The notes under the pieces: generated by a model
Seen by the model: the letters and a program-made list of their open reading frames with translations, nothing else
Told to the model about the DNA's origin: nothing
Database searches by the model: none
IMG/VR virus record: IMGVR_UViG_3300030090_006322
Coordinates: 27,434-91,433 of that record
DNA from: a virus
DNA length: 64,000 nt
Direction: 5' to 3' (one strand)
Shown: one piece after another, positions 1-64,000 of the stretch
Layout: each line of letters begins with the position of its first letter
How positions within the stretch are numbered: position 1 is the first letter of the stretch
Program-made: the position numbers and the translations under genes

Positions 1-18
1 GATAGAGGTGTTTTAGGT

Positions 19-1089
19 TCAGGCATCACTAAGTAATAAAGCGGTCTTTATTTCTTTTTTAGTGAAGCTTGAAGAGTTGTTTTTAACAAAATCGCAAATA
101 AATTTAACTTGTGCTTTCTGATCTATTGATTTTTCCGACCAATATTTCCTAATGTCACAATTATCTAAATGAGCATCACCAAAATCATTATATGACTTAG
201 GTGGAAATTTTACACTCAAAGCGTCAAGATCGAAGTAATTAGATAATTTTAAAAAGCTCTTTAACGCTGCAATAAACCCTCTATTTTTCCCACTATTTTC
301 GTCGTTATTTGTTGAAATATATATATGGCTGATAGACCTACTACTAAGGTAATTAACAATATTATTATTAACAGATAAGCCAAAAATGACAAGAACATTT
401 CTAATATTTTGTTCATAAAGCGCCAATGCATCACCTATACTTTCTACTAAAATTACTTCTTTTTTTAATTCAATCTCTTCATCGACACCAGTGTCTTTAT
501 TATAGGCTGGATAAACCCAATTATTTCGTTTGCCAATATGTTTCCACTTGGCGTAATCATTGTTGTTATCAACCTTTCTTCCAGAAAATCCAATAATTTG
601 GTTATGTTCATTATATACAGGGAAGACCATTCTTCTATACATCTTTCCGACACCTGCCAAACCTACTTGGAAAGCTTTTTGAGTTTTTTCTGATATCTTT
701 CTATCTTTGTAAAAATTATAATTTGGGAATAATCGTTCTAATGAAGAATTTGGGTAAACTTTTTCCATTTCAATTTTTTCTTTTGGATAATAAGTAACTA
801 CATCGTTTGTAGAAGAATTAACTAAAATTTCATCTATTTGTTTTTTGTCTTTAACTGTAAGTCTAATCAAAGCCTCGAAAGGTTTGCAGCCCTTGTTTTC
901 TACAAAATCCATCCATACGCCTGTATTTTTGTATATTTTTACAGCGGTGTTGTTATCGCCATCTCTGTAGAGAGCTTGAGTTCTCCAGTGATCTCCACAG
1001 TCTATAAGTTTATAACCTATTGACTCTAAAATGCCTTGGAAATCTTCAGAATTGATCGAAGTCTGGGATTGTTTCTTGGATTCCATCAT
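19..1089 (-). CDS. dnaG: DnaG-type DNA primase
   Basis: RMVFPVYN..IIGFSGR and KWKH core motifs, Toprim motif ILVESIGDALAL, C-terminal NDFGD; adjacent to helicase. Confidence 0.85.
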   Translation of the reverse strand: MMESKKQSQTSINSEDFQGILESIGYKLIDCGDHWRTQALYRDGDNNTAVKIYKNTGVWMDFVENKGCKPFEALIRLTVKDKKQIDEILVNSSTNDVVTYYPKEKIEMEKVYPNSSLERLFPNYNFYKDRKISEKTQKAFQVGLAGVGKMYRRMVFPVYNEHNQIIGFSGRKVDNNNDYAKWKHIGKRNNWVYPAYNKDTGVDEEIELKKEVILVESIGDALALYEQNIRNVLVIFGLSVNNNIVNYLSSRSISHIYISTNNDENSGKNRGFIAALKSFLKLSNYFDLDALSVKFPPKSYNDFGDAHLDNCDIRKYWSEKSIDQKAQVKFICDFVKNNSSSFTKKEIKTALLLSDA

Positions 1090-2563
1090 TATCTAACTCT
1101 TCATGTCCCTCCAATACCCGAGCGATATCTCTAAGATCTCCTCTCTCTGTAATATTAAAATTATTAAAATCTAAATTAATTGCATTTTTTCTTAGAGAGT
1201 CACCTATTCTAACTGGTTCTATAGCTCCTGCTATATCACTACCTAAATGACGAGCCTTTACATTGATTAGTTTATGAGTTCCAAATCTACCTCCCTCTGT
1301 TTCCATTTCATCAGAGGTTTTGCTACGCAAGATGAACATGTGAGAACAAAACTGTGTAATTCTATCTGATAGAGAAACAATAGATTCGTCATCAACTATG
1401 TTGTCAGAGCTTCTATTTGTTGTAATTCCATATCTATTAGACTGCACAGATGTAATCATAGGTATTACGGGATTGCCATCATTTAAAATCTCTTTCTGAA
1501 CACATTTTTTAAATTTATCAACCATCTCTCCAACAACTTGCCATTCTGACTTGTTGGAAATATTTTCAGATGTTGTCTTAATGTAATCGAAAGAGAAGAC
1601 CATCTGGTTACCGCGCCCTACTTTTGCATAATAGAATCTTTTTAAAGTGTTGACCATCGAATCTACATCCATACCTCCTACGTTGTAGTAATAGAATTTG
1701 AGATTTTTTATCTTTGGCCAAACAGATCTTACTTTCTCTACCACTTCTTCGCCAGCTCGCCTCCACTTACCGCTTTCTAGTAAATGCATAGGCACACCAG
1801 ATAGGGCAGCACATTGCCTCATAATTAATTCTTCCTTGCTCATCTCCCCATTGTCGAAATGCAAAACAGGGACATCATATTGTAAACTAACTTTAGTGGA
1901 ATAGTCCATACAAAACTGTGTTTTGCCCACGCCAGATCGCGCAACAATCACAGTGATATTTCCAGCTCTTAAGAGAGATCCATAAATATCATTGATTTTT
2001 TGATGTGGACCCATCATCCCGAATTCTGTAACAGGATTATCTCCCCGCTCCTCTACAAGAGCTTCCATCTCTTCATAAATGTTTTCTGGAGTATCGTTTC
2101 CTATCTCATAAAGGTTTATACGAGAGTTATAAACATTATCAGCTACCTCGATAATATCCCTGTAAGAAGATTCGGGGGCTATGTTTTTCATCTTCTTAGC
2201 TATCTCTTGAGATGATTCTAAAATTTCTCTTCTTATCGTATATTTTTTTAGCTCTTTAGCTGTCTTAATAATATTACCTTTAGGAACTTTTCTTAAAGAT
2301 AGGGACTTGATATAATCTGAAGGGTTTAAATTATCTTCGAACGAAAGCCCGACTTCGTTGACTCTTTGAGCCACAATGATTTCATCTATTTCATCTCCAG
2401 CGTTAATTGCTTGTTGGATGATCCTAAAAATTGCAGAATGTAAAGAGCTTTGTTTAGAATAAAAATCAGAGTTGCTAATAAAGTTAGAAATCTCTGCGAG
2501 ACTCTCTGGCTCTTTAATAAGTCCAGCTAACAACTGCTTTTCTAGTTCGAAATTATATATCAT
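1046..2563 (-). CDS. dnaB: DnaB-like replicative helicase
   Basis: Walker A ARSGVGKT, FDNGEMS, FDYIK, SVQSNR, KARH; start placed at MIYNFELEKQLL (TAATG overlap with upstream stop). Confidence 0.9.
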   Translation of the reverse strand: MIYNFELEKQLLAGLIKEPESLAEISNFISNSDFYSKQSSLHSAIFRIIQQAINAGDEIDEIIVAQRVNEVGLSFEDNLNPSDYIKSLSLRKVPKGNIIKTAKELKKYTIRREILESSQEIAKKMKNIAPESSYRDIIEVADNVYNSRINLYEIGNDTPENIYEEMEALVEERGDNPVTEFGMMGPHQKINDIYGSLLRAGNITVIVARSGVGKTQFCMDYSTKVSLQYDVPVLHFDNGEMSKEELIMRQCAALSGVPMHLLESGKWRRAGEEVVEKVRSVWPKIKNLKFYYYNVGGMDVDSMVNTLKRFYYAKVGRGNQMVFSFDYIKTTSENISNKSEWQVVGEMVDKFKKCVQKEILNDGNPVIPMITSVQSNRYGITTNRSSDNIVDDESIVSLSDRITQFCSHMFILRSKTSDEMETEGGRFGTHKLINVKARHLGSDIAGAIEPVRIGDSLRKNAINLDFNNFNITERGDLRDIARVLEGHEELDNDGIQETIPDFDQF

Positions 2564-2805
2564 TAATCTTCCTCTCTTATTTGTTCTGCTGGGTGTTGGA
2601 AATGATTCTCCAGAGCCTTTGTTAAAGCAAACTCTGTCATACCGCAATCAAATTTGCAATATATAAGTGGCTTACCATTTTCAGATGAAACAGCCATAAT
2701 AACTCCTTTGTATTTATCTGCTCCTCCTGATAACTCATAAAGTTTATCGACCATTTCTGTTGGAATGCAAAATTCCCCATCATCACTTCCTTCTGGTAAA
2801 TTCAT
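2563..2805 (-). CDS. hypothetical protein
   Basis: 80-aa ORF overlapping both neighbours in the operon. Confidence 0.7.
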   Translation of the reverse strand: MNLPEGSDDGEFCIPTEMVDKLYELSGGADKYKGVIMAVSSENGKPLIYCKFDCGMTEFALTKALENHFQHPAEQIREED

Positions 2806-3209
2806 AGATAAATATCTTGTTCGCTAAATAAAGATGCTTGTATTTCGTCTTGAGGGTAAACTTCTGCTAATTTTATTTTATTAGCTTGGCAAAAATTTAA
2901 TTTCTTCTCATCTCTTTTGAGTTGATCGGCATATTTAAAATGATTTTTATGAAAGTGTTTAACGAATTTAGTATGTTGAGCGCCTTGAACTTCCACAGCT
3001 ATTTTTTTATTAGCATTGTAGAAATCCAAAGTCAATCTGCTGCCAACAACTCTAAACTCTTCAAACACAATATCATTCTCCCAATATGTTCGCAAAAATT
3101 TTTTTACGTTTGTTTGGAACTTACTCCTGCTAGGTTTGTCCCAATCAATTAAATATTTCTTTGCGTTTTTAAGGTTTCTTTCTTTTCCATACTGGTCAAT
3201 GAACTTCAT
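2802..3209 (-). CDS. DUF559/Vsr-like endonuclease
   Basis: LDFY..KKIAVEVQGAQH..RDEKK pattern. Confidence 0.7.
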   Translation of the reverse strand: MKFIDQYGKERNLKNAKKYLIDWDKPSRSKFQTNVKKFLRTYWENDIVFEEFRVVGSRLTLDFYNANKKIAVEVQGAQHTKFVKHFHKNHFKYADQLKRDEKKLNFCQANKIKLAEVYPQDEIQASLFSEQDIYL

Positions 3210-4315
3210 GCTCCGATTTGTTCTCTGAAATAATTTATCAAAAATTTACATAAATCCTCATCCTGATCCAGTGTTTTGAAAAGATTATTGTCGCCTTGTA
3301 TTTGATCTGGGAAAGTTAAGCTGTTTTCTTTTAAAAGCTCTTGAAAGTCTTCGGTGGGTTTAATCCAAGCACCCTTCTTTTCCACAAATTCCCAAGCGTA
3401 TAACAAGTCTACGATTTCTTTCTCAATCCAAATAGAGTTGCCACCAGATCGATTATATCTGACAGGGTAAGTCAAGCTTACATTAGATTTTTCATTAGGA
3501 GATTTGCAGATTAAAACTTTTGCAAAATGACCAATGATTGGGTTTTTTTTCTCGTCAATAGTTTTTACGCTAGGATTTTGAAGAATCAAATCGGATTTGT
3601 ATCTAGGCTGAAATTGAATAACGCTGTTAGCGTAATGCTGCAAGGCATATCCCCCTGTTGCTACAGACTGTCTAGGGGGTTCTTTAGAGTATTGGTCTCT
3701 CATTTCTGACCTTACCTGACTAATAAAAATAGCCATATGGCCCCTCTTGCCTAAAGCAATGCTGGTTTGTTTGCACCAAGTAGATGCGATGCTAGCTCCT
3801 GCGGCTATTTTGGCGAACTCATCAAAACCTTTAGACGCATCATTCTTGGCGACTAAACCATCAACAGAATCTAATATAAAACAATATTTATGTTTATTCT
3901 TTTCATTGTCAATGAGTTGTTTGATGCAAGTCATTGCTGTTTCATAAATATTCGTTTCTAAAACAAAACAAGTGCCGTCTACCCACTCATCTGCTGACCA
4001 CACAAATTTGACCCCAGACCTCTCTCTCACTTCTTTACCTAACCTGCCTTCAGCTTTAATATACAAGCCTCTGGGTTTTTCTATTGTGTTTAGAAAGTTT
4101 TTCATAACTTCTAAAGCCTCGGAAGTTTTTCCCCCTTCTGTTAGACCAGTAAAGCGATGTAACCCAGGTCCAAACCCTCCATTCATGCACAAATCAAATT
4201 GAAGAGAGCCGCTAGAAACTTTGTAATCGCATTCGTCTTCAAAATTGTAGTGGTCGCTTTTGTTGGATTTCAAGAAATTACCTAGAATATCGTTTGGGTC
4301 TGGTCCTTCACTCAT
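3206..4315 (-). CDS. RecA/UvsX-like recombinase
   Basis: SSGSLQFD..GG, Walker A GLTEGGKT, ILDSV, FISQVR, ATGGYALQHYA. Confidence 0.88.
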   Translation of the reverse strand: MSEGPDPNDILGNFLKSNKSDHYNFEDECDYKVSSGSLQFDLCMNGGFGPGLHRFTGLTEGGKTSEALEVMKNFLNTIEKPRGLYIKAEGRLGKEVRERSGVKFVWSADEWVDGTCFVLETNIYETAMTCIKQLIDNEKNKHKYCFILDSVDGLVAKNDASKGFDEFAKIAAGASIASTWCKQTSIALGKRGHMAIFISQVRSEMRDQYSKEPPRQSVATGGYALQHYANSVIQFQPRYKSDLILQNPSVKTIDEKKNPIIGHFAKVLICKSPNEKSNVSLTYPVRYNRSGGNSIWIEKEIVDLLYAWEFVEKKGAWIKPTEDFQELLKENSLTFPDQIQGDNNLFKTLDQDEDLCKFLINYFREQIGA

Positions 4316-4655
4316 TTAAAAAATCTTTTATAGTTTTATTTTTACGGGATAAATTGCCGTCTTTACCCACCTTCTCGCCAAGATTATAAGTCTTGTATTT
4401 AGAAAAGTCAACCTTAAAATTGAAAGCCCTGAATTTTTCATCAAGAGTGGATTTAAGCTTATCGCTGACAAGATAAGCTAATGAATCAAATTTTTTGTTA
4501 AATGACACTATCGCCATAAACTCTTGAGAATAACGATCACACAAATCGTTAAGCATTTTCATCTCTCGGGCAAAAAAAGGTCTTCTGCCTTTATCTGGAA
4601 CCTCTAATAATCGGAAGAGTATTTCTCTTTTATTCGGTCCTTTAGATTTGCTCAC
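4308..4655 (-). CDS. hypothetical protein
   Basis: 115-aa ORF coupled to neighbours. Confidence 0.7.
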   Translation of the reverse strand: MSKSKGPNKREILFRLLEVPDKGRRPFFAREMKMLNDLCDRYSQEFMAIVSFNKKFDSLAYLVSDKLKSTLDEKFRAFNFKVDFSKYKTYNLGEKVGKDGNLSRKNKTIKDFLNE

Positions 4656-5701
4656 GGAAAAGTTTGCAATGAAAATACATCACAGTCAACCATTTTTTTA
4701 ATCAATTGTAAAAAATTAGTTTCTGGTTTCCAACCAAGCTCTTCTCTTGCTTTGGTTGAGTCTCCCCATAATAAATCCACTTCTGCTGGGCGATAAAAAT
4801 TTTCGTTCACCTCCATGAGACAATCAGGCCCATGAAAATATTTTTCTTCCATTCCTTTACCCTTCCATTTGCATTGAGTTCTATGAAAGCCAACAAAATT
4901 AAAAGCTTCTACTACAAACTCTCTAATGGTGTGGGTTTCATTAGATGAAAGCACATAATCTTTTGGGTTTTCTCTATCTTGATTTAGCATAAGCCAAACC
5001 CCTTTCACAAAATCTTCAGCATCACTCCAATCTCTTTTAGAGTCGATATTGCCTAATTGAAGAGGTGTGGTGGTTTGCCCTGATTCATACTCTTTTAGGA
5101 TTCTAGCAACATTTTTAGTTATTTTCCTTGTGACAAACTCCTCTCCTCTTCTAACTCCCTCATGATTAAATAGCCAACCCTGAACTGCATAAATATCATA
5201 AGAATCTCTATAAACCTTGACTAAATGTCTAGCAGACGCTTTAGACGCTCCATAAGGGCTTCTAGGGCGCAAGGGATGATTTTCTGATTGTGGAGACTCA
5301 ATAACATCCCCAAACTCTTCAGAACTGCCAGCGTTGTAATAACGACAATGAGGAACATGGCGGCGAATTGCTTCTAGCTGATGCAAAACAGACATACAGT
5401 TAGTTTGCATGTGATTAAAGGGCATGTCCCAACTACTACCGACAAAAGAATTCGCTGCGAAATTAATAAAGTAATCGGGTTTATGTTCTGAAATAACTTT
5501 TTCCGTATTTTGCGGATCAGATACATCTAAATCAATTAGAAAAAACCTTGGGTTGTCTTTTAAATGTTTTATATTCTTATGGTTCTCGACACTAAGCCTA
5601 CGCACACCACCAATAATATCGTGTTCAGTGTTTTTTAGAAGATAATCTGCCATCAGACTACCATCTTGACCAGTAATTCCTGTTATTAATATTTTTTTCA
5701 T
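4652..5701 (-). CDS. gmd: GDP-mannose 4,6-dehydratase
   Basis: ITGITGQDGS, PRSPYGASK, LFNHE..RRGEEFVTRKIT, RDWSDAEDFV, YRPAEVDLL. Confidence 0.95.
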   Translation of the reverse strand: MKKILITGITGQDGSLMADYLLKNTEHDIIGGVRRLSVENHKNIKHLKDNPRFFLIDLDVSDPQNTEKVISEHKPDYFINFAANSFVGSSWDMPFNHMQTNCMSVLHQLEAIRRHVPHCRYYNAGSSEEFGDVIESPQSENHPLRPRSPYGASKASARHLVKVYRDSYDIYAVQGWLFNHEGVRRGEEFVTRKITKNVARILKEYESGQTTTPLQLGNIDSKRDWSDAEDFVKGVWLMLNQDRENPKDYVLSSNETHTIREFVVEAFNFVGFHRTQCKWKGKGMEEKYFHGPDCLMEVNENFYRPAEVDLLWGDSTKAREELGWKPETNFLQLIKKMVDCDVFSLQTFP

Positions 5702-6612
5702 TATTCGTTAATATACCAGTTGTAAGTTTTTTCTAAACCTTCTTGCAAGGTTGTTTCGGCGGTAAAGTTAAGCTCTTTTTTTGCTTTTGTTGTATCTAAA
5801 CATCTGCGAGGTTGCCCATTTGGTTTGCTTTCGTCAAATTTTATTTCACCTTTGTAGCCAACAATATCTTTTATTAGAGTCACTAAATCTTTGATTGATA
5901 TTTCTTTACCAGTTCCGATATTCATTGGTTCAGGAGAATTGTAAGAATCTATAGAAAGCTCTATGGCTTTAGCACAATCACCTGCATACAAAAACTCCCG
6001 AGAGGCAGATCCATCTCCCCACACTTCTACAAATGGCGCATCCTGCTCTTTAGCTTCAATAAACTTTTTTAAAAGCGCTGGTATTACGTGAGATTTTTCA
6101 GGATCAAAGCTATCATATTCACCATACATATTAACTGGGATAAGATGTATAAAATTGCTGCCGTATTGATCATGGTATGCCTTGCATCCTACTAGAAGAT
6201 TTTTTTTAGCTATCCCGTAAGGAGCGTTTGTTTCTTCAGGATAGCCGTTCCAAATATCATCTTCTTTAAATGGAACTGGAGTAAATTTTGGGTAAGAGCA
6301 AACAGTGCCTAATGTAATCAATTTTTTAATATTAAAAATATGACAAGCAGACAAAACATTTAAGCTCATTTGAGAATTTTTTACAAAGAAGTCTGCTGGA
6401 GATTTTTGATTAGCACCAATCCCGCCGCACACAGCAGCCAAATGAATAATACAATCGGGCTGGTGATAAAAAACATAATCATTAAAATCTTTAGAAGAGC
6501 AGACATCCAACCTAGACTTGCTAGGGGTGAGAAGTTTGTATTTTTCTTTAAGAAGCTCTGTGAGATGCTTTCCTAAAAACCCCCTTGATCCTGTTATAAG
6601 TATTTTTTTCAT
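5701..6612 (-). CDS. fcl: GDP-L-fucose synthase / ColC-like reductase
   Basis: HLAAVCGGIGAN, TVCSYPK, NAPYGIAKK, SHVIPAL, VWGDGSASREFLY. Confidence 0.9.
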   Translation of the reverse strand: MKKILITGSRGFLGKHLTELLKEKYKLLTPSKSRLDVCSSKDFNDYVFYHQPDCIIHLAAVCGGIGANQKSPADFFVKNSQMSLNVLSACHIFNIKKLITLGTVCSYPKFTPVPFKEDDIWNGYPEETNAPYGIAKKNLLVGCKAYHDQYGSNFIHLIPVNMYGEYDSFDPEKSHVIPALLKKFIEAKEQDAPFVEVWGDGSASREFLYAGDCAKAIELSIDSYNSPEPMNIGTGKEISIKDLVTLIKDIVGYKGEIKFDESKPNGQPRRCLDTTKAKKELNFTAETTLQEGLEKTYNWYINE

Positions 6613-6613
6613 T

Positions 6614-7390
6614 TTATTTAGAGTTAATTGAACATGTTTTCCAATTTAAGAAAGGAAAAATGTTTCCATGCCATTTAATATAATCATCAACATCAGGACA
6701 GATTACATTATCTTGGTTGCCCAAAAAACCTATCCACCAACTAAAGGTTCCTAAAGATAAAATCTTATTGGTAAATCTAGAAGCAGTTAAAATAGTCTCT
6801 TGTTCTTTAAGGTCTAAAAATTTAAAATTATAGTCTGAAATTAAAGTTTTTACAAAATCATGTTCAGGAGAGTCACTAGACAATACAAGCTCTCCTTTTA
6901 AATCTGTTTCCTCTAAAGCCTTTTTATAATATTCCAACTCACAATATTTACCAGGAGTATCGAGAATATCCCCTAGCCTTAAATGAATATAAGTTCCTTC
7001 TATTGGCTCTTGTTCTCCTAAGTTATTAAATAGTTTTGATTTGTTTTCGTTGAATTTATTAATAACCTCTTCGGCTTGAAAAAAACCATTTAGGAAAAAA
7101 TTTGATCTAGATTTATTTCCTCCTGTAAGGAAACCTTTAAAATTTTTATCGTCAACTTTTGCAAATTGTTTTTTATCAATACAGTCTAAATATAAATCAT
7201 CTTCTTGTGAAGAGTTTATAGAAAAACGATGATGAAAATGTTCGTTGTACCAATGGTTAGTATTTTTATTATTAATACTTGTAAATAAAGGATTGGCTAC
7301 GGTTTGACCGTAGTTTTCAGATAAAATTACCGCTACAAAATGCTGGAATAATCTATTACCAAATCTGCCTTTATAATCTATATAAATCAT
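6614..7390 (-). CDS. GT11 alpha-1,2-fucosyl/colitosyltransferase-like
   Basis: GRFGNRLFQ, IHLRLGD, GTFSWW. Confidence 0.8.
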   Translation of the reverse strand: MIYIDYKGRFGNRLFQHFVAVILSENYGQTVANPLFTSINNKNTNHWYNEHFHHRFSINSSQEDDLYLDCIDKKQFAKVDDKNFKGFLTGGNKSRSNFFLNGFFQAEEVINKFNENKSKLFNNLGEQEPIEGTYIHLRLGDILDTPGKYCELEYYKKALEETDLKGELVLSSDSPEHDFVKTLISDYNFKFLDLKEQETILTASRFTNKILSLGTFSWWIGFLGNQDNVICPDVDDYIKWHGNIFPFLNWKTCSINSK

Positions 7391-8541
7391 AATTCACCCA
7401 CAACATCCTTAATATAATTAATATCTTCAGTCGTTATTTGATGATTGTTCGGCAAATAAAATCCATAATCATCAACATAGTCTGCATTTTTCAGACTAAC
7501 CTCTCCATAATTTTTTGTCCAAAAAGGTTGCTTGCCCAAAGAGCCACAAATTAAAGGTCGTGTCTCAATATTATTTTCTTTTAACTTTTTAACTATTTCC
7601 GTCCTGTTTGGATGAATAACTGGATAAGCAAAACTAGAAATATACTTATCATCTGTAGACTTAGGAGGTACCCAAGTAGAGTTAGTAAAAGCCTCTCTAT
7701 ACAGAGCATAATTATCATTTCTTTTCCCTACAATCTCATCAAATCTTTTTAACTGGTTGATACCTAAAAAAGCCTGTAGATCTGTAGATCTAAGATTAAA
7801 ACCCAAATGATAAAATTTATATTGTGATTCGAAATCATTATCGACAGAGAATTTTTGTTTCAAAATGGAGGAATGTTTAGAACTCATGTCCCTGTCCCAG
7901 CCGTGACTTCTTAAAGATTTAAGTAAATTGAAAATATCTTCGTCATCTGTGCAAACCATCCCTCCTTCAATAGTTGATAAGTGATGACCATAATAAGTAG
8001 AAAAACAAGACATTGTACCGAAGTTTCCTAGCTTTTTGTTTTTGTAAGAAGAGCCTAAAGATTCGCAAGCATCTTCGATCATAATGATATTTTGCTCTTC
8101 ACAAAATTCTACAATCTCATCCATTTCTGGCACTAACCCTAAAACAGAAACTAAAATTAAAGCCTTCGCTTCTTCTGTCGCAGCAAGCTCTTTAAGGTGA
8201 TTAACGTCCACGGAAAGATCTGTTAGATTGCAGTCACATAAAACTGGTTTTAGACCAAGCTGCACAACAGGAGACAAATCTGTAGCCCAAGATAAAGCGG
8301 GGACAATAACAGTATCTCCCCTTTTTAAAGCTCCACTTTCTATTAAAGAGTAAACTGCTATTAGTAAAGCGGAAGAGCCAGAATTAACAAAAACAGAATA
8401 TTCGCAACCTATTTTTTTAGACCAAAGCCTTTCATACTCCTCTGTTAACTCCCCTTTAGTTAATCTGGGTGAGGTTTTTAACCATTCACAAAGAGAGCTA
8501 ATCTCCGAATCAGATATTGTGTCATAAGCTAGTTTAATCAT
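7387..8541 (-). CDS. DegT/DnrJ-family PLP enzyme, ColD-like 3-dehydratase
   Basis: VNSGSSA, EDACESLG, FSTYYGHHLSTIEGG (His at the catalytic Lys position), LRSHGWDR. Confidence 0.8.
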   Translation of the reverse strand: MIKLAYDTISDSEISSLCEWLKTSPRLTKGELTEEYERLWSKKIGCEYSVFVNSGSSALLIAVYSLIESGALKRGDTVIVPALSWATDLSPVVQLGLKPVLCDCNLTDLSVDVNHLKELAATEEAKALILVSVLGLVPEMDEIVEFCEEQNIIMIEDACESLGSSYKNKKLGNFGTMSCFSTYYGHHLSTIEGGMVCTDDEDIFNLLKSLRSHGWDRDMSSKHSSILKQKFSVDNDFESQYKFYHLGFNLRSTDLQAFLGINQLKRFDEIVGKRNDNYALYREAFTNSTWVPPKSTDDKYISSFAYPVIHPNRTEIVKKLKENNIETRPLICGSLGKQPFWTKNYGEVSLKNADYVDDYGFYLPNNHQITTEDINYIKDVVGEL

Positions 8542-9634
8542 CGGGTTTAAATTTATTTATTACTCCGCAGATATATTTTAATTGTTTTTTGCTTATATTG
8601 TATGATGAAGGCAAAGATATTCCACTCTCAAAAGCTTTTTCGCTAATAGGTAATTTTGAATCTGTATTGATAAGTTCAGAATTTAAATAGCAAGGTTGTT
8701 TATTCAAGGGATAGAAAAACTCTCTTGTTTGAATTCCATTATTTTTTAAATAAGAGATTAATTTTTCTTTGTGATCTGTAAAAAAAGAAGTGAACCAGTG
8801 GACTGGAGTGGTTTTGTGGTTTGTCGGGATTTGTTGTAAAAAAGAATTTTTTATGTTTTTATAATAAAATTCAAAAATTTCATTTTTCTTTTTGATGACT
8901 TTTTTAAGTTTATGCAATTGAGATATGCCGACTGCCGCTTGCATTTCTGTAAAGCAGAAATTAAAACCTATTGATTCATGGACAAAAACACCTTTACCCG
9001 ATCTGCCATGATTTTTCATTTTATAGCAATCCTTTATAACTTTTTCATTTGGGCTTAAAACCACCCCTCCTTCTCCACAGGTAATTGTTTTATTGGCGTA
9101 AAAAGATAATACACCTGCATCGCCAAAAGTCCCTACATGCTGCCCTTTGTATAAGACTCCCATGCCTTGGGCTGCGTCTTCTATAATTTTTAAATCATGG
9201 GATATAGCTAACTCTTTCAAGCTGTCCATGTCGCAACTTTTTCCATAAAGATGCACGGGCATTATTGCTTTAGTTTTTGAAGTAATAACTTTTGAAGCTT
9301 CTTCAGCAGACATGCATAAACTATCTTTATCAACATCACACAAAACAGGAGTTGCGCCAGCAAATATGACTGCATTCGCTGAAGCAATAAATGTCATATT
9401 AGGAACTATGACCTCATCTCCCTCGCCAATACCTAGAGCTTTCAAAGCACAAAAAAGAGCAGCAGTGCCATTAGTCATAGACACGGCATGTGGAGAGGAT
9501 GTTATTTTTTTGATTAAACTCTCAAATTCTTCGTTTAGCTTATATTCAGAAACAAAGGTGGACTTAACAACTCTTTTTAATTGTTTGAGTTCTCTTCTAT
9601 CAATCCAAGGCTCAATTTGAATTACTCTTTTCAT
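8534..9634 (-). CDS. DegT/DnrJ aminotransferase, GDP-perosamine-synthase-like
   Basis: NGTAAL, PVHLYG, IEDAAQ, SFYANKTITCGEGG (catalytic Lys retained). Confidence 0.82.
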   Translation of the reverse strand: MKRVIQIEPWIDRRELKQLKRVVKSTFVSEYKLNEEFESLIKKITSSPHAVSMTNGTAALFCALKALGIGEGDEVIVPNMTFIASANAVIFAGATPVLCDVDKDSLCMSAEEASKVITSKTKAIMPVHLYGKSCDMDSLKELAISHDLKIIEDAAQGMGVLYKGQHVGTFGDAGVLSFYANKTITCGEGGVVLSPNEKVIKDCYKMKNHGRSGKGVFVHESIGFNFCFTEMQAAVGISQLHKLKKVIKKKNEIFEFYYKNIKNSFLQQIPTNHKTTPVHWFTSFFTDHKEKLISYLKNNGIQTREFFYPLNKQPCYLNSELINTDSKLPISEKAFESGISLPSSYNISKKQLKYICGVINKFKPDD

Positions 9635-10007
9635 ACAGTGAATCGTAAGCCTTCTGCTCTCTAATTTCAGAATTATAGTGTTCGTTTATTTTGTTTTTCA
9701 TTATAAATCTTTCGTCATTATACCGAGCATTTAACCTAGCGAATTCAACAAATTGATTATCAAATTCTTTTTTAGATTCTTTGTCTCTAAAACCAGCTTC
9801 GGTTTCCCAAATTTTAGAATTAATTAAAAACAGTGGCTCATAAAGATGACTTTCAATTTCGATTCCTTCCTCTTTAAGAGCATCCAAAAGCATCTCCTTT
9901 TCAGCTTTAATGTAAGATAATCTATATTCGTCTTGAATGTTTTTTATTTTTAAATCAAGAATTGTAATTCTATCGAAAACTTCTCCTATGGCTACTTCTA
10001 CTTTCAT
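9612..10007 (-). CDS. DUF6165-like protein
   Basis: GEVFDRITILDLK..NDERFIMKNKIN..SEIREQKAY pattern. Confidence 0.6.
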   Translation of the reverse strand: MKVEVAIGEVFDRITILDLKIKNIQDEYRLSYIKAEKEMLLDALKEEGIEIESHLYEPLFLINSKIWETEAGFRDKESKKEFDNQFVEFARLNARYNDERFIMKNKINEHYNSEIREQKAYDSLYEKSNSN

Positions 10008-10011
10008 TTAT

Positions 10012-10680
10012 TTAGTCGCTTAAATATAAATATTTTTTTAAGTCTTTTCTTAGTTGTTTTTGTTGTATATTTTCTTTTTTTCTAAAAACGTGTAAACTGT
10101 CAGCTTGATCAATTCTATCAAAGTATTTTTCTATTGCTCCATATGATCTTACCTTTGCATCAAAATCGTGAACCAATAGATATGAGTCTTTCTTCATTTT
10201 CCCAATAGATTGTAGGCAGCAAGCCACTCTGAATCTTCCATCAACTAAAATTAAATCGGGAAAATAATTTCTTCTGCTTTTCAAAAAAGCTGAATATTTT
10301 GGCCACTCATCTATTTTTTCATCATTTTTAGGATGACCGTGATTTGAAGAATTAGCATTTATGTCAACATAAAAAACTTTTGCTTTTTTAGGTAGATCAT
10401 CTTTTACGTGTTCTATCCATTCTTTATCAGATTCAACCGAGTAAATTTTTTTTATATTTTTTTTAGAAGAAATATAAAGAGTGCTTCCTCCACAACCAAA
10501 CTCAAAAACAGTTTTTACTTTTGAAATATATTTTTCTAGTAAATTGGTTTCTGCACTGTTCATAAGAGGCATAGGGTTTTTTTTGTTAAAAACCTCTAGT
10601 TCGATCTCTCTACGAACCCAATCTGTATTGAAGGCAAATTTAATTGCCTCTATCGCGTGATTACCTACTACATCAAACAT
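10012..10680 (-). CDS. class I SAM-dependent methyltransferase-like protein
   Basis: VFEFGCGGST, SVESDKEW, LILVDGRFRVAC, LVHD. Confidence 0.7.
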   Translation of the reverse strand: MFDVVGNHAIEAIKFAFNTDWVRREIELEVFNKKNPMPLMNSAETNLLEKYISKVKTVFEFGCGGSTLYISSKKNIKKIYSVESDKEWIEHVKDDLPKKAKVFYVDINANSSNHGHPKNDEKIDEWPKYSAFLKSRRNYFPDLILVDGRFRVACCLQSIGKMKKDSYLLVHDFDAKVRSYGAIEKYFDRIDQADSLHVFRKKENIQQKQLRKDLKKYLYLSD

Positions 10681-11524
10681 TAGTTATTATATTTTTATAA
10701 GTCTGTATTTCTAAAAAAGCTTGGACATTATCAAAGCAGTAATTACCTTTAAATTCAACTTTGTTTAAAGAGTCCCAGTTTTCCAAGAATATCCCAGGAA
10801 CTTTCCAATATTCAAACAATGCGGTTATAGAATTATCTATGGCTATTGGTATAGATCCTACTAGTAAAGTTTCATAAAATCGATGTAAGTCTTGCCCAGA
10901 ACCCTCCAAACAAATAACAAACTTATATTCGTTTAACAAAGAAAGATATTTTTTAAAAGAGAGTTTTTCTTCTTGGACTTCTACGAAATCTAAAGAACTT
11001 AAGGTTTTAAGTAATGCCGCTCTATCTGGGTTTGTAGAAGCTGTGTGATAAGGTAATAATATTTTATCTTTTTTGTTTTTAAAAGATTTTTTGTTTTGAT
11101 ATAGCTCTTTAATTGCATCTTGATTCCCTCCAGCCCTTTCTTTTTCCTCAAACCCAATTGGAATAGGGATTATTTTTTGACTTAAATTTCTAGGTGCATT
11201 AGTGCAATACCATTTTTTTAAAAATGGATTATTAATAATCGAACTAATTTCAGACCCCTTAGTTACATCAAAAGATGAGATGCCAGAAATTAAAGTAAAG
11301 TTATTTTTAATTTTAGGTAGAATAACCTTTTGGAACTGTCCGTGGTAAATGTAATCAGTTTTTACAAAAACAATATCTCCATTTTCTATCTCTAGAGGGT
11401 TTATGTAATTTTTATTATGTAACCTACTGACTCCAGCACCTTTGTAAAAATCTTCACCAACATCCAGAACATGGTCTGCTATTGTCGGCATCCAATTGTA
11501 ATTAATAAACTTAAGGTCCATCAA
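10673..11524 (-). CDS. exostosin/GT47-like glycosyltransferase
   Basis: PIPIGF, YKFVICLEGSGQDLHRFYETLLVGSIPI. Confidence 0.6.
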   Translation of the reverse strand: MMDLKFINYNWMPTIADHVLDVGEDFYKGAGVSRLHNKNYINPLEIENGDIVFVKTDYIYHGQFQKVILPKIKNNFTLISGISSFDVTKGSEISSIINNPFLKKWYCTNAPRNLSQKIIPIPIGFEEKERAGGNQDAIKELYQNKKSFKNKKDKILLPYHTASTNPDRAALLKTLSSLDFVEVQEEKLSFKKYLSLLNEYKFVICLEGSGQDLHRFYETLLVGSIPIAIDNSITALFEYWKVPGIFLENWDSLNKVEFKGNYCFDNVQAFLEIQTYKNIITNV

Positions 11525-12231
11525 CTTAAACTTTTAATTGTTTGATCATCTTTTCTCGCTAAAATAGCCTGATATGGTCGAGGACAATCATCTGGTATTT
11601 TTTTGAATAAAGAATTGTTTGTTTTAAAAAAATCTCTTGAGAATTCTTTTTGATTTTCGTTTTTGCCCATCCACTCTTTAGAGGTATAGATGTTATAATT
11701 TAAATCTTTAAGAATAGACCTGCGGTGCCAATCCTCATCCCAGTGAAATTCAACTTGGAAAATAATTGAGTTATTAGACATGATTTTTCTAGCCCCTTCA
11801 AACACATCCCATTCAGCGCCCTCCACATCCAGTTTTATAAAATCAACTCTTTTGTCTTTAAAATAAGTATCTAAATTAATAGTATTAACTTCAAATAATT
11901 TTTCTTTATAGTCCGAAGAGTAAGCGTAAGGTGGTGCAGTTTGTAAATTACCCACGCTACAATCTTTTAAATCCAAAGAAAAAATCCCTTTACCGTTTTC
12001 TTTAGTAACAGCACAGTTATTTATTTTTAAATGTTTGTTTCTTACTAGATAAGAATATTTTTTTATTAAAAATTGATAATTTAAAGGAGAGGCTTCAAAA
12101 AGATGTCCAATTTTCATTTTGGGTAATAAAAAATCTGTCATGTCGCCTACACATGCGCCTATATCAGCGAAATGCCATTGACTTTGAATTAATCTTGAAA
12201 GTCGTTGTGATTGATTTTGTATCCAAGACAT
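11521..12231 (-). CDS. FkbM-family methyltransferase
   Basis: DIGACVG, FEASP, IKLDVEGAE. Confidence 0.85.
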   Translation of the reverse strand: MSWIQNQSQRLSRLIQSQWHFADIGACVGDMTDFLLPKMKIGHLFEASPLNYQFLIKKYSYLVRNKHLKINNCAVTKENGKGIFSLDLKDCSVGNLQTAPPYAYSSDYKEKLFEVNTINLDTYFKDKRVDFIKLDVEGAEWDVFEGARKIMSNNSIIFQVEFHWDEDWHRRSILKDLNYNIYTSKEWMGKNENQKEFSRDFFKTNNSLFKKIPDDCPRPYQAILARKDDQTIKSLS

Positions 12232-12233
12232 AT

Positions 12234-12944
12234 CTAATATTTAATTTGTTTCCAATTTTTATTACTTTGCGAACCTAAAGGATGACCTCTAAAATCATGG
12301 AAGAACAATTTTTCTTGATCGCAATAAATATCTACTAATGTTTTAAAAGAGCTTTCCATACAATGCACCTCTTCGGCTTTTTCTAAAATGCCTATAAAAT
12401 GAAAAATATTTTCTGATGTGTCGTTTTCTATTATGTGCAATTCTTTGTTTTGTATATGGCTTTTATCTAATGTGAAACCCCTATCTTTATCGTCGTGGAC
12501 AAAAGCAAAAGGTAAGTTTTCAGGGTTTAACTTTTGCAAAAGTTTTTTTTCTGCCTCCAAGTCTCTTTCGACATAGAAATAAGACTGTCTTATGTCATAT
12601 GGGATTTTGACTTGATCATAAAATATTTCCCAGCAATTTTTTCCTACAGCCGCATGGTCGTAGTTTTGATGCCCGACTACTAACAAATTGTCATCGTGTT
12701 TAGCGTGTGTATTGAGAGCCTTTTGAACTTCTTCATGTTCTTTAGATCCATCTATTGCAATGATGTTAATTTTATCATTTTCTCTATACATGTAATCAAC
12801 CATCTTATAATAGCTATCTTTAGAGAAGATTGTTACTTTTTCATAGCCCCATTTTTCTTCTATATATCTTACCATTCCGTTGCAATCAAAATGGTCTCCC
12901 AAACCTAAATGATGATATATAAATAAATTATTTTTCATTACCAA
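12234..12944 (-). CDS. conserved phage protein, putative glycosyltransferase
   Basis: HHLGLGDH..CNGMVR and AEEVHCMESSF motifs; inside the glycan cluster. Confidence 0.5.
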   Translation of the reverse strand: MVMKNNLFIYHHLGLGDHFDCNGMVRYIEEKWGYEKVTIFSKDSYYKMVDYMYRENDKINIIAIDGSKEHEEVQKALNTHAKHDDNLLVVGHQNYDHAAVGKNCWEIFYDQVKIPYDIRQSYFYVERDLEAEKKLLQKLNPENLPFAFVHDDKDRGFTLDKSHIQNKELHIIENDTSENIFHFIGILEKAEEVHCMESSFKTLVDIYCDQEKLFFHDFRGHPLGSQSNKNWKQIKY

Positions 12945-13588
12945 ATTCTGTTATCGTTTTCATCCACTGGTTCTCCAATAAAATATTTTGGATTACCATA
13001 ATGATCTAACCCCTCTCTTCTGCTGATTGGGAATGGCTTTTTCTCAAAAAACTCGTCATGAACAAAAGAGTTGTTTTTTACTAGTGGATAGATTTTTTCT
13101 CTTAAAAATTGTTGATCCAACTCTCTGAAATTGTCTTTTTTGTATTCGTCAATTAACTCTCTCATTTCAGATATAGATCCTTGTTTAGCTCCCCACATTC
13201 CAGCTAAAATTGCTGTTCCATGAGCGGGGTGATCTCTCATTATATGAAATCCTTTGTCGCTAGATATCCATTCGTCAACTGCTGCTTTTTCTCTAGCAGA
13301 AAGTCTACTGTCACTATCTCTACAGATCATGATCTCTACATCATCTTCAGAGGCTGGCAAAAACCTCCAAAGAGTGCTTAGATAATCTCCAGACTCTTTC
13401 ATTAAGACAACCTCCACATTGTCTTTCCCCTCCAAACTATTGATAATATCTTTCGGGGTAGAAGATCCCAAATAATAACGACATATCCAATCAGGATATA
13501 TATCTTTAGCTAAATCTGCATTTTTTAGCGCTCCAATAGTATATATGGGATTATCTCCCCACACTGTAAAACTTATAATTTTTTTCAT
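12938..13588 (-). CDS. putative GT-A-like glycosyltransferase
   Basis: WRFLP, RDSDSR (DxD), HIMRDHP.H, ILAGMWG. Confidence 0.55.
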   Translation of the reverse strand: MKKIISFTVWGDNPIYTIGALKNADLAKDIYPDWICRYYLGSSTPKDIINSLEGKDNVEVVLMKESGDYLSTLWRFLPASEDDVEIMICRDSDSRLSAREKAAVDEWISSDKGFHIMRDHPAHGTAILAGMWGAKQGSISEMRELIDEYKKDNFRELDQQFLREKIYPLVKNNSFVHDEFFEKKPFPISRREGLDHYGNPKYFIGEPVDENDNRIW

Positions 13589-14526
13589 TTATTTAAGTTT
13601 TTTATGAATTTTTGCAGATACTTTAAAAGATTGTGTTTACCAAAATAATCTTTTTTGCATTGTTGGATGGCTGGCAATCTCCAAGAAATAGGTTCATCCA
13701 TTATTTGTTTTAGCTCTTCAATAACATTATCAGACTCTGGATCAAAAGTAATAAAAGCATTTTCATCATAAGCTTCTTTGATTTTTGAACACCCATAATA
13801 AATTGGTATACAGTTGTTTAAAAATGCATCAAAAAACTTTTCGGAAATGTAAAAGTCTTCACAACTGTTTTCCATGCATATAGAATATTTGTAATCTTTA
13901 AGAGCTGTCTTTTTTAAAGGGGGAGCGCCTTTGTATCTGCGGTCATTTATGGACCAACCTTTTCCATAAATATCTATCTCTAAATCTGAATTTAAGATTT
14001 TTAATAATAAATTTTCTCTGATATAGTAATTAGATTCTTGAGGTTGAGATGATCCCGCTAATGCTCCATGATTTGCGACCATAAAAGACATCTTTTTAGG
14101 GTAATCGGGAGAATCTATATTTTCAGGGAAAGAGTCATTTTTTAAATATTCGCTTTTGGTTGGGCCATATAGGTTATCGGTGTGAATATTGTTTCTAGAA
14201 TCATGGGTGAATAAAAAAGAAAATGTATGATGAACATTCTCTCCTTGTATTTTTTTATCACAAGTAATCACATGCTCGCAGTAATTACCAAGATCTTTTA
14301 ATGAATTAACGCTCCATGTAGGCTCCATAGTAACAGCTATGTTTTTTTCTTTCGGAGACGAATACATTTCATTGCTGTGATTTAGAATAATCAAATAATC
14401 ATAGTCATCACTAGTCGTTAAATCGAAGCAATTGGGGAGTTTGCCCCAATTGTATAAAACGCGAGCGTTGTTTTCCTCTGGCGAATCCCAAGGAGAAGAA
14501 AATTTTAATTTTATTTTTTTAGACAT
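13585..14526 (-). CDS. GT10 alpha-1,3/4-fucosyltransferase-like
   Basis: YKYSICMENS..YISEKFFDAF..CIPIYYG. Confidence 0.82.
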   Translation of the reverse strand: MSKKIKLKFSSPWDSPEENNARVLYNWGKLPNCFDLTTSDDYDYLIILNHSNEMYSSPKEKNIAVTMEPTWSVNSLKDLGNYCEHVITCDKKIQGENVHHTFSFLFTHDSRNNIHTDNLYGPTKSEYLKNDSFPENIDSPDYPKKMSFMVANHGALAGSSQPQESNYYIRENLLLKILNSDLEIDIYGKGWSINDRRYKGAPPLKKTALKDYKYSICMENSCEDFYISEKFFDAFLNNCIPIYYGCSKIKEAYDENAFITFDPESDNVIEELKQIMDEPISWRLPAIQQCKKDYFGKHNLLKYLQKFIKNLNK

Positions 14527-15212
14527 TAATAAGAATCTCTTAATGTTGATTTAAGGTGGCTTAAGTTTTCTTCATCAACAGCTAATACGCTGCCATGTTT
14601 TGTCAATGCTTTACCCCAATATACTTGGAAATCCATTTCTTCAAAAGCAGTGTTGAATTCCCAATCTAAAGGTTGGGTAATTTTGGTTGATTGAAGATAG
14701 TCGTTTAATTTTTTTAATGCATCTTTTGTATATAAAACTGTGCATAATCCATTAGTGGCTGGATGGTCTTTTTTCCCGAAAATATCTCTATCGTCTCCTT
14801 TTCTAATCCAAGCTTCCCCTAAAAATACACAATCATATTTTAAGTTATGATCCCTGCATAGCTTATTCATTTTGCTAACATACAAAATTGCATCTTCTTT
14901 AAAAATTACATCGTCTTCTAAAATAAAAAAGTATTCTCCTTCATCAGATTTAACTATATCTTCAATAGCTTTTTTATATTTCATGCATAAAGACATTTCT
15001 GACTTTAACATTTTTCTTTTAAACTTTTGTTCAAAAACTTTTAAATCGAAGTTATTATTTATAGTTTCATCAGAAAGTTCTTCTTGATCAAAATCTTCTA
15101 CGAATTCATGTTCAACTTTAGGAAACCAAGTTTCCATTTGTTTTTGCATGTGAGTTTTTCTCTCTTCTAGTTTCGTATAATGTATGATGTAAATTTTATT
15201 TATGTCCTTCAT
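14526..15212 (-). CDS. GT25-like glycosyltransferase
   Basis: YIIH..LEERK, ILEDDV, PLDW. Confidence 0.7.
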   Translation of the reverse strand: MKDINKIYIIHYTKLEERKTHMQKQMETWFPKVEHEFVEDFDQEELSDETINNNFDLKVFEQKFKRKMLKSEMSLCMKYKKAIEDIVKSDEGEYFFILEDDVIFKEDAILYVSKMNKLCRDHNLKYDCVFLGEAWIRKGDDRDIFGKKDHPATNGLCTVLYTKDALKKLNDYLQSTKITQPLDWEFNTAFEEMDFQVYWGKALTKHGSVLAVDEENLSHLKSTLRDSY

Positions 15213-16054
15213 TTAAATAATTCAAAGTTAATTGACTTTGGATCAAAATCTCCCCATATTTTTGTATACAATTCAGGAGTCAAATCTAAATCTTTGAAAT
15301 CTGACCAATCATCAATAATTAAAATAGGTATACCCAATTTTTTAAACTCTTCTACCCCATGCCAACGAGTCACAATTGGGATGCTTTTCATGTAAATAGC
15401 CTCCCAAGTTTTATGACAATCAATTCCGTTTCCAATTGGAGATAAAGTAAAATAAGAACTAGCTATGTCGGTTAAATATCTTTCTTGAGTTGATTCAACA
15501 AAGTTATCATGATCTTTAAGGGAAGATGCATCTGGATAGTTTTTTTCCAGTTGTAGATTATATGGAAAGCCTATTTTATCTAAACATTCTTGTCTTGCGC
15601 GTGGATTGGTGGAGATGTTAAAATTGACATATACATTTTGAAATTTATTTATTTTTTTAGATTGTATCTCTATAAATCTATCTTGATTTCCATGAGACCA
15701 CTTTGGATTAGCTATACCAATTGGGATAGGTTTTACTTTAGGATGTTCTACAAGTAAGTTTTGAGTATACCAAAATCCAATATTCGGAAATAAATCTAAA
15801 ACAAAATCAATTTTTTCATTATCAAAATTAGTGTCTGAATTATGAGTGATTAAATTAAATTGTTCAGGAAGTTTTACAGCCCCTATTTTTCTATAAGTAT
15901 CTAATAAAGTTAAATGCTCTGGCTTACAGAATACATAGTTGTTATCTAAAGATTCATCTTCTTGCGGAAAAAACTCTGCCGTTCTTGGATCTTTATAATT
16001 ACTTAGTTGAAGCTTACATTGATGCTTAAAATATGTCCCACAAATAAAATTCAT
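15209..16054 (-). CDS. exostosin/GT47-like glycosyltransferase (paralog of 10673-11524)
   Basis: ITHNSD, PIPIGIAN, FTLSPIGNGIDCHKTWEAIYMKSIPIV. Confidence 0.62.
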   Translation of the reverse strand: MNFICGTYFKHQCKLQLSNYKDPRTAEFFPQEDESLDNNYVFCKPEHLTLLDTYRKIGAVKLPEQFNLITHNSDTNFDNEKIDFVLDLFPNIGFWYTQNLLVEHPKVKPIPIGIANPKWSHGNQDRFIEIQSKKINKFQNVYVNFNISTNPRARQECLDKIGFPYNLQLEKNYPDASSLKDHDNFVESTQERYLTDIASSYFTLSPIGNGIDCHKTWEAIYMKSIPIVTRWHGVEEFKKLGIPILIIDDWSDFKDLDLTPELYTKIWGDFDPKSINFELFK

Positions 16055-16899
16055 TTTACAACGGTCTCCCAAAATTTAGACGCAGCAGACTCACAGCGAT
16101 CTTTAAATTTATCATATCCTATTTTTTCAAATTCTAAATACGAACCAATTTTAGATTTGTCACCTATAATTTCTTCAACCCCACACAATAAGGCTTCTGC
16201 TACCATTCTGCAAAATGGTTCATTAACAATTGGAGAGTGGAAGATTGCATTAGATTTCTGAAAAACCTGTGCTATTTCAGAGTGATCTATCTGACCGTTG
16301 TGTTTTATATTAGGATATTTATCAAAAAAACCTTTAGTGCTAAAATCTGCCCATCCAAATATGTCTATGTTTCTGTTAGGGTTTTCTTTAGCAAATTTAA
16401 GTAGATTGTTAAAGCCTTTTAGGTGGTGTAAATAACCACAGTAAACAACATCATATTGTTTATCACAATCACTTTTTTTAAATACCTGTGTTTCTATTGG
16501 GTCATAGATTATTTCTACATCATGGAAATAATCTCCATAAAGTTTTTTGAAAAAATCAAAATGGAAATCGCTTAAAAAATAATTTTTTTTAGATTTCGAA
16601 AATAACTCTAACCTAGTATCATCATGCAAATATGAACAAGAATCATGCTCAAGCCTAATTGAGTTAGGCATTTTAAGAATAAAAGGTAGCTTTTCAGGAG
16701 AGATTTTACTAATTACCTCAAGATTTGAGTTAATAACTAAATCGTAAGATGTTAGAAAATCAGTAACTGATGAAGAATGGCTGTGTTCTTTTATTTCATA
16801 GCCAAGCTCTTTACCTTTTTTGATTAAGATATTATTGCTTACTTGAGCGCCACCTTCTCTCTGTTGTAGTGTGAAGTCAGATATAAACAATACTTTCAT
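16051..16899 (-). CDS. GT4 (GT-B) glycosyltransferase
   Basis: GYLHHLKG, EPFCRMVAEALLCG (Ex7E motif). Confidence 0.78.
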   Translation of the reverse strand: MKVLFISDFTLQQREGGAQVSNNILIKKGKELGYEIKEHSHSSSVTDFLTSYDLVINSNLEVISKISPEKLPFILKMPNSIRLEHDSCSYLHDDTRLELFSKSKKNYFLSDFHFDFFKKLYGDYFHDVEIIYDPIETQVFKKSDCDKQYDVVYCGYLHHLKGFNNLLKFAKENPNRNIDIFGWADFSTKGFFDKYPNIKHNGQIDHSEIAQVFQKSNAIFHSPIVNEPFCRMVAEALLCGVEEIIGDKSKIGSYLEFEKIGYDKFKDRCESAASKFWETVVK

Positions 16900-16918
16900 G
16901 CAAATGCATGATTATAGT

Positions 16919-17899
16919 CTATAATTCTTCTTCTTCAACAACTTCCTTAACTTCAGACAAAAATGGTAAAGAATTTAATAGGTCTTGTTGATCTGCAAAA
17001 TTAGCATCATCCCAACCCCACTCACTTAAAACTTCTTCATCATCCCAAGCTACAACCTCACTTGAAGTCATTTTGTTTACAGGTTTTTTGCTCCAAAATC
17101 TACAAGACCAATATCTAGCCTTATGTTTTGGACCTGGGTTTGTATCGCACTGGTGACGCGCTCTGAAATTTCTACGTCTGTCTGGATCATCTCGCTTGAT
17201 CTCCATATTTGGATCTCCAAATTTTACCATGACAGTATTTCCTTTTGGGTTTTTTACATAAACACCAAATTTCTTTTTGGAACCAGAAGGTAATCTAAAG
17301 GGTTTATTTAGGGTTTTTTTTTCTGCTTCTGAATAATCGATATCCTCTATGTCTTGATCCATTTCGACTTCAGAAATCCCCGCTTTCAACAAGTCTATTT
17401 TAGCTAGACCAAATTCTACTTCATTAAAGTCAACATATGCTTCTCCGACTGGCTCATTGTAGTATTCCTCGCTACCTCTAGCAATATCTCCATCAGCAGC
17501 TCTGTAAGATTCTTTGACTTTTCCCCCACGAACCATTTTTAAGAATGTATTTACGCGAGCCATCGCCCACTGACCCCTGCTTTTACCAGGTCTATGGCTA
17601 CTTGAAAATGCTCCTGCACCCCTCCTATAAACCTTTTTAAGTTGTCCAAGAGTAACTTTTTTAGAGTGTTTAGCGTTATGCTCCTTGACTTTATTCTTAA
17701 GTGAAGTGATTACTTTTTCAGAAAAAGTAATAGAGGGAGTTTTTTTGCCTCCTCCAGCAGATCCTTTAGGATTCTTTTTCGAACCTTTTTTGCGCTCCGA
17801 AGGTTTAGCTGGTGTTTGAGCAGAACTTCTTGGTCCTTTGCGTTTTGCGCTTTGGCTTTCTAAAAAGTCTTTAGCTTGATCTGAAAAGTCGTATTCCAT
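16919..17899 (-). CDS. basic two-domain phage protein of unknown function
   Basis: Domain 1 VYRRGAGAFSSSHRPG..QWAMARVNTFL; domain 2 VKFGDPNM..RRRNFRARHQCD..ARYWSCRFW; GTGTAA motif upstream. Confidence 0.7.
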   Translation of the reverse strand: MEYDFSDQAKDFLESQSAKRKGPRSSAQTPAKPSERKKGSKKNPKGSAGGGKKTPSITFSEKVITSLKNKVKEHNAKHSKKVTLGQLKKVYRRGAGAFSSSHRPGKSRGQWAMARVNTFLKMVRGGKVKESYRAADGDIARGSEEYYNEPVGEAYVDFNEVEFGLAKIDLLKAGISEVEMDQDIEDIDYSEAEKKTLNKPFRLPSGSKKKFGVYVKNPKGNTVMVKFGDPNMEIKRDDPDRRRNFRARHQCDTNPGPKHKARYWSCRFWSKKPVNKMTSSEVVAWDDEEVLSEWGWDDANFADQQDLLNSLPFLSEVKEVVEEEEL

Positions 17900-17938
17900 C
17901 AAGAAATTATTACACTTTTAATTATTAAAAATGAATAT

Positions 17939-19585
17939 TTAACCCTCGCAAGAAGAGCAGTTTAGAATAGATCTAGCTAGTTCTTGACTAGGATTAGCGC
18001 TTCTTTGATAATAAAAGCTTTTTACTCCTTGCTCCCAACCAAAAATCAAAAGCTCATTTACTTGTTTTGGTGGGCATTTAGGGGAAATCATTAAATTTAA
18101 GCTTTGTCCTTGATCAATATATTTTTGTCTTTGAGCTGCTTGGATAACAACTTCTTTTTGTGAAATCTCTCCAAATGTTTTAAATACCTCTTTTTCTTCT
18201 TCAGATAAAAAGTCGAGATGTTGGACAGAACCACCTTTAATTAAAATTGATTTCCAAGTTTTTTGAGTATTTTTCTTTTTCTCCTCTAATAATTTTTCTA
18301 GATAAGGATTTTTGTAAGTAAATTTACCTTTAGCTAAATCTTTGGTAAAATAATTACTATTGAGAGGTTCGATAGAGGGAGAAACTTGTCCCAGAATGAA
18401 AGAGCTAGAAGTTGTTGGGGCTATAGCCATTGTGGTCATGTTGCGCCTACCATAACCTTTTAAATGTTCTGGCTCACCCAATAAAACAGAAAGTTCTTTT
18501 GTAGCTTTATCACAATTGTCTCTGATTGTTTTATGAATTTCATTATTTATAAATTTAGCCTCCATACTTTCGAAGCTAATCATTTTATCTTGAAGAAATG
18601 AATGCCAACCTAATACGCCAACTCCTAAAGCTCTTTGCCTTTTAGCAAAATTGTGAGAAGCCTCCATGAATGGAATATCTTTAGTTTTGTTGATGTATTC
18701 CTCCATAACGGCATCAAGAAAATAAACAAGAGTTTGAATTGCGTCTGTTTCTTTTATCTCGTCCCACTTCACAAGATTGAGAGATGATAAACAACAAACA
18801 AAAGACTCCTCTTCAGAAGAATGTAAAAATATCTCGCTACAAAGATTAGATGAATGAATCTTAAGTTTTTTATCTCTATATGCTTTGGGGGCATTTGCAT
18901 TCGCCGTGTCTGTAAAAAACAAGTATGGATAACCAGTCTCAAACCTCTTTTTAATAATCGAGGCCCAAATAGATCTTTTCTTTCGGTCACCATCAATCAT
19001 TGATCTCATCCATTCATCTGTAATGCAGACCCCAAAAGACATTTCTTGAATTGGGTTTCCCTCGCTACGAATTCTTAAAAATTCAGTTATATCAGGATGT
19101 TCTACTGGAAGATATGCGGCAAACGATCCTCTTCTTACGTTACTTTGAGATACGACAGAAGAAACTTTATCAAATAACTCCATAAAGTGGACTGGACCGC
19201 TCGATGTTCCTCCAGCAGATATTTCAACTCCTCTACCTCTTAAATCACCAAAATAACCAGAAGTCCCAGCGCCATGTTTTGTTTGCATACCAACCTCCGC
19301 TTGTTTATCTAAAATCGCGTCCATTCTGTCTTCTATAAAGACACCATTGCAAGAAATAGGAAGACCCCTCTCTCTCCCAAAGTTAGCCCAGATTGGGCTT
19401 GATAAAGAATAAAAACCTTGAGCTAAATAATCAGAAAACTTTTCAGCAAACCCTTTTACTTTTAGTATTTTTTCTGCTGCGAGAGCAATGTCTTCGCCTC
19501 TTTTTTCGGCAGTTTCACCATCTTGTAAATACCCTCTTTTGAGAAAGTCTCGGGCATCTTTATTTAGCCATTTGTATTTTTTCAT
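17939..19585 (-). CDS. nrdA: class I ribonucleotide reductase alpha subunit (no ATP cone)
   Basis: ISCNG, SNLCSE, VCCLSS, APTTSSS, YIDQGQSLN, C-terminal CSSCEG. Confidence 0.95.
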   Translation of the reverse strand: MKKYKWLNKDARDFLKRGYLQDGETAEKRGEDIALAAEKILKVKGFAEKFSDYLAQGFYSLSSPIWANFGRERGLPISCNGVFIEDRMDAILDKQAEVGMQTKHGAGTSGYFGDLRGRGVEISAGGTSSGPVHFMELFDKVSSVVSQSNVRRGSFAAYLPVEHPDITEFLRIRSEGNPIQEMSFGVCITDEWMRSMIDGDRKKRSIWASIIKKRFETGYPYLFFTDTANANAPKAYRDKKLKIHSSNLCSEIFLHSSEEESFVCCLSSLNLVKWDEIKETDAIQTLVYFLDAVMEEYINKTKDIPFMEASHNFAKRQRALGVGVLGWHSFLQDKMISFESMEAKFINNEIHKTIRDNCDKATKELSVLLGEPEHLKGYGRRNMTTMAIAPTTSSSFILGQVSPSIEPLNSNYFTKDLAKGKFTYKNPYLEKLLEEKKKNTQKTWKSILIKGGSVQHLDFLSEEEKEVFKTFGEISQKEVVIQAAQRQKYIDQGQSLNLMISPKCPPKQVNELLIFGWEQGVKSFYYQRSANPSQELARSILNCSSCEG

Positions 19586-20556
19586 TAAAAAAGATCGTCA
19601 GCGTCGAATGTTTGTGAGTTTTTCGAATATTCTACAGGTCTAGAATGAAAGAAATCTGTGGCGTTATTGCCCATCAGTTCCTCTTCGAACCACATTGTAT
19701 CTTCTAGTAAAGAAGTGTCAACATCAAACGCTGAATCAAAACCTATTTTTTCTAGAGAGTCATTAATTCTGTTTTTAATGAACTCTTTTAAAATTTCGGC
19801 ATTGAGACCTTTTTCATCAAATCCATTTACCATCCAATCGACAATATTACTTTCTGCGACAAAAGCAGCTTTAGCTTCTGTAGCTATTCTTTGTTCAAGT
19901 TCTTCGTCAAAAAGCTCTGGGTGTTCGCTGCGGATTGTGTTTATAATTTTAATTCCAGCCAACGCATGAATATTTTCTTCGTTTCTTGTATATTTTACCT
20001 GTTGACCAGTGTCTTTAAGTACATTGCGATAGCGGTTAAACCAATTGATAATGTAAAACTGTGAAAACAAAGATACGTTCTCCACAAAAAGAGTAAACAA
20101 AATGATGGAATACACATATTGTTTTTTAGAATCTTTGTAAAACTTGTGATTATATTTACGCAAATATTTTACCCTGCCTTCGATAAAATCGAGTTGTAGG
20201 TTTTTTTCAAAAATATCTTCTAGCCCCAGAACTTTTAAAAGTCTCTCGTAAGCATTATTGTGAATAACCTCAATGTTAGCCATCACGTAGCCCAGATCGG
20301 TTAAACTTGGATGAGGGAGGTTGTCTCCTAATTTGCTCCAAAACTTTTTAACCGCTACCTCAATCTGACCAATAGCAGAGAGAGTCCTCACGACCATCTC
20401 CCTTTCATCTTCCGTTAAGTTCACGTTAAAATCCTGAATGTCACTACTGAAACTAAATTCCTTGTCGGTCCAAAAACCGTTATGCATTGCCTCAATAAAC
20501 TCTTGCGCCCAAGGATAATGGTCGGGCTTTCTCGATACTTGCTCTTCAAAAATCAT
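19585..20556 (-). CDS. nrdB: class I ribonucleotide reductase beta subunit
   Basis: FWTDKE, QIEVAVKKFW, EVIHNNAY, VENVSLFSQF, EENIH, DFFHSRPVEY. Confidence 0.95.
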   Translation of the reverse strand: MIFEEQVSRKPDHYPWAQEFIEAMHNGFWTDKEFSFSSDIQDFNVNLTEDEREMVVRTLSAIGQIEVAVKKFWSKLGDNLPHPSLTDLGYVMANIEVIHNNAYERLLKVLGLEDIFEKNLQLDFIEGRVKYLRKYNHKFYKDSKKQYVYSIILFTLFVENVSLFSQFYIINWFNRYRNVLKDTGQQVKYTRNEENIHALAGIKIINTIRSEHPELFDEELEQRIATEAKAAFVAESNIVDWMVNGFDEKGLNAEILKEFIKNRINDSLEKIGFDSAFDVDTSLLEDTMWFEEELMGNNATDFFHSRPVEYSKNSQTFDADDLF

Positions 20557-20571
20557 GGTTAAAGGATTTTA

Positions 20572-20667
20572 CACTTAGCAGGGGTATGAAGCAATGTCAA
20601 AGAGAAAATTTCGGAAAAATTTTTTTTGTTGACAAAGTGGTTTCACGGCATATAATAACCGTGAAAC
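20572..20667. promoter_or_regulatory. divergent sigma70-type promoters with an inverted repeat enclosing a -10 box
   Basis: + strand TTGACA 20629-34, 16 bp, TATAAT 20651-56; - strand TTGACA 20600-20595; IR GTTTCACGG/CCGTGAAAC at 20640-48/20659-67. Confidence 0.7.
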
Positions 20668-20780
20668 GGGATAAACGCAATTTACACCTATTACGGTATA
20701 GATTAAGTAAAACGTAATACTATAAAGTATACGTTTTATAAATATTATATAAATATAAATCAGAAATTTTTTTAAATTCT

Positions 20781-21392
20781 GTGGAAAAAGGAAAGCCAGA
20801 AGATACAATGGGGTCAGTGGAAAGCGATCTGACACTCATTTGTAAAATACAAGAGGATAATACCGATCAAGAAAGCTTAATAGCTTTGGTAGATCGGCAC
20901 TCTGGCATATTCCACACGATGGTAAATCATTTTATGTCTAGTCCTCAATGCGCTCTCGACAAAACCCAAATCGTTGAGGATAAAGAGATGACAATTTATG
21001 ATTCAGCTCTTAACTACGACCCATCAAGAAACACTAAGTTCTCGACGCATTTAGCAAACCAAACAAAATGGAAATGCTTGAATGCTCTTAATAAAAAGAA
21101 GAAAAATAAAGAGTGTTTTATTGATGATGAAAATAGTTACATCGAACCAAGTTGTGATTCGTTTATAAAAGACATCAACAAGGAAGAAGCATTAAGTGTG
21201 TTCGAAAAGTGTTTAAAAACAGAGGAAGATGATCGCGTTAAAAAAATAGTTGACATGCGCTATGGTTCATATAATAATAAACTCACTCCTTGGAGATTTA
21301 TTGCTAAAAAACTTGACTTAAGTATTCAGGGCTGTATAAACATTCACAACAAATTTATTAACAAAGTAAAAAAAGAAGGAAATTATGTATAA
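20781..21392 (+). CDS. sigma70-family RNA polymerase sigma factor
   Basis: Region-2-like YDPSRNTKFSTHL; region-4 HTH IVDMRYG..PWRFIAKKLDLS; start may be GTG 20817. Confidence 0.75.
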   Translation: MEKGKPEDTMGSVESDLTLICKIQEDNTDQESLIALVDRHSGIFHTMVNHFMSSPQCALDKTQIVEDKEMTIYDSALNYDPSRNTKFSTHLANQTKWKCLNALNKKKKNKECFIDDENSYIEPSCDSFIKDINKEEALSVFEKCLKTEEDDRVKKIVDMRYGSYNNKLTPWRFIAKKLDLSIQGCINIHNKFINKVKKEGNYV

Positions 21393-21747
21393 TTCTATCA
21401 CTGCCGCAGCTTATCTCGTCAAAGATCCTGAAGTAAGAACTACCAATAATGGTAAAAAAGTTGTCAGCTTAAGAGCTGGCGTTTCTACATCAAACGCAAA
21501 AACAAAATGCTTTGTTGATATTGAATATTGGGATAAAACCGCAGAAATCGCTGAAAAATATCTTTCTAAAGGAAGAGAATTTATTGTTAATGGTGAACTC
21601 TGTATGTCTTCTTGGGAAAAAGACGGCAAAAAGTTTAGCAAATATTTTATTAGAGGAAAAGATCTTCAGTTTTTGAGTTCTAAAAAGTCAGAGAGTGATG
21701 GGTCAGAAACATCTGACGATGTGCAAGGCGACGATGTTCCGTTTTAA
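21385..21747 (+). CDS. ssb: single-stranded DNA-binding protein
   Basis: LVKDPEVR, AEKYLSKG..VNGEL..W, acidic tail DDVPF. Confidence 0.92.
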   Translation: MYNSITAAAYLVKDPEVRTTNNGKKVVSLRAGVSTSNAKTKCFVDIEYWDKTAEIAEKYLSKGREFIVNGELCMSSWEKDGKKFSKYFIRGKDLQFLSSKKSESDGSETSDDVQGDDVPF

Positions 21748-22832
21748 TGAAATTATTAAATTTAGAAGCCCCGTTAAATGGCTTAAGTTTTGGTAATGTT
21801 TCTTACAACATTATCAGAGAATTAAAAGATTTAAAAGTAAAGTTGAGTCTGTTTCCCACGGGGGACGCAGACTTTTCTGCTTTTGATTTAGAGGACGATT
21901 TAAAAGAATATATAGAGGATGCTGTTAATAGAAGATGGGAAAGAATATCCTCTCGCGTCCCAACCTTAAAGCTTTGGCATTTAAACGGGTCTGAAAACAG
22001 GAAGACTAAAGATCAACATTTGCTTACTTTTTATGAGTGTAGTTCTCCAACCGATTTAGAGATTAAAATCGGCTCAATGCAAGACACTCTCATATTTTCA
22101 TCTAAATATGCCGCTGATCTTTTCAAGGAAAAAGGACTAGCAGATGTAAATTATATCCCGCTTGGTTTTGATAAAGATTTCAAAATAACTGGAAAAGAAT
22201 ATCTAAATAATATTATTCATTTTGGTTTGATGGGAAAATTTGAAAATAGGAAGCACACTAAGAAAATAATTCAATCTTGGTTAAAGAAGTATGGGAACAA
22301 TCCTAAATACCAACTTTCTTGCTGTGTTAATAACCCGTTTTTCAACCAACAACAAATGCAAGGAATATGGAATGAGGTTACCCAAGGTAAGAATTATAGC
22401 AATTTAAATATTCTTCCACGGCTTGCCAAAAATTCAGAGGTTAATGAATTTTTAAATGCAATAGACATAGACCTTACTGGCCTTTCAGGTGGAGAGGGTT
22501 GGAATCTGCCAGCATTTAATGCAACCTGTTTAGGAAAATGGAGCGTTGTTTTAAATGAAACTTCTCATAAAGACTGGGCTACAAATGAAAATTCAATTTT
22601 GATTAATTCATCTGGTCAAATGAATTGTCAAGATGGAGTCTTTTTTACCAAAGATTCTGGTTTCAATACTGGCGTTTTTTACACTTGGACAGAAGATGAG
22701 GCTATCGCGGCTATGGAAAAAGCGGAATCTAAAGCAGGACAAATTAACACAGAGGGTGTCAAAATGGGAGACAATATGACGTACAAAAAAACTGTAGAGT
22801 CTATTTTATCCCTTATTTTTAGGGAAAATTGA
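21747..22832 (+). CDS. GT-B glycosyltransferase
   Basis: GKFENRKH, SGGEGWNLPAF. Confidence 0.7.
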   Translation: MKLLNLEAPLNGLSFGNVSYNIIRELKDLKVKLSLFPTGDADFSAFDLEDDLKEYIEDAVNRRWERISSRVPTLKLWHLNGSENRKTKDQHLLTFYECSSPTDLEIKIGSMQDTLIFSSKYAADLFKEKGLADVNYIPLGFDKDFKITGKEYLNNIIHFGLMGKFENRKHTKKIIQSWLKKYGNNPKYQLSCCVNNPFFNQQQMQGIWNEVTQGKNYSNLNILPRLAKNSEVNEFLNAIDIDLTGLSGGEGWNLPAFNATCLGKWSVVLNETSHKDWATNENSILINSSGQMNCQDGVFFTKDSGFNTGVFYTWTEDEAIAAMEKAESKAGQINTEGVKMGDNMTYKKTVESILSLIFREN

Positions 22833-22862
22833 AATGGCATAATAAATGTTAAGTATATAAGT

Positions 22863-23186
22863 ATGAACACATTAATTAATCATATTCTTAACGACATTAC
22901 TAACACACAAAAAACTACAAAACCTATTCCAGTCAAAGATTCGGGAGATGTTTATGTAGCTGAATTTGAATTGGCTGGATTTTCTAAAAAAGATGTACAG
23001 ATCCAAGTTAGTGATAACACTCTAACAATTGAAGCTAAAAACGAACAAAGAAATAAATCATTTAAATTATTTTTATATGATCTGGTTTCCGAGGAGCATA
23101 TTACAGCTTCTTTAAAAAATGGGCTTTTAAATATTACTCTTCCTAAAAAAGAAGTTTCTGCAACAAAAAAAATTAATATTAAATAA
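22863..23186 (+). CDS. Hsp20 small heat-shock protein
   Basis: ELAGFSKKDV, ITASLKNGLLNITLPK. Confidence 0.88.
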   Translation: MNTLINHILNDITNTQKTTKPIPVKDSGDVYVAEFELAGFSKKDVQIQVSDNTLTIEAKNEQRNKSFKLFLYDLVSEEHITASLKNGLLNITLPKKEVSATKKINIK

Positions 23187-23572
23187 TGCCTATTTATGTT
23201 TACAAACATCCCGAACGAGAAGAATACCGAGAGGTGATTCAAGGGATGAATGATGAACATACATATTCAGAAGATGGCGTTGAATGGAGCAGGGTATTCC
23301 TTGCTCCCAACGCATCTATTGATAATTCTATTGATCCATTTAGTCAGCAACAATATATTGATGCGACTTATAACAAAAAAGGAACTGTTGGCGACATGAT
23401 GGATTTATCTGCTGAACTAAGCCAGAAAAGAGCTGAAAAAGCTGGTGGTTTAGACCCAGTAAAAGAAAAGTTTTATGATAATTATTCTAAAGAGAGGAAT
23501 GGTGCAGAACACCCTAATAGAATAAAAGAAAAAGGATACGAAAGTAAAAATGTCAAAATTGATTTTGACTAG
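23186..23572 (+). CDS. FmdB-like small protein (Cys-less)
   Basis: N-terminal MPIYVYK..EV..M pattern. Confidence 0.5.
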   Translation: MPIYVYKHPEREEYREVIQGMNDEHTYSEDGVEWSRVFLAPNASIDNSIDPFSQQQYIDATYNKKGTVGDMMDLSAELSQKRAEKAGGLDPVKEKFYDNYSKERNGAEHPNRIKEKGYESKNVKIDFD

Positions 23573-24669
23573 TAATTTGTCCCGCTTACTTGCAATCCTC
23601 TTGATTGAGTTACTTTAAAACTAAACTGTGCATCATAACTCATAGTCCCATTTACAGACATATTGTAGTTGTAAGAATCCAGTTTAGCGTCTTGTATCTT
23701 ATAAATCATTTGTTTTCCACTAGCTTCTAGCTTTAATTCAAATTGATAATCTTGATCGGATATAAAAACACCAGTCATGCCTCCTGAATCTAATCCCGAC
23801 ACCAGAGAGGATACAGAAAATGAACCATCAGCAGGAAACTGTCTTTTTCTGTTATATGCGTAGTCATTACCAAACCCATATGAGGATACTCTTGGCATTG
23901 AGACATTCATTTCAACAGATTGCACTAGATGTTCTCCAGATATGGGTTGCCCTCCTACCTGTAAGTTTTGTAAAGTAACATCACTATTTGTATTATCTGG
24001 ATTAACTAAAGGTGGTTTTTTTTCTAGCGTAGCGCTAGATAAATCTAAACCAAATTCGAATAGGCAATTACCCACGCCATTATTGTTTCCACCTGTTAAA
24101 TTTATAGCTGGCATTTGCATTGATGTCGCAGTCAAATTAGCAAAAACTGCGTTCGAACAAACATATGATGTCGAAACCGTGGGTAAATTTCCGATTGAAT
24201 AATTCAAAGAATAAGAAGAAGGAAAACAATTACCGAAAGCAATGGCTTCATCACCATTTAAATTTAAGCTAGATCCAAAAGACAATTTATTTAAAAAAGA
24301 ATCTTCTGCGTTTTTGGTTATTAAAGCGTAAAAATTAGTAGAATCGTTTGTGTCAGAAGGGTCAAAGAAATTTTTAAAAGGACCACCCACAGGTTTACTG
24401 TCTATAAATCTACCCTGAACTTCATTAGAAAAACTAGGTTCAGGCATATATGTAATGTTTAAATTTACATCTGGAAATCGATAAAGGTTATTAGAGGATA
24501 AATCTTGAGACCCAATCTGCTTCAATGGTTGTCTAGGATATTCAATAGAATAATCTAAGCCTTGAGTTATCTTATGTAATTTAAGACCTTGATTAGCTGT
24601 GGAAAAAGCCACTGTCGCATCTTGAGCTGCCACTATAGCATTAAAGCTTTTTATTATATTCCTAGCCAT
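23569..24669 (-). CDS. tail tube-like / minor tail protein
   Basis: beta-rich; shares GNCxxSxY, VQSxxxxxSMPR and FP motifs with 36973-38169. Confidence 0.6.
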   Translation of the reverse strand: MARNIIKSFNAIVAAQDATVAFSTANQGLKLHKITQGLDYSIEYPRQPLKQIGSQDLSSNNLYRFPDVNLNITYMPEPSFSNEVQGRFIDSKPVGGPFKNFFDPSDTNDSTNFYALITKNAEDSFLNKLSFGSSLNLNGDEAIAFGNCFPSSYSLNYSIGNLPTVSTSYVCSNAVFANLTATSMQMPAINLTGGNNNGVGNCLFEFGLDLSSATLEKKPPLVNPDNTNSDVTLQNLQVGGQPISGEHLVQSVEMNVSMPRVSSYGFGNDYAYNRKRQFPADGSFSVSSLVSGLDSGGMTGVFISDQDYQFELKLEASGKQMIYKIQDAKLDSYNYNMSVNGTMSYDAQFSFKVTQSRGLQVSGTNY

Positions 24670-24670
24670 T

Positions 24671-25627
24671 TTATGTTCCTGTTGGCACAACTCCTAAAGG
24701 ATCTTCTACGAGCTGTATGGTTAAAGTATTTGAGTTAACATAATCCCAAGTATGAGTCCAACTTGGGCTATAATAAACTTTTGGCCTGTTGTAAACCGAA
24801 GGTATCTGATGTTCAAATCTTCTGTAACCCCCTTTGTTTTCCAAAAAGTGAATCATGCTTTTGGTTTGGGAATCAGAAATATTACTAAAAGTATAAGACA
24901 TACCAAAAGTAGAAATATTATCATTTGTTTTCAGTCTTTGTTTGAAAGAGTTTTTATAATCAATTATATCAGCTTTGATTTTTACATCATTTTGCGTTCC
25001 GATATCGGGTTCAAAAAAGAATTTTTGACTCCACATAGTAGATGCTCCAATTGGGCTGTTAGAAGATGAGGAAGTATGATCTCCTGTGCAATAATAAAAA
25101 TTGTCTAATTTATTTTCATTTATTCCAGAATAAACAACATCATACTTTTTATAACTTTTACTTGGACCCCATCCAGTGAAAGTTAAGTTAGAAAAACACC
25201 CCATTCCTGACCATTTTAAAATAGTCGGGGCGTGATCAACGCTTATGCTAGAAGCGACTTCGAATCTTTGATTGTTGACAAAGTTTATAGCGTAATTATT
25301 ACAAAACCCCGTAACGGTTTTATATATGTTAGAAGAGTCAGGAGTAAATTCTATATTTTCTATTCCTGATTGAGCTTCAAAGAAAGCCGCTAATTTTTGC
25401 GCGTTTGTCTCATTAACATCATATCTAATATCAAACCTAGCTGTCAAACTATTAACTGAATATGGTATTAAATTATAATAAAAATCATCAGTATCATAAC
25501 TGTGATTGTTAGCCTGAAAAGATACCTTCGACCCATAAACAGGAGTTAGACCCAAGCCAGCGATGGTTGATGGAATTGTAATCCCAGAGATATTATCATC
25601 CCTATTATAAAATAAATTTTCGCTCAT
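24671..25627 (-). CDS. minor tail protein (duplicated lambda gpM-like domain)
   Basis: Two repeats of AFFEAQSG/HFLENKGG..F; downstream of tape measure. Confidence 0.6.
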   Translation of the reverse strand: MSENLFYNRDDNISGITIPSTIAGLGLTPVYGSKVSFQANNHSYDTDDFYYNLIPYSVNSLTARFDIRYDVNETNAQKLAAFFEAQSGIENIEFTPDSSNIYKTVTGFCNNYAINFVNNQRFEVASSISVDHAPTILKWSGMGCFSNLTFTGWGPSKSYKKYDVVYSGINENKLDNFYYCTGDHTSSSSNSPIGASTMWSQKFFFEPDIGTQNDVKIKADIIDYKNSFKQRLKTNDNISTFGMSYTFSNISDSQTKSMIHFLENKGGYRRFEHQIPSVYNRPKVYYSPSWTHTWDYVNSNTLTIQLVEDPLGVVPTGT

Positions 25628-26436
25628 GAATGACCAATATAGTTAAGGGTTAATCTTAGAGTGCCATCTGCGGAAGCATTTAAATCTTCTGAAACAAGAG
25701 ATGCTTTAGGAATGGAAAGGTTTTGTAAAGTTGTTCCATCTCTTCCTTTGATATTGAAAGAAACGGTTTTTTCTTCTCTTTCTTGATCTAAAAAACTAAA
25801 CCCGCTTTGTAAAAAGGTATCATCAACTTCTATCTGAACAGAAGCTGTATATTGAATTGGATTTATATGTTTTACCTCTGTAGGGACTTCGGAACCTATA
25901 GTATAATAAGGTCTTTTTGTTACTGCTAAAGAATAATCAAAACCTATAACCCTATTTGTAGAGCTATTATCACAAGTGGCAGTTATAGAGCCTTGGCTTG
26001 GAATAAATATGTTAGTCGGAGCAGTTCCAGTGGCATTAGACCCGCTTTTCATTTCATCATAAACTACAAAACTGGCATTGACTCTGGGAACAGACCCGAC
26101 AGCACAATTGACAGAATAAGAATTTAGGTAACCACTTTCAAAACCATAAGATGAATTGTTGTCATAATTAAAACTTCCCTTCATTACTTCCGAGTCTCCA
26201 GTGAACTGTAAAACTGGGTCATCATATATCAAAGACCTAGAGAAAGAAACTTTTTGGGTTACCGCTCCACCTACCGTTGTTAAACCAAGCTTACTTCCCA
26301 AAGGAGCTAAAGTGTTAGCTGCATTTTTGTAACCTAAATCAAGAGAGTCAATTCCAGATAACTCTCTAGCCGAAGGACTACCGTCTCGCCCAGATATAAA
26401 AAAATGGGTTTGGTAATTTAAAGTTGCGTCATACAT
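25624..26436 (-). CDS. tail tube-like / distal tail protein
   Basis: SYSVNCAVGSVP, KRPYYTIGS; directly after tape measure. Confidence 0.55.
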   Translation of the reverse strand: MYDATLNYQTHFFISGRDGSPSARELSGIDSLDLGYKNAANTLAPLGSKLGLTTVGGAVTQKVSFSRSLIYDDPVLQFTGDSEVMKGSFNYDNNSSYGFESGYLNSYSVNCAVGSVPRVNASFVVYDEMKSGSNATGTAPTNIFIPSQGSITATCDNSSTNRVIGFDYSLAVTKRPYYTIGSEVPTEVKHINPIQYTASVQIEVDDTFLQSGFSFLDQEREEKTVSFNIKGRDGTTLQNLSIPKASLVSEDLNASADGTLRLTLNYIGHS

Positions 26437-29400
26437 TATGCCCTAGCTTGTCTTAAAGATCCTCCGAGCCTTTTTTCGTCATCAATAACTTGTTTGACAA
26501 CATCTCTTATTCTAGTCGCGAGATTTACTTCTTCTTCGTTTCCATTTCCGCTTTCATTAGATGTGCCATCAGAATTAACTGTTATATTAATAACTGTTTC
26601 TCCTTCATTGTCTGAAACAGATATAAGCTCATCTAATTTTCCTATGATTGCTCCAGAGCCATTTCCTCCCCCTCCTCCAGAGTTAATAGATGAAAGAGTT
26701 CCTCTTCCTATCCTCTGTGTAGCGGCAGCATTCATAATAAATTCACCACCAGATAACATTGTAGGAACCGTATCAACTCCAGCAGCGTAAGGTATTGAGC
26801 CACCAGTGGCTGACTTCTTACTAAATACATCAGTAAGTTCTTTAAATCCAAATCCCGCAATACCAGCTAATATAGATCCAGTTAATAAACTAGTAAGACC
26901 TCCACTTCTCTCTCTAGCTTCTTGCTCTTTTTGGACTTGTCTAGTATACAAATTAAAAGCTTTTCTTTTTGATTCTTGTTCTCGTTGATATTGTGGGCTG
27001 TTTCTCCTGCCAAACATTGTAAGAGCTGCACTTTGTGGTTCTAATGCGATAGAAGCAAAACCCGCCCCACTTCCGAATTTGTCAAATGCACCCGTGGTAA
27101 AGGATTGAGTAGCAAAATCTAACAAGCTTCTTTTGCCTCTCATAGCGCCTTGCCCAAATGTTCCTGGGGTGAATAAACCTCCTCTATTCATTGTCGGAAC
27201 AGAACCTTGGTTTAACGCAGACATAAATCCTGCACCATACTTATCTACAGCTCCCCTTCTCATAACAAACTCTCCACCAGTCAATAAGGCTGGCACATCA
27301 TCTCTGACTCCAGATCCTCCCGTGACCTTTCCCCCTGTATTTGCTTTAAATATATTAAATAAGTTATCAAATCCCGCCCTAAAATTACTTTTAGCTTGGT
27401 CGAGGAAAAAGTCTGCTGCGGCTTGTTTTAGTATATCTCCTAAGTTTTCTCCTTTCGCTATAGCATCAGCTAAACCATCACTAAGTGTATCTACAAACTG
27501 TCTAGCTCCTTGCACTAAACTATCGTTTAGTTTATCCTGTATTTCTTTTTCTGAAAAAATGAATTCATCTTCGAATTTAGCTCTTAGAGAATCATTAACC
27601 TGTAACCTCTGCTTTTCTAATTCTAGAATTCTCTCTTTTAAACTCTGTAATCTAGTTACATCAACAACTTCATCTTTTTGTAGTTCAACAAATTGTCTCT
27701 TTAGGTCGAGTTGCTCTCTAACTATATCTATTTGTCTAGTAAACCCTCTAGCTTCTCTACTAGATCCAGCCAAACGTGCTTGGTCTTGTAATCCTGTTAT
27801 AGCAAAAGCTGTTGACGCTTGAGCAATCCCTCCAGCGCCGCCACCTCTAGCTTGAGCAGTAAATAATTGTTCATTTATATTAGATAAGATTGAAGATCCG
27901 TCTCTAGCTGTAACTAAATCTACTTTTAATTGTTCGGCCTGTTGCCTTAAGCTTAAAGTAAATTCTGCCAAAAGTTGACTGTAAGTTTGGAAGAGGTCTA
28001 TATTATCTCTTGTAGCTTTAGCTAATTTAACTCTTGTTTCACCTTCCTCTCTTGCAAGCTTTACGCCTTCTTGTCCTTCGTCTCTCGTTTGCAAAGCTGA
28101 CCTTATTGCGTCAGCTTGCTCGGGGGTAGGTTTGACTCCTTGCGCCCTAAGTTCATTGAAAAATACAGTATCTAAACCAGCTAAAGACGCAAATCCTCCA
28201 GTTTGAATAAGATCAACAATTGCCTTTATGCCTCCTTCGAATTCAGGCATAACGGTCACCAAATTACTTATCTCTTGAGAGGTAGACTTAACCGCTTCTG
28301 CTTCTGCATCTCTTATATCTAAAATATTTTCCTCCTCTATAAAACCAACTTCTCTATTCGCTTTTTGTCTATCTGTTAATCTGGCATTCGCAGATACCAA
28401 ACCTCTTCGTAAATCTAAATCGTTTCTATCCCTTCTTGATTGTGTAGAAGCATCAAAAGATGATCTTCTTATATCTATACCGAGATCTGATTGGCTATTT
28501 CTTACAAGCTCTGCTATTCTTGCTTGTTCTGTAGCAATTTTTGTAGTTATGCCTAAAACTAAATTTCTAGCAGCGACTTCTTTTTTAATGTTGGATACTG
28601 TCCCTTCTACATTTTTTGAAATTGCCTCTGTCTCTAAGACAGATTTTTGTTCTAAGCTTAATATGCCATCTAAAATTTCAAAGAATTTTCCTTGTTCGCT
28701 AAGACCTTCTACTCCAGCCTCTCTGATTTTGTCTTGTAATTCTAAACGCTGATCATCATTTAAAGCTAATCTTTCAACAGCATCTATCTGTTTTACTAAA
28801 ACATCAGCTACTTCTATATTTCCTTGTTTAATATTATTGCTACGCGCTATTTGACCTTCAAGTTGGGCTATTTGTTCTCCAGTTAAATTTTTATTTGATT
28901 GAGCTAATTTTAATTTTTGCTGGTCTGTGGTAAGAGCTGATGCTTTTATTTTAGCTATTTCTATTTCTGATTTTAAAGCATCCTTTGCTATATTTGCGTT
29001 AATTAAATTTATTCTTTTTGTCTCTTCTTCTTGTTCCGCACCTATTTCTTTTCTAATTGTTTGTAAAGTTCCAGCTCTACCTTCCGTGGTGACTTTTAAT
29101 CTTTTACCCTCTGCTGTGAACTGTTTTTCTGCCTCGCTTCTTACAGCAGCATCATCGCTACCTAATCTCTCTCTTAATCCTGGAGTATTTTTAACAAAAT
29201 CTTGTAGCTGGTCTTGCCTCGCAGAAAAATCTAAGTTAGCTAAATTTTTAAGGCTCTGACTCATTGCGTCAGCTATTTCATTAGAAAAAACTCTATCAAA
29301 AGTTCGCTGTCCCATTCTGGTTTGCCTTGTGAAGCTCCCAGCTTGAGCTTCACCCGTGCCAATTATCTTTTCTACCTCTGCGCTTGTTGCCCCAGCTTTG

Positions 29401-32400
29401 TAAGCTTGAGTTACAAGGTCTCCTAAACCCTGTGCTTGTGCTTTGTCTTTCGTGCCTTGGAAACCTCTATCTAAAAGCCTTTGTCTAGCTCGCTCACCTA
29501 AATTTTCAGATGTTTCTAAAAACGCCTCTCTTTCTTTTCTCCCCCCTAAATCTAATTCTTCAAATTCCCTTGTAGCATTTTTAGTAGCTTCAGCTAATCT
29601 TTCTTCGTTTTTTCTTAAATTGTCTGTGGTTCCATTAAGTTTATTAAACAATGAATTGATTGCTAATCCAGCAGTTGCCGCTAGACCTACTGGCCCAGCG
29701 AAACGAAGCAACGCTCCACCAGCTACTTTTAATCCACCCATTAAAGCGCTAGGTGCAGCCCTAGCTGCTAAACCTGCTCCTCCCATAATTCCTCTTCTGC
29801 TAGTAGCCTTACCCACACCCGCAAGCATCGAGAACCCTCTACTACCTCTTCCTGCGCTCATCATAGCAGCACCCCTAGCCGCAACCCCTCCTCTTCCAAT
29901 TGCAAATCTCCCTATATTTCCAAGTCCTCCAAAAGCTTGAGCTGCCAATGCTGCACTAACTGCTAGATTTAATGCTGTTAAACTGCCAGATACAAGTTTG
30001 TTCTTTTCAGTTACTTCTCCTAATACTCCGCTTAAAGCAGAAAATCCAATTTGAACAGCTAGTAACTTACCGACCATACCTCCAAAAGCATCGTTCGCGT
30101 CAGATGTAGTCGATTTTTTTCTGAAGTTAGGTATAGCCCCTGTAGGCTCATCTCTTGTGTTTGTAACAGCAAGACCCATTGGGTTGGCGCTATTTCTCAA
30201 TGAGGCATCTTGGTTTATCCTTACCTGATTAATTGGTAAACCTGCGGCTGTTTCTCTTGCTATAGCTTCTTGCAGGGGACCAGCAAAATTAGGAATGTAA
30301 CCAGATGCTCCTCTACTCCCGAAATTCATACCGACTCTGCTCCGCACAGCATCCATGCCAGTTAATTGTTTGGTCATCCCCATAGAGCCAACCGTTAAAT
30401 TTTTGCCTCCTCCAGCGCCGAGCAATTCAGTCCTGCCTCTTGCTGTTAGAGTTTTGCCGCTAGCAGTGGCTCCAAAATACCTTTGTATTTTTTTAGCCAT
30501 ACTAAGATTTGTTTTGCTATTAGATCCAATTTTAGCCTCTAAAAATCTTACGGGACTGCTTCTTAACGACGGAGATATATCTCCAATTTCTCTAATTGCG
30601 TTCTGTCCAACAAAATCAAAAGTTGCAGTTTCTCCAAAATCAAAATCTTTACTTTTTAATAAAGCACTTAATGCTGTTTCAAAAATCGTCCCAGCTAAAC
30701 TACCTACTGCTCCTTGGTTTCCTAGTTTTGATATCTTACCTGCTGTGGGTCTACCACCAGTCATTGTTTTAGCCTCTCTTGTGGCTAAACCTATAGCGAA
30801 TCTTTTTACAGACTCTTTAATATCTTTTTCTTCTCTTACTTTTTCTCCTGCGGCATTTATACCAAACACAGGGAATTTATAAGTATTAGTACCAATTGTT
30901 GCTTGAGCGAAGCTTTTACCTATTCCTTTTTGCGGGACTATCATCCCAGCGAAATCAACATTTCTTACTGTCTGTTTAGCAAAGTTAGGAATAAAGCCTC
31001 CAGCCGCGCCGATCTTTTTTGCTCCAGATGGAAGACCCATAGAAGCAACCATGTCTTGATTAAATATAGCAGAACCTCCAGTGCCAGCGAAATTAGGAAC
31101 CATGAACTCGCTAGTGTTCGCCACCATTGTTCCTTTTTGTCCAGCACCAAAATTAAAGTTTGGTATTGCTACTGGTCTTGCCGATTTAGGCGCTCCTCCA
31201 ACTCCACGATTGATATCTGCTTGTTCAGAACCGTAACCAAGAACAGCGTTGTAATTTGGTATAAAGCCTCCAGCAGCCCTACCTCCACGCCTAGCCCCTC
31301 TTGTGCCAGCAAAAACCCCAGGAGCTATACTAGCTGATATAGCTTGCATTCTAGTCATAACCGCTAACTGTTCATTTAAAGCGGTTGTGAAGAATTTTGT
31401 TTGAGCTGCTTTTTTTTGCTCTGTTGACAGTTGTGAATTTTCTATAGCTAAAATCTGCTTTTGGATAGTTGAATTACCAAGAAGAGTAGAAGCTATTTGT
31501 CCTTGTAAAGTGGCTTGTTCTTTAGCTGCTCTATTTAAACCAAAAAATGTTTTTAAAGATCCAGTTCCAAATTTAACTAAGTCAATAGTAAGTTTCGCGA
31601 TTATAGCGCCAAAGATGGCTAACCCAGGACCAGAAATAACATTACCTATACCTTTTACTATACCTCTAGCGAAATCCCCACCTATACCTTCGCCTTCTAG
31701 GACTTTTTGTATATTAGTTACTAATCCACTAAAAAAGTTTAAAATATTTTTTAGACTATCGGTGACTCCGATTTTACCTAACTCGTTAGCTAACTCTTGC
31801 ACACTTACAACTGTTGCATTTATAGCAGCAGATAGTGTTTGATTAAGAGCTTTATTACGTTCATAAGCTTCTGTTGTAGCTTTTTGGGAAATTGCAGTGA
31901 CCTCGATAGCTTTAGAGGTTTTAGAGTTATAATCATCTAGGATAGCTAAGAATGGTGCAACTTGGAATTTGCCTACTAGATTTTCTGCTATCTGCAATCG
32001 TCTTGCATCAGGCACATCTGAAAGAGCCTTGGCCAGATTTTCAATCAGTTTAGTTCCACTTAAAACATTTCCTGAAAGATCTGTAATTTCCACGCCAAGA
32101 TTTTGCATGGTCTGAAGTTTGTCGATGCTCTGAATACGAGTAAAAATTGTTTTAAAAGAGTTACCTATAACAGCACCCCCTCGGGCAGTCTTTGTTTGCA
32201 CCGCTGTGATAACACCGACTAATTCATCAAACGAAACACCAGCTTGAATAGCAACAGAACCAGAACGCTTAATACCTTCGATAAGATCTCTTTCTGAAAC
32301 CGCAGCAGAAACCGCAGCGGCAGACAATTTGTTAAGCACCTCCGCACTAGTGATACCAGTAGAATTGAAAGAGTTTATCGCAGCAGTTAAACCAGCAACA

Positions 32401-32909
32401 GCTTCAGCAGCCCCCAATCCAGATAGACGGGCTAAAGTTAAAGAGTCCCCCAATCTTTTTGTGACTTCTTCAGCCTTAAGACCTTGACGACTTAATTCTA
32501 ATGCTGCCTCTGCTACAGTTGAAAAACCTTGTTCTGTATCTCTAGCGACATTGAAAATTGTTTGCTTAAATGAATCTAATTGTTTAGCGGAGGTATTTAA
32601 TATAGAGTTTATGCTGGCGAGTTGTTTCTCTACTTCTATAGTAGTTCTTACTAAATCTTGAAATCCCCTCGTCACCGCTGACAAGACACCCACCGAAGCT
32701 CCGAACGCTAACACACGGGCATTAGCGGCTTCCATAGACTTTGTGAACTGGTCTGCCTTTCCAGTGATACGCCCCAAGGGTTGAGACAAGCCTTCGATAC
32801 TTTTGGCGCTAGTACCCAAATTTATCTTGAGACTTTTACCTGCGCGTTTGGCAGCAGCCTCAATGCTTGCTTCTAATCCTGTTTGTGTGACTGGTACTTG
32901 AATTGGCAT
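26436..32909 (-). CDS. tail tape measure protein
   Basis: 2157 aa, Ala/Gly/Leu-rich helical; TP901-like IGNSFKTIFTRI; C-terminal DxVPAxLxGGEFVM repeats. Confidence 0.92.
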   Translation of the reverse strand: MPIQVPVTQTGLEASIEAAAKRAGKSLKINLGTSAKSIEGLSQPLGRITGKADQFTKSMEAANARVLAFGASVGVLSAVTRGFQDLVRTTIEVEKQLASINSILNTSAKQLDSFKQTIFNVARDTEQGFSTVAEAALELSRQGLKAEEVTKRLGDSLTLARLSGLGAAEAVAGLTAAINSFNSTGITSAEVLNKLSAAAVSAAVSERDLIEGIKRSGSVAIQAGVSFDELVGVITAVQTKTARGGAVIGNSFKTIFTRIQSIDKLQTMQNLGVEITDLSGNVLSGTKLIENLAKALSDVPDARRLQIAENLVGKFQVAPFLAILDDYNSKTSKAIEVTAISQKATTEAYERNKALNQTLSAAINATVVSVQELANELGKIGVTDSLKNILNFFSGLVTNIQKVLEGEGIGGDFARGIVKGIGNVISGPGLAIFGAIIAKLTIDLVKFGTGSLKTFFGLNRAAKEQATLQGQIASTLLGNSTIQKQILAIENSQLSTEQKKAAQTKFFTTALNEQLAVMTRMQAISASIAPGVFAGTRGARRGGRAAGGFIPNYNAVLGYGSEQADINRGVGGAPKSARPVAIPNFNFGAGQKGTMVANTSEFMVPNFAGTGGSAIFNQDMVASMGLPSGAKKIGAAGGFIPNFAKQTVRNVDFAGMIVPQKGIGKSFAQATIGTNTYKFPVFGINAAGEKVREEKDIKESVKRFAIGLATREAKTMTGGRPTAGKISKLGNQGAVGSLAGTIFETALSALLKSKDFDFGETATFDFVGQNAIREIGDISPSLRSSPVRFLEAKIGSNSKTNLSMAKKIQRYFGATASGKTLTARGRTELLGAGGGKNLTVGSMGMTKQLTGMDAVRSRVGMNFGSRGASGYIPNFAGPLQEAIARETAAGLPINQVRINQDASLRNSANPMGLAVTNTRDEPTGAIPNFRKKSTTSDANDAFGGMVGKLLAVQIGFSALSGVLGEVTEKNKLVSGSLTALNLAVSAALAAQAFGGLGNIGRFAIGRGGVAARGAAMMSAGRGSRGFSMLAGVGKATSRRGIMGGAGLAARAAPSALMGGLKVAGGALLRFAGPVGLAATAGLAINSLFNKLNGTTDNLRKNEERLAEATKNATREFEELDLGGRKEREAFLETSENLGERARQRLLDRGFQGTKDKAQAQGLGDLVTQAYKAGATSAEVEKIIGTGEAQAGSFTRQTRMGQRTFDRVFSNEIADAMSQSLKNLANLDFSARQDQLQDFVKNTPGLRERLGSDDAAVRSEAEKQFTAEGKRLKVTTEGRAGTLQTIRKEIGAEQEEETKRINLINANIAKDALKSEIEIAKIKASALTTDQQKLKLAQSNKNLTGEQIAQLEGQIARSNNIKQGNIEVADVLVKQIDAVERLALNDDQRLELQDKIREAGVEGLSEQGKFFEILDGILSLEQKSVLETEAISKNVEGTVSNIKKEVAARNLVLGITTKIATEQARIAELVRNSQSDLGIDIRRSSFDASTQSRRDRNDLDLRRGLVSANARLTDRQKANREVGFIEEENILDIRDAEAEAVKSTSQEISNLVTVMPEFEGGIKAIVDLIQTGGFASLAGLDTVFFNELRAQGVKPTPEQADAIRSALQTRDEGQEGVKLAREEGETRVKLAKATRDNIDLFQTYSQLLAEFTLSLRQQAEQLKVDLVTARDGSSILSNINEQLFTAQARGGGAGGIAQASTAFAITGLQDQARLAGSSREARGFTRQIDIVREQLDLKRQFVELQKDEVVDVTRLQSLKERILELEKQRLQVNDSLRAKFEDEFIFSEKEIQDKLNDSLVQGARQFVDTLSDGLADAIAKGENLGDILKQAAADFFLDQAKSNFRAGFDNLFNIFKANTGGKVTGGSGVRDDVPALLTGGEFVMRRGAVDKYGAGFMSALNQGSVPTMNRGGLFTPGTFGQGAMRGKRSLLDFATQSFTTGAFDKFGSGAGFASIALEPQSAALTMFGRRNSPQYQREQESKRKAFNLYTRQVQKEQEARERSGGLTSLLTGSILAGIAGFGFKELTDVFSKKSATGGSIPYAAGVDTVPTMLSGGEFIMNAAATQRIGRGTLSSINSGGGGGNGSGAIIGKLDELISVSDNEGETVINITVNSDGTSNESGNGNEEEVNLATRIRDVVKQVIDDEKRLGGSLRQARA

Positions 32910-32942
32910 AACCGTAAACCTTTAATGTAATTACACAAAGAT

Positions 32943-33926
32943 TTACACATCATGCCCAGCTAATCGCATCATTTGTTCCATGTTTAGCTGACCTCCATGT
33001 TTTTTAGCCTCCTCTGATAAAGAAACTCCCCCCGCAGTTCCACCTAAATCTTCAACATCTTCATTAGTGGCACCAAAGACTGCTGAACCAGCAGCATCAT
33101 CCCTTATTTGTGACTTGCTAGAATCTTTATTTCTCTGCGCTTCAGAAAAAGATAACAACTTTTCAGGATCTTGCTTTATGTCCTCTGGTATATCCTCTGT
33201 AAATTGGAAAATGTTAAAAAACATTCTACCGAATAAAGCGACTCTTAATTGAAATATAGATAACTCTGGTATCGGTTTGTCGTAAAATCCTGATACATCT
33301 TCACAAAGAGATAAATACATGCTAAAAAAAGGTCTCAATACAGCTTTTTGTATATTAGAATCTGATAATTTATCTTGAATATCTTTTTGAATCTTTCCCA
33401 AAGCTATGACTTGCCACGCTTCTAATTCTCCGAACTCCTCTTCAGAATACAAATGCTCTGTTAGATCTTTATTTTTAAACAATAAAAATCTTAATATTTC
33501 ATCTCCACTTCTAGTTTCCGCATAATCGTCTGCGGTTTGTCCTATAACTTCTTTTCTTTTTTGTTGTAAAGAAAATAATTTTTCTCTACTCTCTTGTATT
33601 TGTTTGTCGATATCGTCTTTTTGGGATTTTAAAAATAAAGCCCTACGAGTTCTTTTAAGATTTTCTATCTCTGAAGTTAAAGAGCTTATTTCTAAATCGT
33701 CTTTTGATTCCCAAATACCTTCTTCTATCACATATTTTAGTTTTTCCTCTTCAGATTGGAGACCTTTAGATAGTGCTATGTTTTTGTATTTTTCATGGTA
33801 TTTATGTAAATACCTTTGATCTTTTATATTTATGTGTTTGATGTATACAGTACGATCTTCGAAAATGGCTTCTGTATAACCATCGAAAGCTTCGCCTATT
33901 AAAGAGATGTAAAACTGCTCATTCAA
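32943..33926 (-). CDS. putative tail assembly chaperone
   Basis: Acidic coiled-coil ORF immediately upstream of tape measure. Confidence 0.5.
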   Translation of the reverse strand: MNEQFYISLIGEAFDGYTEAIFEDRTVYIKHINIKDQRYLHKYHEKYKNIALSKGLQSEEEKLKYVIEEGIWESKDDLEISSLTSEIENLKRTRRALFLKSQKDDIDKQIQESREKLFSLQQKRKEVIGQTADDYAETRSGDEILRFLLFKNKDLTEHLYSEEEFGELEAWQVIALGKIQKDIQDKLSDSNIQKAVLRPFFSMYLSLCEDVSGFYDKPIPELSIFQLRVALFGRMFFNIFQFTEDIPEDIKQDPEKLLSFSEAQRNKDSSKSQIRDDAAGSAVFGATNEDVEDLGGTAGGVSLSEEAKKHGGQLNMEQMMRLAGHDV

Positions 33927-34678
33927 ACCTCACCTTTTTCGACATCCTCAATAAGTTTATTGAATTCATCTGGGGAAGAGGCTTGGTTAAAGAACCAAAA
34001 AGCTAAAATTGTAGTTACTTTTTTAACTATCGCTTCATAAAGATCAGTAGTGTTATCCTCTTTATTGTAGTAATCTTCAATTTTTTCATCAAAATCATTT
34101 CCAATAAAGTAAGGAATTGGCTCTTCATCCTCCTCCCTTTGAATATGAGTCAGCATCAAAGTATACCAAAGAAGAAGTCTATTTTGAGCCTTTGTATCAG
34201 CAGTATGATCGAATAAAGACTGCATTGCCGATTCAGCATCTACAATTTGCCTTTTGGTAGAAGCCAGCTTTTCCTTAATAGACTCAAGTTTTTCTTTTTG
34301 TTTTTCAGTTTTTTTATCAACACTTTCTAGGCGAACATACTCATTCTGAATATCAAAAATTTCTTTATAAAGCTTACCATAATCTTTTGCATCATTTTCG
34401 GTCCAAACTCCACCAGTATCGCTATATTTTTTGTATAACATGGCTTTGGTTAAGATACCCTTTTTAACACACCTGCTCATTTCGACAGAATATTCTAACT
34501 CCGCATCTTCAAGATCTCGCCGCGAAGGTCTTTTTAGCTTAATCTGCACAGGTGATTTTTCTTTTACTTTTTTAGTAACAGTAGTCTCTTCTCCTGTTTT
34601 TTTGTTTTTGCGAGTTGTTTTCTTTTCCACCTCTCTCTCTTCATCAAGGGTGAATGAATATAATTCTTTAAATGACAT
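33923..34678 (-). CDS. putative tail assembly chaperone
   Basis: Acidic coiled-coil ORF; position upstream of tape measure. Confidence 0.45.
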   Translation of the reverse strand: MSFKELYSFTLDEEREVEKKTTRKNKKTGEETTVTKKVKEKSPVQIKLKRPSRRDLEDAELEYSVEMSRCVKKGILTKAMLYKKYSDTGGVWTENDAKDYGKLYKEIFDIQNEYVRLESVDKKTEKQKEKLESIKEKLASTKRQIVDAESAMQSLFDHTADTKAQNRLLLWYTLMLTHIQREEDEEPIPYFIGNDFDEKIEDYYNKEDNTTDLYEAIVKKVTTILAFWFFNQASSPDEFNKLIEDVEKGEV

Positions 34679-34689
34679 AACCTTTTTCC

Positions 34690-34977
34690 TTATTTAAATA
34701 CAAAACTTACTGTATAATTATCTACTTCTTCGCATAAATTTCTAATAGATTCATTACCAGCGTCTAAAATTCTTTTTCTTATCCAATTAACTTTATCAGG
34801 AGTGAAGTGATCAGCGGTGTCGATAATAGCATGATAATCCTCTGGGATGTTTTTATAAAGCTTTTGATAATGAAAATCATGGTCCATTTTCATATCCTCT
34901 AGCATTTTAAGCATTGCTTTAAAAAGTCTAGACACCTCTTTTTCAGAGCGACTATTTAAATATTTTTTCGCGTCCAT
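34690..34977 (-). CDS. hypothetical protein
   Basis: 95-aa ORF heading the minus-strand tail operon. Confidence 0.7.
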   Translation of the reverse strand: MDAKKYLNSRSEKEVSRLFKAMLKMLEDMKMDHDFHYQKLYKNIPEDYHAIIDTADHFTPDKVNWIRKRILDAGNESIRNLCEEVDNYTVSFVFK

Positions 34978-35022
34978 GCCTTAATCCTATCTTATTATAT
35001 AAATAAAAGTGTAAAAATCAAC

Positions 35023-35490
35023 ATGGCAGGATTTTTATCACAAGACCAAATAACAAAAATTAGGAATTTAGCTGGGACTCTACATAATACTTTTGCTAGA
35101 ACTATTACTGTATACAAAAACTCAAAGAAAACACTAATAGCTTCTAATAATACTTGGAACTCTCTTTATAGAAAAACCAATACTGGTTCTAATAGCTCTG
35201 TTGAATACACTACAGAATCTCAAACATTTAGCGCTAGAATCTATTATGACAATATGGACACAGCCTATTTAACAGATGATGGGCCAGCAGACCAAGCTGG
35301 CACTCAAAATAAAGTAGTTGTGGCAGATGGAACAGTTAGAATTGTAGTGGAGGAAGATGGCTACAATTACATAAGCGAAGCTAGAAGAGTGGAATTTGAT
35401 GGAACAAAATTTATTATTGAAAGTGATGGTCAACCTAGAGGCTTAACTTCTAATCAATTCTATACATTTGTTCTTAGTCCCGTGGATTAA
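35023..35490 (+). CDS. putative head closure/neck protein
   Basis: Size, beta-rich composition, position in head-tail joining block. Confidence 0.45.
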   Translation: MAGFLSQDQITKIRNLAGTLHNTFARTITVYKNSKKTLIASNNTWNSLYRKTNTGSNSSVEYTTESQTFSARIYYDNMDTAYLTDDGPADQAGTQNKVVVADGTVRIVVEEDGYNYISEARRVEFDGTKFIIESDGQPRGLTSNQFYTFVLSPVD

Positions 35491-35491
35491 T

Positions 35492-36076
35492 ATGCCCAAA
35501 TTACCGCTAGATGTGCAACAAGCCTTGCAAAGACAAGCCCCAAAACAGCTTAGAAGGGGCTTCGAAAAAGATATTAAAAATAAATTTAAAAACATAAAAG
35601 ATGAATTAATAAAAGAATTTTTATCTGATCCAGTAACTATAGAAATACTGCAAGGTCCAAGCGGCTCTAATATAAGCGGAACATTAGGGGGCGTAAGTAA
35701 TCTTTTCGCATTTATAGGTTTTGATTCTGGAGATCAGCCCATATCTCCGATCTTGCAATCTCTAGAAAACATACAACTTACTTACAGTAAAGAGATTAGA
35801 AAACGAGGTATAGGTGTTGAATTTAATGTATCTATACCTACAGCTCAAGACATATTCGCGATTACGCCTTTGCCTTGGGCCACGGGAAGGAGCTGGGCAG
35901 AAGGAATTGAACGAGGATTGTCAGGATTAGGTTATTTATTGCGTAAAGATGGAGGAAGATCAGGCGCAGCAGTCCAAAGTCGTGTAAACAAAGTAAGAGG
36001 CGGCAGGTTTCAAAATAGACCTTATATTTCTGCTTTAATTAAAAAATACAGAAAAAGATTTGAAGAGTTAAAATGA
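35492..36076 (+). CDS. putative neck/tail-completion protein
   Basis: Basic C-terminus RFQNRPYISALI; position. Confidence 0.45.
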   Translation: MPKLPLDVQQALQRQAPKQLRRGFEKDIKNKFKNIKDELIKEFLSDPVTIEILQGPSGSNISGTLGGVSNLFAFIGFDSGDQPISPILQSLENIQLTYSKEIRKRGIGVEFNVSIPTAQDIFAITPLPWATGRSWAEGIERGLSGLGYLLRKDGGRSGAAVQSRVNKVRGGRFQNRPYISALIKKYRKRFEELK

Positions 36077-36924
36077 TAGAACAATTCCAACACAAGTTAA
36101 CCACATCTTTCTTTTTGTGGTTTGACAATTTCCTTTTAACCAAAGGACAAGCCTTTAGTAATAAAACTGGACAGTTTTTTTATTATGAAGATCCAAGGCT
36201 AGACTCTAGGTATTTAGCTTATGGCAGTCCATATAAACAGTGGGTGACAGATTCGTCAATTGCTGGCGCGACAATACCCACAGGTGTTTCAGTTGTAGGA
36301 GCTGGGACTTCTGGAAGAGATGATGGAGTTGTTTTTGATTTTGATAATGGCAGAGCTTTATTCTCTGGAGACAACACTAACATGACTGTAACTGGTGAAT
36401 TCGCAGTTAAAGACTTCAATGTATACTTAACAAACGATACAGAAGACGACCTAATAGTAGAAAACAAATATGTTGTTAATTCAAGGTTGCCCTCTGGCCC
36501 TTTTACTTACATTCAACCTTATGACGATGTTGTTCCCGCCATATTTTTATCTGTTTCTCAAGCTGAAAATGACCCTTTCGCTCTAGGTGGGATGCAAACA
36601 ACAAAAAGTCAGGCAAAAGCTGTAATTTTAGCAGAGGACACTTATCAATTAGACGGTGTTTTGTCTATTTTTATGGACTCTGTAGACGAGGTTATATCAG
36701 CAATACCAATGTCTGGTTATCCAATTGATGAGTTGGGAGACCTCAAAGATAATGAGTTTAATTATTCAACAACTTCCGAAAGTTATAACGCAGAAACAAA
36801 ATTCTGTGTAGAAAAAGTAAGGACATCTAAATTAAGCGATAGAACAAGAAATGTCCTAGCAAATGAACTTTATGTAGGATTCATAGATTTTGACATAGAA
36901 CAACAGAGATATCGCTTCCAATAA
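36073..36924 (+). CDS. putative tail terminator-like virion protein
   Basis: VPAIFL..GG motif; directly before the tube-like gene. Confidence 0.4.
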   Translation: MIEQFQHKLTTSFFLWFDNFLLTKGQAFSNKTGQFFYYEDPRLDSRYLAYGSPYKQWVTDSSIAGATIPTGVSVVGAGTSGRDDGVVFDFDNGRALFSGDNTNMTVTGEFAVKDFNVYLTNDTEDDLIVENKYVVNSRLPSGPFTYIQPYDDVVPAIFLSVSQAENDPFALGGMQTTKSQAKAVILAEDTYQLDGVLSIFMDSVDEVISAIPMSGYPIDELGDLKDNEFNYSTTSESYNAETKFCVEKVRTSKLSDRTRNVLANELYVGFIDFDIEQQRYRFQ

Positions 36925-36972
36925 TTTCACATTTTAACAATAAAACTGTAAACAACAGAAAGAATCTTTATT

Positions 36973-38169
36973 ATGGCCAGTAGAAACAGAGTAATTTATC
37001 AATCAGAAGGTTTATTCGTCAGCGAAAACGCCTCATCAACAGGTATAACAAAGCATGAACAACTTAATCGTGTTCAAAGCGCTAATTATAGCTTTACCAT
37101 TAATAGGCAAGACATTAACCAGTTCGGAGACTTGGCAAGGATTGACTCCTTGGTGTTAGATCCCCCTACTGTTAGTCTCGATTTTAGCTATTATCTTGCA
37201 GATGGATTTAATGAAAGAGCTATGGGTTTTTTCGTTACTAATTCAGGAAATAACAGAGGCACAGTCATATCTCCAGGAACTGTAAACTGTCCTGTAGGTA
37301 ATTTCGCTTCAGGTCACTTAACCGCTAACTCTGGTATTAACTTTTATATTGCCACTTCTCCAGATGGTGACGATCTAAACCAATCAATAACTGGACAACA
37401 ACTTGATGGTTCTGATACTGTTATCGGAGTTGGTAACTGCTATGTAAGTGATTATACAGTAGATTTTTCTGTAGGAGCTATTCCTACAGTGAGTGTGACA
37501 GTAGAGGGATCGAACATGAACTCCGCAGTGCCAACTAAAAAAGGCACTTATGGTGGTTATGAAATACCCTCTCCAGCAGTAGACCAAGAAGCTGGAACTA
37601 AAATTTATGGTGGAGCTTCCACCGTTCAACTCCCTAATCCCACCACAGATGGTGGTATTACTGGTATTCCTAGTGGAACCGCTACTGCGATCACAGCCTT
37701 GCGCCCAGGAGATGTAACTCTTAATTTAGATAATGTTTCTGGTGAATCTCTAATAAAACTTGGCACTGATGAAGGCGCTCATATTCAAAGTGCTTCCATT
37801 TCATTACCACTTTCTAGAAGTCCTATTGATAGACTTGGTAGTAGGTTCCCATTTGCAAGAGAAGTTGATTTCCCAGTAAATGCCACTCTAAATGTCAGCG
37901 CTATAGTTAATGACGCAGCCACCCAAAACTTGGCTGATATCCTTGATTCTGGAGTCCAAAATGTAAGTCTTCAAGTAAAAGATAAAAACGCAGAAACAGC
38001 CATCAAATATGATATAAAAGGAGTTAAGATTGACAGCCAATCATTCTCCTCAAGCATCGGAGCAAATAAGTCTGTTGATCTAACATTCTCTGCTCAAATA
38101 GGTGGTCCTAACGATGACGTTAATGGAGTGTTTATGAGTGGTGTAGGATTTAATCAAGTCTTTGTCTAA
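36973..38169 (+). CDS. major tail (tube) protein
   Basis: S/T/G-rich beta protein, LNRVQSANYSFTINRQDINQFG, two-domain duplication. Confidence 0.65.
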   Translation: MASRNRVIYQSEGLFVSENASSTGITKHEQLNRVQSANYSFTINRQDINQFGDLARIDSLVLDPPTVSLDFSYYLADGFNERAMGFFVTNSGNNRGTVISPGTVNCPVGNFASGHLTANSGINFYIATSPDGDDLNQSITGQQLDGSDTVIGVGNCYVSDYTVDFSVGAIPTVSVTVEGSNMNSAVPTKKGTYGGYEIPSPAVDQEAGTKIYGGASTVQLPNPTTDGGITGIPSGTATAITALRPGDVTLNLDNVSGESLIKLGTDEGAHIQSASISLPLSRSPIDRLGSRFPFAREVDFPVNATLNVSAIVNDAATQNLADILDSGVQNVSLQVKDKNAETAIKYDIKGVKIDSQSFSSSIGANKSVDLTFSAQIGGPNDDVNGVFMSGVGFNQVFV

Positions 38170-38171
38170 TA

Positions 38172-38372
38172 ATGAAGGACTCCTCTGACAATAAAGATTT
38201 AAAGGAAAAAAGCTTATCCTCCCCGAAAGGGGGGGAAAAAGCTTCTCCTAAAAAAGATAAATCCTTTAAATTAAACGATCCAAATACCCGCCCTAGAAGG
38301 CAGAATAGAATCCTTAATGACGGGAAAGATTGGTTCGATACTCATCCCGATTGGAGAGAAGATTGGGTTTAG
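38172..38372 (+). CDS. hypothetical protein (contains a GC hairpin at ~38217-38236)
   Basis: 66-aa ORF in a convergent gap; could be non-coding. Confidence 0.4.
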   Translation: MKDSSDNKDLKEKSLSSPKGGEKASPKKDKSFKLNDPNTRPRRQNRILNDGKDWFDTHPDWREDWV

Positions 38373-38854
38373 GTGTAAGTCACACCTATTCCGCTAGCGT
38401 CAATACCACCTAATTGTCTAGGTTGAGCTTGGTATATATTATACTGTGCAGCTAGTTGGGTTACTCTATTCATGCAATCAGTAGCTAGCCCTCTGTAGAC
38501 TTTGGAGACTTCATTGCGATTAACGAACGTAACGGCACTTTCTCCGTCTCGTAGAGATAATACGTTGTCTCCACTAGCAGTAGACGTTGTAATGCCTCTA
38601 AGGGCATTTCTCGCCTCTTTATTGTAGTAATTTGCTAGATAGAGTTCTTTTAGGACACTTTGAGCTTCTATGTCCATTGCTCCATAAGTGCCAGTAGCCC
38701 CCTCGCCCTCGAAATTTGTGTAAAGGTAAGTGTTTACTTGACCTAAATTTTCAAACAACCACCCACTGACGTTAGCAACTGTAGCGATTCCTGTGTCACC
38801 ATCAAATTCAGTGACAACAATTCCTGAAGCGAGATCTTCTAATACGTTCGGCAT
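38369..38854 (-). CDS. putative head-tail adaptor
   Basis: Helical 161 aa downstream of capsid; LSLRDGESAVTF. Confidence 0.5.
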   Translation of the reverse strand: MPNVLEDLASGIVVTEFDGDTGIATVANVSGWLFENLGQVNTYLYTNFEGEGATGTYGAMDIEAQSVLKELYLANYYNKEARNALRGITTSTASGDNVLSLRDGESAVTFVNRNEVSKVYRGLATDCMNRVTQLAAQYNIYQAQPRQLGGIDASGIGVTYT

Positions 38855-38882
38855 ATAGTGTATTACACCATATTTTAGTATT

Positions 38883-39332
38883 TTAACTCTCTAACCAATC
38901 AAGAAGTTCCTTATGTTTGGGATTATTTGGGTCCAACTCAACGGCTGGAGTGGGTAGTGGTGCAGAAGCCATATTACCTCTGCTCTGATATCTATTAAAT
39001 TCTTTAATAATATTATCTTTTACCGCTCCTTTATCGTAGTAAGGATTGATCCCAACTTTTCTAGCAAAAGCTTGTAGGTCTGCCTTGCTCATCTTATTTA
39101 GTTTATCTTTAAGTATATCGATATCATTTGTGCCAAAGGAGTTTGTTTCTCCTGCCCCGAAAATAACTTCTACTTCTTGCACAAGCTCTTTATAACGAGC
39201 GGTGCTTGTTTCTCCATTATCTCTAAGCTCCTCCAGCTCTTCTAAAAGCCCTTTTTTAGCTGGCTGTTCTTGCCCCGTGGTGACTTCTTTAAATGGAGCT
39301 TCCTTCTTTTTAACTGTTTTCTTTTTGGCCAT
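38883..39332 (-). CDS. hypothetical protein with Rho-N/HeH-like motif
   Basis: LNKMSKADLQAFARKVGI. Confidence 0.55.
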   Translation of the reverse strand: MAKKKTVKKKEAPFKEVTTGQEQPAKKGLLEELEELRDNGETSTARYKELVQEVEVIFGAGETNSFGTNDIDILKDKLNKMSKADLQAFARKVGINPYYDKGAVKDNIIKEFNRYQSRGNMASAPLPTPAVELDPNNPKHKELLDWLES

Positions 39333-39364
39333 ATAATATTATATACACTTAATTAATAAATTAC

Positions 39365-39396
39365 AAAAAAAAAGCCGCCCCCGAAAGGACGGCTTC
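39365..39396 (-). terminator. rho-independent terminator after the capsid gene
   Basis: GCCGUCCU-UUCG-GGGGCGGC followed by U9 on the minus strand. Confidence 0.85.
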
Positions 39397-39415
39397 TTTT
39401 ATATGTGGAAGGTTT

Positions 39416-40573
39416 TTACTGACCTTTGATAAGTCCGAGAAGGACACGGTTGTCAAGAACAACACGACCCTCTTCGATCTGACCGTAATAACCAATCTTG
39501 TTCTGACGAACGCTGTACTGGTCATCTGCGATCAAGTTCATCTCGCTGTTGCTATCTGGATCAGTAGCAATAACGCGCATGAGTGAATCGCGAGTACGAT
39601 CAACACCAACAATGATTTCATCAGAAGCGCCAGCAAATGCTGCGTTTCTAGCTCCACCGAAGGTCTTATAAGTAGCAGACCCAGCAGCAGTATCAAAGAT
39701 AGTGTTAAACTTCTGACCTTTACCCATCTCGTTGAATTCCAAGATGTTAACGCCCATGAAGCTATCAAGACCTGCGTTCTGATAAAGCTCACTACGTAAC
39801 TGCTCTGGAGCAGCAAGACCGTTGGAGTTTTCAGCCGCAGCAGCCTCTCCAAGCGCAGCAGTAGTGTTCACAGGGTTGTAAGCCATCGCACGGATGCTTC
39901 CAACAACCTCTGGAGAACAAACGATATCAGTAATACCACGGGTACGAGTGGTGGGAGTTCCACCAATCCAAGAAGTATTAATACGCTTGGCAAGAGTCAT
40001 AAGCTTATTGAAGTCATCAAGAAGAACGGTGTCTGCGACAGCAGTTCTAAAGATTTGCTTATCCTCAAACAAAGGAGAAGTTTTAATTGAAGCGCCAGCA
40101 AGAGAAGTCATAAGAAGAGTAGCAGAAGTGCGCTCTTGCTTAAGAAGAATTTCTTGTGCAACGCGAGTAAATGTTTTTCCGACAACATCCATACGACTCT
40201 TTGCTGCGTAGCGGCGATCAAAGTCAACGGCGGCATCAAGAGTGTAAGTAGCTAACTTAAGCTCGGAAGCTGTAGGAAGCACTTGGTTACTTGGAAGACC
40301 ACCTGCGTGACTCTGACTCCAAACCCTGACGTAATCTTCGTCAGCGATATCGTAGTAAAGGTCAAGCGGGATGCTTGGGTTGTCATCCGCATCAAATTGA
40401 AGCGAATTGAAAAGATTGCTTACAGTAGGAGCTTGGTTGAGAACCTCGGCCAAAACTGGTCCGATGAATTCAGCAAGCGCTACTTGAGCCTCGTATGCCA
40501 CACTGCGGTTACGAGAAGCCATAGCTTTTACAAGCTCGACTTGTTCTGGAGTTCTTTTTAAAGTAATTTTCAT
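39416..40573 (-). CDS. major capsid protein
   Basis: 385 aa; order portal-protease/scaffold-decoration-capsid-terminator; biased codon usage. Confidence 0.8.
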   Translation of the reverse strand: MKITLKRTPEQVELVKAMASRNRSVAYEAQVALAEFIGPVLAEVLNQAPTVSNLFNSLQFDADDNPSIPLDLYYDIADEDYVRVWSQSHAGGLPSNQVLPTASELKLATYTLDAAVDFDRRYAAKSRMDVVGKTFTRVAQEILLKQERTSATLLMTSLAGASIKTSPLFEDKQIFRTAVADTVLLDDFNKLMTLAKRINTSWIGGTPTTRTRGITDIVCSPEVVGSIRAMAYNPVNTTAALGEAAAAENSNGLAAPEQLRSELYQNAGLDSFMGVNILEFNEMGKGQKFNTIFDTAAGSATYKTFGGARNAAFAGASDEIIVGVDRTRDSLMRVIATDPDSNSEMNLIADDQYSVRQNKIGYYGQIEEGRVVLDNRVLLGLIKGQ

Positions 40574-40594
40574 GTTATAAAGCCTTTCTAATTA

Positions 40595-41263
40595 TTAGTT
40601 ACAATCAAACGATACAACGATGTAATCACCAGAGAACTGATCTGTGGTTGGGCCTACGTTTGCACGGTGACCTGTTCCAAGAACGTGTCCAAAGTTCCTA
40701 TCTTGCTCGGCTAACTCACCAGTGGTGATAGCGTTAATGTCAACATGAGCGAAACCAGTAACTTTTCCAGCGCCATCAGGAGAGATTTTAATCCTATTTC
40801 CTGGGGCGTAGCTAGTGATAGGCCCATCGAAAGCTGCTGTAGCTAAAGTAAAGATACCTTTAGTAGCAATAGGAACAGCTTGCCCTGGGAGCATTGCTTG
40901 GAGTTCTTCTTGCTTCTGTGGGTTGTAAAGCAGCTTTTCGCCGTTTTCGTCGTTTTTAGCGGTTTGATAAAGAGTCATCCCAAGTGGGCGATCTCCTTCT
41001 ACTGCGCCTGTAACTTTGATATTAACTTCAGGATACATTTCTGTAGTCCCAAGGAATGGATAGTCGGTGTTACCCAAATAACTATTCGTTTGGTAAGTTA
41101 CAGGATCGTTATCGAAGTTTCCGTCTGCTACTTTCACAAATACCCCAGCATCGCCAAGGCCAGATCCAGTAGTGCTATCGAGAACATCACTATCAATGAT
41201 AGAATACATGTTCACGACATCGTGATCAGAATATTGTCTGAATGGTAGAATTCGTAATGCCAT
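40595..41263 (-). CDS. putative capsid decoration protein
   Basis: Between scaffold and capsid; PLGMTL, VPIATKGIF. Confidence 0.55.
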   Translation of the reverse strand: MALRILPFRQYSDHDVVNMYSIIDSDVLDSTTGSGLGDAGVFVKVADGNFDNDPVTYQTNSYLGNTDYPFLGTTEMYPEVNIKVTGAVEGDRPLGMTLYQTAKNDENGEKLLYNPQKQEELQAMLPGQAVPIATKGIFTLATAAFDGPITSYAPGNRIKISPDGAGKVTGFAHVDINAITTGELAEQDRNFGHVLGTGHRANVGPTTDQFSGDYIVVSFDCN

Positions 41264-41280
41264 AATTTTAGTTTGTTAAA

Positions 41281-42771
41281 TTAAGAAATTTCAATGTTTT
41301 CGCGGGAAAAAGCTGATTTAAACTTATCGCGCAAAGAGGGTTCTTCAGATGCAGTAGCCTCATTTGCATTAGAGATTTCTGCATCTACAGTTTCAGCAGC
41401 ATCAAGAGCTTCTTCAATTTCTACTTCTTCAGTAGAAGCGTTGGAAAGCTTTTTAGCTACTTCTTCATCAATACGAGCTTGGATTTGAGCATTGAACTCT
41501 TCTTGAACTTCTTTGTTTTTGTGCTTCCAAAGCACATCAAGTTTAGAAGCAAAAGCCTCGTAAGAATCGTCGTCTCCTAAACCTTTAAGTTCGGAAGCAA
41601 GAAATTCACGGTCTTGATCGTCGAGATCAAACTTGTTGTCAATTTCATCCATACGAGTGTTAAACGAAGCGACAGCTTCTTGAGCTTTTTTCTCGTTTTC
41701 AAAACCAGAAATGCGCTCACTAGCAGCACCAAGTTTTTCCTCTAGCTCTGCGACAGAGGCTTTGAGGTCTTCGTATTCTTTAATTTTACCTTCTTTCTCT
41801 AATCTCTCTGCTTCAAGATCCTTACGGTACTGTTCGTCCCGCTGACGGATTGCATCTGCAAAGGTATCAGTCATAGAAGCGACAGCTTCCTTGGAGAATT
41901 TCTTCTCGTTAAGAAGATCCTTTAGTTCTTTTAGAGTATTTTCAAGTTCCATATCAATGATGTTCTTTTGTGTGTTTACATTTAAATTATTATTTTGTGA
42001 AATTTTATCCCTCTTATCATTTATAAAAATTTGAGTTTTTTCAGGAGGTTTCGAATATAGACCTTTCACATCTGCTGCTGGATTTAATGTATAAGCGATG
42101 CCTAACGGGTATATATCACCCATGATTAATCTGTTTATTTTCTCTCCTTTATCGGTCTTACCATTACCGCCATAACTCCTTAAATTACCTTGCAATTTAG
42201 CTATTTCTTCAGGATCAGATATAATTCTAGCCTCACTTAATTTGTCACTGCCCACAGCTAAAACATAACTATTAAATCCTACCTCCCAGCTAGCGGAAAC
42301 TTTCTGATATTGGTCACTTTCACTATCTAAAGAATTTTTTACTAAATTTGTGAAATTAGGATTAATTGTTTTATAAAGAACAGCTCCTAGAGAAATATTA
42401 AAAGGCTCTCTAAGGGTTTTTACCTCTTCTTCGCCCATTAGCTCACTTGAGCCAAACTTGCTGTATCCAGCAGAAACAATATGCCCTACTACTTTTTGTT
42501 TATCATGCTCTATGTTTGTAGGCTTATGAATAAACTTATTAGTATATTTTACGGCTGTAGACGTATCCATCCCATCGCCGTTTTTATTAAATTGATTAAT
42601 TACAGCAGCATTAAAAGCTACACCCATTAAATCTACATTTTCGTCGTAATCTATATCGCTCGGGACTAAAGGTTCTAAATTTTCTAAAGAAGCCTTAGAT
42701 ATCAAAGAAGCCTCATTTATTTCGCAAGGAAGTAAAGGGGCTTCAAATGTAGTGGTGTATTTGTAATCCAT
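41281..42771 (-). CDS. prohead protease-scaffold fusion
   Basis: NKNGD, KPTNIEH..VVGHI, SASWEV, NPAAD; acidic coiled-coil C-terminal half. Confidence 0.7.
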   Translation of the reverse strand: MDYKYTTTFEAPLLPCEINEASLISKASLENLEPLVPSDIDYDENVDLMGVAFNAAVINQFNKNGDGMDTSTAVKYTNKFIHKPTNIEHDKQKVVGHIVSAGYSKFGSSELMGEEEVKTLREPFNISLGAVLYKTINPNFTNLVKNSLDSESDQYQKVSASWEVGFNSYVLAVGSDKLSEARIISDPEEIAKLQGNLRSYGGNGKTDKGEKINRLIMGDIYPLGIAYTLNPAADVKGLYSKPPEKTQIFINDKRDKISQNNNLNVNTQKNIIDMELENTLKELKDLLNEKKFSKEAVASMTDTFADAIRQRDEQYRKDLEAERLEKEGKIKEYEDLKASVAELEEKLGAASERISGFENEKKAQEAVASFNTRMDEIDNKFDLDDQDREFLASELKGLGDDDSYEAFASKLDVLWKHKNKEVQEEFNAQIQARIDEEVAKKLSNASTEEVEIEEALDAAETVDAEISNANEATASEEPSLRDKFKSAFSRENIEIS

Positions 42772-42986
42772 TATTTTTTATCCATCCAGCTTTTGGGTAG
42801 AGCGCTTTCTGCTCCTATTTTTTTAGCTCTTTTAGTTAGTTTGCTTTTAAACTCCTCAAAACTCATTGGGCCTTCATATCTGCCCCAACTACTCACTGCA
42901 TTTTTTACATCCCTAGCAGATAAAACGGGGAAAGACCTCCTTTTGGGGTCAAGAAAGTCGCTATCTTTTAGCTCGCTTCTTTTTTT
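42771..42986 (-). CDS. 71-codon frame lacking its own start, reached by frameshift at an A9 run (not in ORF track)
   Basis: KRSELKDSDFLDPKRRSFPV..GRY..RAKKIG..LPKSW; its stop overlaps the protease ATG (TAATG). Confidence 0.7.
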   Translation of the reverse strand, partial: KKRSELKDSDFLDPKRRSFPVLSARDVKNAVSSWGRYEGPMSFEEFKSKLTKRAKKIGAESALPKSWMDKK

Positions 42987-43525
42987 TTACCATACCTTTC
43001 GGCAGCGATATCAGTAAGCATTTGAGCGTAAGTCATTTTCTTACCGTTTTTGTCCTTATCTTTATGCATACTCTTGGACTCTTTTTTGTCTTTGCGGAGC
43101 ATTTCGAAATCCTCTTTTGAAATCTTTCCATCCTTGTTTTTATCAAGACCGCTTTTCTGCTTGGGGGTCATATCTGCCTCCATTTTCTTTTTGCCATTTT
43201 TATAAGCAGCTTTTGTGTCTTTTTCCTTGCCATAATGACCAGCCTTCATTTTCTTTTCAGACTCCTTATCAAACTTCATATCTTTCTTAAGAGCTTTCTT
43301 TTCAGCGTCTTTTTTCTCTGAAGGCGCACCCTTATCCAGCTTTTTCATTTTGCTCTTGTCATCCTTGACAGCATCTTTCTCATGTTCGACTTTCTCTTTT
43401 TTAGTGTCGCGCTTGAGTTCTTTTGTATCAATTTTATCATATTGCTGCTTTGTCATGGCAGCTTCAATCTCCTCGGCAGAGATAGATACTTCGATTTCGT
43501 TAGAGTGAAAATTACTGTTTTTCAT
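42968..43525 (-). CDS. Lys/Asp/Glu-rich low-complexity protein with EF-hand-like motif
   Basis: LDKNKDGKISKEDF. Confidence 0.7.
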   Translation of the reverse strand: MKNSNFHSNEIEVSISAEEIEAAMTKQQYDKIDTKELKRDTKKEKVEHEKDAVKDDKSKMKKLDKGAPSEKKDAEKKALKKDMKFDKESEKKMKAGHYGKEKDTKAAYKNGKKKMEADMTPKQKSGLDKNKDGKISKEDFEMLRKDKKESKSMHKDKDKNGKKMTYAQMLTDIAAERYGKKKEAS

Positions 43526-45470
43526 GGCTGTGATATAAAATGGCTGCTGGATATGTTTCTAAAGTATGTTGTGCTGAAATATCTAAAACTTCTTTTAAAG
43601 TATTTAAATTTTCAATTTCGTTAAAATCCTTTACACATGATTCTAGCGTTTCGCCCCAATATTCTTTCTCATTAGAGCAAACTATAGATTCACATAGATT
43701 AGAAACCATTTCTTCTTGAGCTTCACTAAGTTCAGAAATCTTTAAATGAGATGTCATTTTTTCTTTTGCATCATGAATCAAATTATCAATTTCATATATG
43801 GTTTTTTGAATATTAGCTCTAGAATATGTAGCATTTGCTAAAGGGATATCTGTAGTGCCTTCTGGTCTACCAGCGGTCTTCCTTGGGCCTTTTGCTTTTC
43901 CATCAGGAGAATAAACTGGCACTCCTCCAACAATTGGATTGTAATAGCCTTTTTCTCTATCTTCTAAAAACTCTTGTTGTGCCTTATCCAGTTTATCTGG
44001 CTCTGGGAACTTGCCATTATGGAACATTTCCATTCCTTGCTCTGGAGTAATGATACCAAGCTCCATCAGACGAGTAGAAGCTCTCATCAGTTGAACTTCG
44101 TCCCTCATATCAATATCTTTCATCTTTGCCTCGGGCCATGAACGGAAACCTAAATCTTTAGCTATTCTTTTAATTTCTTTGTTTAAAAAATCATTTAAAA
44201 AGCCATAACGAGACTCTTGTAATCTATCAATAAAGATTTGGGCTTTAACCTGTGTAGAGTTGAACTTTTCCTCACCTACAACAATGTTTTGTAAACCCTG
44301 CTTGATATCTTCGTTTAGTATTTGATACTTTTGTGGTCCCAGAACCAAATTAAGCTCTGGTATAATAAATTCAGCTTTTGTAGTATAATCCGAAACTAAA
44401 ACCCTACCCACACTCTCATTCTTGAAAAGGTTTTGCATGGCGACCATGTTATTAGGGTTGACCCCTCCCTTTTCAGGATCAGCCCCCATAGTGATAAGTA
44501 AAATAACATTTTCTACAGTCCTCGTAATAGCTTGATCCATTTTCTTTAATTCCATCTTTGCATTGATGTCCTCAAGAACTGGAAAACCAAAAGGAACAGC
44601 GAATGGCTCATAGTCTTGTTTTTTATAAAAAGAATAAGACAACCTTGTAGGGTCTAGGTTTATTTTTATTCCCTTGTTACTATAAGAGCCTTTTTGAATT
44701 GATTCTTTTATTTCTGGATCTAAAGCTTCAAATATAGCCAGATCCTCTTCTGTTTGTGGGCTACCAAGTCTAGCTATTTCGTATTCAGACAATACTTTTT
44801 GATATACTCCACCAGTAGTAAACGTGGTAGATCTTCTTGCTATAACATCATATGGATTTAAAAGAATATATTTTAAAGGTATTTTATTAGTTGCAGCCCC
44901 TATTGTCCCCACTTGATTAATTAACCTAGCGTAATCATCAGCTTTAAATTTACCATCTATCCTATACAGAAAAATATTTCCACTTCTGTAATACTCTCTA
45001 AAATACTGATCTTTTAGAGCGATAATATTAATTTTTTTAAACCACTCGTAAAAAAACTCTCTGCTTTTTCTGCTTCCTCCCTCTAGGTAAATATCAGTGT
45101 TTGTGAACTCTGACATAATATCTATAGCGTTTCTAAACACTGCCACGTTACAATACGCCTTTTGGCAAAGCTCAATAGCGTCTCTACAGGTAATCCCATC
45201 AGAACCATATTCGTAAGGAAGTAATCCTCTACGGATGCTAGAAAACCTTTCTTTTTGTGTTACGTACGCGGCCCTGTTTGTCCTACTCCCCGCAAACGGA
45301 CTTTGTGAAGCCGCTTGCCTCCTAGCCTCTGATATAGCGGTATAAGATGCATCGGAAGTATAAAAAGGCTCGCCCAGCAGTTCTGGAGAAGGCTCTTCTC
45401 CATCAGTCTGTGATGGGTGATTAAATTTGTTCCAATATTCAGAACGCTTGGTATATTTTCTTTTAGCCAT
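43512..45470 (-). CDS. portal protein
   Basis: 652 aa directly downstream of terminase; VFRNAIDIM, YYRSGNIF. Confidence 0.78.
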   Translation of the reverse strand: MAKRKYTKRSEYWNKFNHPSQTDGEEPSPELLGEPFYTSDASYTAISEARRQAASQSPFAGSRTNRAAYVTQKERFSSIRRGLLPYEYGSDGITCRDAIELCQKAYCNVAVFRNAIDIMSEFTNTDIYLEGGSRKSREFFYEWFKKINIIALKDQYFREYYRSGNIFLYRIDGKFKADDYARLINQVGTIGAATNKIPLKYILLNPYDVIARRSTTFTTGGVYQKVLSEYEIARLGSPQTEEDLAIFEALDPEIKESIQKGSYSNKGIKINLDPTRLSYSFYKKQDYEPFAVPFGFPVLEDINAKMELKKMDQAITRTVENVILLITMGADPEKGGVNPNNMVAMQNLFKNESVGRVLVSDYTTKAEFIIPELNLVLGPQKYQILNEDIKQGLQNIVVGEEKFNSTQVKAQIFIDRLQESRYGFLNDFLNKEIKRIAKDLGFRSWPEAKMKDIDMRDEVQLMRASTRLMELGIITPEQGMEMFHNGKFPEPDKLDKAQQEFLEDREKGYYNPIVGGVPVYSPDGKAKGPRKTAGRPEGTTDIPLANATYSRANIQKTIYEIDNLIHDAKEKMTSHLKISELSEAQEEMVSNLCESIVCSNEKEYWGETLESCVKDFNEIENLNTLKEVLDISAQHTLETYPAAILYHSHEKQ

Positions 45471-45518
45471 AAATATAATTTATTTTACACTCCAAAGTTA
45501 ACTTTCAACTTTTAAAAG

Positions 45519-47384
45519 TTAAGAAATAAACATCGGGGTAAATGTAGTCTGGACATTTGATATATCCTCCGACTCCATATCATAGAAAATGTTCATCATC
45601 CAATTTCCTAAAACCAATGCAGAGTATGAGTCTTTTCTAGCTTTATCTGCGCCACTTTGCTTTCTTAGGTTGGGTGGTAAATCAAAGCTTTGAGTTCCTT
45701 GAACAGATGTCGTGATTTGTATCAAAGCGCATTGCACTTTAATTAAATCCATCATATCCTTTTGATGCTCTACGAAATCAATCATTCTAGCACCTTTACC
45801 ACCTTTTTCATTGGGGTCGTTTCTAATAAACTTTAATTGTTCGATAGGGACTCTAGATTTTCTTTGATTGTTATAATCATCATTCATAGCCGCCCCAGCG
45901 AAGAATATTCTCTTGTGATCAAAAGCTGACTGTAAAGATTCGTTAGCTAACCTAATCCAAGCTGAAGTAGGTTTCCTAAGAAACACAAAATTCTTTTCTG
46001 ACTTGTTATATTGATTTTTAAGCCTTCTTAAGTTTTTATCATAATCTTTTGATTTATCTAAATCAGCTTCTATGACTCCAAGCTTCAAATTTCTTTTTTT
46101 GAATATTTCACTCTCGTTACAAGAATTAACAAATTGAACACCACCGTTATAGTCGCCCACAACAGCAGATATGTTAAAATGAGTGAGTATATATGCCATA
46201 TACTTTATGTGAGTCTTTAAACTAGCTCCAGAGAGAGCATAACTATGAACAATAGTTCCTTTTCTAGTATCACGATTCAACTTAATCAACAGCATCGCAA
46301 AATCATCTGAACTTTCACTTTCAGACCAAGAGGGGTCAAAAGCTAACAAATATTCGTCTTTAGGATTACCTATGACCTCCACGCACTGACCCTCGCCATC
46401 GGGAAGAGTACAAGCAGCCATTTTGCTCACCTTAAAGTATCCAGAGCTGTCATCTGTAAATATAGCCCCAAACTCTCTATCGAATTGCGAGTCACTCATT
46501 GTGGACTTTGATTGATTTATTAAACTTTGATCGTAAAGTTGTTCTGGGGCGCAATCATAACTAAAATGCATAATAGTTCTATGCGCTCCATCTTGTTTGT
46601 TCTCGTTTAGAATAAGGGCTTCATATTGCTGATATATCTTGTAAAGGTATTCGAATTTGTAAGAGGCTGATGATAAACCAATAATTTTGTTGTTTGGCCA
46701 TATCTTCCTATCCTCTTCTTTCATTTTACCCTGCTCAATCATCTGGGTCTCTAGGTCATAAACTTCTTGACGCTCGGTAGGGTTTTCTACGACAGAGAGG
46801 AATGGTATAATAACCTCATTGTAAATTTTTTCAGGCATCAGCAATAACTCATCGATGATCATTCTTTGGAATCTAAAACCCCTCAATTTTTCTCCATCTC
46901 CCAAAGGCAATGCTCTTATACTGCTTCTTCCTATCTCCATGACCCACTCATCGTTCATTTTAGAAACTCTAGTTATACATTGAGAAAAGAAGGTCGCCTT
47001 CGGACTTTTGGCAATGTCTTCTATCTTCTTAAAGATCATTTTAGATTGCCTAAATGACTTAGACAAAATACCTATCTGGACACCCTGATTTAAAATAGCG
47101 TCTAATAGCGCGAAAACGCCCGTAGAGAAGCTTTTAGACATACCCCGACTCCATATGCCTAAAAAGTAATCGGACTCCATCATCGCCTTAATAGCCATGT
47201 GCTGGAAAGGGAATAATTTTACCCCCGTAAACAACTCACAAGCAAAAGACGGATTTTCTCTTAAAAACTTATAAAGCAAAATTTTTGCTTCAGTTTCTTC
47301 TATAAACCCCTCTTTTCCGAGAATGTGTTTGTTTATATCCTTGTACTTTCGGTTTAGTTTCTGTTGTCCTGTTTCCCAAGCCAT
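45519..47384 (-). CDS. terL: terminase large subunit
   Basis: LFPFQ, SRGMSKS, LRGFR..MIIDE, LSSA, REFGAIF, LAFDPS, KDSYSA. Confidence 0.9.
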   Translation of the reverse strand: MAWETGQQKLNRKYKDINKHILGKEGFIEETEAKILLYKFLRENPSFACELFTGVKLFPFQHMAIKAMMESDYFLGIWSRGMSKSFSTGVFALLDAILNQGVQIGILSKSFRQSKMIFKKIEDIAKSPKATFFSQCITRVSKMNDEWVMEIGRSSIRALPLGDGEKLRGFRFQRMIIDELLLMPEKIYNEVIIPFLSVVENPTERQEVYDLETQMIEQGKMKEEDRKIWPNNKIIGLSSASYKFEYLYKIYQQYEALILNENKQDGAHRTIMHFSYDCAPEQLYDQSLINQSKSTMSDSQFDREFGAIFTDDSSGYFKVSKMAACTLPDGEGQCVEVIGNPKDEYLLAFDPSWSESESSDDFAMLLIKLNRDTRKGTIVHSYALSGASLKTHIKYMAYILTHFNISAVVGDYNGGVQFVNSCNESEIFKKRNLKLGVIEADLDKSKDYDKNLRRLKNQYNKSEKNFVFLRKPTSAWIRLANESLQSAFDHKRIFFAGAAMNDDYNNQRKSRVPIEQLKFIRNDPNEKGGKGARMIDFVEHQKDMMDLIKVQCALIQITTSVQGTQSFDLPPNLRKQSGADKARKDSYSALVLGNWMMNIFYDMESEDISNVQTTFTPMFIS

Positions 47385-48300
47385 CTTTTTTTAATTGTTT
47401 GTCCCAAAAATATTGTAGGTCTACCTCCCAGAGTTTCGTGCCTAAAACAAGAATTTTAGGTATCAGCTCTTCGCTCTTTTGTCTTGAGCCGCTAAACACA
47501 AATTGACAACAATCTGTATAGTTAGCTTGGATCTCTCTCATTCTATGGTAAACATAATCTAGTTTAAATTTTTTGTAGACACGCCTATTTACTGCCCACA
47601 TCTTATCAAAAGCTGTTTCTGTAACTACATATAAGTAACAACCCATTGTTCGGCACCTCTCTAACTCTTTTATAAATCGGTTGTAACCATTTGTTATGGT
47701 TGAGCAAAAATCCTGGTAAGATTTCCTATCCACGAATGTATAGTCATATAAATCTCCCCCAACCGCATAATCGCCCACATCCAACTTTAACAATTCAGAA
47801 TTGTTGAAATGCAGTGGCTTTTGTTCTCTTGTATCTATTAGAATCGGCGTGTTTGAATAATCTTTATTGAATTGCTTTGGCAACGCTTTAGAAAGCATAG
47901 GCTTCATCTGCAATTGTTTGCATGTGTCTTTGTAGCTGCCAAAGACCTCTTTACATAAGTCTATATCTGGTAGATTGCTTGTTTGCAGATAAGTAGAGGG
48001 TGGACCAGCAGTTATGCCCTTGGCTTGTAGTTTTTTTTGTAAAGCTGTTACAATGAAATCTTTAACGTCTTCTTTCGGTGCCTGTTTGCACCATTTGTTC
48101 ATATTTCTTTTGTTTATGAACTCTGTAGAAAAATACTGCTTATAATTTTTAAAAGGTATCAACTCTCCAGTTAGCTTATCTTTTCTTTGATAGCTCTCCA
48201 CATAGTAATCTCCTAAAAGCTTATCGTGCTTTTTGATGTGCGCGTGTAAGCTCCTCAATGAATCAAATGACTCCCCACATATTTTGCATTTAAATGACAT
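47290..48300 (-). CDS. C2H2 zinc finger plus ERCC4/XPF-like nuclease
   Basis: CKICG..HAHIKKH; IDTREQ..VGDY..DRKSYQDF. Confidence 0.75.
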   Translation of the reverse strand: MSFKCKICGESFDSLRSLHAHIKKHDKLLGDYYVESYQRKDKLTGELIPFKNYKQYFSTEFINKRNMNKWCKQAPKEDVKDFIVTALQKKLQAKGITAGPPSTYLQTSNLPDIDLCKEVFGSYKDTCKQLQMKPMLSKALPKQFNKDYSNTPILIDTREQKPLHFNNSELLKLDVGDYAVGGDLYDYTFVDRKSYQDFCSTITNGYNRFIKELERCRTMGCYLYVVTETAFDKMWAVNRRVYKKFKLDYVYHRMREIQANYTDCCQFVFSGSRQKSEELIPKILVLGTKLWEVDLQYFWDKQLKKDGLGNRTTETKPKVQGYKQTHSRKRGVYRRN

Positions 48301-49339
48301 CTTGCTGACCAATTCCTAATACTCTTGCTTTCCACTCTGCCATCCCCTCTAATCTTTCTGCTTCCTGCTTTACTGCCTCTTTTTGCATTTCTGCAATTCT
48401 TATCATTGTCTGCCTTTCTTCCTCTTCTTGAAAAAGCTGCACTATAGACAAAAACGAAGCGTTCTCTTTGTTTAGCTTTTTCATCCTCTCGCTTCTGTCC
48501 CCTTGAAGCTTCTTTGTTAGGTTCTCAATACGAGTTTCGCATTGATGATACTCTGAACTCTTGGTTTTGATAATTTCCGCAAGCCTGATAGACATTTCTT
48601 GCTGCTCATCTGCCTCATCAAACATACTGTTAAGTTTATTTAAGTGGGCGCTGATAACTTCTAGATTAATAACCTCTTTGCATACATTTAAATACAAATT
48701 AATTTCATCAGCAGTCAAATCTGGCTTGTCCCAAGTTAAACGCACAAATTCATGTTCAAACAGAACTCTATCCTCTTCATTTAAAAAATTGTTAATAATT
48801 TTTAGAAATCTTGAGTTAGAAAGGTTAACTCCGAGTTTTTCTACGCAAATTTGCTTTTGTCTGTTAAGTTTCGATTCATTTAACCCCAAACCAGTGGCAT
48901 CATTGATTTTTTTGATGATTCTGGATGAAGACTTCGGTGCAATGTATGAATTGAGAGCGCCTGAATCTTGAGATGGTAAAATGTCAGGATTAACCTCTCT
49001 GATTTCAGCTAACACAGCTCTTTGCTCTGCACTTAGAGGTCTGACAATTCTAGAAGGGAAAACAATTTTAGCTATCTCCAAAGAAGACATCCCTTCTTCT
49101 GCTTGTTGAATTATAAATTCTTTTTGTTCGTTTGTGAACTCTATGCTCTCTGCTGGAACTCTCCCCGTTGTTTTAAAGTCTATAGAGTTTTCTACCAAAA
49201 ACTTTCTAACAGCTCGCCCTTCTTTAGATCTTCCGTCTAAAGAGTCATCTTCAAAGCACTGCTTTGTCAGATCAATTAAGTTAGGAATTTTTGATGCGTT
49301 TTCCCTTAAAAAATCTTTCTGTTCTTTAGTTAGGTCCAT
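48290..49339 (-). CDS. hypothetical protein (HTH-like segments plus coiled coil); possible small terminase
   Basis: GMSSLEIAKIVF; position upstream of terL. Confidence 0.5.
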   Translation of the reverse strand: MDLTKEQKDFLRENASKIPNLIDLTKQCFEDDSLDGRSKEGRAVRKFLVENSIDFKTTGRVPAESIEFTNEQKEFIIQQAEEGMSSLEIAKIVFPSRIVRPLSAEQRAVLAEIREVNPDILPSQDSGALNSYIAPKSSSRIIKKINDATGLGLNESKLNRQKQICVEKLGVNLSNSRFLKIINNFLNEEDRVLFEHEFVRLTWDKPDLTADEINLYLNVCKEVINLEVISAHLNKLNSMFDEADEQQEMSIRLAEIIKTKSSEYHQCETRIENLTKKLQGDRSERMKKLNKENASFLSIVQLFQEEEERQTMIRIAEMQKEAVKQEAERLEGMAEWKARVLGIGQQDVI

Positions 49340-50000
49340 CTTCTATAATATCTTGGTCCCTTAGTATTTCCATAGCCACTTGTAGGAACTTCTTTTTTAA
49401 ATTCTTCACTTGTCTATAGCCAAGCTTTCTTTTTTGAGCGGATATTTTATAACCCATGAATTTAGCAACGTCCTCTTCATTATTTTTATCAAAGTAAAGC
49501 ATTCTGTAAGCAGTATAATGAATATTACTTAAACGGCGCTTCATCTCTCCATCCAACTTTTCTAAAGAAGAATTAAAGTCAAAATCAACATATTGTTTAC
49601 TTGTGACTTCTTTTACAAAATCTTCAGTAGATAATGGTATTTTTATTTCTAACGCGGCTTTTTTAGATTTTTCCCACTTTTGACAAATCGGGCATATTGA
49701 TGAATCATGATTTGAAAATTGATAATCTGGACACGGATTAACATAATTACCGTAATGGTTTCTTATGAGGTTGCGAATTTGATTAGATATAATTCTGCCA
49801 ATCCAAGGTTCAAGCGGTCTCTCTTGATCCCACATGTGCCATTTTCTAGAAATGTGAAGTTTGATGATTTGTTGAACATCATCAAAATCAAACCACCTGA
49901 CAGCATTTAACCTCCACTTATACTGCTGTCTTCTTATCGCGGCATCAATTACTTCAGAAAAGTCTTCGTATGTATAATCACCCTTCTTTTTTCTTTTCAT
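49326..50000 (-). CDS. ECF-like sigma factor
   Basis: FDDVQQ..KW..WDQERPLEPWIGRIISNQIRN; HTH MLYF..EEDVAKFMG. Confidence 0.7.
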   Translation of the reverse strand: MKRKKKGDYTYEDFSEVIDAAIRRQQYKWRLNAVRWFDFDDVQQIIKLHISRKWHMWDQERPLEPWIGRIISNQIRNLIRNHYGNYVNPCPDYQFSNHDSSICPICQKWEKSKKAALEIKIPLSTEDFVKEVTSKQYVDFDFNSSLEKLDGEMKRRLSNIHYTAYRMLYFDKNNEEDVAKFMGYKISAQKRKLGYRQVKNLKKKFLQVAMEILRDQDIIEDGPN

Positions 50001-50328
50001 CAATAAATTCATTAATAGATCTAGTCTTTCTCTTCCGAGGAGTCTCGGATTCAGGTGACTCTCCTATTAAGGAACCGAATGTCATAGGGCGCTTGTCTGA
50101 TGCTTGCACCTCCACTTCGATGCTAGAAATGTTAGGAACGCTTTCTGCATCCGTTTCGTCTTTAGAAATAATAACAGATTTTTCTAAAACAGGCATACCT
50201 GCCGAAGTGTTCGCTGTAGAGGTAGAAGCTAAAGAATTAAGTTGGATACCGCACTTTCCACAAAAGTTAGGTTTTGCATGAGCGTAAGAAATTTTTGTTC
50301 CGCAACTGTGACAAAATAGATGAGCCAT
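49978..50328 (-). CDS. zinc-ribbon protein
   Basis: FCHSCG..NFCGKCG. Confidence 0.75.
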   Translation of the reverse strand: MAHLFCHSCGTKISYAHAKPNFCGKCGIQLNSLASTSTANTSAGMPVLEKSVIISKDETDAESVPNISSIEVEVQASDKRPMTFGSLIGESPESETPRKRKTRSINEFIDEKKKEG

Positions 50329-50443
50329 ACTATATTTTATTTAATTAAAATAGTTTTTTCAAAAAAACAAGGCATGTGTCCTTTTTATCAGTAGCAGTTC
50401 GCCGCTTGCGCGTGACACTTTTTTCTTGCTTATATATATAATA

Positions 50444-51160
50444 TTACACTTCCTTACCTTTTTCTAACTTAGAAATGATAAACTTTAAAATTTTACTACG
50501 AACAATATCATTTCTGTTAAAAGAAAAGGAATGTATTCCGTTCTCTCTTGATTTGTCATCAGAGAAAATATCAAACATATCTTTGAAGCCAGTTTTACCG
50601 TTGATATCGCTTTGCATAAAGTCTCCGCATATAACTAACTTGGTGTCCTCACCAATTCTAGTTATCAAGGTAGTCAACTCTTTAAACGTAAAGTTTTGAG
50701 CTTCATCTGCCACGATTAACTTATTATTCCAGTTAGCTCCTCTTAAAAAGTTCACAGGGATTGCTGTGACCCTCTCTTTCTGTTTTAAGAAGGCTGTATC
50801 TCCCTCATGTATTATTTCTTCCAATTTATCGTATAAGGGCAACGTGAAAGGGTTGAACTTTTCAGACATATCTCCTGGTAGGCTACCCAAGCCTTTATCT
50901 GCGCTTTCGACAATACTTCTTATATAGAGAAGATCTTTTTCCTTATCTTCAGCCATTAAACGCAAACACCCATATAAAGACATGTATGTTTTACTAGAAC
51001 CTGCTGGACCAGACACAAACATGATTTTAACCTCTTCATCTAGCAACGTGGCTAGAAATTTGCGCTGATTTGGGGTAAATTTAAATTTCCTTTCCTTAAA
51101 CTTGATAGAGTGGAAAGTGTGAGGCTCTAAACGAAAATTAGACAATTTTTTAAGTGCCAT
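50444..51160 (-). CDS. phoH: PhoH-family ATPase
   Basis: GPAGSSKT, LGSLPG, FLRG, DEAQN, TRIG, GDFMQSD, DIVRS. Confidence 0.93.
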   Translation of the reverse strand: MALKKLSNFRLEPHTFHSIKFKERKFKFTPNQRKFLATLLDEEVKIMFVSGPAGSSKTYMSLYGCLRLMAEDKEKDLLYIRSIVESADKGLGSLPGDMSEKFNPFTLPLYDKLEEIIHEGDTAFLKQKERVTAIPVNFLRGANWNNKLIVADEAQNFTFKELTTLITRIGEDTKLVICGDFMQSDINGKTGFKDMFDIFSDDKSRENGIHSFSFNRNDIVRSKILKFIISKLEKGKEV

Positions 51161-51183
51161 ATGTAATATTAATTACACTTAAA

Positions 51184-52035
51184 TCATAATTTTATTTGCT
51201 TAATTGTGGCGCTAGTTGTCAAAGTTTCGCCACCATTAGTAGAGAGCGATTGTGTTAAAACTCTAGAGCCAGCGTCAAATTTAATTAAATCTACAATCTG
51301 CGACATAGCGGCTGTGCCTCCTATACCACATACGCTGACACTCAACGAGTTAGATAAAGACTGTCCACTAAAATTTATAAGGCTATTCAATCCTGTTGAT
51401 GCCACAGTAAGCTCTTCCTCAACTCCATCGAGCAACATTGAAGAAGCGTTAATTGAACCGATGCCGTAAACGGGAGTTCTGGCGTATTTCCTTGTAAAAC
51501 TTATTTGGCTTTGTGTGTTATTTAAAATATTTGCATTATCATCTATAAGGCAAGTATGACCATAAGCTACTGCGTCACTATCCAAAGGCACAGTCGAACC
51601 ACCGTAAGGGTTGCTATCTCCACTTATAGACCCATCAATAGCAGGATCTAAAGAAACAAAACTAGCATTTAAAGTAACAGCGGCAAAAGGGTTTATATTT
51701 ATAGATACATCCGTTGCATAGCAGTCTCGATACACTCCGCTACCCAATTGAATAATAACAGAACTATCTTGATTTACATCTTTTAAAAAATCTAAACCTG
51801 AAAGCATTCCTGTATGAAATACGCAATCGATAGATATGTTTGCGGATAGAGCTTGTTGAAAACCAAATTGATCAGTAGAATCGATAGTTGTCCCCAACTT
51901 ACGTTTGGGGCTATGATTTGTATTGTAATTTACACTTGCTTGGGTCGCAGGAATATATCCATTCACTTCAGAAGGAAGCGCTGTAGTGCCGATACCACCA
52001 ATATAAACAGGAAACTCACTATAAGGTAAACTCAT
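51184..52035 (-). CDS. tail tube-like virion protein
   Basis: S/T/G-rich; RTPVYGIGS resembles 25624-26436. Confidence 0.5.
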   Translation of the reverse strand: MSLPYSEFPVYIGGIGTTALPSEVNGYIPATQASVNYNTNHSPKRKLGTTIDSTDQFGFQQALSANISIDCVFHTGMLSGLDFLKDVNQDSSVIIQLGSGVYRDCYATDVSININPFAAVTLNASFVSLDPAIDGSISGDSNPYGGSTVPLDSDAVAYGHTCLIDDNANILNNTQSQISFTRKYARTPVYGIGSINASSMLLDGVEEELTVASTGLNSLINFSGQSLSNSLSVSVCGIGGTAAMSQIVDLIKFDAGSRVLTQSLSTNGGETLTTSATIKQIKL

Positions 52036-52054
52036 TTGTTTAATTTACACCGTT

Positions 52055-52216
52055 TTACTGATTACCAACTACCATAAGACCAAAATTTGCCGTAGCATAA
52101 GAAATCCAGATCACACCCCAACCATAATCCCTCTTCATAAAATAAGCAAAAGCAACGAGAGCATACATGACCCCAGCTACCAATGGGACATACTTTGTTA
52201 TATCGTCAAGAGTCAC
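52055..52216 (-). CDS. 53-aa membrane protein (not in ORF track)
   Basis: GTG start; MTLDDITKYVPLVAGVMYALVAFAYFMKRDYGWGVIWISYATANFGLMVVGNQ; two hydrophobic segments; TATAAT 5 nt upstream. Confidence 0.6.
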   Translation of the reverse strand: MTLDDITKYVPLVAGVMYALVAFAYFMKRDYGWGVIWISYATANFGLMVVGNQ

Positions 52217-52438
52217 TTTGAATTATAGGGTCTGATTATTTTTTTTAAACAATAAATGGAACTCATGCCCCCGTTTACCACGCCCAGACAATTGGGTGGG
52301 GGTTTCTCGTTGATAGATTGATAATGGACTCCCCCCGCCAGTTTGCCACGCAAACGCAAACTAATTTTTTCAGAAATGGGGTAGGGTTGTCAAGCCCTTT
52401 TTTAATAAAAAAAAAGATAAAAAAAAGATAAAAAAAGC

Positions 52439-52467
52439 TTTACTTTTGTTTGATTGTGTGCTATAGT
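52439..52467 (+). promoter_or_regulatory. early promoter, leaderless
   Basis: TTTACT-17-TATAGT with extended TG; ATG 6 nt downstream. Confidence 0.75.
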
Positions 52468-52473
52468 TACTAC

Positions 52474-52644
52474 ATGAAAATAAGCAACTTTGAATTGAAC
52501 GACAGCGTAACTTTTAAGCATGGCGAGAGCCTTGAGTTCGTTGACACAGGCATAATCTTTCACATAGAAGATAATTGCCTACACGTTGAGGTCAAAGAAC
52601 TCGATGAGGTCTTTGAGGTAATCGCTGAAGAAATCGTAAAATAA
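52474..52644 (+). CDS. small acidic hypothetical protein
   Basis: Start reassigned to the promoter-proximal ATG. Confidence 0.7.
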   Translation: MKISNFELNDSVTFKHGESLEFVDTGIIFHIEDNCLHVEVKELDEVFEVIAEEIVK

Positions 52645-52657
52645 TACAAAAAAAAAC

Positions 52658-52686
52658 TTGCTTTTAACTTTAACCTGTGCTATAGT
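52658..52686 (+). promoter_or_regulatory. early promoter, leaderless
   Basis: TTGCTT-17-TATAGT; ATG +6. Confidence 0.8.
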
Positions 52687-52692
52687 AGAAAC

Positions 52693-52911
52693 ATGACAGA
52701 AATTAAAAATCAAATTGGAAACGGCGCGGAAATCGTGTCACAAGGTAAATGGTTCATCGTAACTGACACAGACCTAGAAAATGGTCTTGTGTGGGCTATG
52801 GATCAAGACGGCGGCGAGGAAGCAATTTCTCTCGACGCAATCGACGATATCAGACTAGAAGATATCGTAACCCGCGACTGGTCGCCAATGCTCAACAAGT
52901 TGAGCATCTAA
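52693..52911 (+). CDS. small acidic hypothetical protein
   Basis: 72 aa with its own promoter. Confidence 0.75.
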   Translation: MTEIKNQIGNGAEIVSQGKWFIVTDTDLENGLVWAMDQDGGEEAISLDAIDDIRLEDIVTRDWSPMLNKLSI

Positions 52912-52939
52912 AAAAATAAAAAAAAAGATACTTTTACCC

Positions 52940-52968
52940 TTGACTTTTAACTCAAACCCTGCTATAGT
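52940..52968 (+). promoter_or_regulatory. early promoter, leaderless
   Basis: TTGACT-17-TATAGT; ATG +6. Confidence 0.85.
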
Positions 52969-52974
52969 ATAAAT

Positions 52975-53175
52975 ATGTTAGTAATTAATCCAGAACTCCT
53001 AAACCGCACTCGCTACATTGTCACCTTTAACGGCCGCAAGGTCAAGTGTTTCCCTTCAACATATGGCTCTCACAATGGTGAGCCAATCTGCGCGGGTGAA
53101 ATCATGGAGGGCGAACACAAGGGCAAAAACACATCCGTCACAGGTGAAGCCGCTCGCATAGGATGCGAAAAATAA
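52975..53175 (+). CDS. hypothetical protein
   Basis: 66 aa with its own promoter. Confidence 0.72.
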   Translation: MLVINPELLNRTRYIVTFNGRKVKCFPSTYGSHNGEPICAGEIMEGEHKGKNTSVTGEAARIGCEK

Positions 53176-53189
53176 AATAAAATAAAAGC

Positions 53190-53218
53190 TTGCGTTAACT
53201 CCACTTATAAAGTATATT
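53190..53218 (+). promoter_or_regulatory. early promoter, leaderless
   Basis: TTGCGT-17-TATATT; ATG +6. Confidence 0.75.
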
Positions 53219-53224
53219 CTAATC

Positions 53225-53416
53225 ATGACAGAACAAGAAAAAATCGACCAACTAAAAGATCAAATCTTTAAACTCCAAATGGTAATGAAAGGCGTTTCAG
53301 GCATCGCCGCCGCAGGTGCGGCATGGCAAGAGACATCCGCTTTTAACAAGCAGACCTTTAAAAGAATCGAGAGCCAACTTGATGAAGCAGTCGAGGCAAT
53401 CGAGACCACCCACTAA
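53225..53416 (+). CDS. hypothetical protein
   Basis: 63 aa, helical, own promoter. Confidence 0.72.
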   Translation: MTEQEKIDQLKDQIFKLQMVMKGVSGIAAAGAAWQETSAFNKQTFKRIESQLDEAVEAIETTH

Positions 53417-53453
53417 CACACACAAAAAAATCTAACACACACACAAAAAAATC

Positions 53454-53705
53454 ATGAAAAAATTCTTCTCTACTCTCAATCACTTCATTGACCGCTTTCT
53501 ATTCTCTGCTATGGTATGCATAGCGTTTAACTTCGTAATCATCATGATCGCCGTCTTGATTGGTAGCGGTCCCGCACTTTTCGAAAGCGTCTTGCGTGGT
53601 TGGGATGGTGCCGACTTTCTTGTTGTAATGTTAGGACTGCCAGCACTCTGGGCGGTTGTGTGGATGTTAGGGGATGCCCTTGTAAAATGGGTTCACAAAT
53701 TCTAG
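53454..53705 (+). CDS. membrane protein
   Basis: 83 aa with two hydrophobic segments. Confidence 0.7.
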   Translation: MKKFFSTLNHFIDRFLFSAMVCIAFNFVIIMIAVLIGSGPALFESVLRGWDGADFLVVMLGLPALWAVVWMLGDALVKWVHKF

Positions 53706-53730
53706 GCGGGTGACCGCCGCTGTCATGGAG

Positions 53731-53765
53731 CCTCGTCACCGAGTGGAGTCGGTGGCGAGGTTTTT
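53731..53765 (+). terminator. rho-independent terminator
   Basis: CCTCGTCACCGA-gtggag-TCGGTGGCGAGG followed by T5. Confidence 0.8.
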
Positions 53766-53786
53766 ACTTGACAAGAAAATTGCGTT

Positions 53787-53863
53787 GTAAGTCGTTGACG
53801 CTCAACGAGTTACAAGGGCGCGGCCCCCCGCGCCTCGTAAGTCATTGATACTAAGTGAGTTAC
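53787..53863. repeat. 77-bp twin-palindrome element, copy 1
   Basis: GTAAGTCGTTGA-CGC-TCAACGAGTTAC, 23-bp GC spacer, GTAAGTCATTGA-TAC-TAAGTGAGTTAC. Confidence 0.95.
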
Positions 53864-53889
53864 GAAGCAAAAAAAACAATAAAAAAGGC

Positions 53890-53917
53890 TTGTGTTGCGG
53901 GGTGAGTGTGCTATAAT
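53890..53917 (+). promoter_or_regulatory. early promoter, leaderless
   Basis: TTGTGT-16-TATAAT; ATG +6. Confidence 0.78.
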
Positions 53918-53923
53918 ACCCCC

Positions 53924-54091
53924 ATGAGCATCAAAGAAGAGGCCACTAAAACAGATCGCTACATTGTCTACCATCAGTGGTCTAAGGATGAGGAGTTCCG
54001 AGGCACACGGGCCGAGTGCGAGGCTTGGGTTGCAGCGTTCAACCTTCCCAAGTTCGCCAAAACCTTTTTCATCTCCCACGAAAGCAAATAA
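53924..54091 (+). CDS. hypothetical protein
   Basis: MSIKEEATK..; start reassigned. Confidence 0.7.
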   Translation: MSIKEEATKTDRYIVYHQWSKDEEFRGTRAECEAWVAAFNLPKFAKTFFISHESK

Positions 54092-54108
54092 AAAAGATTA
54101 AAAAAGGC

Positions 54109-54136
54109 TTGCGCCCACTCTCACACCTGATATAAT
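54109..54136 (+). promoter_or_regulatory. early promoter, leaderless
   Basis: TTGCGC-16-TATAAT; ATG +6. Confidence 0.8.
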
Positions 54137-54142
54137 ACCCGC

Positions 54143-54364
54143 ATGACAGTTAAGAGAGTCACCGAGTCCCGCTACCATCTCCAGATCGCCGTGCGTGGGG
54201 GCGGCACCTATACGAACGGCGCATTCGACACATATGCGGAAGCGAAGGCATGGCGCAACGCCTACGCCCCCGCTGCCGCGATTGTCTTCCGTTCCGTGTT
54301 GCGCTCCTATAATATGGACGAAGACACCCCCGCCTCTCCCGCGTGGGAATATAGGAATCGCTAA
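54143..54364 (+). CDS. hypothetical protein (GC-rich)
   Basis: 73 aa; GAFDTYAEAKAW resembles an AP2/SPOR-like motif. Confidence 0.7.
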   Translation: MTVKRVTESRYHLQIAVRGGGTYTNGAFDTYAEAKAWRNAYAPAAAIVFRSVLRSYNMDEDTPASPAWEYRNR

Positions 54365-54380
54365 AAAGCGAAAATAAATC

Positions 54381-54408
54381 TTGCGCTTCTCTCAATCTCT
54401 ACTATACT
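54381..54408 (+). promoter_or_regulatory. early promoter, leaderless
   Basis: TTGCGC-16-TATACT; ATG +6. Confidence 0.8.
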
Positions 54409-54414
54409 ACACAC

Positions 54415-54699
54415 ATGACTGAAACAGACATCATGACCCGCCCGTCCGATACCTACTTTGTAGTGACCGCCGCTCACTACGGTGACACCACTAAGCGCTG
54501 GGTTGTGGCTGGCACTGCCAGTCAGACCGAGGCCGTGACTCTGGGTGAGAGGCAGGTCGCTGGGATGGTGAGCGGATTCGCTAACCGTGCCGAGGCACTT
54601 GAGACCTACCCTGACCTTGACCCCAAGCCTACGGGCTGGGACCACGACCCGCAGGGATGGGTTAGCTATATGCGCGACTGGGAGGAACACAGCAACTAA
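54415..54699 (+). CDS. hypothetical protein (GC-rich)
   Basis: 94 aa, own promoter, ends 5 nt before element copy 2. Confidence 0.75.
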   Translation: MTETDIMTRPSDTYFVVTAAHYGDTTKRWVVAGTASQTEAVTLGERQVAGMVSGFANRAEALETYPDLDPKPTGWDHDPQGWVSYMRDWEEHSN

Positions 54700-54704
54700 G
54701 CCTC

Positions 54705-54781
54705 GTAACTCACTGATAGTCAAGGGGTTATGGGGGGCGGCCCCCCGCCGCCTCGTAACTCGTTGACAGTCAACGACTTAC
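54705..54781. repeat. 77-bp twin-palindrome element, copy 2
   Basis: GTAACTCACTGA-TAG-TCAAGGGGTTAT / GTAACTCGTTGA-CAG-TCAACGACTTAC; 50-bp offset. Confidence 0.95.
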
Positions 54782-54930
54782 AAGCCTTTATACGCATGAC
54801 CGATCTGGGGGGCTGTCAAGTAAAAAAACACACTATTTACTATTTATCTATTTATCCCCTGACCTACAGTCTGTGGCCTGTCAAGTATAATTTAAAAGAA
54901 AAAAAAAAGAAAAAAAAGATTAAAAAAGGG

Positions 54931-54959
54931 TTGCACTAAAAACAAAAGTGTGGTATACT
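54931..54959 (+). promoter_or_regulatory. early promoter
   Basis: TTGCAC-17-TATACT; ATG +9. Confidence 0.8.
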
Positions 54960-54968
54960 TACAGCATC

Positions 54969-55139
54969 ATGACAGAGACAAAATCAGATCTTCAACAACT
55001 CCTCCAAGAACAGACTGCGGTCGCACTTATGAGAGACGACATCTCGTTTCTTATCGGTTGGACTAAAGCCGACAATCCAGAAATCGCTCAAAGACTTGAG
55101 GACATCTTGGCTAATCACACAAAAAATAGAAATAAGTAA
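54969..55139 (+). CDS. hypothetical protein
   Basis: MTETKSDLQQLL.. Confidence 0.7.
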   Translation: MTETKSDLQQLLQEQTAVALMRDDISFLIGWTKADNPEIAQRLEDILANHTKNRNK

Positions 55140-55140
55140 A

Positions 55141-55332
55141 ATGATAAATCGAATCGATCAAATCCTAGCAAACCTAAACTGTGCCGCTGTAGATGGCGGC
55201 TTCTGCCTCTTTGTAAAAGATGGCGAAATTGTAGCGAAGGATCTTCTTAGCGAAGAGCCTCTTGAGTTTAATATCAGATTCGTCGGAACTGACATCTCTG
55301 ACATCGAAGCAAAACCACTCACCAAAAAGTAA
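55141..55332 (+). CDS. hypothetical protein
   Basis: MINRIDQIL..; starts 1 nt after the previous stop. Confidence 0.68.
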   Translation: MINRIDQILANLNCAAVDGGFCLFVKDGEIVAKDLLSEEPLEFNIRFVGTDISDIEAKPLTKK

Positions 55333-55333
55333 C

Positions 55334-55708
55334 ATGGGACTAGACCAATACGCAAAAAAAGTAAAGAGGGAATACAATCATGAGACCCTCACCGAGACAA
55401 TCGTCAAAACTGAAATAGGTTACTGGCGTAAACACAATGCACTAGAAGGTTACATGGCTGACCTTTACCGCACTAAGACAGGAGATCAGGGAGAGTTTAA
55501 TTGTAAAACTCTTTCTCTTGATAAAGACGACTTGGACACCTTGGAAGCGGTGGTAATAAGAGGCAACCTGCCCGAAACCGTAGGTTTCTTTTTCGGTAGT
55601 TGCACCAAGGACAACGAGGAATACAAAGAAAATGATCTTGAGTTTATAGCGAAGGCTAGGAAATGCCTTGCTAATGGCTTTGAGGTAGAATATACATCTT
55701 GGTGGTGA
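55334..55708 (+). CDS. conserved phage protein of unknown function
   Basis: MGLDQY..YWRKHNAL..LPETVGFFFG..YTSWW pattern recurrent in phages. Confidence 0.8.
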   Translation: MGLDQYAKKVKREYNHETLTETIVKTEIGYWRKHNALEGYMADLYRTKTGDQGEFNCKTLSLDKDDLDTLEAVVIRGNLPETVGFFFGSCTKDNEEYKENDLEFIAKARKCLANGFEVEYTSWW

Positions 55709-55890
55709 TGAGAGAAGGAGCATACAACAAACAACAAACGCATAGCGACCGACAAATGCAATATATGACTCACCTTTCTAAAAGTGTTGGTGAGGCTTGC
55801 GATGCGTGGCTGGAAAAAAGAGGGATGAAACAAAAAAGTTGGAGGCAGCAAAAAGATGAGAAATTCCAGAAAAAAAACTTGACACCGTAA
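55708..55890 (+). CDS. hypothetical protein
   Basis: TGATG coupling; stop codon is the TAA of element copy 3. Confidence 0.55.
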   Translation: MREGAYNKQQTHSDRQMQYMTHLSKSVGEACDAWLEKRGMKQKSWRQQKDEKFQKKNLTP

Positions 55891-55963
55891 CTCCTTAAGC
55901 CTCAACGACTTAGGAGGGCGCGGCCCCCCGCGCCGCGTAACTCGTTGATAGTCAACGACTTAC
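55887..55963. repeat. 77-bp twin-palindrome element, copy 3
   Basis: GTAACTCCTTAA-GCC-TCAACGACTTAG / GTAACTCGTTGA-TAG-TCAACGACTTAC. Confidence 0.95.
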
Positions 55964-56000
55964 AGGGCAAAAAAAAGATCATAAAAAAAGAAAAAAAGCC

Positions 56001-56028
56001 TTGCGGCTCTGTGAGTCTGTGCTATGTT
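56001..56028 (+). promoter_or_regulatory. early promoter, leaderless
   Basis: TTGCGG-16-TATGTT with extended TG; ATG +6. Confidence 0.72.
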
Positions 56029-56034
56029 ACCAGC

Positions 56035-56241
56035 ATGACAGTTCAAAATCCTATTGGCCAACTCGCCCCTATGAATGAAACCGACCTACGCGAAATGCTC
56101 GATGACGGGCCACGCGCAGGTTGCTGGAACCCTTCGCCTGATGAGGTGCAGGAGGTTCTCGCGCAGATCCACGCCGATATGGGCGACCGCCACCCGCAGT
56201 GGTCCTCGGATGTCGAGGATCAAGATGAGATCCCAATGTAA
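56035..56241 (+). CDS. small acidic hypothetical protein
   Basis: MTVQNPIGQL..; start reassigned. Confidence 0.7.
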   Translation: MTVQNPIGQLAPMNETDLREMLDDGPRAGCWNPSPDEVQEVLAQIHADMGDRHPQWSSDVEDQDEIPM

Positions 56242-56265
56242 TTGTAACCCTCTACCCCTAAAATC

Positions 56266-56505
56266 ATGAACCAGAGCAATATCTATAAAATGACAGAAAT
56301 CGAATACCAGCAGAACCCGCCTTCGTGCGGGGGCAACTGGGAGTGTGGGTCTGTGACCCGTGTGTGTATGTCGCGCTCGCCCAAGGTGGCGGTCGCGATG
56401 GCGGGGGATATCACCGTGCGCTATGAGGGTGTGGACGGTGTGCCTATCATGCGCCAGCGCATTCTCACCAAGGGCGGCAAAGTGATCTTCGATAAGTGGG
56501 ATTAA
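56266..56505 (+). CDS. hypothetical protein
   Basis: 79 aa; ends 5 nt before element copy 4. Confidence 0.68.
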   Translation: MNQSNIYKMTEIEYQQNPPSCGGNWECGSVTRVCMSRSPKVAVAMAGDITVRYEGVDGVPIMRQRILTKGGKVIFDKWD

Positions 56506-56510
56506 GCCGC

Positions 56511-56587
56511 GTAACTCACTAAGTCTCAACGACTTAGGGGGGCGCGGGGGCCGCGCCCTCGTAACTCCTTGATAATCAACGAGTTAT
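56511..56587. repeat. 77-bp twin-palindrome element, copy 4 (inverted spacer)
   Basis: GTAACTCACTAA-GTC-TCAACGACTTAG / GTAACTCCTTGA-TAA-TCAACGAGTTAT. Confidence 0.95.
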
Positions 56588-56624
56588 GAAGCAAAATAAA
56601 AATGCATTTAAATGCAAAAAAACA

Positions 56625-56653
56625 TTGCTATTTAACTATTTATGGGTTACTAT
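56625..56653 (+). promoter_or_regulatory. early promoter, leaderless
   Basis: TTGCTA-17-TACTAT; ATG +7. Confidence 0.7.
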
Positions 56654-56660
56654 TTGAACC

Positions 56661-56966
56661 ATGAGAACAGACGACAAGCAAAGACAAGAAGTTACTTTGG
56701 AGCGCAGGATCTGCGACCGCTGTAGAGATGTTGATGGATTGACCTTCGGTTACATCGGTAACTTTGAAAGCTGGGGAGATGATCGCAAGCTTTTCATCTG
56801 GATTAATGAGGATGAGATGAGAGAGAAGAATGGCAATCAAGCTGCTCTCTGGGAGTGTGTTGCTCGCGATCTTAATGTGAAAGATGCCTGTCTCGCTCTT
56901 GCGGCAATCAAAGGTTTTCAGATGGGTAAGCTCTATAGCTCTATCAAAATCAACAAGAAGCTCTAA
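56661..56966 (+). CDS. hypothetical protein
   Basis: 101 aa, own promoter. Confidence 0.75.
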   Translation: MRTDDKQRQEVTLERRICDRCRDVDGLTFGYIGNFESWGDDRKLFIWINEDEMREKNGNQAALWECVARDLNVKDACLALAAIKGFQMGKLYSSIKINKKL

Positions 56967-57184
56967 TGAAGACACGCATACACGTTAACCAGCACAAGAT
57001 CCGCAGTAATGCAAAGACTGGCGAGAGGGAGCCAGTGCTTACGGTCAAGACTTACAAAAGCAACACTTACTGCAAGACGGTCAACATAAACGGCCCTTGT
57101 AAAGTTGTTTACTCGCCTGATAACCCGCTGCCCTGCGGTGCGAAGGTCTGGATTGAAACAGAAGAAGGTGTTGTATGTGATTGA
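56966..57184 (+). CDS. conserved small phage protein
   Basis: IHVNQHKIRSN..PVLTVK..YSPD.PLPCGAKVWIET pattern; 3' end overlaps element copy 5. Confidence 0.8.
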   Translation: MKTRIHVNQHKIRSNAKTGEREPVLTVKTYKSNTYCKTVNINGPCKVVYSPDNPLPCGAKVWIETEEGVVCD

Positions 57185-57249
57185 TACTTAACGACTTATG
57201 CGGGTCGCGGGGCCGCGCCCCCGTAACTCGTTGATGCTCAACGAGTTAG
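57173..57249. repeat. 77-bp twin-palindrome element, copy 5 (inverted spacer, left arm degenerate)
   Basis: GTATGTGATTGA-TAC-TTAACGACTTAT / GTAACTCGTTGA-TGC-TCAACGAGTTAG. Confidence 0.9.
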
Positions 57250-57296
57250 ACAACATAATACGCAGAAAAAAAAATCATTTTAATGCAAAAAAAAGG

Positions 57297-57324
57297 TTGC
57301 AAAGCCTATTTGTTGTGATATACT
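57297..57324 (+). promoter_or_regulatory. early promoter, leaderless
   Basis: TTGCAA-16-TATACT; ATG +6. Confidence 0.8.
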
Positions 57325-57330
57325 ACGTCC

Positions 57331-57693
57331 ATGAAATTGAGATTCCCCAAACTCTGGAGCAAAAAAAATAACAAATTGCCCCTTGACTTAACCCCGCTTA
57401 TGCCTTATACTACCATTATGAAAAACGAAATCATGTCCACCCCATCCACCCTTCCTTCCAACCCTATCGCACTTGCCTCCGCACTGACTGGCAAGACTTT
57501 GGTATACAACGCTCGCAAGTCTACTGTTACCAGTGACAAGATGCGTGTGTTCAAAGTCGAGAAAGTCGATGACGTATTCACATCCGACTCCTCTGGTCAG
57601 CAGTGCGTAACCCTTTGGGCAAAGGATATCGACCAAGGCGGTCGCTTGGTCCCTCGGACCTTGCACGTTGTCGGTATCGAATCAGTTTCATAG
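57331..57693 (+). CDS. hypothetical protein with a second in-frame start at 57418
   Basis: 120 aa or 91 aa; both starts have promoters. Confidence 0.7.
   Translation: MKLRFPKLWSKKNNKLPLDLTPLMPYTTIMKNEIMSTPSTLPSNPIALASALTGKTLVYNARKSTVTSDKMRVFKVEKVDDVFTSDSSGQQCVTLWAKDIDQGGRLVPRTLHVVGIESVS
57383..57411 (+). promoter_or_regulatory. internal early promoter, leaderless
   Basis: TTGACT-17-TATACT; ATG +6 (57418). Confidence 0.82.
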
Positions 57694-57769
57694 AGGGGAA
57701 ACATGATAGCGGGGGGGTGAGGTTGTTTTTGCTTATGTTCTACCTCACCTCCCTGCACTCACTTTTTAC

Positions 57770-57798
57770 TTTACAAACAACAAACCATACATTACATT
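57770..57798 (+). promoter_or_regulatory. early promoter, leaderless
   Basis: TTTACA-17-TACATT; ATG +6. Confidence 0.65.
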
Positions 57799-57804
57799 AG
57801 CATC

Positions 57805-58023
57805 ATGCCTAAATCACCAGAATCGATTCGTATCGAAGTTAAAAATAAAGACCAAGCCGCATTGCTTAACTATGCCTTGGGTATCGTTCACCAAACTCTA
57901 GCTGAAAGAATGTCAGAGGTAGCAGACGATAAGCTCGACAATTTTATGGACAATGTGAAGTGGACACGCAAACACGCTTCCGCATTGAACGAAAAGTTTT
58001 CTTTGGCTCCAACCGAGTCATAG
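57805..58023 (+). CDS. hypothetical protein
   Basis: 72 aa. Confidence 0.72.
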   Translation: MPKSPESIRIEVKNKDQAALLNYALGIVHQTLAERMSEVADDKLDNFMDNVKWTRKHASALNEKFSLAPTES

Positions 58024-58029
58024 AAATTC

Positions 58030-58368
58030 GGAGCGGAACCGCAAAGCGATACTGGATATCCAGAAGCTCCTAAAAAACAACTTCACCTGAATTCTCTGTG
58101 GCTAGGGTGTCGTAAAACGCACAGAGGCTCCCAGCGTGTGGGCAAATAAACCGCTAGGTGGTAACAGTGACCAACTCTTAATTGACTGGCACTCGTCAAC
58201 AAGCCGACCCTCTCCCACTTTTCTAGACAGTGGGAGGGGGATATAACTTTCTGGAGGAAAGCCCCAACGGAGTGCTACCACAGATTGAAGCCGTCGATAG
58301 TGGTTCTTTAACCTAGAGCGGTCTTTAAATAGACCTTAATGACTCGAAACTATCGGCGGTTTCTTTTT
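58030..58368 (+). ncRNA. candidate structured non-coding RNA
   Basis: No substantial ORF; several stems with G-U pairs on the + strand; ends in a 15-bp stem plus T-tract. Confidence 0.55.
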
Positions 58369-58386
58369 GTTCTGTTAACTCAAGTC

Positions 58387-58463
58387 ATAACTCATTGATA
58401 CTGAACGACTTAGCGGGGCGCGGCCCCCCGCGCCGCGTAACTCGTTGATACTCAACGACTTAC
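58387..58463. repeat. 77-bp twin-palindrome element, copy 6
   Basis: ATAACTCATTGA-TAC-TGAACGACTTAG / GTAACTCGTTGA-TAC-TCAACGACTTAC. Confidence 0.95.
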
Positions 58464-58534
58464 GAGGCAAAAACAAGCACAGCTTTCTGGGTATGTCAAG
58501 CAGAAAAAAAATAAAAAAATAAAACAAAAAAGGG

Positions 58535-58562
58535 TTGCATGAAATGAATTTTTCGGTATACT
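58535..58562 (+). promoter_or_regulatory. early promoter, leaderless
   Basis: TTGCAT-16-TATACT; ATG +6. Confidence 0.8.
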
Positions 58563-58568
58563 ACTGGC

Positions 58569-59384
58569 ATGAGCTTAATCCTAGCCAAAAACAAAGTCAC
58601 TCGCGAACAACTTGTGAGTGCTGATTCGGACGCAGGTCTGATCATCGAAGGATTGGGTAAGAACGGCGTGGTCGCTAAGACCCCCGACCCAACCGACACC
58701 CACACCCCTATTCCCCACGCGCTTCTCGTTGATGAGGCGCATGAGGCTTTGGACCGCGCAGGTCTAGAGGTGTTGGAGGAAGAACACGCCCTTGGGCGTG
58801 GTGGACTCCGCTACTTTGGTGGCTTCGCCATCAAGGGGACGGATATGGAAGCAAGCGACCGCCGTTTGGTGGTTGGGCTTCGTAACGCGCACGACAAGTC
58901 CTTTGCGGCTTCCGTGTGCATCGGTAACCAGATGATGGTTTGCGAGAATCTTTGCTTCTCTTCGGATGTGAAGCTCGCTCGCCGTCATACAGCCAACATC
59001 GTGCGCGACTTGCCTCGCGTCCTTTCTTCGGCTGTGTCTCGCGTCATCTCCCACTGGAGTGACATGGGCAAGCGCATCGACGCTTACCAAGCGACCGAGG
59101 TTGCTCGCGACCGCGCCGCTGACCTCATCGTCAGCCTTGTGGACGCGAAAGCGTTTCCTGCTCGCGATGTCTACAAGGCAGTGCAGGAATTCCGTAACCC
59201 TCGCCATGAGGAGTTCAAAGGCGGCTCTCTGTGGACCCTTTACAACGGGATCACGGAGAATCTCAAAGGCGGTGACTTGACCAAGTTGCCACAGCGCACA
59301 ATGACTGTGCAGTCTGTCTTCGACAGGATCGCGGGGCATAGCCCCGAAATCCTCGATGCCGAGGAGGTCGCGCTTCCCGCATAA
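58569..59384 (+). CDS. DUF932-family protein
   Basis: GLRNAHDKS..G..MVCENLCF..RRHT..SLWTLYNGITE. Confidence 0.8.
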   Translation: MSLILAKNKVTREQLVSADSDAGLIIEGLGKNGVVAKTPDPTDTHTPIPHALLVDEAHEALDRAGLEVLEEEHALGRGGLRYFGGFAIKGTDMEASDRRLVVGLRNAHDKSFAASVCIGNQMMVCENLCFSSDVKLARRHTANIVRDLPRVLSSAVSRVISHWSDMGKRIDAYQATEVARDRAADLIVSLVDAKAFPARDVYKAVQEFRNPRHEEFKGGSLWTLYNGITENLKGGDLTKLPQRTMTVQSVFDRIAGHSPEILDAEEVALPA

Positions 59385-59400
59385 GGGGTGAACCCATCAC

Positions 59401-59434
59401 AGACCCGCTTCCCGAAAGGGGGGCGGGTTTTTTT
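59401..59434 (+). terminator. rho-independent terminator
   Basis: ACCCGCTTCCC-GAAA-GGGGGGCGGGT followed by a T-tract. Confidence 0.9.
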
Positions 59435-59484
59435 GTGCAGAAATAAAAAAGTTTTTCTTGACACGCGTTTAAGTAAGAAGGCTT

Positions 59485-59561
59485 GTAACTCGTTGAGTAT
59501 CAACGAGTTAGGGCGGCGCGGCCCCCGCGCCCTCGTAACTCCTTCAGCGTCAACGACTTAC
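59485..59561. repeat. 77-bp twin-palindrome element, copy 7
   Basis: GTAACTCGTTGA-GTA-TCAACGAGTTAG / GTAACTCCTTCA-GCG-TCAACGACTTAC. Confidence 0.95.
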
Positions 59562-59586
59562 GACTTGAATTAAAATGAATTTTAAT

Positions 59587-59614
59587 TTGACCAACCCTAT
59601 ACTTATGGTATAAT
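59587..59614 (+). promoter_or_regulatory. early promoter, leaderless
   Basis: TTGACC-16-TATAAT; ATG +6. Confidence 0.85.
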
Positions 59615-59620
59615 ACGCGC

Positions 59621-59803
59621 ATGGAAACGATAACTACTAAATCTTTTTGTGTTGATTATTGGGACTCTAAAGGCAATCACCTTTTGACTTCTGCCTATTG
59701 TAATAATACTGGATCTGAAGTTGACACCGAGCAATATGCTGATAAGAATCGCCCAATGCGTAATTGTATTTGGGAAGTCACAGAAATGAAACAAGAAGAC
59801 TAA
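59621..59803 (+). CDS. hypothetical protein
   Basis: 60 aa, own promoter. Confidence 0.7.
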   Translation: METITTKSFCVDYWDSKGNHLLTSAYCNNTGSEVDTEQYADKNRPMRNCIWEVTEMKQED

Positions 59804-59805
59804 TC

Positions 59806-60021
59806 ATGGCTAATTCATATAATATAAGTTATAGTGTTATTGAGAGACATCCCGCACCATTCGACTTTATCTTTGAGTGGGACAATGGAACAGAAAAAAC
59901 ATTTATAGTTGTTTCATTGCATGGCGCGAAGGCACTAGCCGAAACATTTGAAAACTTCGGTTACGAACGCGAAGAGGGAAGCATTGAGTTCAGGAAAAAC
60001 TACGCGGTCGAATTCCCTTGA
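59806..60021 (+). CDS. hypothetical protein
   Basis: MANSYNISY..; starts 2 nt after the previous stop. Confidence 0.68.
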   Translation: MANSYNISYSVIERHPAPFDFIFEWDNGTEKTFIVVSLHGAKALAETFENFGYEREEGSIEFRKNYAVEFP

Positions 60022-60038
60022 ATAAAAATTAATTTAAA

Positions 60039-60066
60039 TTGACAAGCCCAGGAAATAGTGTATACT
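60039..60066 (+). promoter_or_regulatory. early promoter, leaderless
   Basis: TTGACA-16-TATACT; ATG +7. Confidence 0.88.
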
Positions 60067-60073
60067 CCCTCCT

Positions 60074-60763
60074 ATGTCCAAGCTTCTAAATTCAGGAAAT
60101 CATAAAACAAGCAAGGGCGAAAAGTATGGTTGGATAACCTACGGCTTGCACCTTGCACCATATAACTTATCAGGAAAAAATGTTTGCTCTTCTGCTTCTG
60201 CTGGTTGTTCTACTGCTTGTCTCAATACTGCTGGTCGTGGAATCATGCATTCCGTTCAAGATGCCCGAGTTAAAAAAACACGAAGGTTTTTCGAGGATCG
60301 GGATGGATTCCTATCGCAGCTATACAAGGAAATCAAAAGCTCGATTAAAAGCGCAACGAGAAAACAAATAAATCATTGCTTCCGTTTGAATCTCACAAGT
60401 GATATTCCGTGGGAGAGTATGGTCGTAAAACAATTCCCCCAATCACAGTTCTACGACTATACTAAACACCTAAAAAGATTCGTTCGGTTCTTGGAAGGTA
60501 AACTGCCAAGCAACTATCACCTTACTTACTCAAGAGATGAGACAACACCTGATACATTGGTAAAGAGCTTGTGTGCAAGTGGTGGCAATGTGGCTGTTGT
60601 GTTTAGAGGAAAAAAGCTCCCCGCCAGATGGCTTGGAATAGAAGTAATAGATGGCGACGATTCGGACTTGCGTTTTCAAGATGGTGAGGGTAAGATAGTC
60701 GGGTTGCTAGAGAAAGGTCTAGCCAAGAAAGATGAAACGGGGTTTGTTGTTGAGCCATGCTAG
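60074..60763 (+). CDS. Gp88-like protein (radical-SAM-like three-Cys motif)
   Basis: NVCSSASAGCSTACL, RLNLTSDI, FYDYTK, NYHLTYS, DGDDSDLRF. Confidence 0.75.
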   Translation: MSKLLNSGNHKTSKGEKYGWITYGLHLAPYNLSGKNVCSSASAGCSTACLNTAGRGIMHSVQDARVKKTRRFFEDRDGFLSQLYKEIKSSIKSATRKQINHCFRLNLTSDIPWESMVVKQFPQSQFYDYTKHLKRFVRFLEGKLPSNYHLTYSRDETTPDTLVKSLCASGGNVAVVFRGKKLPARWLGIEVIDGDDSDLRFQDGEGKIVGLLEKGLAKKDETGFVVEPC

Positions 60764-60828
60764 ACCCTAATTGGATTGTAATAGTAATGGCTCTCCTGTT
60801 AACCTTAACTTGTTATAGAAAAAGATGA
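60757..60828 (+). CDS. 23-aa hydrophobic peptide (not in ORF track)
   Basis: MLDPNWIVIVMALLLTLTCYRKR; overlaps both neighbours. Confidence 0.45.
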   Translation: MLDPNWIVIVMALLLTLTCYRKR

Positions 60829-61049
60829 AGAAACCAAAAATCACATGGGAAGAGGGCATGACAAAATGCCTGGGCCTTTATACAGAAGCGCTGTTCAGGG
60901 GTGACAAGGACGAAGCTATAGATATCGGTCATCAGATGATCGCTATTGGAAAAACTCTGGACAGCACACAAAAGTTCCTAGAGAAACAAAACAAAACTTA
61001 CGATCAGTTCGGAGAGACTGTAAAAGCAATAAACACCAACTTAAACTAA
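60825..61049 (+). CDS. hypothetical protein
   Basis: 74 aa. Confidence 0.68.
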   Translation: MKKPKITWEEGMTKCLGLYTEALFRGDKDEAIDIGHQMIAIGKTLDSTQKFLEKQNKTYDQFGETVKAINTNLN

Positions 61050-61213
61050 TGGATACATCAGCCAACGCACTAATAGATGACTTGAACGATATACTGTCTG
61101 ACTTTAAGAGTCATATGGTAGAAGCGTATGAAGAGAGAGAAGATGAGATGGAAGAGAAGATCGACAATCTCATAAAAGAAGTAAACGAATTGTTTAGCTC
61201 TAGCTATGTCTAA
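61049..61213 (+). CDS. 54-aa highly acidic helical protein (not in ORF track)
   Basis: MDTSANALIDDLNDILSDFKSHMVEAYEEREDEMEEKIDNLIKEVNELFSSSYV; TAATG coupling. Confidence 0.68.
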   Translation: MDTSANALIDDLNDILSDFKSHMVEAYEEREDEMEEKIDNLIKEVNELFSSSYV

Positions 61214-61418
61214 AAAAACAGGAGGCAGACCGCGCAAAACGAAAGGTTTAATTGATGTGGCTAGATGGATGCCCCAGATAAGGCGGGTGTGTAGTCGCCA
61301 ACTTGTTTTGAATCAGCTAGATGCACTAGAGCGAGATCATACACTATCTGAAGGTAGGGTGGGAATAAAACATCGCATAGCGCAGATTAAAAAAGATGTA
61401 GCTAGGATACAGTTGTAA
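61206..61418 (+). CDS. basic hypothetical protein
   Basis: 70 aa; stop codon is the TAA of element copy 8. Confidence 0.65.
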   Translation: MSKKTGGRPRKTKGLIDVARWMPQIRRVCSRQLVLNQLDALERDHTLSEGRVGIKHRIAQIKKDVARIQL

Positions 61419-61491
61419 CTCCTTGAGAATCAAGGGGTTACGGGGGCGCGGGGGCGCTCGCCTCGTAACTCGTTGAGTATCAGTGACTTAT
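61415..61491. repeat. 77-bp twin-palindrome element, copy 8 (inverted spacer)
   Basis: GTAACTCCTTGA-GAA-TCAAGGGGTTAC / GTAACTCGTTGA-GTA-TCAGTGACTTAT. Confidence 0.95.
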
Positions 61492-61512
61492 GACTGGGAT
61501 TCTGTAAAAGGC

Positions 61513-61540
61513 AAAAAGAAAACCCGCAGTTACGCGGGTT
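61513..61540 (-). terminator. terminator at the convergence point
   Basis: AACCCGC-N6-GCGGGTT with a U-tract on the minus strand. Confidence 0.7.
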
Positions 61541-61585
61541 CACTTATTTATTTGATTCTATTTGATCCTGCCTTATATTATTTAG

Positions 61586-62068
61586 TTAACATCGCACGAC
61601 CTGCAACTTGCCTTCTGTCTCTTGTCTCTTGCCTTGTAGCCAGACTCCATCCCAATTCTTATGCTTTGGTCTGCGGTAATAATATCTATAGACTTTACCT
61701 GTGTCCTTGTTGATTAGCTTATACTTTCCTTTTGTAGTTTTAACTGTGCCACCTCTATCTTCAGACTTATAACATCTCTCTGGTCTGGCCCCGACCTTCC
61801 GACACATACTTTTCCATACGTGGTCATGCCCATGTCCTGGGCCTGTAAGTGCGTGGGCGATCTCATGCAAAACAACATCTTTTGTTTCTTCTATTGTATT
61901 AAGATTCGCCAACACTTTGGTAATACCTATTTCTTTCTTACTGTATCTGCACTGACCGTATCGACGCACTGCTCTGGTGTCCCAAACGAACTTCCAATCA
62001 TCTATGCCCCACTTGTCCATCTGCTCCAGAGCAAACTCTTTTATTTTGTGTAGTTTAATCAGATCCAT
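61586..62068 (-). CDS. SprT-like zinc metalloprotease
   Basis: RRYGQC, LHEIAHAL..HGHDHVWK..C. Confidence 0.85.
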   Translation of the reverse strand: MDLIKLHKIKEFALEQMDKWGIDDWKFVWDTRAVRRYGQCRYSKKEIGITKVLANLNTIEETKDVVLHEIAHALTGPGHGHDHVWKSMCRKVGARPERCYKSEDRGGTVKTTKGKYKLINKDTGKVYRYYYRRPKHKNWDGVWLQGKRQETEGKLQVVRC

Positions 62069-62117
62069 TTTCTTAATGTGGTTATTAATAGCAGAACGGT
62101 TAAAATAAAAACTTCTA

Positions 62118-62417
62118 TCACTGGTTTGAGATGTGATGAATGTGTTTGTCTATATACTGCCCGAAATCAGCTATAGCCCGCAGGTGCTTCTGCCTCTCAT
62201 CATATGCCCTAGAGAATGCATTGTCATCATTGAAAGCGTCCTTCATAGGGTCGGAGTCCTGCACATAATAGTCTCTGCCGTGGAATGTGCAATCATTAAG
62301 TGCATCGCTTAAATCACTTAAAGCTTTTTGTATTTTTATATTGCCCCACAACAATGTTCTTTTATCTGTGCCGTTAAGATGAACTGTGGGGAGTGGATAG
62401 TCTTTTGTTTCACTCAT
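62118..62417 (-). CDS. hypothetical protein
   Basis: PTVHLNGT..HGRDYY; own promoter. Confidence 0.75.
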   Translation of the reverse strand: MSETKDYPLPTVHLNGTDKRTLLWGNIKIQKALSDLSDALNDCTFHGRDYYVQDSDPMKDAFNDDNAFSRAYDERQKHLRAIADFGQYIDKHIHHISNQ

Positions 62418-62423
62418 GCCTAC

Positions 62424-62452
62424 ACATTACTACCACCTACGGTGGTAGTCAA
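62424..62452 (-). promoter_or_regulatory. early promoter, leaderless, with a palindromic spacer
   Basis: TTGACT-17-TAATGT; ATG +6; IR ACTACCACC-TAC-GGTGGTAGT. Confidence 0.72.
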
Positions 62453-62731
62453 GAATAAAAATGAATTAAAATTCCCACCAGAATAAACAAAACAAATAGT
62501 GTGGTTGGGCGCGGGGCAAAGAGCTTATTATACTCCCTAGCCTCATGTTTATTTCTTTGTCTTTCGGTCACTCTGGAACTCGCATACATAACATTAGTTA
62601 TTACGCGATTAATGTCCCGACCTGCAAAAAAGAAAAGTGTCGATTCCGTAACACATTATTTAGTTATTTACGTTCGATCCTACGACCTGGGCTTTTGTTT
62701 ATTTAGATTATTTGGTTTGAACTGGGCGATC

Positions 62732-62804
62732 TGGGAGCGACAGGATTCGAACCTGTAACCTAACGATTATGAGTCGCTTGCTCTGACCATTGAGCTACAC
62801 TCCC
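62732..62804 (-). tRNA. tRNA with CAT anticodon, most likely tRNA-Ile2 (lysidine type)
   Basis: Cloverleaf GGGAGTG..AGCGA-CTCATAA-TCGTT..GGTTCGAATCC..CGCTCCC-A; anticodon arm GCGACTCATAATCG resembles bacterial Ile2; no encoded CCA. Confidence 0.9.
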
Positions 62805-62846
62805 TCATTATGTTTATTTAGATTATTTCAGTTGATCTGGCTGATC

Positions 62847-62919
62847 TGGGTGTGGCGGGATTCGAACCCGCACTTTACAGATTTTAAGTCTGTTGCCTCT
62901 GCCGTTGGGCTACACACCC
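62847..62919 (-). tRNA. tRNA-Leu(TAA) with a short variable loop
   Basis: GGGTGTG..ACAGA-CTTAAAA-TCTGT-AAAGT-GCGGG-TTCGAAT-CCCGC-CACACCC-A; 73 nt. Confidence 0.9.
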
Positions 62920-62932
62920 TTGGTCTTATATC

Positions 62933-63058
62933 CTAACCATCGGACCAGTAATCGTCTATGTCTTCGTCTCTGTGAGAGGTTTTCTCTCCGCTTCTAAGGG
63001 CATTAAATAGGAGTAAAAAGAATAATATAGTAAAGGTTATAGGTTCAAAACCACCCAT
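62933..63058 (-). CDS. 41-aa membrane-anchored peptide (not in ORF track)
   Basis: MGGFEPITFTILFFLLLFNALRSGEKTSHRDEDIDDYWSDG. Confidence 0.5.
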   Translation of the reverse strand: MGGFEPITFTILFFLLLFNALRSGEKTSHRDEDIDDYWSDG

Positions 63059-63233
63059 AGTTATTAAAAAATGTATTAAATTGTATTTAATTAATTAAAA
63101 AGGAGAGGGTGCAACTAATTCTTTATGTTTAAGCTTTTCCCTGTGGTAACAGTATATTCTCTTATATATATCTCTATTAGTATCTTATCCTCTTGGTAAT
63201 TACAAATGCTTAAAAGAAAAGGTGTTTTTATAA

Positions 63234-63446
63234 TTACAAACGGCGGTTGAATAAATCTATACTCTTAGCGTTGGAATACTTGGTATTGTATTCTACTAAT
63301 TCTTTTACTCTGTATATCTCTCCTAGTGTCTCTTTAGTCCTACCAGAATTGTCTACCTGACGTAGTGATATCAGATCTGCTTCAGCAGATGACAGGACGT
63401 TGACAAGCTCTCTGATAAGCTCATCTGGAGATTTGTAATCACTCAT
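63234..63446 (-). CDS. hypothetical protein
   Basis: 70 aa; ATGA coupling. Confidence 0.65.
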   Translation of the reverse strand: MSDYKSPDELIRELVNVLSSAEADLISLRQVDNSGRTKETLGEIYRVKELVEYNTKYSNAKSIDLFNRRL

Positions 63447-63580
63447 TCTTTTTCTTCGAAATTAAATGCTGTGACATCTTGATTATTGTAGATATCAAAA
63501 CAGTATTTTATTAACTGATCGTAAACCTCCTCTTCGGTTTCCGCTTCGAATACGTCTTCAAAAGTAACTTTAAATTTCAT
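63443..63580 (-). CDS. 45-aa acidic protein (not in ORF track)
   Basis: MKFKVTFEDVFEAETEEEVYDQLIKYCFDIYNNQDVTAFNFEEKE; coupled on both sides. Confidence 0.62.
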   Translation of the reverse strand: MKFKVTFEDVFEAETEEEVYDQLIKYCFDIYNNQDVTAFNFEEKE

Positions 63581-63678
63581 AGCTCTTTAATTAGTTGAGT
63601 GAAGGAACACATTAAACAATAAAGTATAATTACAGGGACGAATCCCAGACTCCACCATACCAACAAAATCTTAATCAT
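63577..63678 (-). CDS. 33-aa hydrophobic peptide (not in ORF track)
   Basis: MIKILLVWWSLGFVPVIILYCLMCSFTQLIKEL; fills the gap exactly. Confidence 0.5.
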   Translation of the reverse strand: MIKILLVWWSLGFVPVIILYCLMCSFTQLIKEL

Positions 63679-64000
63679 CTACTCCCTCTCTAGACTCAAA
63701 GGGAAACTCCATATCAAATACTTCTTCTCTTGAGATTCTATTACTCTGGTCTGACCAAATCAACAAATCAATTTGTGCGTCTGACAGGTAAGGATAACGC
63801 AAGCGGGACAAATACCTAAACTGTTTCTCTAGTTCTTGGTATTTCTTACTGTTGGTTGGGGTGTTCTTGGGAGCATCCTCTACTCCATTGTCTCTCAACC
63901 ATGCGAGGATGTGAGTGTCTAAGACTGCGTAGTCACAACCCTGTCTGGTATGAAGCAAAAAGAAACGTGCTGTCTTGTTGCCCACTCCATACACATTAAG
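63671..64000 (-). CDS. HhH-GPD DNA glycosylase-like protein (5' part outside window)
   Basis: GVGNKTARFFL..AVLDTHIL helix-hairpin-helix plus catalytic Asp. Confidence 0.78.
   Translation of the reverse strand, partial: LNVYGVGNKTARFFLLHTRQGCDYAVLDTHILAWLRDNGVEDAPKNTPTNSKKYQELEKQFRYLSRLRYPYLSDAQIDLLIWSDQSNRISREEVFDMEFPFESREGVDD

Follow-up and report, generated by a model that had tools for sequence, protein, structure and literature searches.

Paired palindromes with putative IHF-type sites at the early gene junctions of an uncultured marine phage

A paired-palindrome element between early gene units

The window analysed here, a 64-kb stretch (64,000 nucleotides) of a 91,433-bp viral contig (IMG/VR record IMGVR_UViG_3300030090_006322), comes from an uncultured marine phage whose small early gene units are separated by eight copies of a 77-bp element between positions 53787 and 61491. 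The copies (E1 to E8; no strand is assigned to any of them) align without gaps over 84 nt and start where the original prediction had placed them, as both the alignment and a consensus scan confirmed. Each comprises two 27-bp units, every unit being a palindrome around a centre triplet (12-3-12), with a G+C-rich 23-bp core between them, and in all eight copies (16 palindromes) the two palindromes start exactly 50 bp apart, as had been claimed for the window. The palindrome proved to be longer than originally described by one C/G pair per side; its head reads GTAAC, and in the best copies the symmetry is perfect. Tolerating up to five mismatches, the scan recovered all palindromes but one (15 of 16), with the pairs at a constant 50 bp, and otherwise none in the window; the one missed, at 57173, contains the end of the upstream gene and is degenerate for that reason (seven mismatches). 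Shuffled sequence, used as a control, gave zero palindrome matches, and there were none elsewhere in the contig outside these eight places, which upholds the earlier statement that the first 52 kb of the window are free of copies and adds to it a single isolated perfect half-site (at about 51341-51352, no strand assigned) within a minus-strand open reading frame. The spacers were also as anticipated, nearly pure in G and C (87-100% G+C) and able to form a G+C hairpin in seven of the eight copies.

All elements lie in a single region, with one at each junction, and occupy the 3' end of every unit, often starting at the stop codon; no target-site duplications were apparent by eye. E1 (53787-53863; palindrome, 23-bp GC core, palindrome) is preceded by a canonical terminator, read from the sequence as an intrinsic terminator-like hairpin followed by a T run (53731-53766, plus strand). 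E2 (54705-54781) begins 5 nt past the stop of a 94-aa gene and is 100% identical to its ortholog in the relative L119, and the TAA in the first palindrome of E3 (55887-55963) is the stop codon of the upstream gene. The left and right borders of a cassette missing from another relative, L086, are formed by E4 (56511-56587) and by E5 (57173-57249), the copy with the degenerate first palindrome. E6 (58387-58463) is preceded by a 340-nt conserved non-coding stretch and E7 (59485-59561) by a canonical intrinsic terminator (59401-59440, plus strand). E8 (61415-61491), whose TAA again stops the upstream gene, ends the plus-strand array; a bidirectional terminator (61520-61541) and a convergent gene lie 3' of it, without a promoter.

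About 800 copies of the same palindrome were found, spread over more than 100 stretches of uncultured phages. Its spacing in relatives has a mode of 50 bp, with minor classes at 58 and 34 bp and also spacings of 48-52 bp, and the supposedly invariant 50-bp register is thus not kept in relatives, although 50 bp dominates. Because 50, 58 and 34 bp differ by non-integral helical turns, the paired sites need not form one fixed three-dimensional unit. Spacers of the class at about 50 bp (48-52 bp) are 86% G+C, with no sign of selection for hairpins in their cores (z = -0.3 against shuffles); those at exactly 50 bp are hypervariable at fixed length (167 of 208 unique), which points to a geometric constraint and agrees with the earlier view of fixed geometry with drifting sequence. 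In the 58-60-bp class the core consists of a hairpin and a T run that point the same way as the genes in every case that could be scored (47 of 47), and the 58-bp-class core in relatives is a true intrinsic terminator. Spacers are homogenised within genomes by concerted evolution (identity 0.71 within genomes versus 0.55 between; 0 of 300 permutations reached it).

The large terminase subunit (TerL) of the phage has distant matches only (<30% identity), its 2157-aa tape-measure protein is siphophage-like, and it has no T4-like relatives. Neither megablast nor blastn gave a DNA match in cultured phage records, Rfam at a permissive threshold returned nothing at the elements, and full-text literature searches retrieved unrelated primers only for the arm sequences and no description of the element by keyword.

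Promoters and cassette seams

A promoter lies downstream of seven of the eight elements. After E1, the plus-strand sigma-70-like promoter (53890-53926) consists of a -35, 17 nt and an extended -10, with an ATG 6 nt past the -10 and 40 bp between the palindrome centre and the start of the -35. The promoters and start codons after E2 to E7, all on the plus strand, span 54931-54971, 56001-56037, 56625-56663, 57297-57333, 58535-58571 and 59587-59623, at distances of 163, 51, 51, 61, 85 and 39 bp, respectively, the last with 11 of 12 consensus matches. Five further promoters at 52.4-53.7 kb, all without an element, and the lack of a promoter downstream of E8 count against the junction-module reading preferred below. 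Among 79 non-homologous modules, the distance from the centre of the promoter-proximal palindrome to the -35 is helically phased (R = 0.44 at 10.5 bp; random-anchor maximum R = 0.26), and five of the seven window promoters share the common phase. This phasing, which could partly stem from A-tract units of about 10-11 bp in the gap between palindrome and promoter, points to promoter architecture or insulation over silencing, contrary to the suggestion of an operator that silences early genes; for a role in DNA entry or segregation, or as a decoy, nothing was found in support.

Whole cassettes are deleted or replaced exactly at elements in three close relatives (L086, L046 and L119), with the left joints in the promoter or at the ATG, not within the element. 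Over all relatives, alignment ends are weakly enriched at elements (21% versus 14%), so the case for recombination rests on the three close relatives. The original prediction saw no recombinase in the window, but a UvsX-like (RecA-family) recombinase is encoded there on the minus strand (3206-4315) and is the likely engine of inter-element recombination. Neither a tyrosine (PF00589) nor a serine (PF00239) recombinase was detected in this contig or in two to three relatives (about 80% complete), and a Y1 transposase (PF01797), absent from this contig, two relatives, Akkermansia and Fibrobacter, was found only in a Saprospiraceae genome. Cassette exchange looks like general homologous recombination: of the recombination site once proposed, the exchange seam is supported and a dedicated site-specific enzyme is not.

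Double-stranded DNA sites and an IHF-type consensus

Variable arm pairs show no covariation among 543 unique copies: their Watson-Crick fraction is what independent positions would give, and C-G at pair 9-19 was observed twice against about 14 predicted from base frequencies. In 416 copies oriented by coding strand, G-U on the transcribed strand (252) was no commoner than A-C (236). The absence of both covariation and a wobble excess indicates that the palindromes behave as paired, symmetric double-stranded DNA protein sites, and at this level the predicted paired protein-binding site is supported. Predicted RNA folds are inconsistent between copies, with neither compensatory stem changes nor, in the window, a U tract after the G+C hairpins; an RNA or single-stranded DNA hairpin model was rejected on covariation, wobble counts and these inconsistent folds.

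IHF has a 13-bp consensus, with kinked steps 9 bp apart (10.1101/382655). At least one strand bears its core in 94% of the palindrome copies, and half of the copies (50%) have the whole consensus. The search pattern left the centre triplets free, and in 67% of copies they supply the bases that complete the consensus, against about 37% expected from a rough composition estimate of our own. In the central TTG-N5-CAA the TT and AA steps are 9 bp apart, giving both the consensus match and the kinked-step spacing of an IHF site, and the palindrome arms are, judged by their sequence, a mirror-doubled IHF-type consensus. Two positions in the 'N4' part of that consensus are more than 90% conserved in the palindromes, which suggests base-specific reading beyond that of E. 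coli IHF and is a point against the IHF reading.

Single copies of the same palindrome are also present in Fibrobacter, Akkermansia and Bacteroidota chromosomes (reversed-pattern controls, 0), where the neighbouring genes have no common function and where, in 55 bacterial loci, no placement in CRISPR leaders was seen; these copies, like the IHF-type arms, contradict the statement that the element matches no recognised family. Fibrobacter and Akkermansia have one IHF-like paralog each, and in 11 of 30 Fibrobacteraceae genomes a conserved palindrome copy abuts the ATG of the IHF-like gene, with no other palindrome match at those loci; no copy lies upstream of the Akkermansia gene. Most of the bacterial copies belong to Fibrobacterota, Bacteroidota and Verrucomicrobiota, whereas the phage promoters look sigma-70-like, which counts against the IHF reading. 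No HU/IHF gene was found in this contig, in two relatives or across related loci totalling about 1 Mb, so the host would have to supply the binder, the most likely candidate being an IHF-like member of the HU/IHF family.

Alternative readings and the proposed junction module

That the elements act as RNA, as three hairpins or one long hairpin at early mRNA 3' ends with a role in termination, exonuclease protection or RNase III processing, would suit their place at every unit's 3' end, often from the stop codon, the strong folding of element RNA (z = -2.7 to -6.3) and the true terminator core of the 58-bp class; RNase III processing sites lie between T7 early genes. We nevertheless regard this as improbable, because covariation is absent, transcribed-strand G-U is no commoner than A-C, folds differ between copies, cores of the class at about 50 bp (48-52 bp) fold no better than shuffles, hairpins in the window have no U tract and the bacterial copies sit in divergent promoter regions. 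Least credible are selfish REP/BIME- or MITE-like mobile repeats merely accumulating in a tolerant region: the palindromes are paired in intergenic DNA, and in Saprospiraceae and Akkermansia they lie within dispersed composite repeats, one copy adjoining a Y1 transposase gene, but the phages have no such gene and the elements no target duplication, are limited to one region with one per junction, are phased with promoters and keep a 27-bp sequence conserved across phyla. REP/BIME repeats are imperfect palindromes that conserve a 5' GTAG and have a mismatch in the stem (PMC3333891), whereas the head here is GTAAC, the best copies are perfect and the Y1 (RAYT) transposase is missing. E. coli BIME-1, in which an IHF site occupies the linker of two inverted REPs (PMC3333891), resembles the element as an extragenic palindrome pair that ends transcription units and joins G+C-rich palindromic DNA to IHF-type sites, and in its proposed roles as terminator, mRNA stabiliser or topological insulator; the phage element differs in its inverted layout, with IHF-type sites flanking the G+C core, in having no GTAG head, stem mismatch or REP-associated Y1 transposase, and in its confinement to one phage region.

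Operators for another dimeric regulator, either a phage middle-phase repressor of all early promoters or a non-IHF host factor (for example, of the YbaB/EbfC or helix-turn-helix type), are a possible if unlikely reading: the double-stranded DNA behaviour and phasing suit any dimeric binder, positions 6, 7, 21 and 22 are conserved though unread by IHF, and GTnAC motifs lie at the palindrome ends. No co-occurring phage gene has a recognisable DNA-binding domain, however; bacterial chromosomes carry the same palindrome at scattered sites without a prophage-like setting, one of its places is the Fibrobacter IHF-like gene, and its centre-triplet preference fits the IHF consensus. Dedicated site-specific recombination sites (integron- or shufflon-like), cut by an enzyme that moves promoter-gene-element units, would account for cassettes gained, lost and replaced exactly at elements, for the rigid architecture and for the IHF-type sites, which are typical accessory sites of site-specific recombination. 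Such sites seem very unlikely given the missing tyrosine and serine recombinases and Y1 transposase in relatives about 80% complete, the variable and odd-numbered 3-bp centre, left joints at the promoter or ATG, as expected for homologous exchange, and concerted spacer evolution, which also suits general recombination; and whereas integron attC sites have a cognate recombinase and keep structure as sequence varies, the element conserves sequence and not pairing. A DUF932 protein accompanies elements in more than 50 loci, and there is a small chance that the twin sites are parts of a phage cassette-exchange system, in which an IHF-like protein would fold the junction synapse and a phage enzyme (candidates are the DUF932 protein or an ERCC4-type nuclease) would cut or resolve it; promoter-gene-element units would then move discretely between phages, an integron-like gene capture without a known integrase.

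To the reading we prefer we give roughly an even chance: the element would be a junction module of double-stranded DNA that separates one early transcription unit from the next, bearing IHF-type sites and acting as both a terminator/promoter junction and a recombination seam. The two 27-bp palindromes would be symmetric sites for a dimeric DNA-bending protein, presumably host IHF-like, around a length-constrained, G+C-rich core that can form a small G+C hairpin here and is a full intrinsic terminator in one related class. The module would end the upstream unit by providing stop codons and, in some lineages, a terminator too, and bent DNA would be held in a constant helical orientation ahead of the A-tract/-35 region that belongs to the next strong early promoter, aiding that promoter and/or insulating neighbouring units. 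The analysis shows the behaviour as double-stranded sites, the phasing, the terminator core of relatives and the swapping of cassettes; which protein binds, that it bends the DNA and how transcription responds are what we infer. As the same approximately 77 bp and a conserved promoter recur between all units, they are also portable homology, which the UvsX-like recombination system may use to delete, insert or replace cassettes.

Single IHF sites lie upstream of the phage early promoters lambda pL and Mu Pe. Phage IHF sites, including the lambda H' site (10.1101/382655), share with the element the consensus core and 9-bp kinked-step spacing, and a position, on a set helical face, about 70-120 bp ahead of the start of a strong early promoter of the sigma-70 type. 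They differ in that in the element, whose binding is putative, the site is a perfect palindrome made by mirror doubling, which would suit a homodimer, always has a second copy 50 bp away and recurs at every junction. Promoter-early stem-loops (PeSLs) belong to the hyperplastic regions of T4-type myoviruses, with recombination mini-circles in infected cells (PMC2839356, PMC4122927). They resemble the element, as we read it, in being compact terminator/promoter composites that recur among the small early genes of a hyperplastic region, and in serving as homology patches where relatives gain, lose or replace genes, in phages with their own UvsX-type recombinase. As the closest precedent, which the original prediction took them to be, PeSLs fit in that the joints of indels and replacements in L086, L046 and L119 fall in the repeated motif; they do not fit in that this phage is siphophage-like (long tape-measure protein) and not a T4-type myovirus. 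For the PeSL pairing of an early sigma-70-type promoter with a terminator stem-loop the picture is mixed: seven of eight elements are followed by a promoter, a true terminator core occurs only in the 58-bp class of relatives, and the G+C hairpins of the window have no U tract. PeSLs also lack the twin 27-bp protein-site palindromes that enclose a G+C core in the element, whose main class does not keep the stem-loop as a conserved structure and whose palindrome is common to bacterial chromosomes. Our verdict is that the element would work like a PeSL, built from putative IHF-type sites.

If the junction-module reading is true, a large group of uncultured aquatic phages assembles a fast-evolving early region, probably of host-takeover and anti-defence genes, from standard junctions, each of which would close the upstream gene, dock a host DNA-bending protein, set the next strong promoter and offer homology for swaps. 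This would explain how such regions stay expressible despite turnover in gene content, and would provide a sequence tag with which islands of accessory genes could be found in metagenomic phages. Judging by the bacterial copies, the little-studied IHF-like proteins of Fibrobacterota, Verrucomicrobiota and Bacteroidota may have a conserved binding motif; these copies may also hint at the host range of the element-bearing phages.

Element array and its gene setting

The window makes up the final 64 kb of its source record, which is 91,433 bp long (estimated 82% complete); the phage genes include those for a 2157-aa tape-measure protein, a large terminase, a ribonucleotide reductase and a DnaB-like helicase; no close cultured relative of the phage was found. 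Repeat finding returned a single family of eight 84-nt copies in an ungapped register, bearing out the predicted 77-bp elements (E1-E8, starting at 53787, 54705, 55887, 56511, 57173, 58387, 59485 and 61415), each composed of two 27-bp palindromes around a 23-bp GC-rich core. The predicted 50-bp register within the window also held: a consensus scan (≤5 mismatches) recovered 15 of the 16 palindromes, invariably at a 50-bp spacing, and none elsewhere in the window, with zero matches in shuffled sequence and none in the remainder of the 91,433-bp contig. The copy at 57173 (E5) is degenerate because the upstream open reading frame (ORF) terminates within it. Cores in the window were 87-100% G+C and, in agreement with the predicted spacer hairpin, 7 of the 8 could form a 7-bp G+C hairpin.

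Every element marks the 3′ end of a small plus-strand unit; in three cases, the first palindrome supplies that unit's stop codon, TAA or TGA. Canonical terminators precede two elements. Downstream of seven of the eight come an A-rich tract and a sigma-70-like promoter whose -10 hexamer is 6-9 nt ahead of an ATG; the last ends the array, facing a convergent gene. G+C content between successive elements alternates (0.54, 0.41, 0.54, 0.44, 0.45, 0.54 and 0.40), compared with 0.36 for the core genome. Among genes of the cassettes (small early gene units between two elements), only a DUF932 protein and a GP88-family protein received family assignments; their homologs occur in 53 and 44 related loci, respectively, and those of a 120-aa ORF (57331-57693) in 41. 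In twin elements of related loci, TAA and TGA occur in two frames of every palindrome, twin palindromes at 50 or 58 bp close all three frames in both directions, and an ORF ends on a palindrome stop in 54 of 342 elements.

Several further features of this region were observed. The DUF932 (58569-59384) and GP88-family (60074-60763) genes are the most widely retained of the element-adjacent genes, and a 70-aa protein (61206-61418) with an N-terminal, AT-hook-like GRPRK motif was found in only two related loci. Across 52440-61420, an extended -10 hexamer lies 6-9 nt ahead of the start in nearly all early genes, so early mRNAs would have little or no leader; five extended -10 promoter units at 52.4-53.7 kb have no twin element. 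An ORF-free 340 nt upstream of E6 (58030-58368), 83-92% conserved in several relatives (L116, L126, L096 and L124), may be a structured RNA and had no Rfam match. Just past the array, two minus-strand tRNA genes (62732-62804 and 62847-62919) are contained in a 115-bp tandem duplication.

Across relatives, the spacing between the -35 hexamer and the centre of the palindrome nearest the promoter was periodic. With homologous spacers collapsed to 79 clusters, R was 0.44 at a period of 10.5 bp (n ~64, Rayleigh P ~5 × 10−6), compared with R = 0.14 at 12 bp and a mean of 0.10 (maximum 0.26) for random anchors. The window distances are 40, 163, 51, 51, 61, 85 and 39 bp, and 5 of the 7 promoters match the family phase. 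This helical phasing indicates that the element, beyond ending the previous unit, is built into the region upstream of the next promoter as part of its architecture; phased A-tracts between the palindrome and the -35 hexamer may contribute to the periodicity.

Distribution and conserved properties of the element

A strict pattern scan of viral contigs yielded at least 119 stretches with the palindrome, and 798 palindromes were counted in ~1 Mb of these loci. The fixed 50-bp spacing of the window did not extend unchanged to these relatives: 50 bp was the commonest distance to the next palindrome (208 cases), but 48-52 bp with 50 excluded (67), 58 bp (55) and 34 bp (10) also occurred. On two ~107-kb contigs, palindromes were again grouped in one 3-7-kb region. 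Nothing similar was found in cultured phage records, Rfam or the literature.

Scanning one genome per prokaryote species for the palindrome returned 42 loci (chance expectation <1, by our own estimate from the information content of the pattern), most of them in Fibrobacter and the others in Akkermansia, Saprospiraceae, Flavobacteriaceae, other Bacteroidota, Verrucomicrobiales and Lentisphaerae; 4 of the 42 were twin elements on short or phage-like contigs. Whole-genome counts at ≤3 mismatches were 120 palindromes in a Saprospiraceae genome, 35 in an Akkermansia genome and 23 in a Fibrobacter genome, with 0 for the reversed-pattern control. In the Akkermansia genome (G002, loci L170-L182), a second, different palindrome (~24 bp, GTAG/CTAC-like ends) lies a few bases from the 27-bp palindrome, the pair occupying divergent intergenic regions by polysaccharide, SNF2-helicase and dynamin-like genes. 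In the Saprospiraceae genome (G004, loci L188-L207), an A+T-richer form of the 27-bp palindrome sits within a dispersed composite repeat whose other parts are a short C-rich motif and a hairpin resembling a terminator. One copy is ~70 bp upstream of a Y1-transposase gene. On Bacteroidales and Verrucomicrobiales contigs (L143, L167 and L160), the palindrome is flanked by short direct-repeat runs resembling replication-origin iterons.

Sequence variation among copies bears on whether the palindromes act as double-stranded DNA or as a folded strand. Across 543 unique copies, the Watson-Crick fraction at every variable arm pair equalled the independent-column expectation (observed/expected 0.48/0.51, 0.52/0.49, 0.69/0.73 and 0.63/0.65), and compensatory double changes in the arms were rarer than chance. 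Among 416 copies oriented by the local coding strand, there were 252 G-U and 236 A-C pairs, and the predicted RNA fold was three hairpins in some copies and one long hairpin in others. Independent arm columns, near-equal G-U and A-C counts and inconsistent folds together argue that the palindromes behave as symmetric double-stranded DNA sites. Between them, cores of the ~50-bp class (palindromes 48-52 bp apart) have a fixed length, a G+C content of 86% and hypervariable sequences (the 208 at exactly 50 bp include 167 unique ones), with no hairpin folding beyond that of shuffles (z = -0.3), indicating that it is length and composition that are conserved. In the 58-60-bp class, cores fold strongly (z = -2.6) into tetraloop hairpins accompanied by a T run, and in all 47 scorable cases their orientation matches that of the genes.

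A candidate binding protein

The invariant palindrome positions correspond to the IHF core in both arms; 94% of copies have this core on one strand or both, and 50% contain the complete 13-bp IHF consensus. The three centre bases were left free in the search pattern, and ~67% of centre triplets complete the consensus (~37% expected, from our own composition estimate). The central TTG-N5-CAA places TT and AA steps 9 bp apart. In the lambda H′ complex, IHF kinks the DNA at precisely these two steps. The two IHF kinks are likewise 9 bp apart (10.1101/382655). Fibrobacter and Akkermansia each encode one IHF-like paralog alongside HU-type ones; a perfectly symmetric site is what a homodimer would suit. 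The ATG of the IHF-like gene is adjoined by a conserved palindrome copy in 11 of 30 Fibrobacteraceae genomes. This copy comprises one complete arm, a T run and the outermost part of the second arm, and the opposite strand shows an A-tract and then the IHF consensus; a scan of the 30 loci at ≤7 mismatches placed 6 of 6 matches at that ATG and none elsewhere. This arrangement looks like autoregulation. Some bacterial copies lie between iteron-like repeats or directly after tRNA genes; iteron-type repeats and tRNA gene ends are classic IHF settings. Counting against IHF, two positions that it does not read are >90% conserved in the palindrome. Also counting against it, no palindrome was found upstream of the Akkermansia IHF-like gene, no HU/IHF gene was found in the phages, and 55 bacterial loci gave no association of the palindrome with CRISPR leaders. 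Judged from these sequence features, an IHF-like protein is a candidate binder of the palindromes with roughly an even chance of being the right one.

Recombination seams and known systems

In one related locus (L086), a single element stands in place of E4, two genes and E5, aligning as E4-like up to its second palindrome and then with the promoter that follows E5. In two others (L046 and L119), whose flanks share ~80-98% identity with the window, the interval from E1 to E2, which in the window carries three G+C-rich genes, is taken by one unrelated gene of 81 aa; one joint falls at the start codon and the other at the element's first base. Cassette order is changed in other relatives, and over all distant relatives alignment ends were weakly enriched at elements. 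Spacer identity was 0.71 within genomes versus 0.55 between them (0 of 300 permutations), a pattern as would be expected from gene conversion. Contrary to the original prediction that no recombinase was visible in the window, a UvsX-like recombinase is encoded there, and the phage also carries an ERCC4-type nuclease; no tyrosine recombinase, serine recombinase or Y1 transposase was found in the phage.

In function, the junction appears to resemble the PeSL (promoter-early stem-loop) of T4-type phages, a composite of terminator and promoter through which modules are shuffled (PMC4122927), although the phage here has no T4-type context. In make-up, it is similar to Escherichia coli BIME-1, in which palindromes occur together with an IHF site and for which terminator and insulator roles have been proposed (PMC3333891), but it has neither a GTAG head nor a RAYT. 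Given these differences, the element is outside both the PeSL and BIME-1 families, and it is common across uncultured aquatic phages.

Follow-up and report, generated by a model that had tools for sequence, protein, structure and literature searches.

Few structured RNAs are known from phages, and the best known of them, ROOL and GOLLD, are still without a known function. Both are large ornate RNAs of phages and prophages, often found next to tRNA genes (PMC12286853). They contain pseudoknots as well as symmetric kissing loops with covarying palindromes, and one GOLLD example was originally identified in a marine sample, where it lies downstream of a tRNA-Met (PMC12286853). The switching from one palindrome to another has been taken as support for intermolecular kissing loops in the OLE and GOLLD RNAs (PMC12286853). 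The RNA described here resembles ROOL and GOLLD in that it is phage-encoded, has a tRNA neighbour in related phages and contains both a pseudoknot and a covarying loop palindrome. It differs from them in showing no sequence or model match to either, in the length of its core (~150-350 nt versus ~600-800 nt), in consisting of exchangeable modules strung together instead of a single conserved architecture, and in lying behind a protein gene without having its own promoter; its oligomerisation is a prediction.

A second point of comparison is provided by small RNAs derived from 3' untranslated regions. CpxQ, SroC and DicF, which are encoded by bacteria or prophages, originate from the 3' end of an mRNA and share their terminator with that mRNA. 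The locus RNA is similar in having a conserved single-stranded stretch before a terminator hairpin, and three related loci (L066, L095 and L104) end in the order module C, module D and U run. On the other hand, it is far longer and more structured than these small RNAs.

The window analysed makes up the final 64 kb of an IMG/VR virus contig of 91,433 bp from an uncultured marine phage. The phage core is AT-rich (35.6% GC) and carries genes for a terminase, a ribonucleotide reductase, a DnaB-type helicase and a UvsX-type recombinase; PHROG matches among ten large ORFs were only to the usual replication and packaging enzymes. No match to the DNA of the locus was found in cultured phage genomes, and a 385-aa ORF of the structural-gene block, used as a test protein, had no relative among cultured phages. 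Between ~53.7 and 61.5 kb, small plus-strand genes are arranged in an array with ~47% GC. These genes are separated by an ~84-nt twin-palindrome element, of which eight copies occur in the whole window, and each copy is followed by an A-rich tract and then a sigma-70-type promoter. The array, split by a repeated stem-loop and promoter, is similar to the promoter-early stem-loop (PeSL) cassettes of T4-type phages, a gene-shuffling system (PMC2839356, PMC4122927), although the repeat in the window is a twin palindrome of other sequence and the likeness concerns the setting only, not the RNA. The cassette of interest runs from the twin-palindrome element at 57166 through a gene for a 120-aa protein (57331-57693), the gene p72 (57805-58023) and an ORF-free stretch to the next element at 58380. 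This last element (58380..58463, no strand assigned) marks the cassette boundary outside the RNA proper and is present in all related loci.

The first-pass annotation had proposed that the stretch behind p72 is a structured non-coding RNA, and all five stems that it listed were recovered at their positions; the comparison with related loci indicates that most of them are genuine RNA structures. Its description of the stretch as ORF-free holds to the extent that no genuine ORF is present; short spurious ORFs of 36-59 aa do overlap it, none of them with a match in Pfam. Stops occur in all frames and a conserved reading frame was not found. A read-through of the TAG stop codon of p72 was also considered and rejected, as it would add 41 codons in the window and would then place module A in different frames in the window and in the related locus L002. 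The stretch was likewise described as GC-elevated, which is true relative to the phage core (48.4% versus 35.6%) but hardly so relative to the surrounding cassette region, which already has 46.7% GC.

The proposal had been staked on a fold better than that of shuffled sequences and on covariation among homologs, and both were observed. The plus strand folds with an energy of -119 kcal/mol (z = -3.8 versus shuffled controls), and modules A, B and D covary. The minus strand gave z = -3.6, so folding is better than chance on both strands and the energy alone picks no strand. A search with Rfam 15 at the gathering threshold, which included ROOL, GOLLD, ribozymes, riboswitches, RNase P, 6S and tmRNA, found only two tRNAs elsewhere in the window. 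At E <= 10, positions 57700-58600 gave only four chance-level matches to unrelated eukaryotic families, and no ribozyme, riboswitch or antitermination RNA was among them. No tRNA, tmRNA or tRNA-like structure was called in the stretch, the only ARAGORN calls in the window being the two tRNAs at 62732-62919. Possible resemblances to RNase P ('GAGGAAAG' and 'GGUAACAGU'), to the 3' end of 16S rRNA and to the preQ1-I loop were dropped because no model matched. Given the covariation among relatives, the central claim of the annotation, a structured non-coding RNA read from the plus strand, stands; the RNA is conserved and lies outside all catalogued families. The specific roles offered with it (decoy, antitoxin mimic, ribozyme) are conjectures that the analysis neither favours nor disfavours.

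We compared ~70 related marine phage loci. A search of IMG/VR with the p72 protein gave 24 and then 32 loci (50-88% amino acid identity), whereas exact searches with a 20-mer and a 23-mer of module C gave 50 marine metagenome stretches and 16 IMG/VR stretches, respectively. Neither the C 20-mer (in ~185,000 prokaryote genomes) nor a 24-mer of module E1 (in prokaryote genomes) had an exact copy, and these searches thus gave neither a host or prophage copy nor any pointer to the host. The stretch 3' of p72 ranges from 85 to ~580 nt among the relatives and is a mosaic, in which each relative shares different segments of the window sequence; these segments define the modules. Some relatives bear further modules that are absent from the window, and a second lineage has no B, C or D and contains other modules together with E1 and E2. 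In two loci (L008 and L009) B and D are present and C is missing, four (L016, L020, L036 and L077) have C without B, and three (L012, L019 and L023) have only D, which is the terminator there. Every module is optional in some relative, and the modules occur separately, nested or reordered, which argues against the single multi-domain fold of ~340 nt that had been envisaged at first. Judged from these alignments, the locus RNA is a chain of modules, each apparently able to stand alone, and not one obligatory fold. No structured module occurs a second time elsewhere in the 91-kb contig, each being single-copy. The locus is also a recombination hot spot with nested module insertions.

Module A (58030..58070, plus strand) is a three-way junction in which GGAGC (58030-34) and GCTCC (58066-70) enclose the hairpins CGC-AAA-GCG and CTGG-ATAT-CCAG, and it is optional among the relatives. 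Twelve sequence variants were found, with 99% of cells paired and four pairs changed on both sides. The outer stem GGAGC/GCUCC is replaced by GGGGC/GCCCC or ACAGC/GCUGU, and the inner hairpin CUGG/CCAG by CAGG/CCUG. In L096, the junction core is nested in a hairpin of another module.

Module B (58084..58126, plus strand) is an H-type pseudoknot formed by the stems S1 (58084-88/58105-09) and S2 (58094-100/58120-26, CTCTGTG/CACAGAG), with the strand order S1-5', S2-5', S1-3', S2-3' and an A-rich third loop. The first-pass annotation had seen only S2 (its stem b) and missed the pseudoknot. A covariance model found B in 36 loci. In the covariance-model alignment of 34 distinct sequences, changes on both sides were observed in all five S1 pairs and in three of the seven S2 pairs, and 93% of the cells are paired compared to 33-55% after shifting the partners by 1-3 columns; a plain MAFFT alignment gave the same picture. 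At least a dozen different S1 sequences occur, complementary throughout, such as CACCU/GGGUG, CCCGC/GCGGG, CUCCC/GGGAG, UCUUUCC/GGAAAGA and UUUUCCCC/GGGGAAAA. When own arms were compared with foreign arms, the observed energy was reached by none of 5000 random partner assignments for S1 and by 7 of 5000 for S2, figures that are inflated by the relatedness of the sequences; the diversity of S1 sequences is independent of that relatedness. Both properties expected of an H-type pseudoknot, interleaved strands and compensatory change in both stems, were therefore found in the alignment. The short hairpin S3 (AGCG/CGCU, 58133..58155, plus strand) is 98% paired, with nearly all of its variation being from G-C to G-U, and its own-vs-foreign test was not significant (742 of 5000). 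S3 is thus a putative RNA hairpin that is weakly supported.

Counted over all paired positions of modules A, B and D and of hairpin S3, there are 908 Watson-Crick, 80 G-U and 9 A-C cells. Since a G-U pair on the plus strand would be an A-C mismatch on the minus strand or in a symmetric DNA site, this asymmetry points to a structured RNA read from the plus strand, the strand that had been proposed at first. The same numbers bear on an alternative in which the element acts at the DNA level, with the inverted repeats being protein-binding or recombination sites on double-stranded DNA such as an operator, an origin or a module-shuffling site. A recombination hot spot with nested module insertions would fit such sites, TTGAC-N8-GTCAA and the hexamer palindromes resemble dyad-symmetric protein sites, and the invariant module C cannot be shown to be RNA. 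However, G-U is tolerated and A-C almost never is, and nothing in DNA corresponds to a pseudoknot whose two interleaved stems covary. We consider a DNA-level element very unlikely and retain the plus-strand RNA as our reading.

Module C (58157..58208, plus strand) is a nearly invariant element of 52 nt which includes the hairpin (c) TTGAC (58182-86)/GTCAA (58195-99). In loci found through the protein, C has a mean identity of 97.4% compared to 76% for the p72 coding sequence and 58% for its third codon positions; these protein-anchored loci are the fair set for the comparison, yet C was located in them by the same exact 20-mer. Most of the other copies were gathered by an exact 20-23-mer of C, so that the invariance is partly built in. 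Variation is confined to one stretch of 4-6 nt (AACUC, AGACCC or AGAUCC), and a 1-nt indel within C rules out coding. Without variation in C, no covariation signal is available for hairpin (c) or for other pairings within the module. A second pseudoknot within C, formed by AGUGACCA and UGGCACU, was considered, since the two segments are complementary and one variant adds a pair, but its 1-nt linking loop is sterically incompatible with hairpin (c). A short-word BLAST search for C-complementary targets in the phage itself gave matches of 11-13 nt, none of them better than chance. The invariance of C could also result from recent recombinational spread and not from selection.

A highly conserved core with a pseudoknot and variable-length helices on its flanks is a pattern typical of ribozymes and aptamers, and C might accordingly be viewed as the catalytic or ligand-binding core of a new class of self-cleaving ribozyme or riboswitch. 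The tRNA neighbour in relatives would also suit a ribozyme, as theta ribozymes of gut phages reportedly adjoin tRNAs. We regard such a class as extremely unlikely. The locus has no match to any ribozyme or riboswitch model, and by our own comparison the helix order of B is unlike that of an HDV-like double pseudoknot, with no hairpins between the B strands. Furthermore, core and pseudoknot occur without each other among the relatives, as C is found without B (L016, L020, L036 and L077) and B without C (L008 and L009).

Module D (58208..58240, plus strand) is a hairpin with a 12-bp pyrimidine/purine stem (58208-19/58229-40) and a loop, 9 nt long if a U-A pair closes it, that contains UCUAGA (58222-27). 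Over 26 distinct sequences, D is 99.4% paired, five of the twelve stem pairs are changed on both sides, and the stem has 33 G-U cells versus a single A-C cell. The top of the hairpin is enlarged by tens to ~150 nt in some relatives with the base and the loop motif being kept, and D together with a T run is the terminator in L012, L019, L023, L066, L095 and L104. It is followed in the window by a linker (58241..58252, plus strand) with an ACUUUCU motif, which recurs after D in most, but not all, relatives. By eye, the tail of this linker can pair with the 5' flank of C in relatives that have no B, thereby closing a helix. CTAG, which is not avoided in the genome, occurs four times in the 356 nt of the RNA; this enrichment (Poisson P ~0.02) was too weak to use.

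The hexamer in the D loop is self-complementary in every case: 19 sequence contexts have UCUAGA and 13 have ACUAGU, and GCUAGC (L036) and the wobble form UCUAGG were found as well. The outer positions of the loop co-vary, with U-A in 17 cases, A-U in 8, U-G in 1 and no unpaired combination. The switch between U-A and A-U occurs in both simple and extended stem backgrounds, where the stems are otherwise near-identical, and at least two independent double changes must therefore have taken place. The dimerisation initiation site (DIS) hairpin of HIV-1 has a 9-nt loop with a self-complementary sequence of 6 nt flanked by two bases on the 5' side and one on the 3' side, and its natural variants switch palindromes. 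D shares this loop anatomy (9-nt loop, hexamer, two 5' and one 3' flanking bases) and the palindrome switching, and an apical self-complementary hexamer has been kept through double changes, as would be expected of a DIS-like kissing loop. The two differ in that the flanking bases are pyrimidines in D and purines in DIS, and D is an unrelated sequence in the transcript of a DNA phage, for which a packaging role is inconceivable; dimerisation of D is a prediction from its sequence. The changes in the outer loop positions could instead reflect an intramolecular pair closing a CUAG tetraloop, although a single pair on top of a 2x1 internal loop would contribute little to stability. Pairing of two copies, loop to loop, through the D palindrome is accordingly a tentative prediction, to which we give somewhat less than even odds.

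Module E1 (58251..58283, plus strand) is a hairpin with a conserved 18-nt apical loop (AAGCCCCAACGGAGYGCU), a GG/CC closure and a variable lower stem. It was observed in 14 contexts, in which the lower stems vary yet remain complementary (CUG/CAG, GAGAGG/CCUCUC, CGAGGG/CCCUCG and CGGGGG/CCCCCG). E1 also occurs upstream of p72 (L026 and L056) and nested in other stems (L073, L074 and L085).

Module E2 (58287..58376, plus strand) consists of a 15-bp stem (58287-301/58349-63) with two G-U pairs, a variable interior of 47 nt and a T-rich tail that extends to 58376. The stem is common to 13 variants with interiors of 15-50 nt, and it covaries (GAUAG/CUAUC to GGCAG/CUGUC) while a U-G pair is conserved; up to four copies of E2 occur in tandem in L055. 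A GC-rich stem directly followed by a U-rich tract is the arrangement of an intrinsic terminator, and E2 is best read as the predicted intrinsic terminator of the p72 transcript. A terminator scan did not call it, as the scan admits loops of 8 nt at most and the interior of E2 is longer.

A long-range pseudoknot between 58150-59 and 58311-22, inside the E2 loop, had been proposed as well. The complementarity does exist (6 and 4 bp around a 2-nt bulge), so that the pairing is possible in the window sequence itself, and among relatives it is unsupported. Either partner is found in relatives that lack the other, and part of the 5' partner also belongs to the 3' arm of S3. L055 has the loop sequence but not the 5' partner, many loci have the 5' partner but no E2, and the ACCUAG half is absent from L010, L011, L062 and L064.

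The gene p72 (57805..58023, plus strand) is a conserved early gene of 72 codons with relatives in ~35 distinct IMG/VR contigs (50-88% amino acid identity). The protein has no match in Pfam or PHROG. It is predicted to fold into a two-helix hairpin (pLDDT 88), and this model has no structural relative in the PDB. A promoter scan found a sole plus-strand promoter-like site upstream of the gene (57770..57798; TTTACA, 17 nt, TACATT), with the ATG only 6 nt past the -10 element, and the p72 mRNA is thus predicted to be leaderless. The same layout was observed in L015 (TTGACA, 17 nt, TAAATT, ATG 6 nt later). Between 57798 and 58376, which includes the ORF-free stretch, the scan found no plus-strand promoter-like site, and likewise none between the p72 promoter and the terminator of L015; in L036 it gave no plus-strand promoter whatsoever. 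In all C-bearing metagenome stretches with sufficient upstream sequence, p72 lies directly upstream of C, with the exception of L077, where p72 is deleted and a homologue of the gene for the 120-aa protein precedes C-D.

Lacking its own promoter and lying directly behind p72, the RNA is predicted to be the 3' part of the p72 transcript, and not the independent cargo gene that the first-pass annotation had suggested. The absence of an own promoter and a terminator in common with the upstream mRNA are also the features of small RNAs derived from 3' untranslated regions. From its sequence context, the window region 58024-58376 is the putative structured 3' untranslated part of a leaderless early p72 transcript, the ends of which we infer from the predicted promoter and terminator. 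Specific binding of the p72 protein to C is unlikely because p72 is conserved in lineages without B, C and D.

Such a position invites the simpler interpretation that the hairpins and the pseudoknot serve only to terminate the p72 mRNA and to shield it from exonucleases, without any sequence-specific function. E2, and D in some relatives, are plain terminators, modules come and go while p72 stays, and E1 tops the terminator-like hairpin of the upstream gene in L026 and L056, all of which would be in keeping with generic hardware of a 3' untranslated region. Protection, however, needs neither an invariant C of 52 nt nor a conserved E1 loop of 18 nt nor a D palindrome that has changed doubly, and seven structured modules over 350 nt behind a coding sequence of 219 nt exceed what termination needs. 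We therefore consider it unlikely that termination and protection account for the whole of the RNA.

The tRNA neighbour of the related loci raises the question of effects in cis. In at least five relatives (L015, L016, L024, L026 and L036, called by ARAGORN) and, by visual inspection, in several others, a GC-rich hairpin and a T tract come after C-D, and a tRNA-Met(CAT) gene adjoins the T tract without a gap. ARAGORN found nothing in the relatives beyond this separate downstream tRNA-Met. No promoter was found between the GC-rich hairpin and the tRNA in these relatives, so tRNA-Met would be produced by read-through or processing of the same transcript. The homologue of this tRNA in the window lies elsewhere (62732-62804, minus strand).

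These observations give grounds for regarding B-C-D as a cis-acting transcription element, which would modify the polymerase or the folding of the terminator and give read-through into downstream genes, as do the put RNAs of phage HK022 and EAR. In addition to the promoter-less tRNA-Met after a hairpin and T tract, L008 and L009 have a small hydrophobic ORF behind D, again with no promoter. The nutR and putR sites of lambdoid phages lie behind a small early gene and before a terminator, a position that matches that of B-C-D. The put RNAs and EAR are cis-acting structured RNAs within operons, and the locus RNA is likened to them by its place after a small early gene and before terminators and by the read-through that the tRNA of relatives needs; the likeness is one of position, and the locus RNA differs from them in having no model match and in being optional among relatives. 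Several further points weaken the case. In the window nothing promoter-less lies past the terminator, as the next gene has its own promoter with an A-rich upstream element; Rfam shows no match to known antitermination RNAs; the modules are optional; and leaky termination or RNase P processing explains the tRNA equally well. A cis-acting role of this kind appears improbable to us; this role and the generic hardware are the chief competitors of the explanation favoured below.

The explanation that we favour combines a leaderless p72 transcript carrying a modular 3' RNA, an action of this RNA in trans and self-pairing through D, and we put the probability of this explanation at roughly 0.55. Of this, the comparison shows the modules with their pairing and strand, their link to p72 and their reshuffling among related phages, and the action in trans and the self-pairing are inferred. 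Transcription would start at the promoter at 57770-57798, cover p72 and stop at E2. The RNA, or a processed 3' fragment of it, would then be a stable non-coding RNA acting in trans, in which C may be the surface that an RNA or a protein recognises, protective, scaffold-like ends may be provided by the pseudoknot and the hairpins, and two copies may pair via the palindrome of the D loop. The optionality of the modules speaks against one indispensable function and thus counts against this explanation. Taken alone, the action in trans is a doubtful part, for which we see clearly less than an even chance. More speculative, and in our view rather unlikely, is that the locus represents a new class of small phage RNA made of exchangeable modules which self-pairs via the DIS-like loop into an RNA-only dimer or assembly, akin to the ROOL and GOLLD cages in miniature, and which early in infection might sequester a host factor as its decoy or sponge, or handle the adjacent tRNA.

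The locus offers a small and tractable case of a structured phage RNA for which the comparative support is unusually clear, with a covarying pseudoknot, a 52-nt element that exceeds the neighbouring gene in conservation and a loop in which only palindromes replace one another. The recurrent downstream tRNA-Met provides a testable link to the expression of phage tRNAs. The locus also shows that structured RNA modules move between related phages by insertion, nesting and exchange, just as the small early genes in their neighbourhood do. If the modules have functions of their own, for instance as decoys, binding sites or assembly points, RNA would join the fast-evolving early arsenal of marine phages.

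The structured RNA that forms the 3' untranslated part of the transcript of p72, a conserved early gene encoding 72 amino acids, varies in its modules among related phages. A second lineage (L004-L006, L010, L055, L136 and L137; for example L137:1420-1760) carries two other structured modules 3' of p72, namely a multi-stem element with the 5' start GAGGGUAUAGUCACCGAG and a hairpin with the stem GGGAUU/AAUCCC, which are followed by the hairpin E1 and the intrinsic terminator E2, without the pseudoknot B, the near-invariant module C and the palindromic-loop hairpin D. A tandem array of four E2-type terminator hairpins was found at L055:7754-8309, where the stem is near-identical (GCCGUCGAUAG/CUAUCGGCGG) while the interiors differ, and each hairpin is followed by a U tract. 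The conserved apical loop of E1 was also observed upstream of p72 in L026 (10930-10990) and L056, topping a terminator-like hairpin of the preceding gene. Under this loop, the lower stems of the two loci differ by a compensatory change (CGAGGG/CCCUCG versus CGGGGG/CCCCCG).

Four CTAG sites occur in the 356 nt of the RNA against a genome average of 2.9 per kb (Poisson P ~0.02). These self-complementary sites are located one each in the middle loop (L2) of B (window 58102), the flank of the hairpin S3 (58154), the loop of D (58223) and the interior of E2 (58313). A GTTCTGTTAAC motif was found just before the twin-palindrome element, a repeat that bounds cassettes, at window 58366-58379, and the same junction occurs in L066, L095 and L104. 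As the motif is present irrespective of whether the preceding terminator is E2 or D, it may be part of the mobile-element boundary and not of the RNA.

Two distinct loci with p72 and the RNA were observed on a single 127-kb contig, IMGVR_UViG_3300030104_006589, one near base 1,000 (L027/L112) and the other near base 118,900 (L026/L117). These loci have 78% and 69% amino acid identity to the window and share the sequence ACUAGU within the D loop; they could be paralogues or two phages joined in assembly.

In several relatives the GC-rich hairpin and T tract ending the RNA are immediately followed, with no promoter in between, by a tRNA-Met(CAT) gene (L015:3474-3549, L016:3428-3502, L024:3474-3549, L026:11623-11698 and L036:8420-8495), of which the window homologue (62732-62804) lies on the opposite strand ~4.4 kb from the RNA. 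p72 is deleted in L077 (3720-4540, minus strand), where C-D is placed after the terminator-like hairpin of a gene homologous to the 120-aa gene of the window; synteny with the DUF932 gene downstream is retained. A small hydrophobic ORF (starting MEAIKLVLITL) lies downstream of D at L008:1960-2067 and L009:1935-2041; neither a promoter nor a Shine-Dalgarno sequence was seen for it, and the RNA is thus operon-internal in that lineage.
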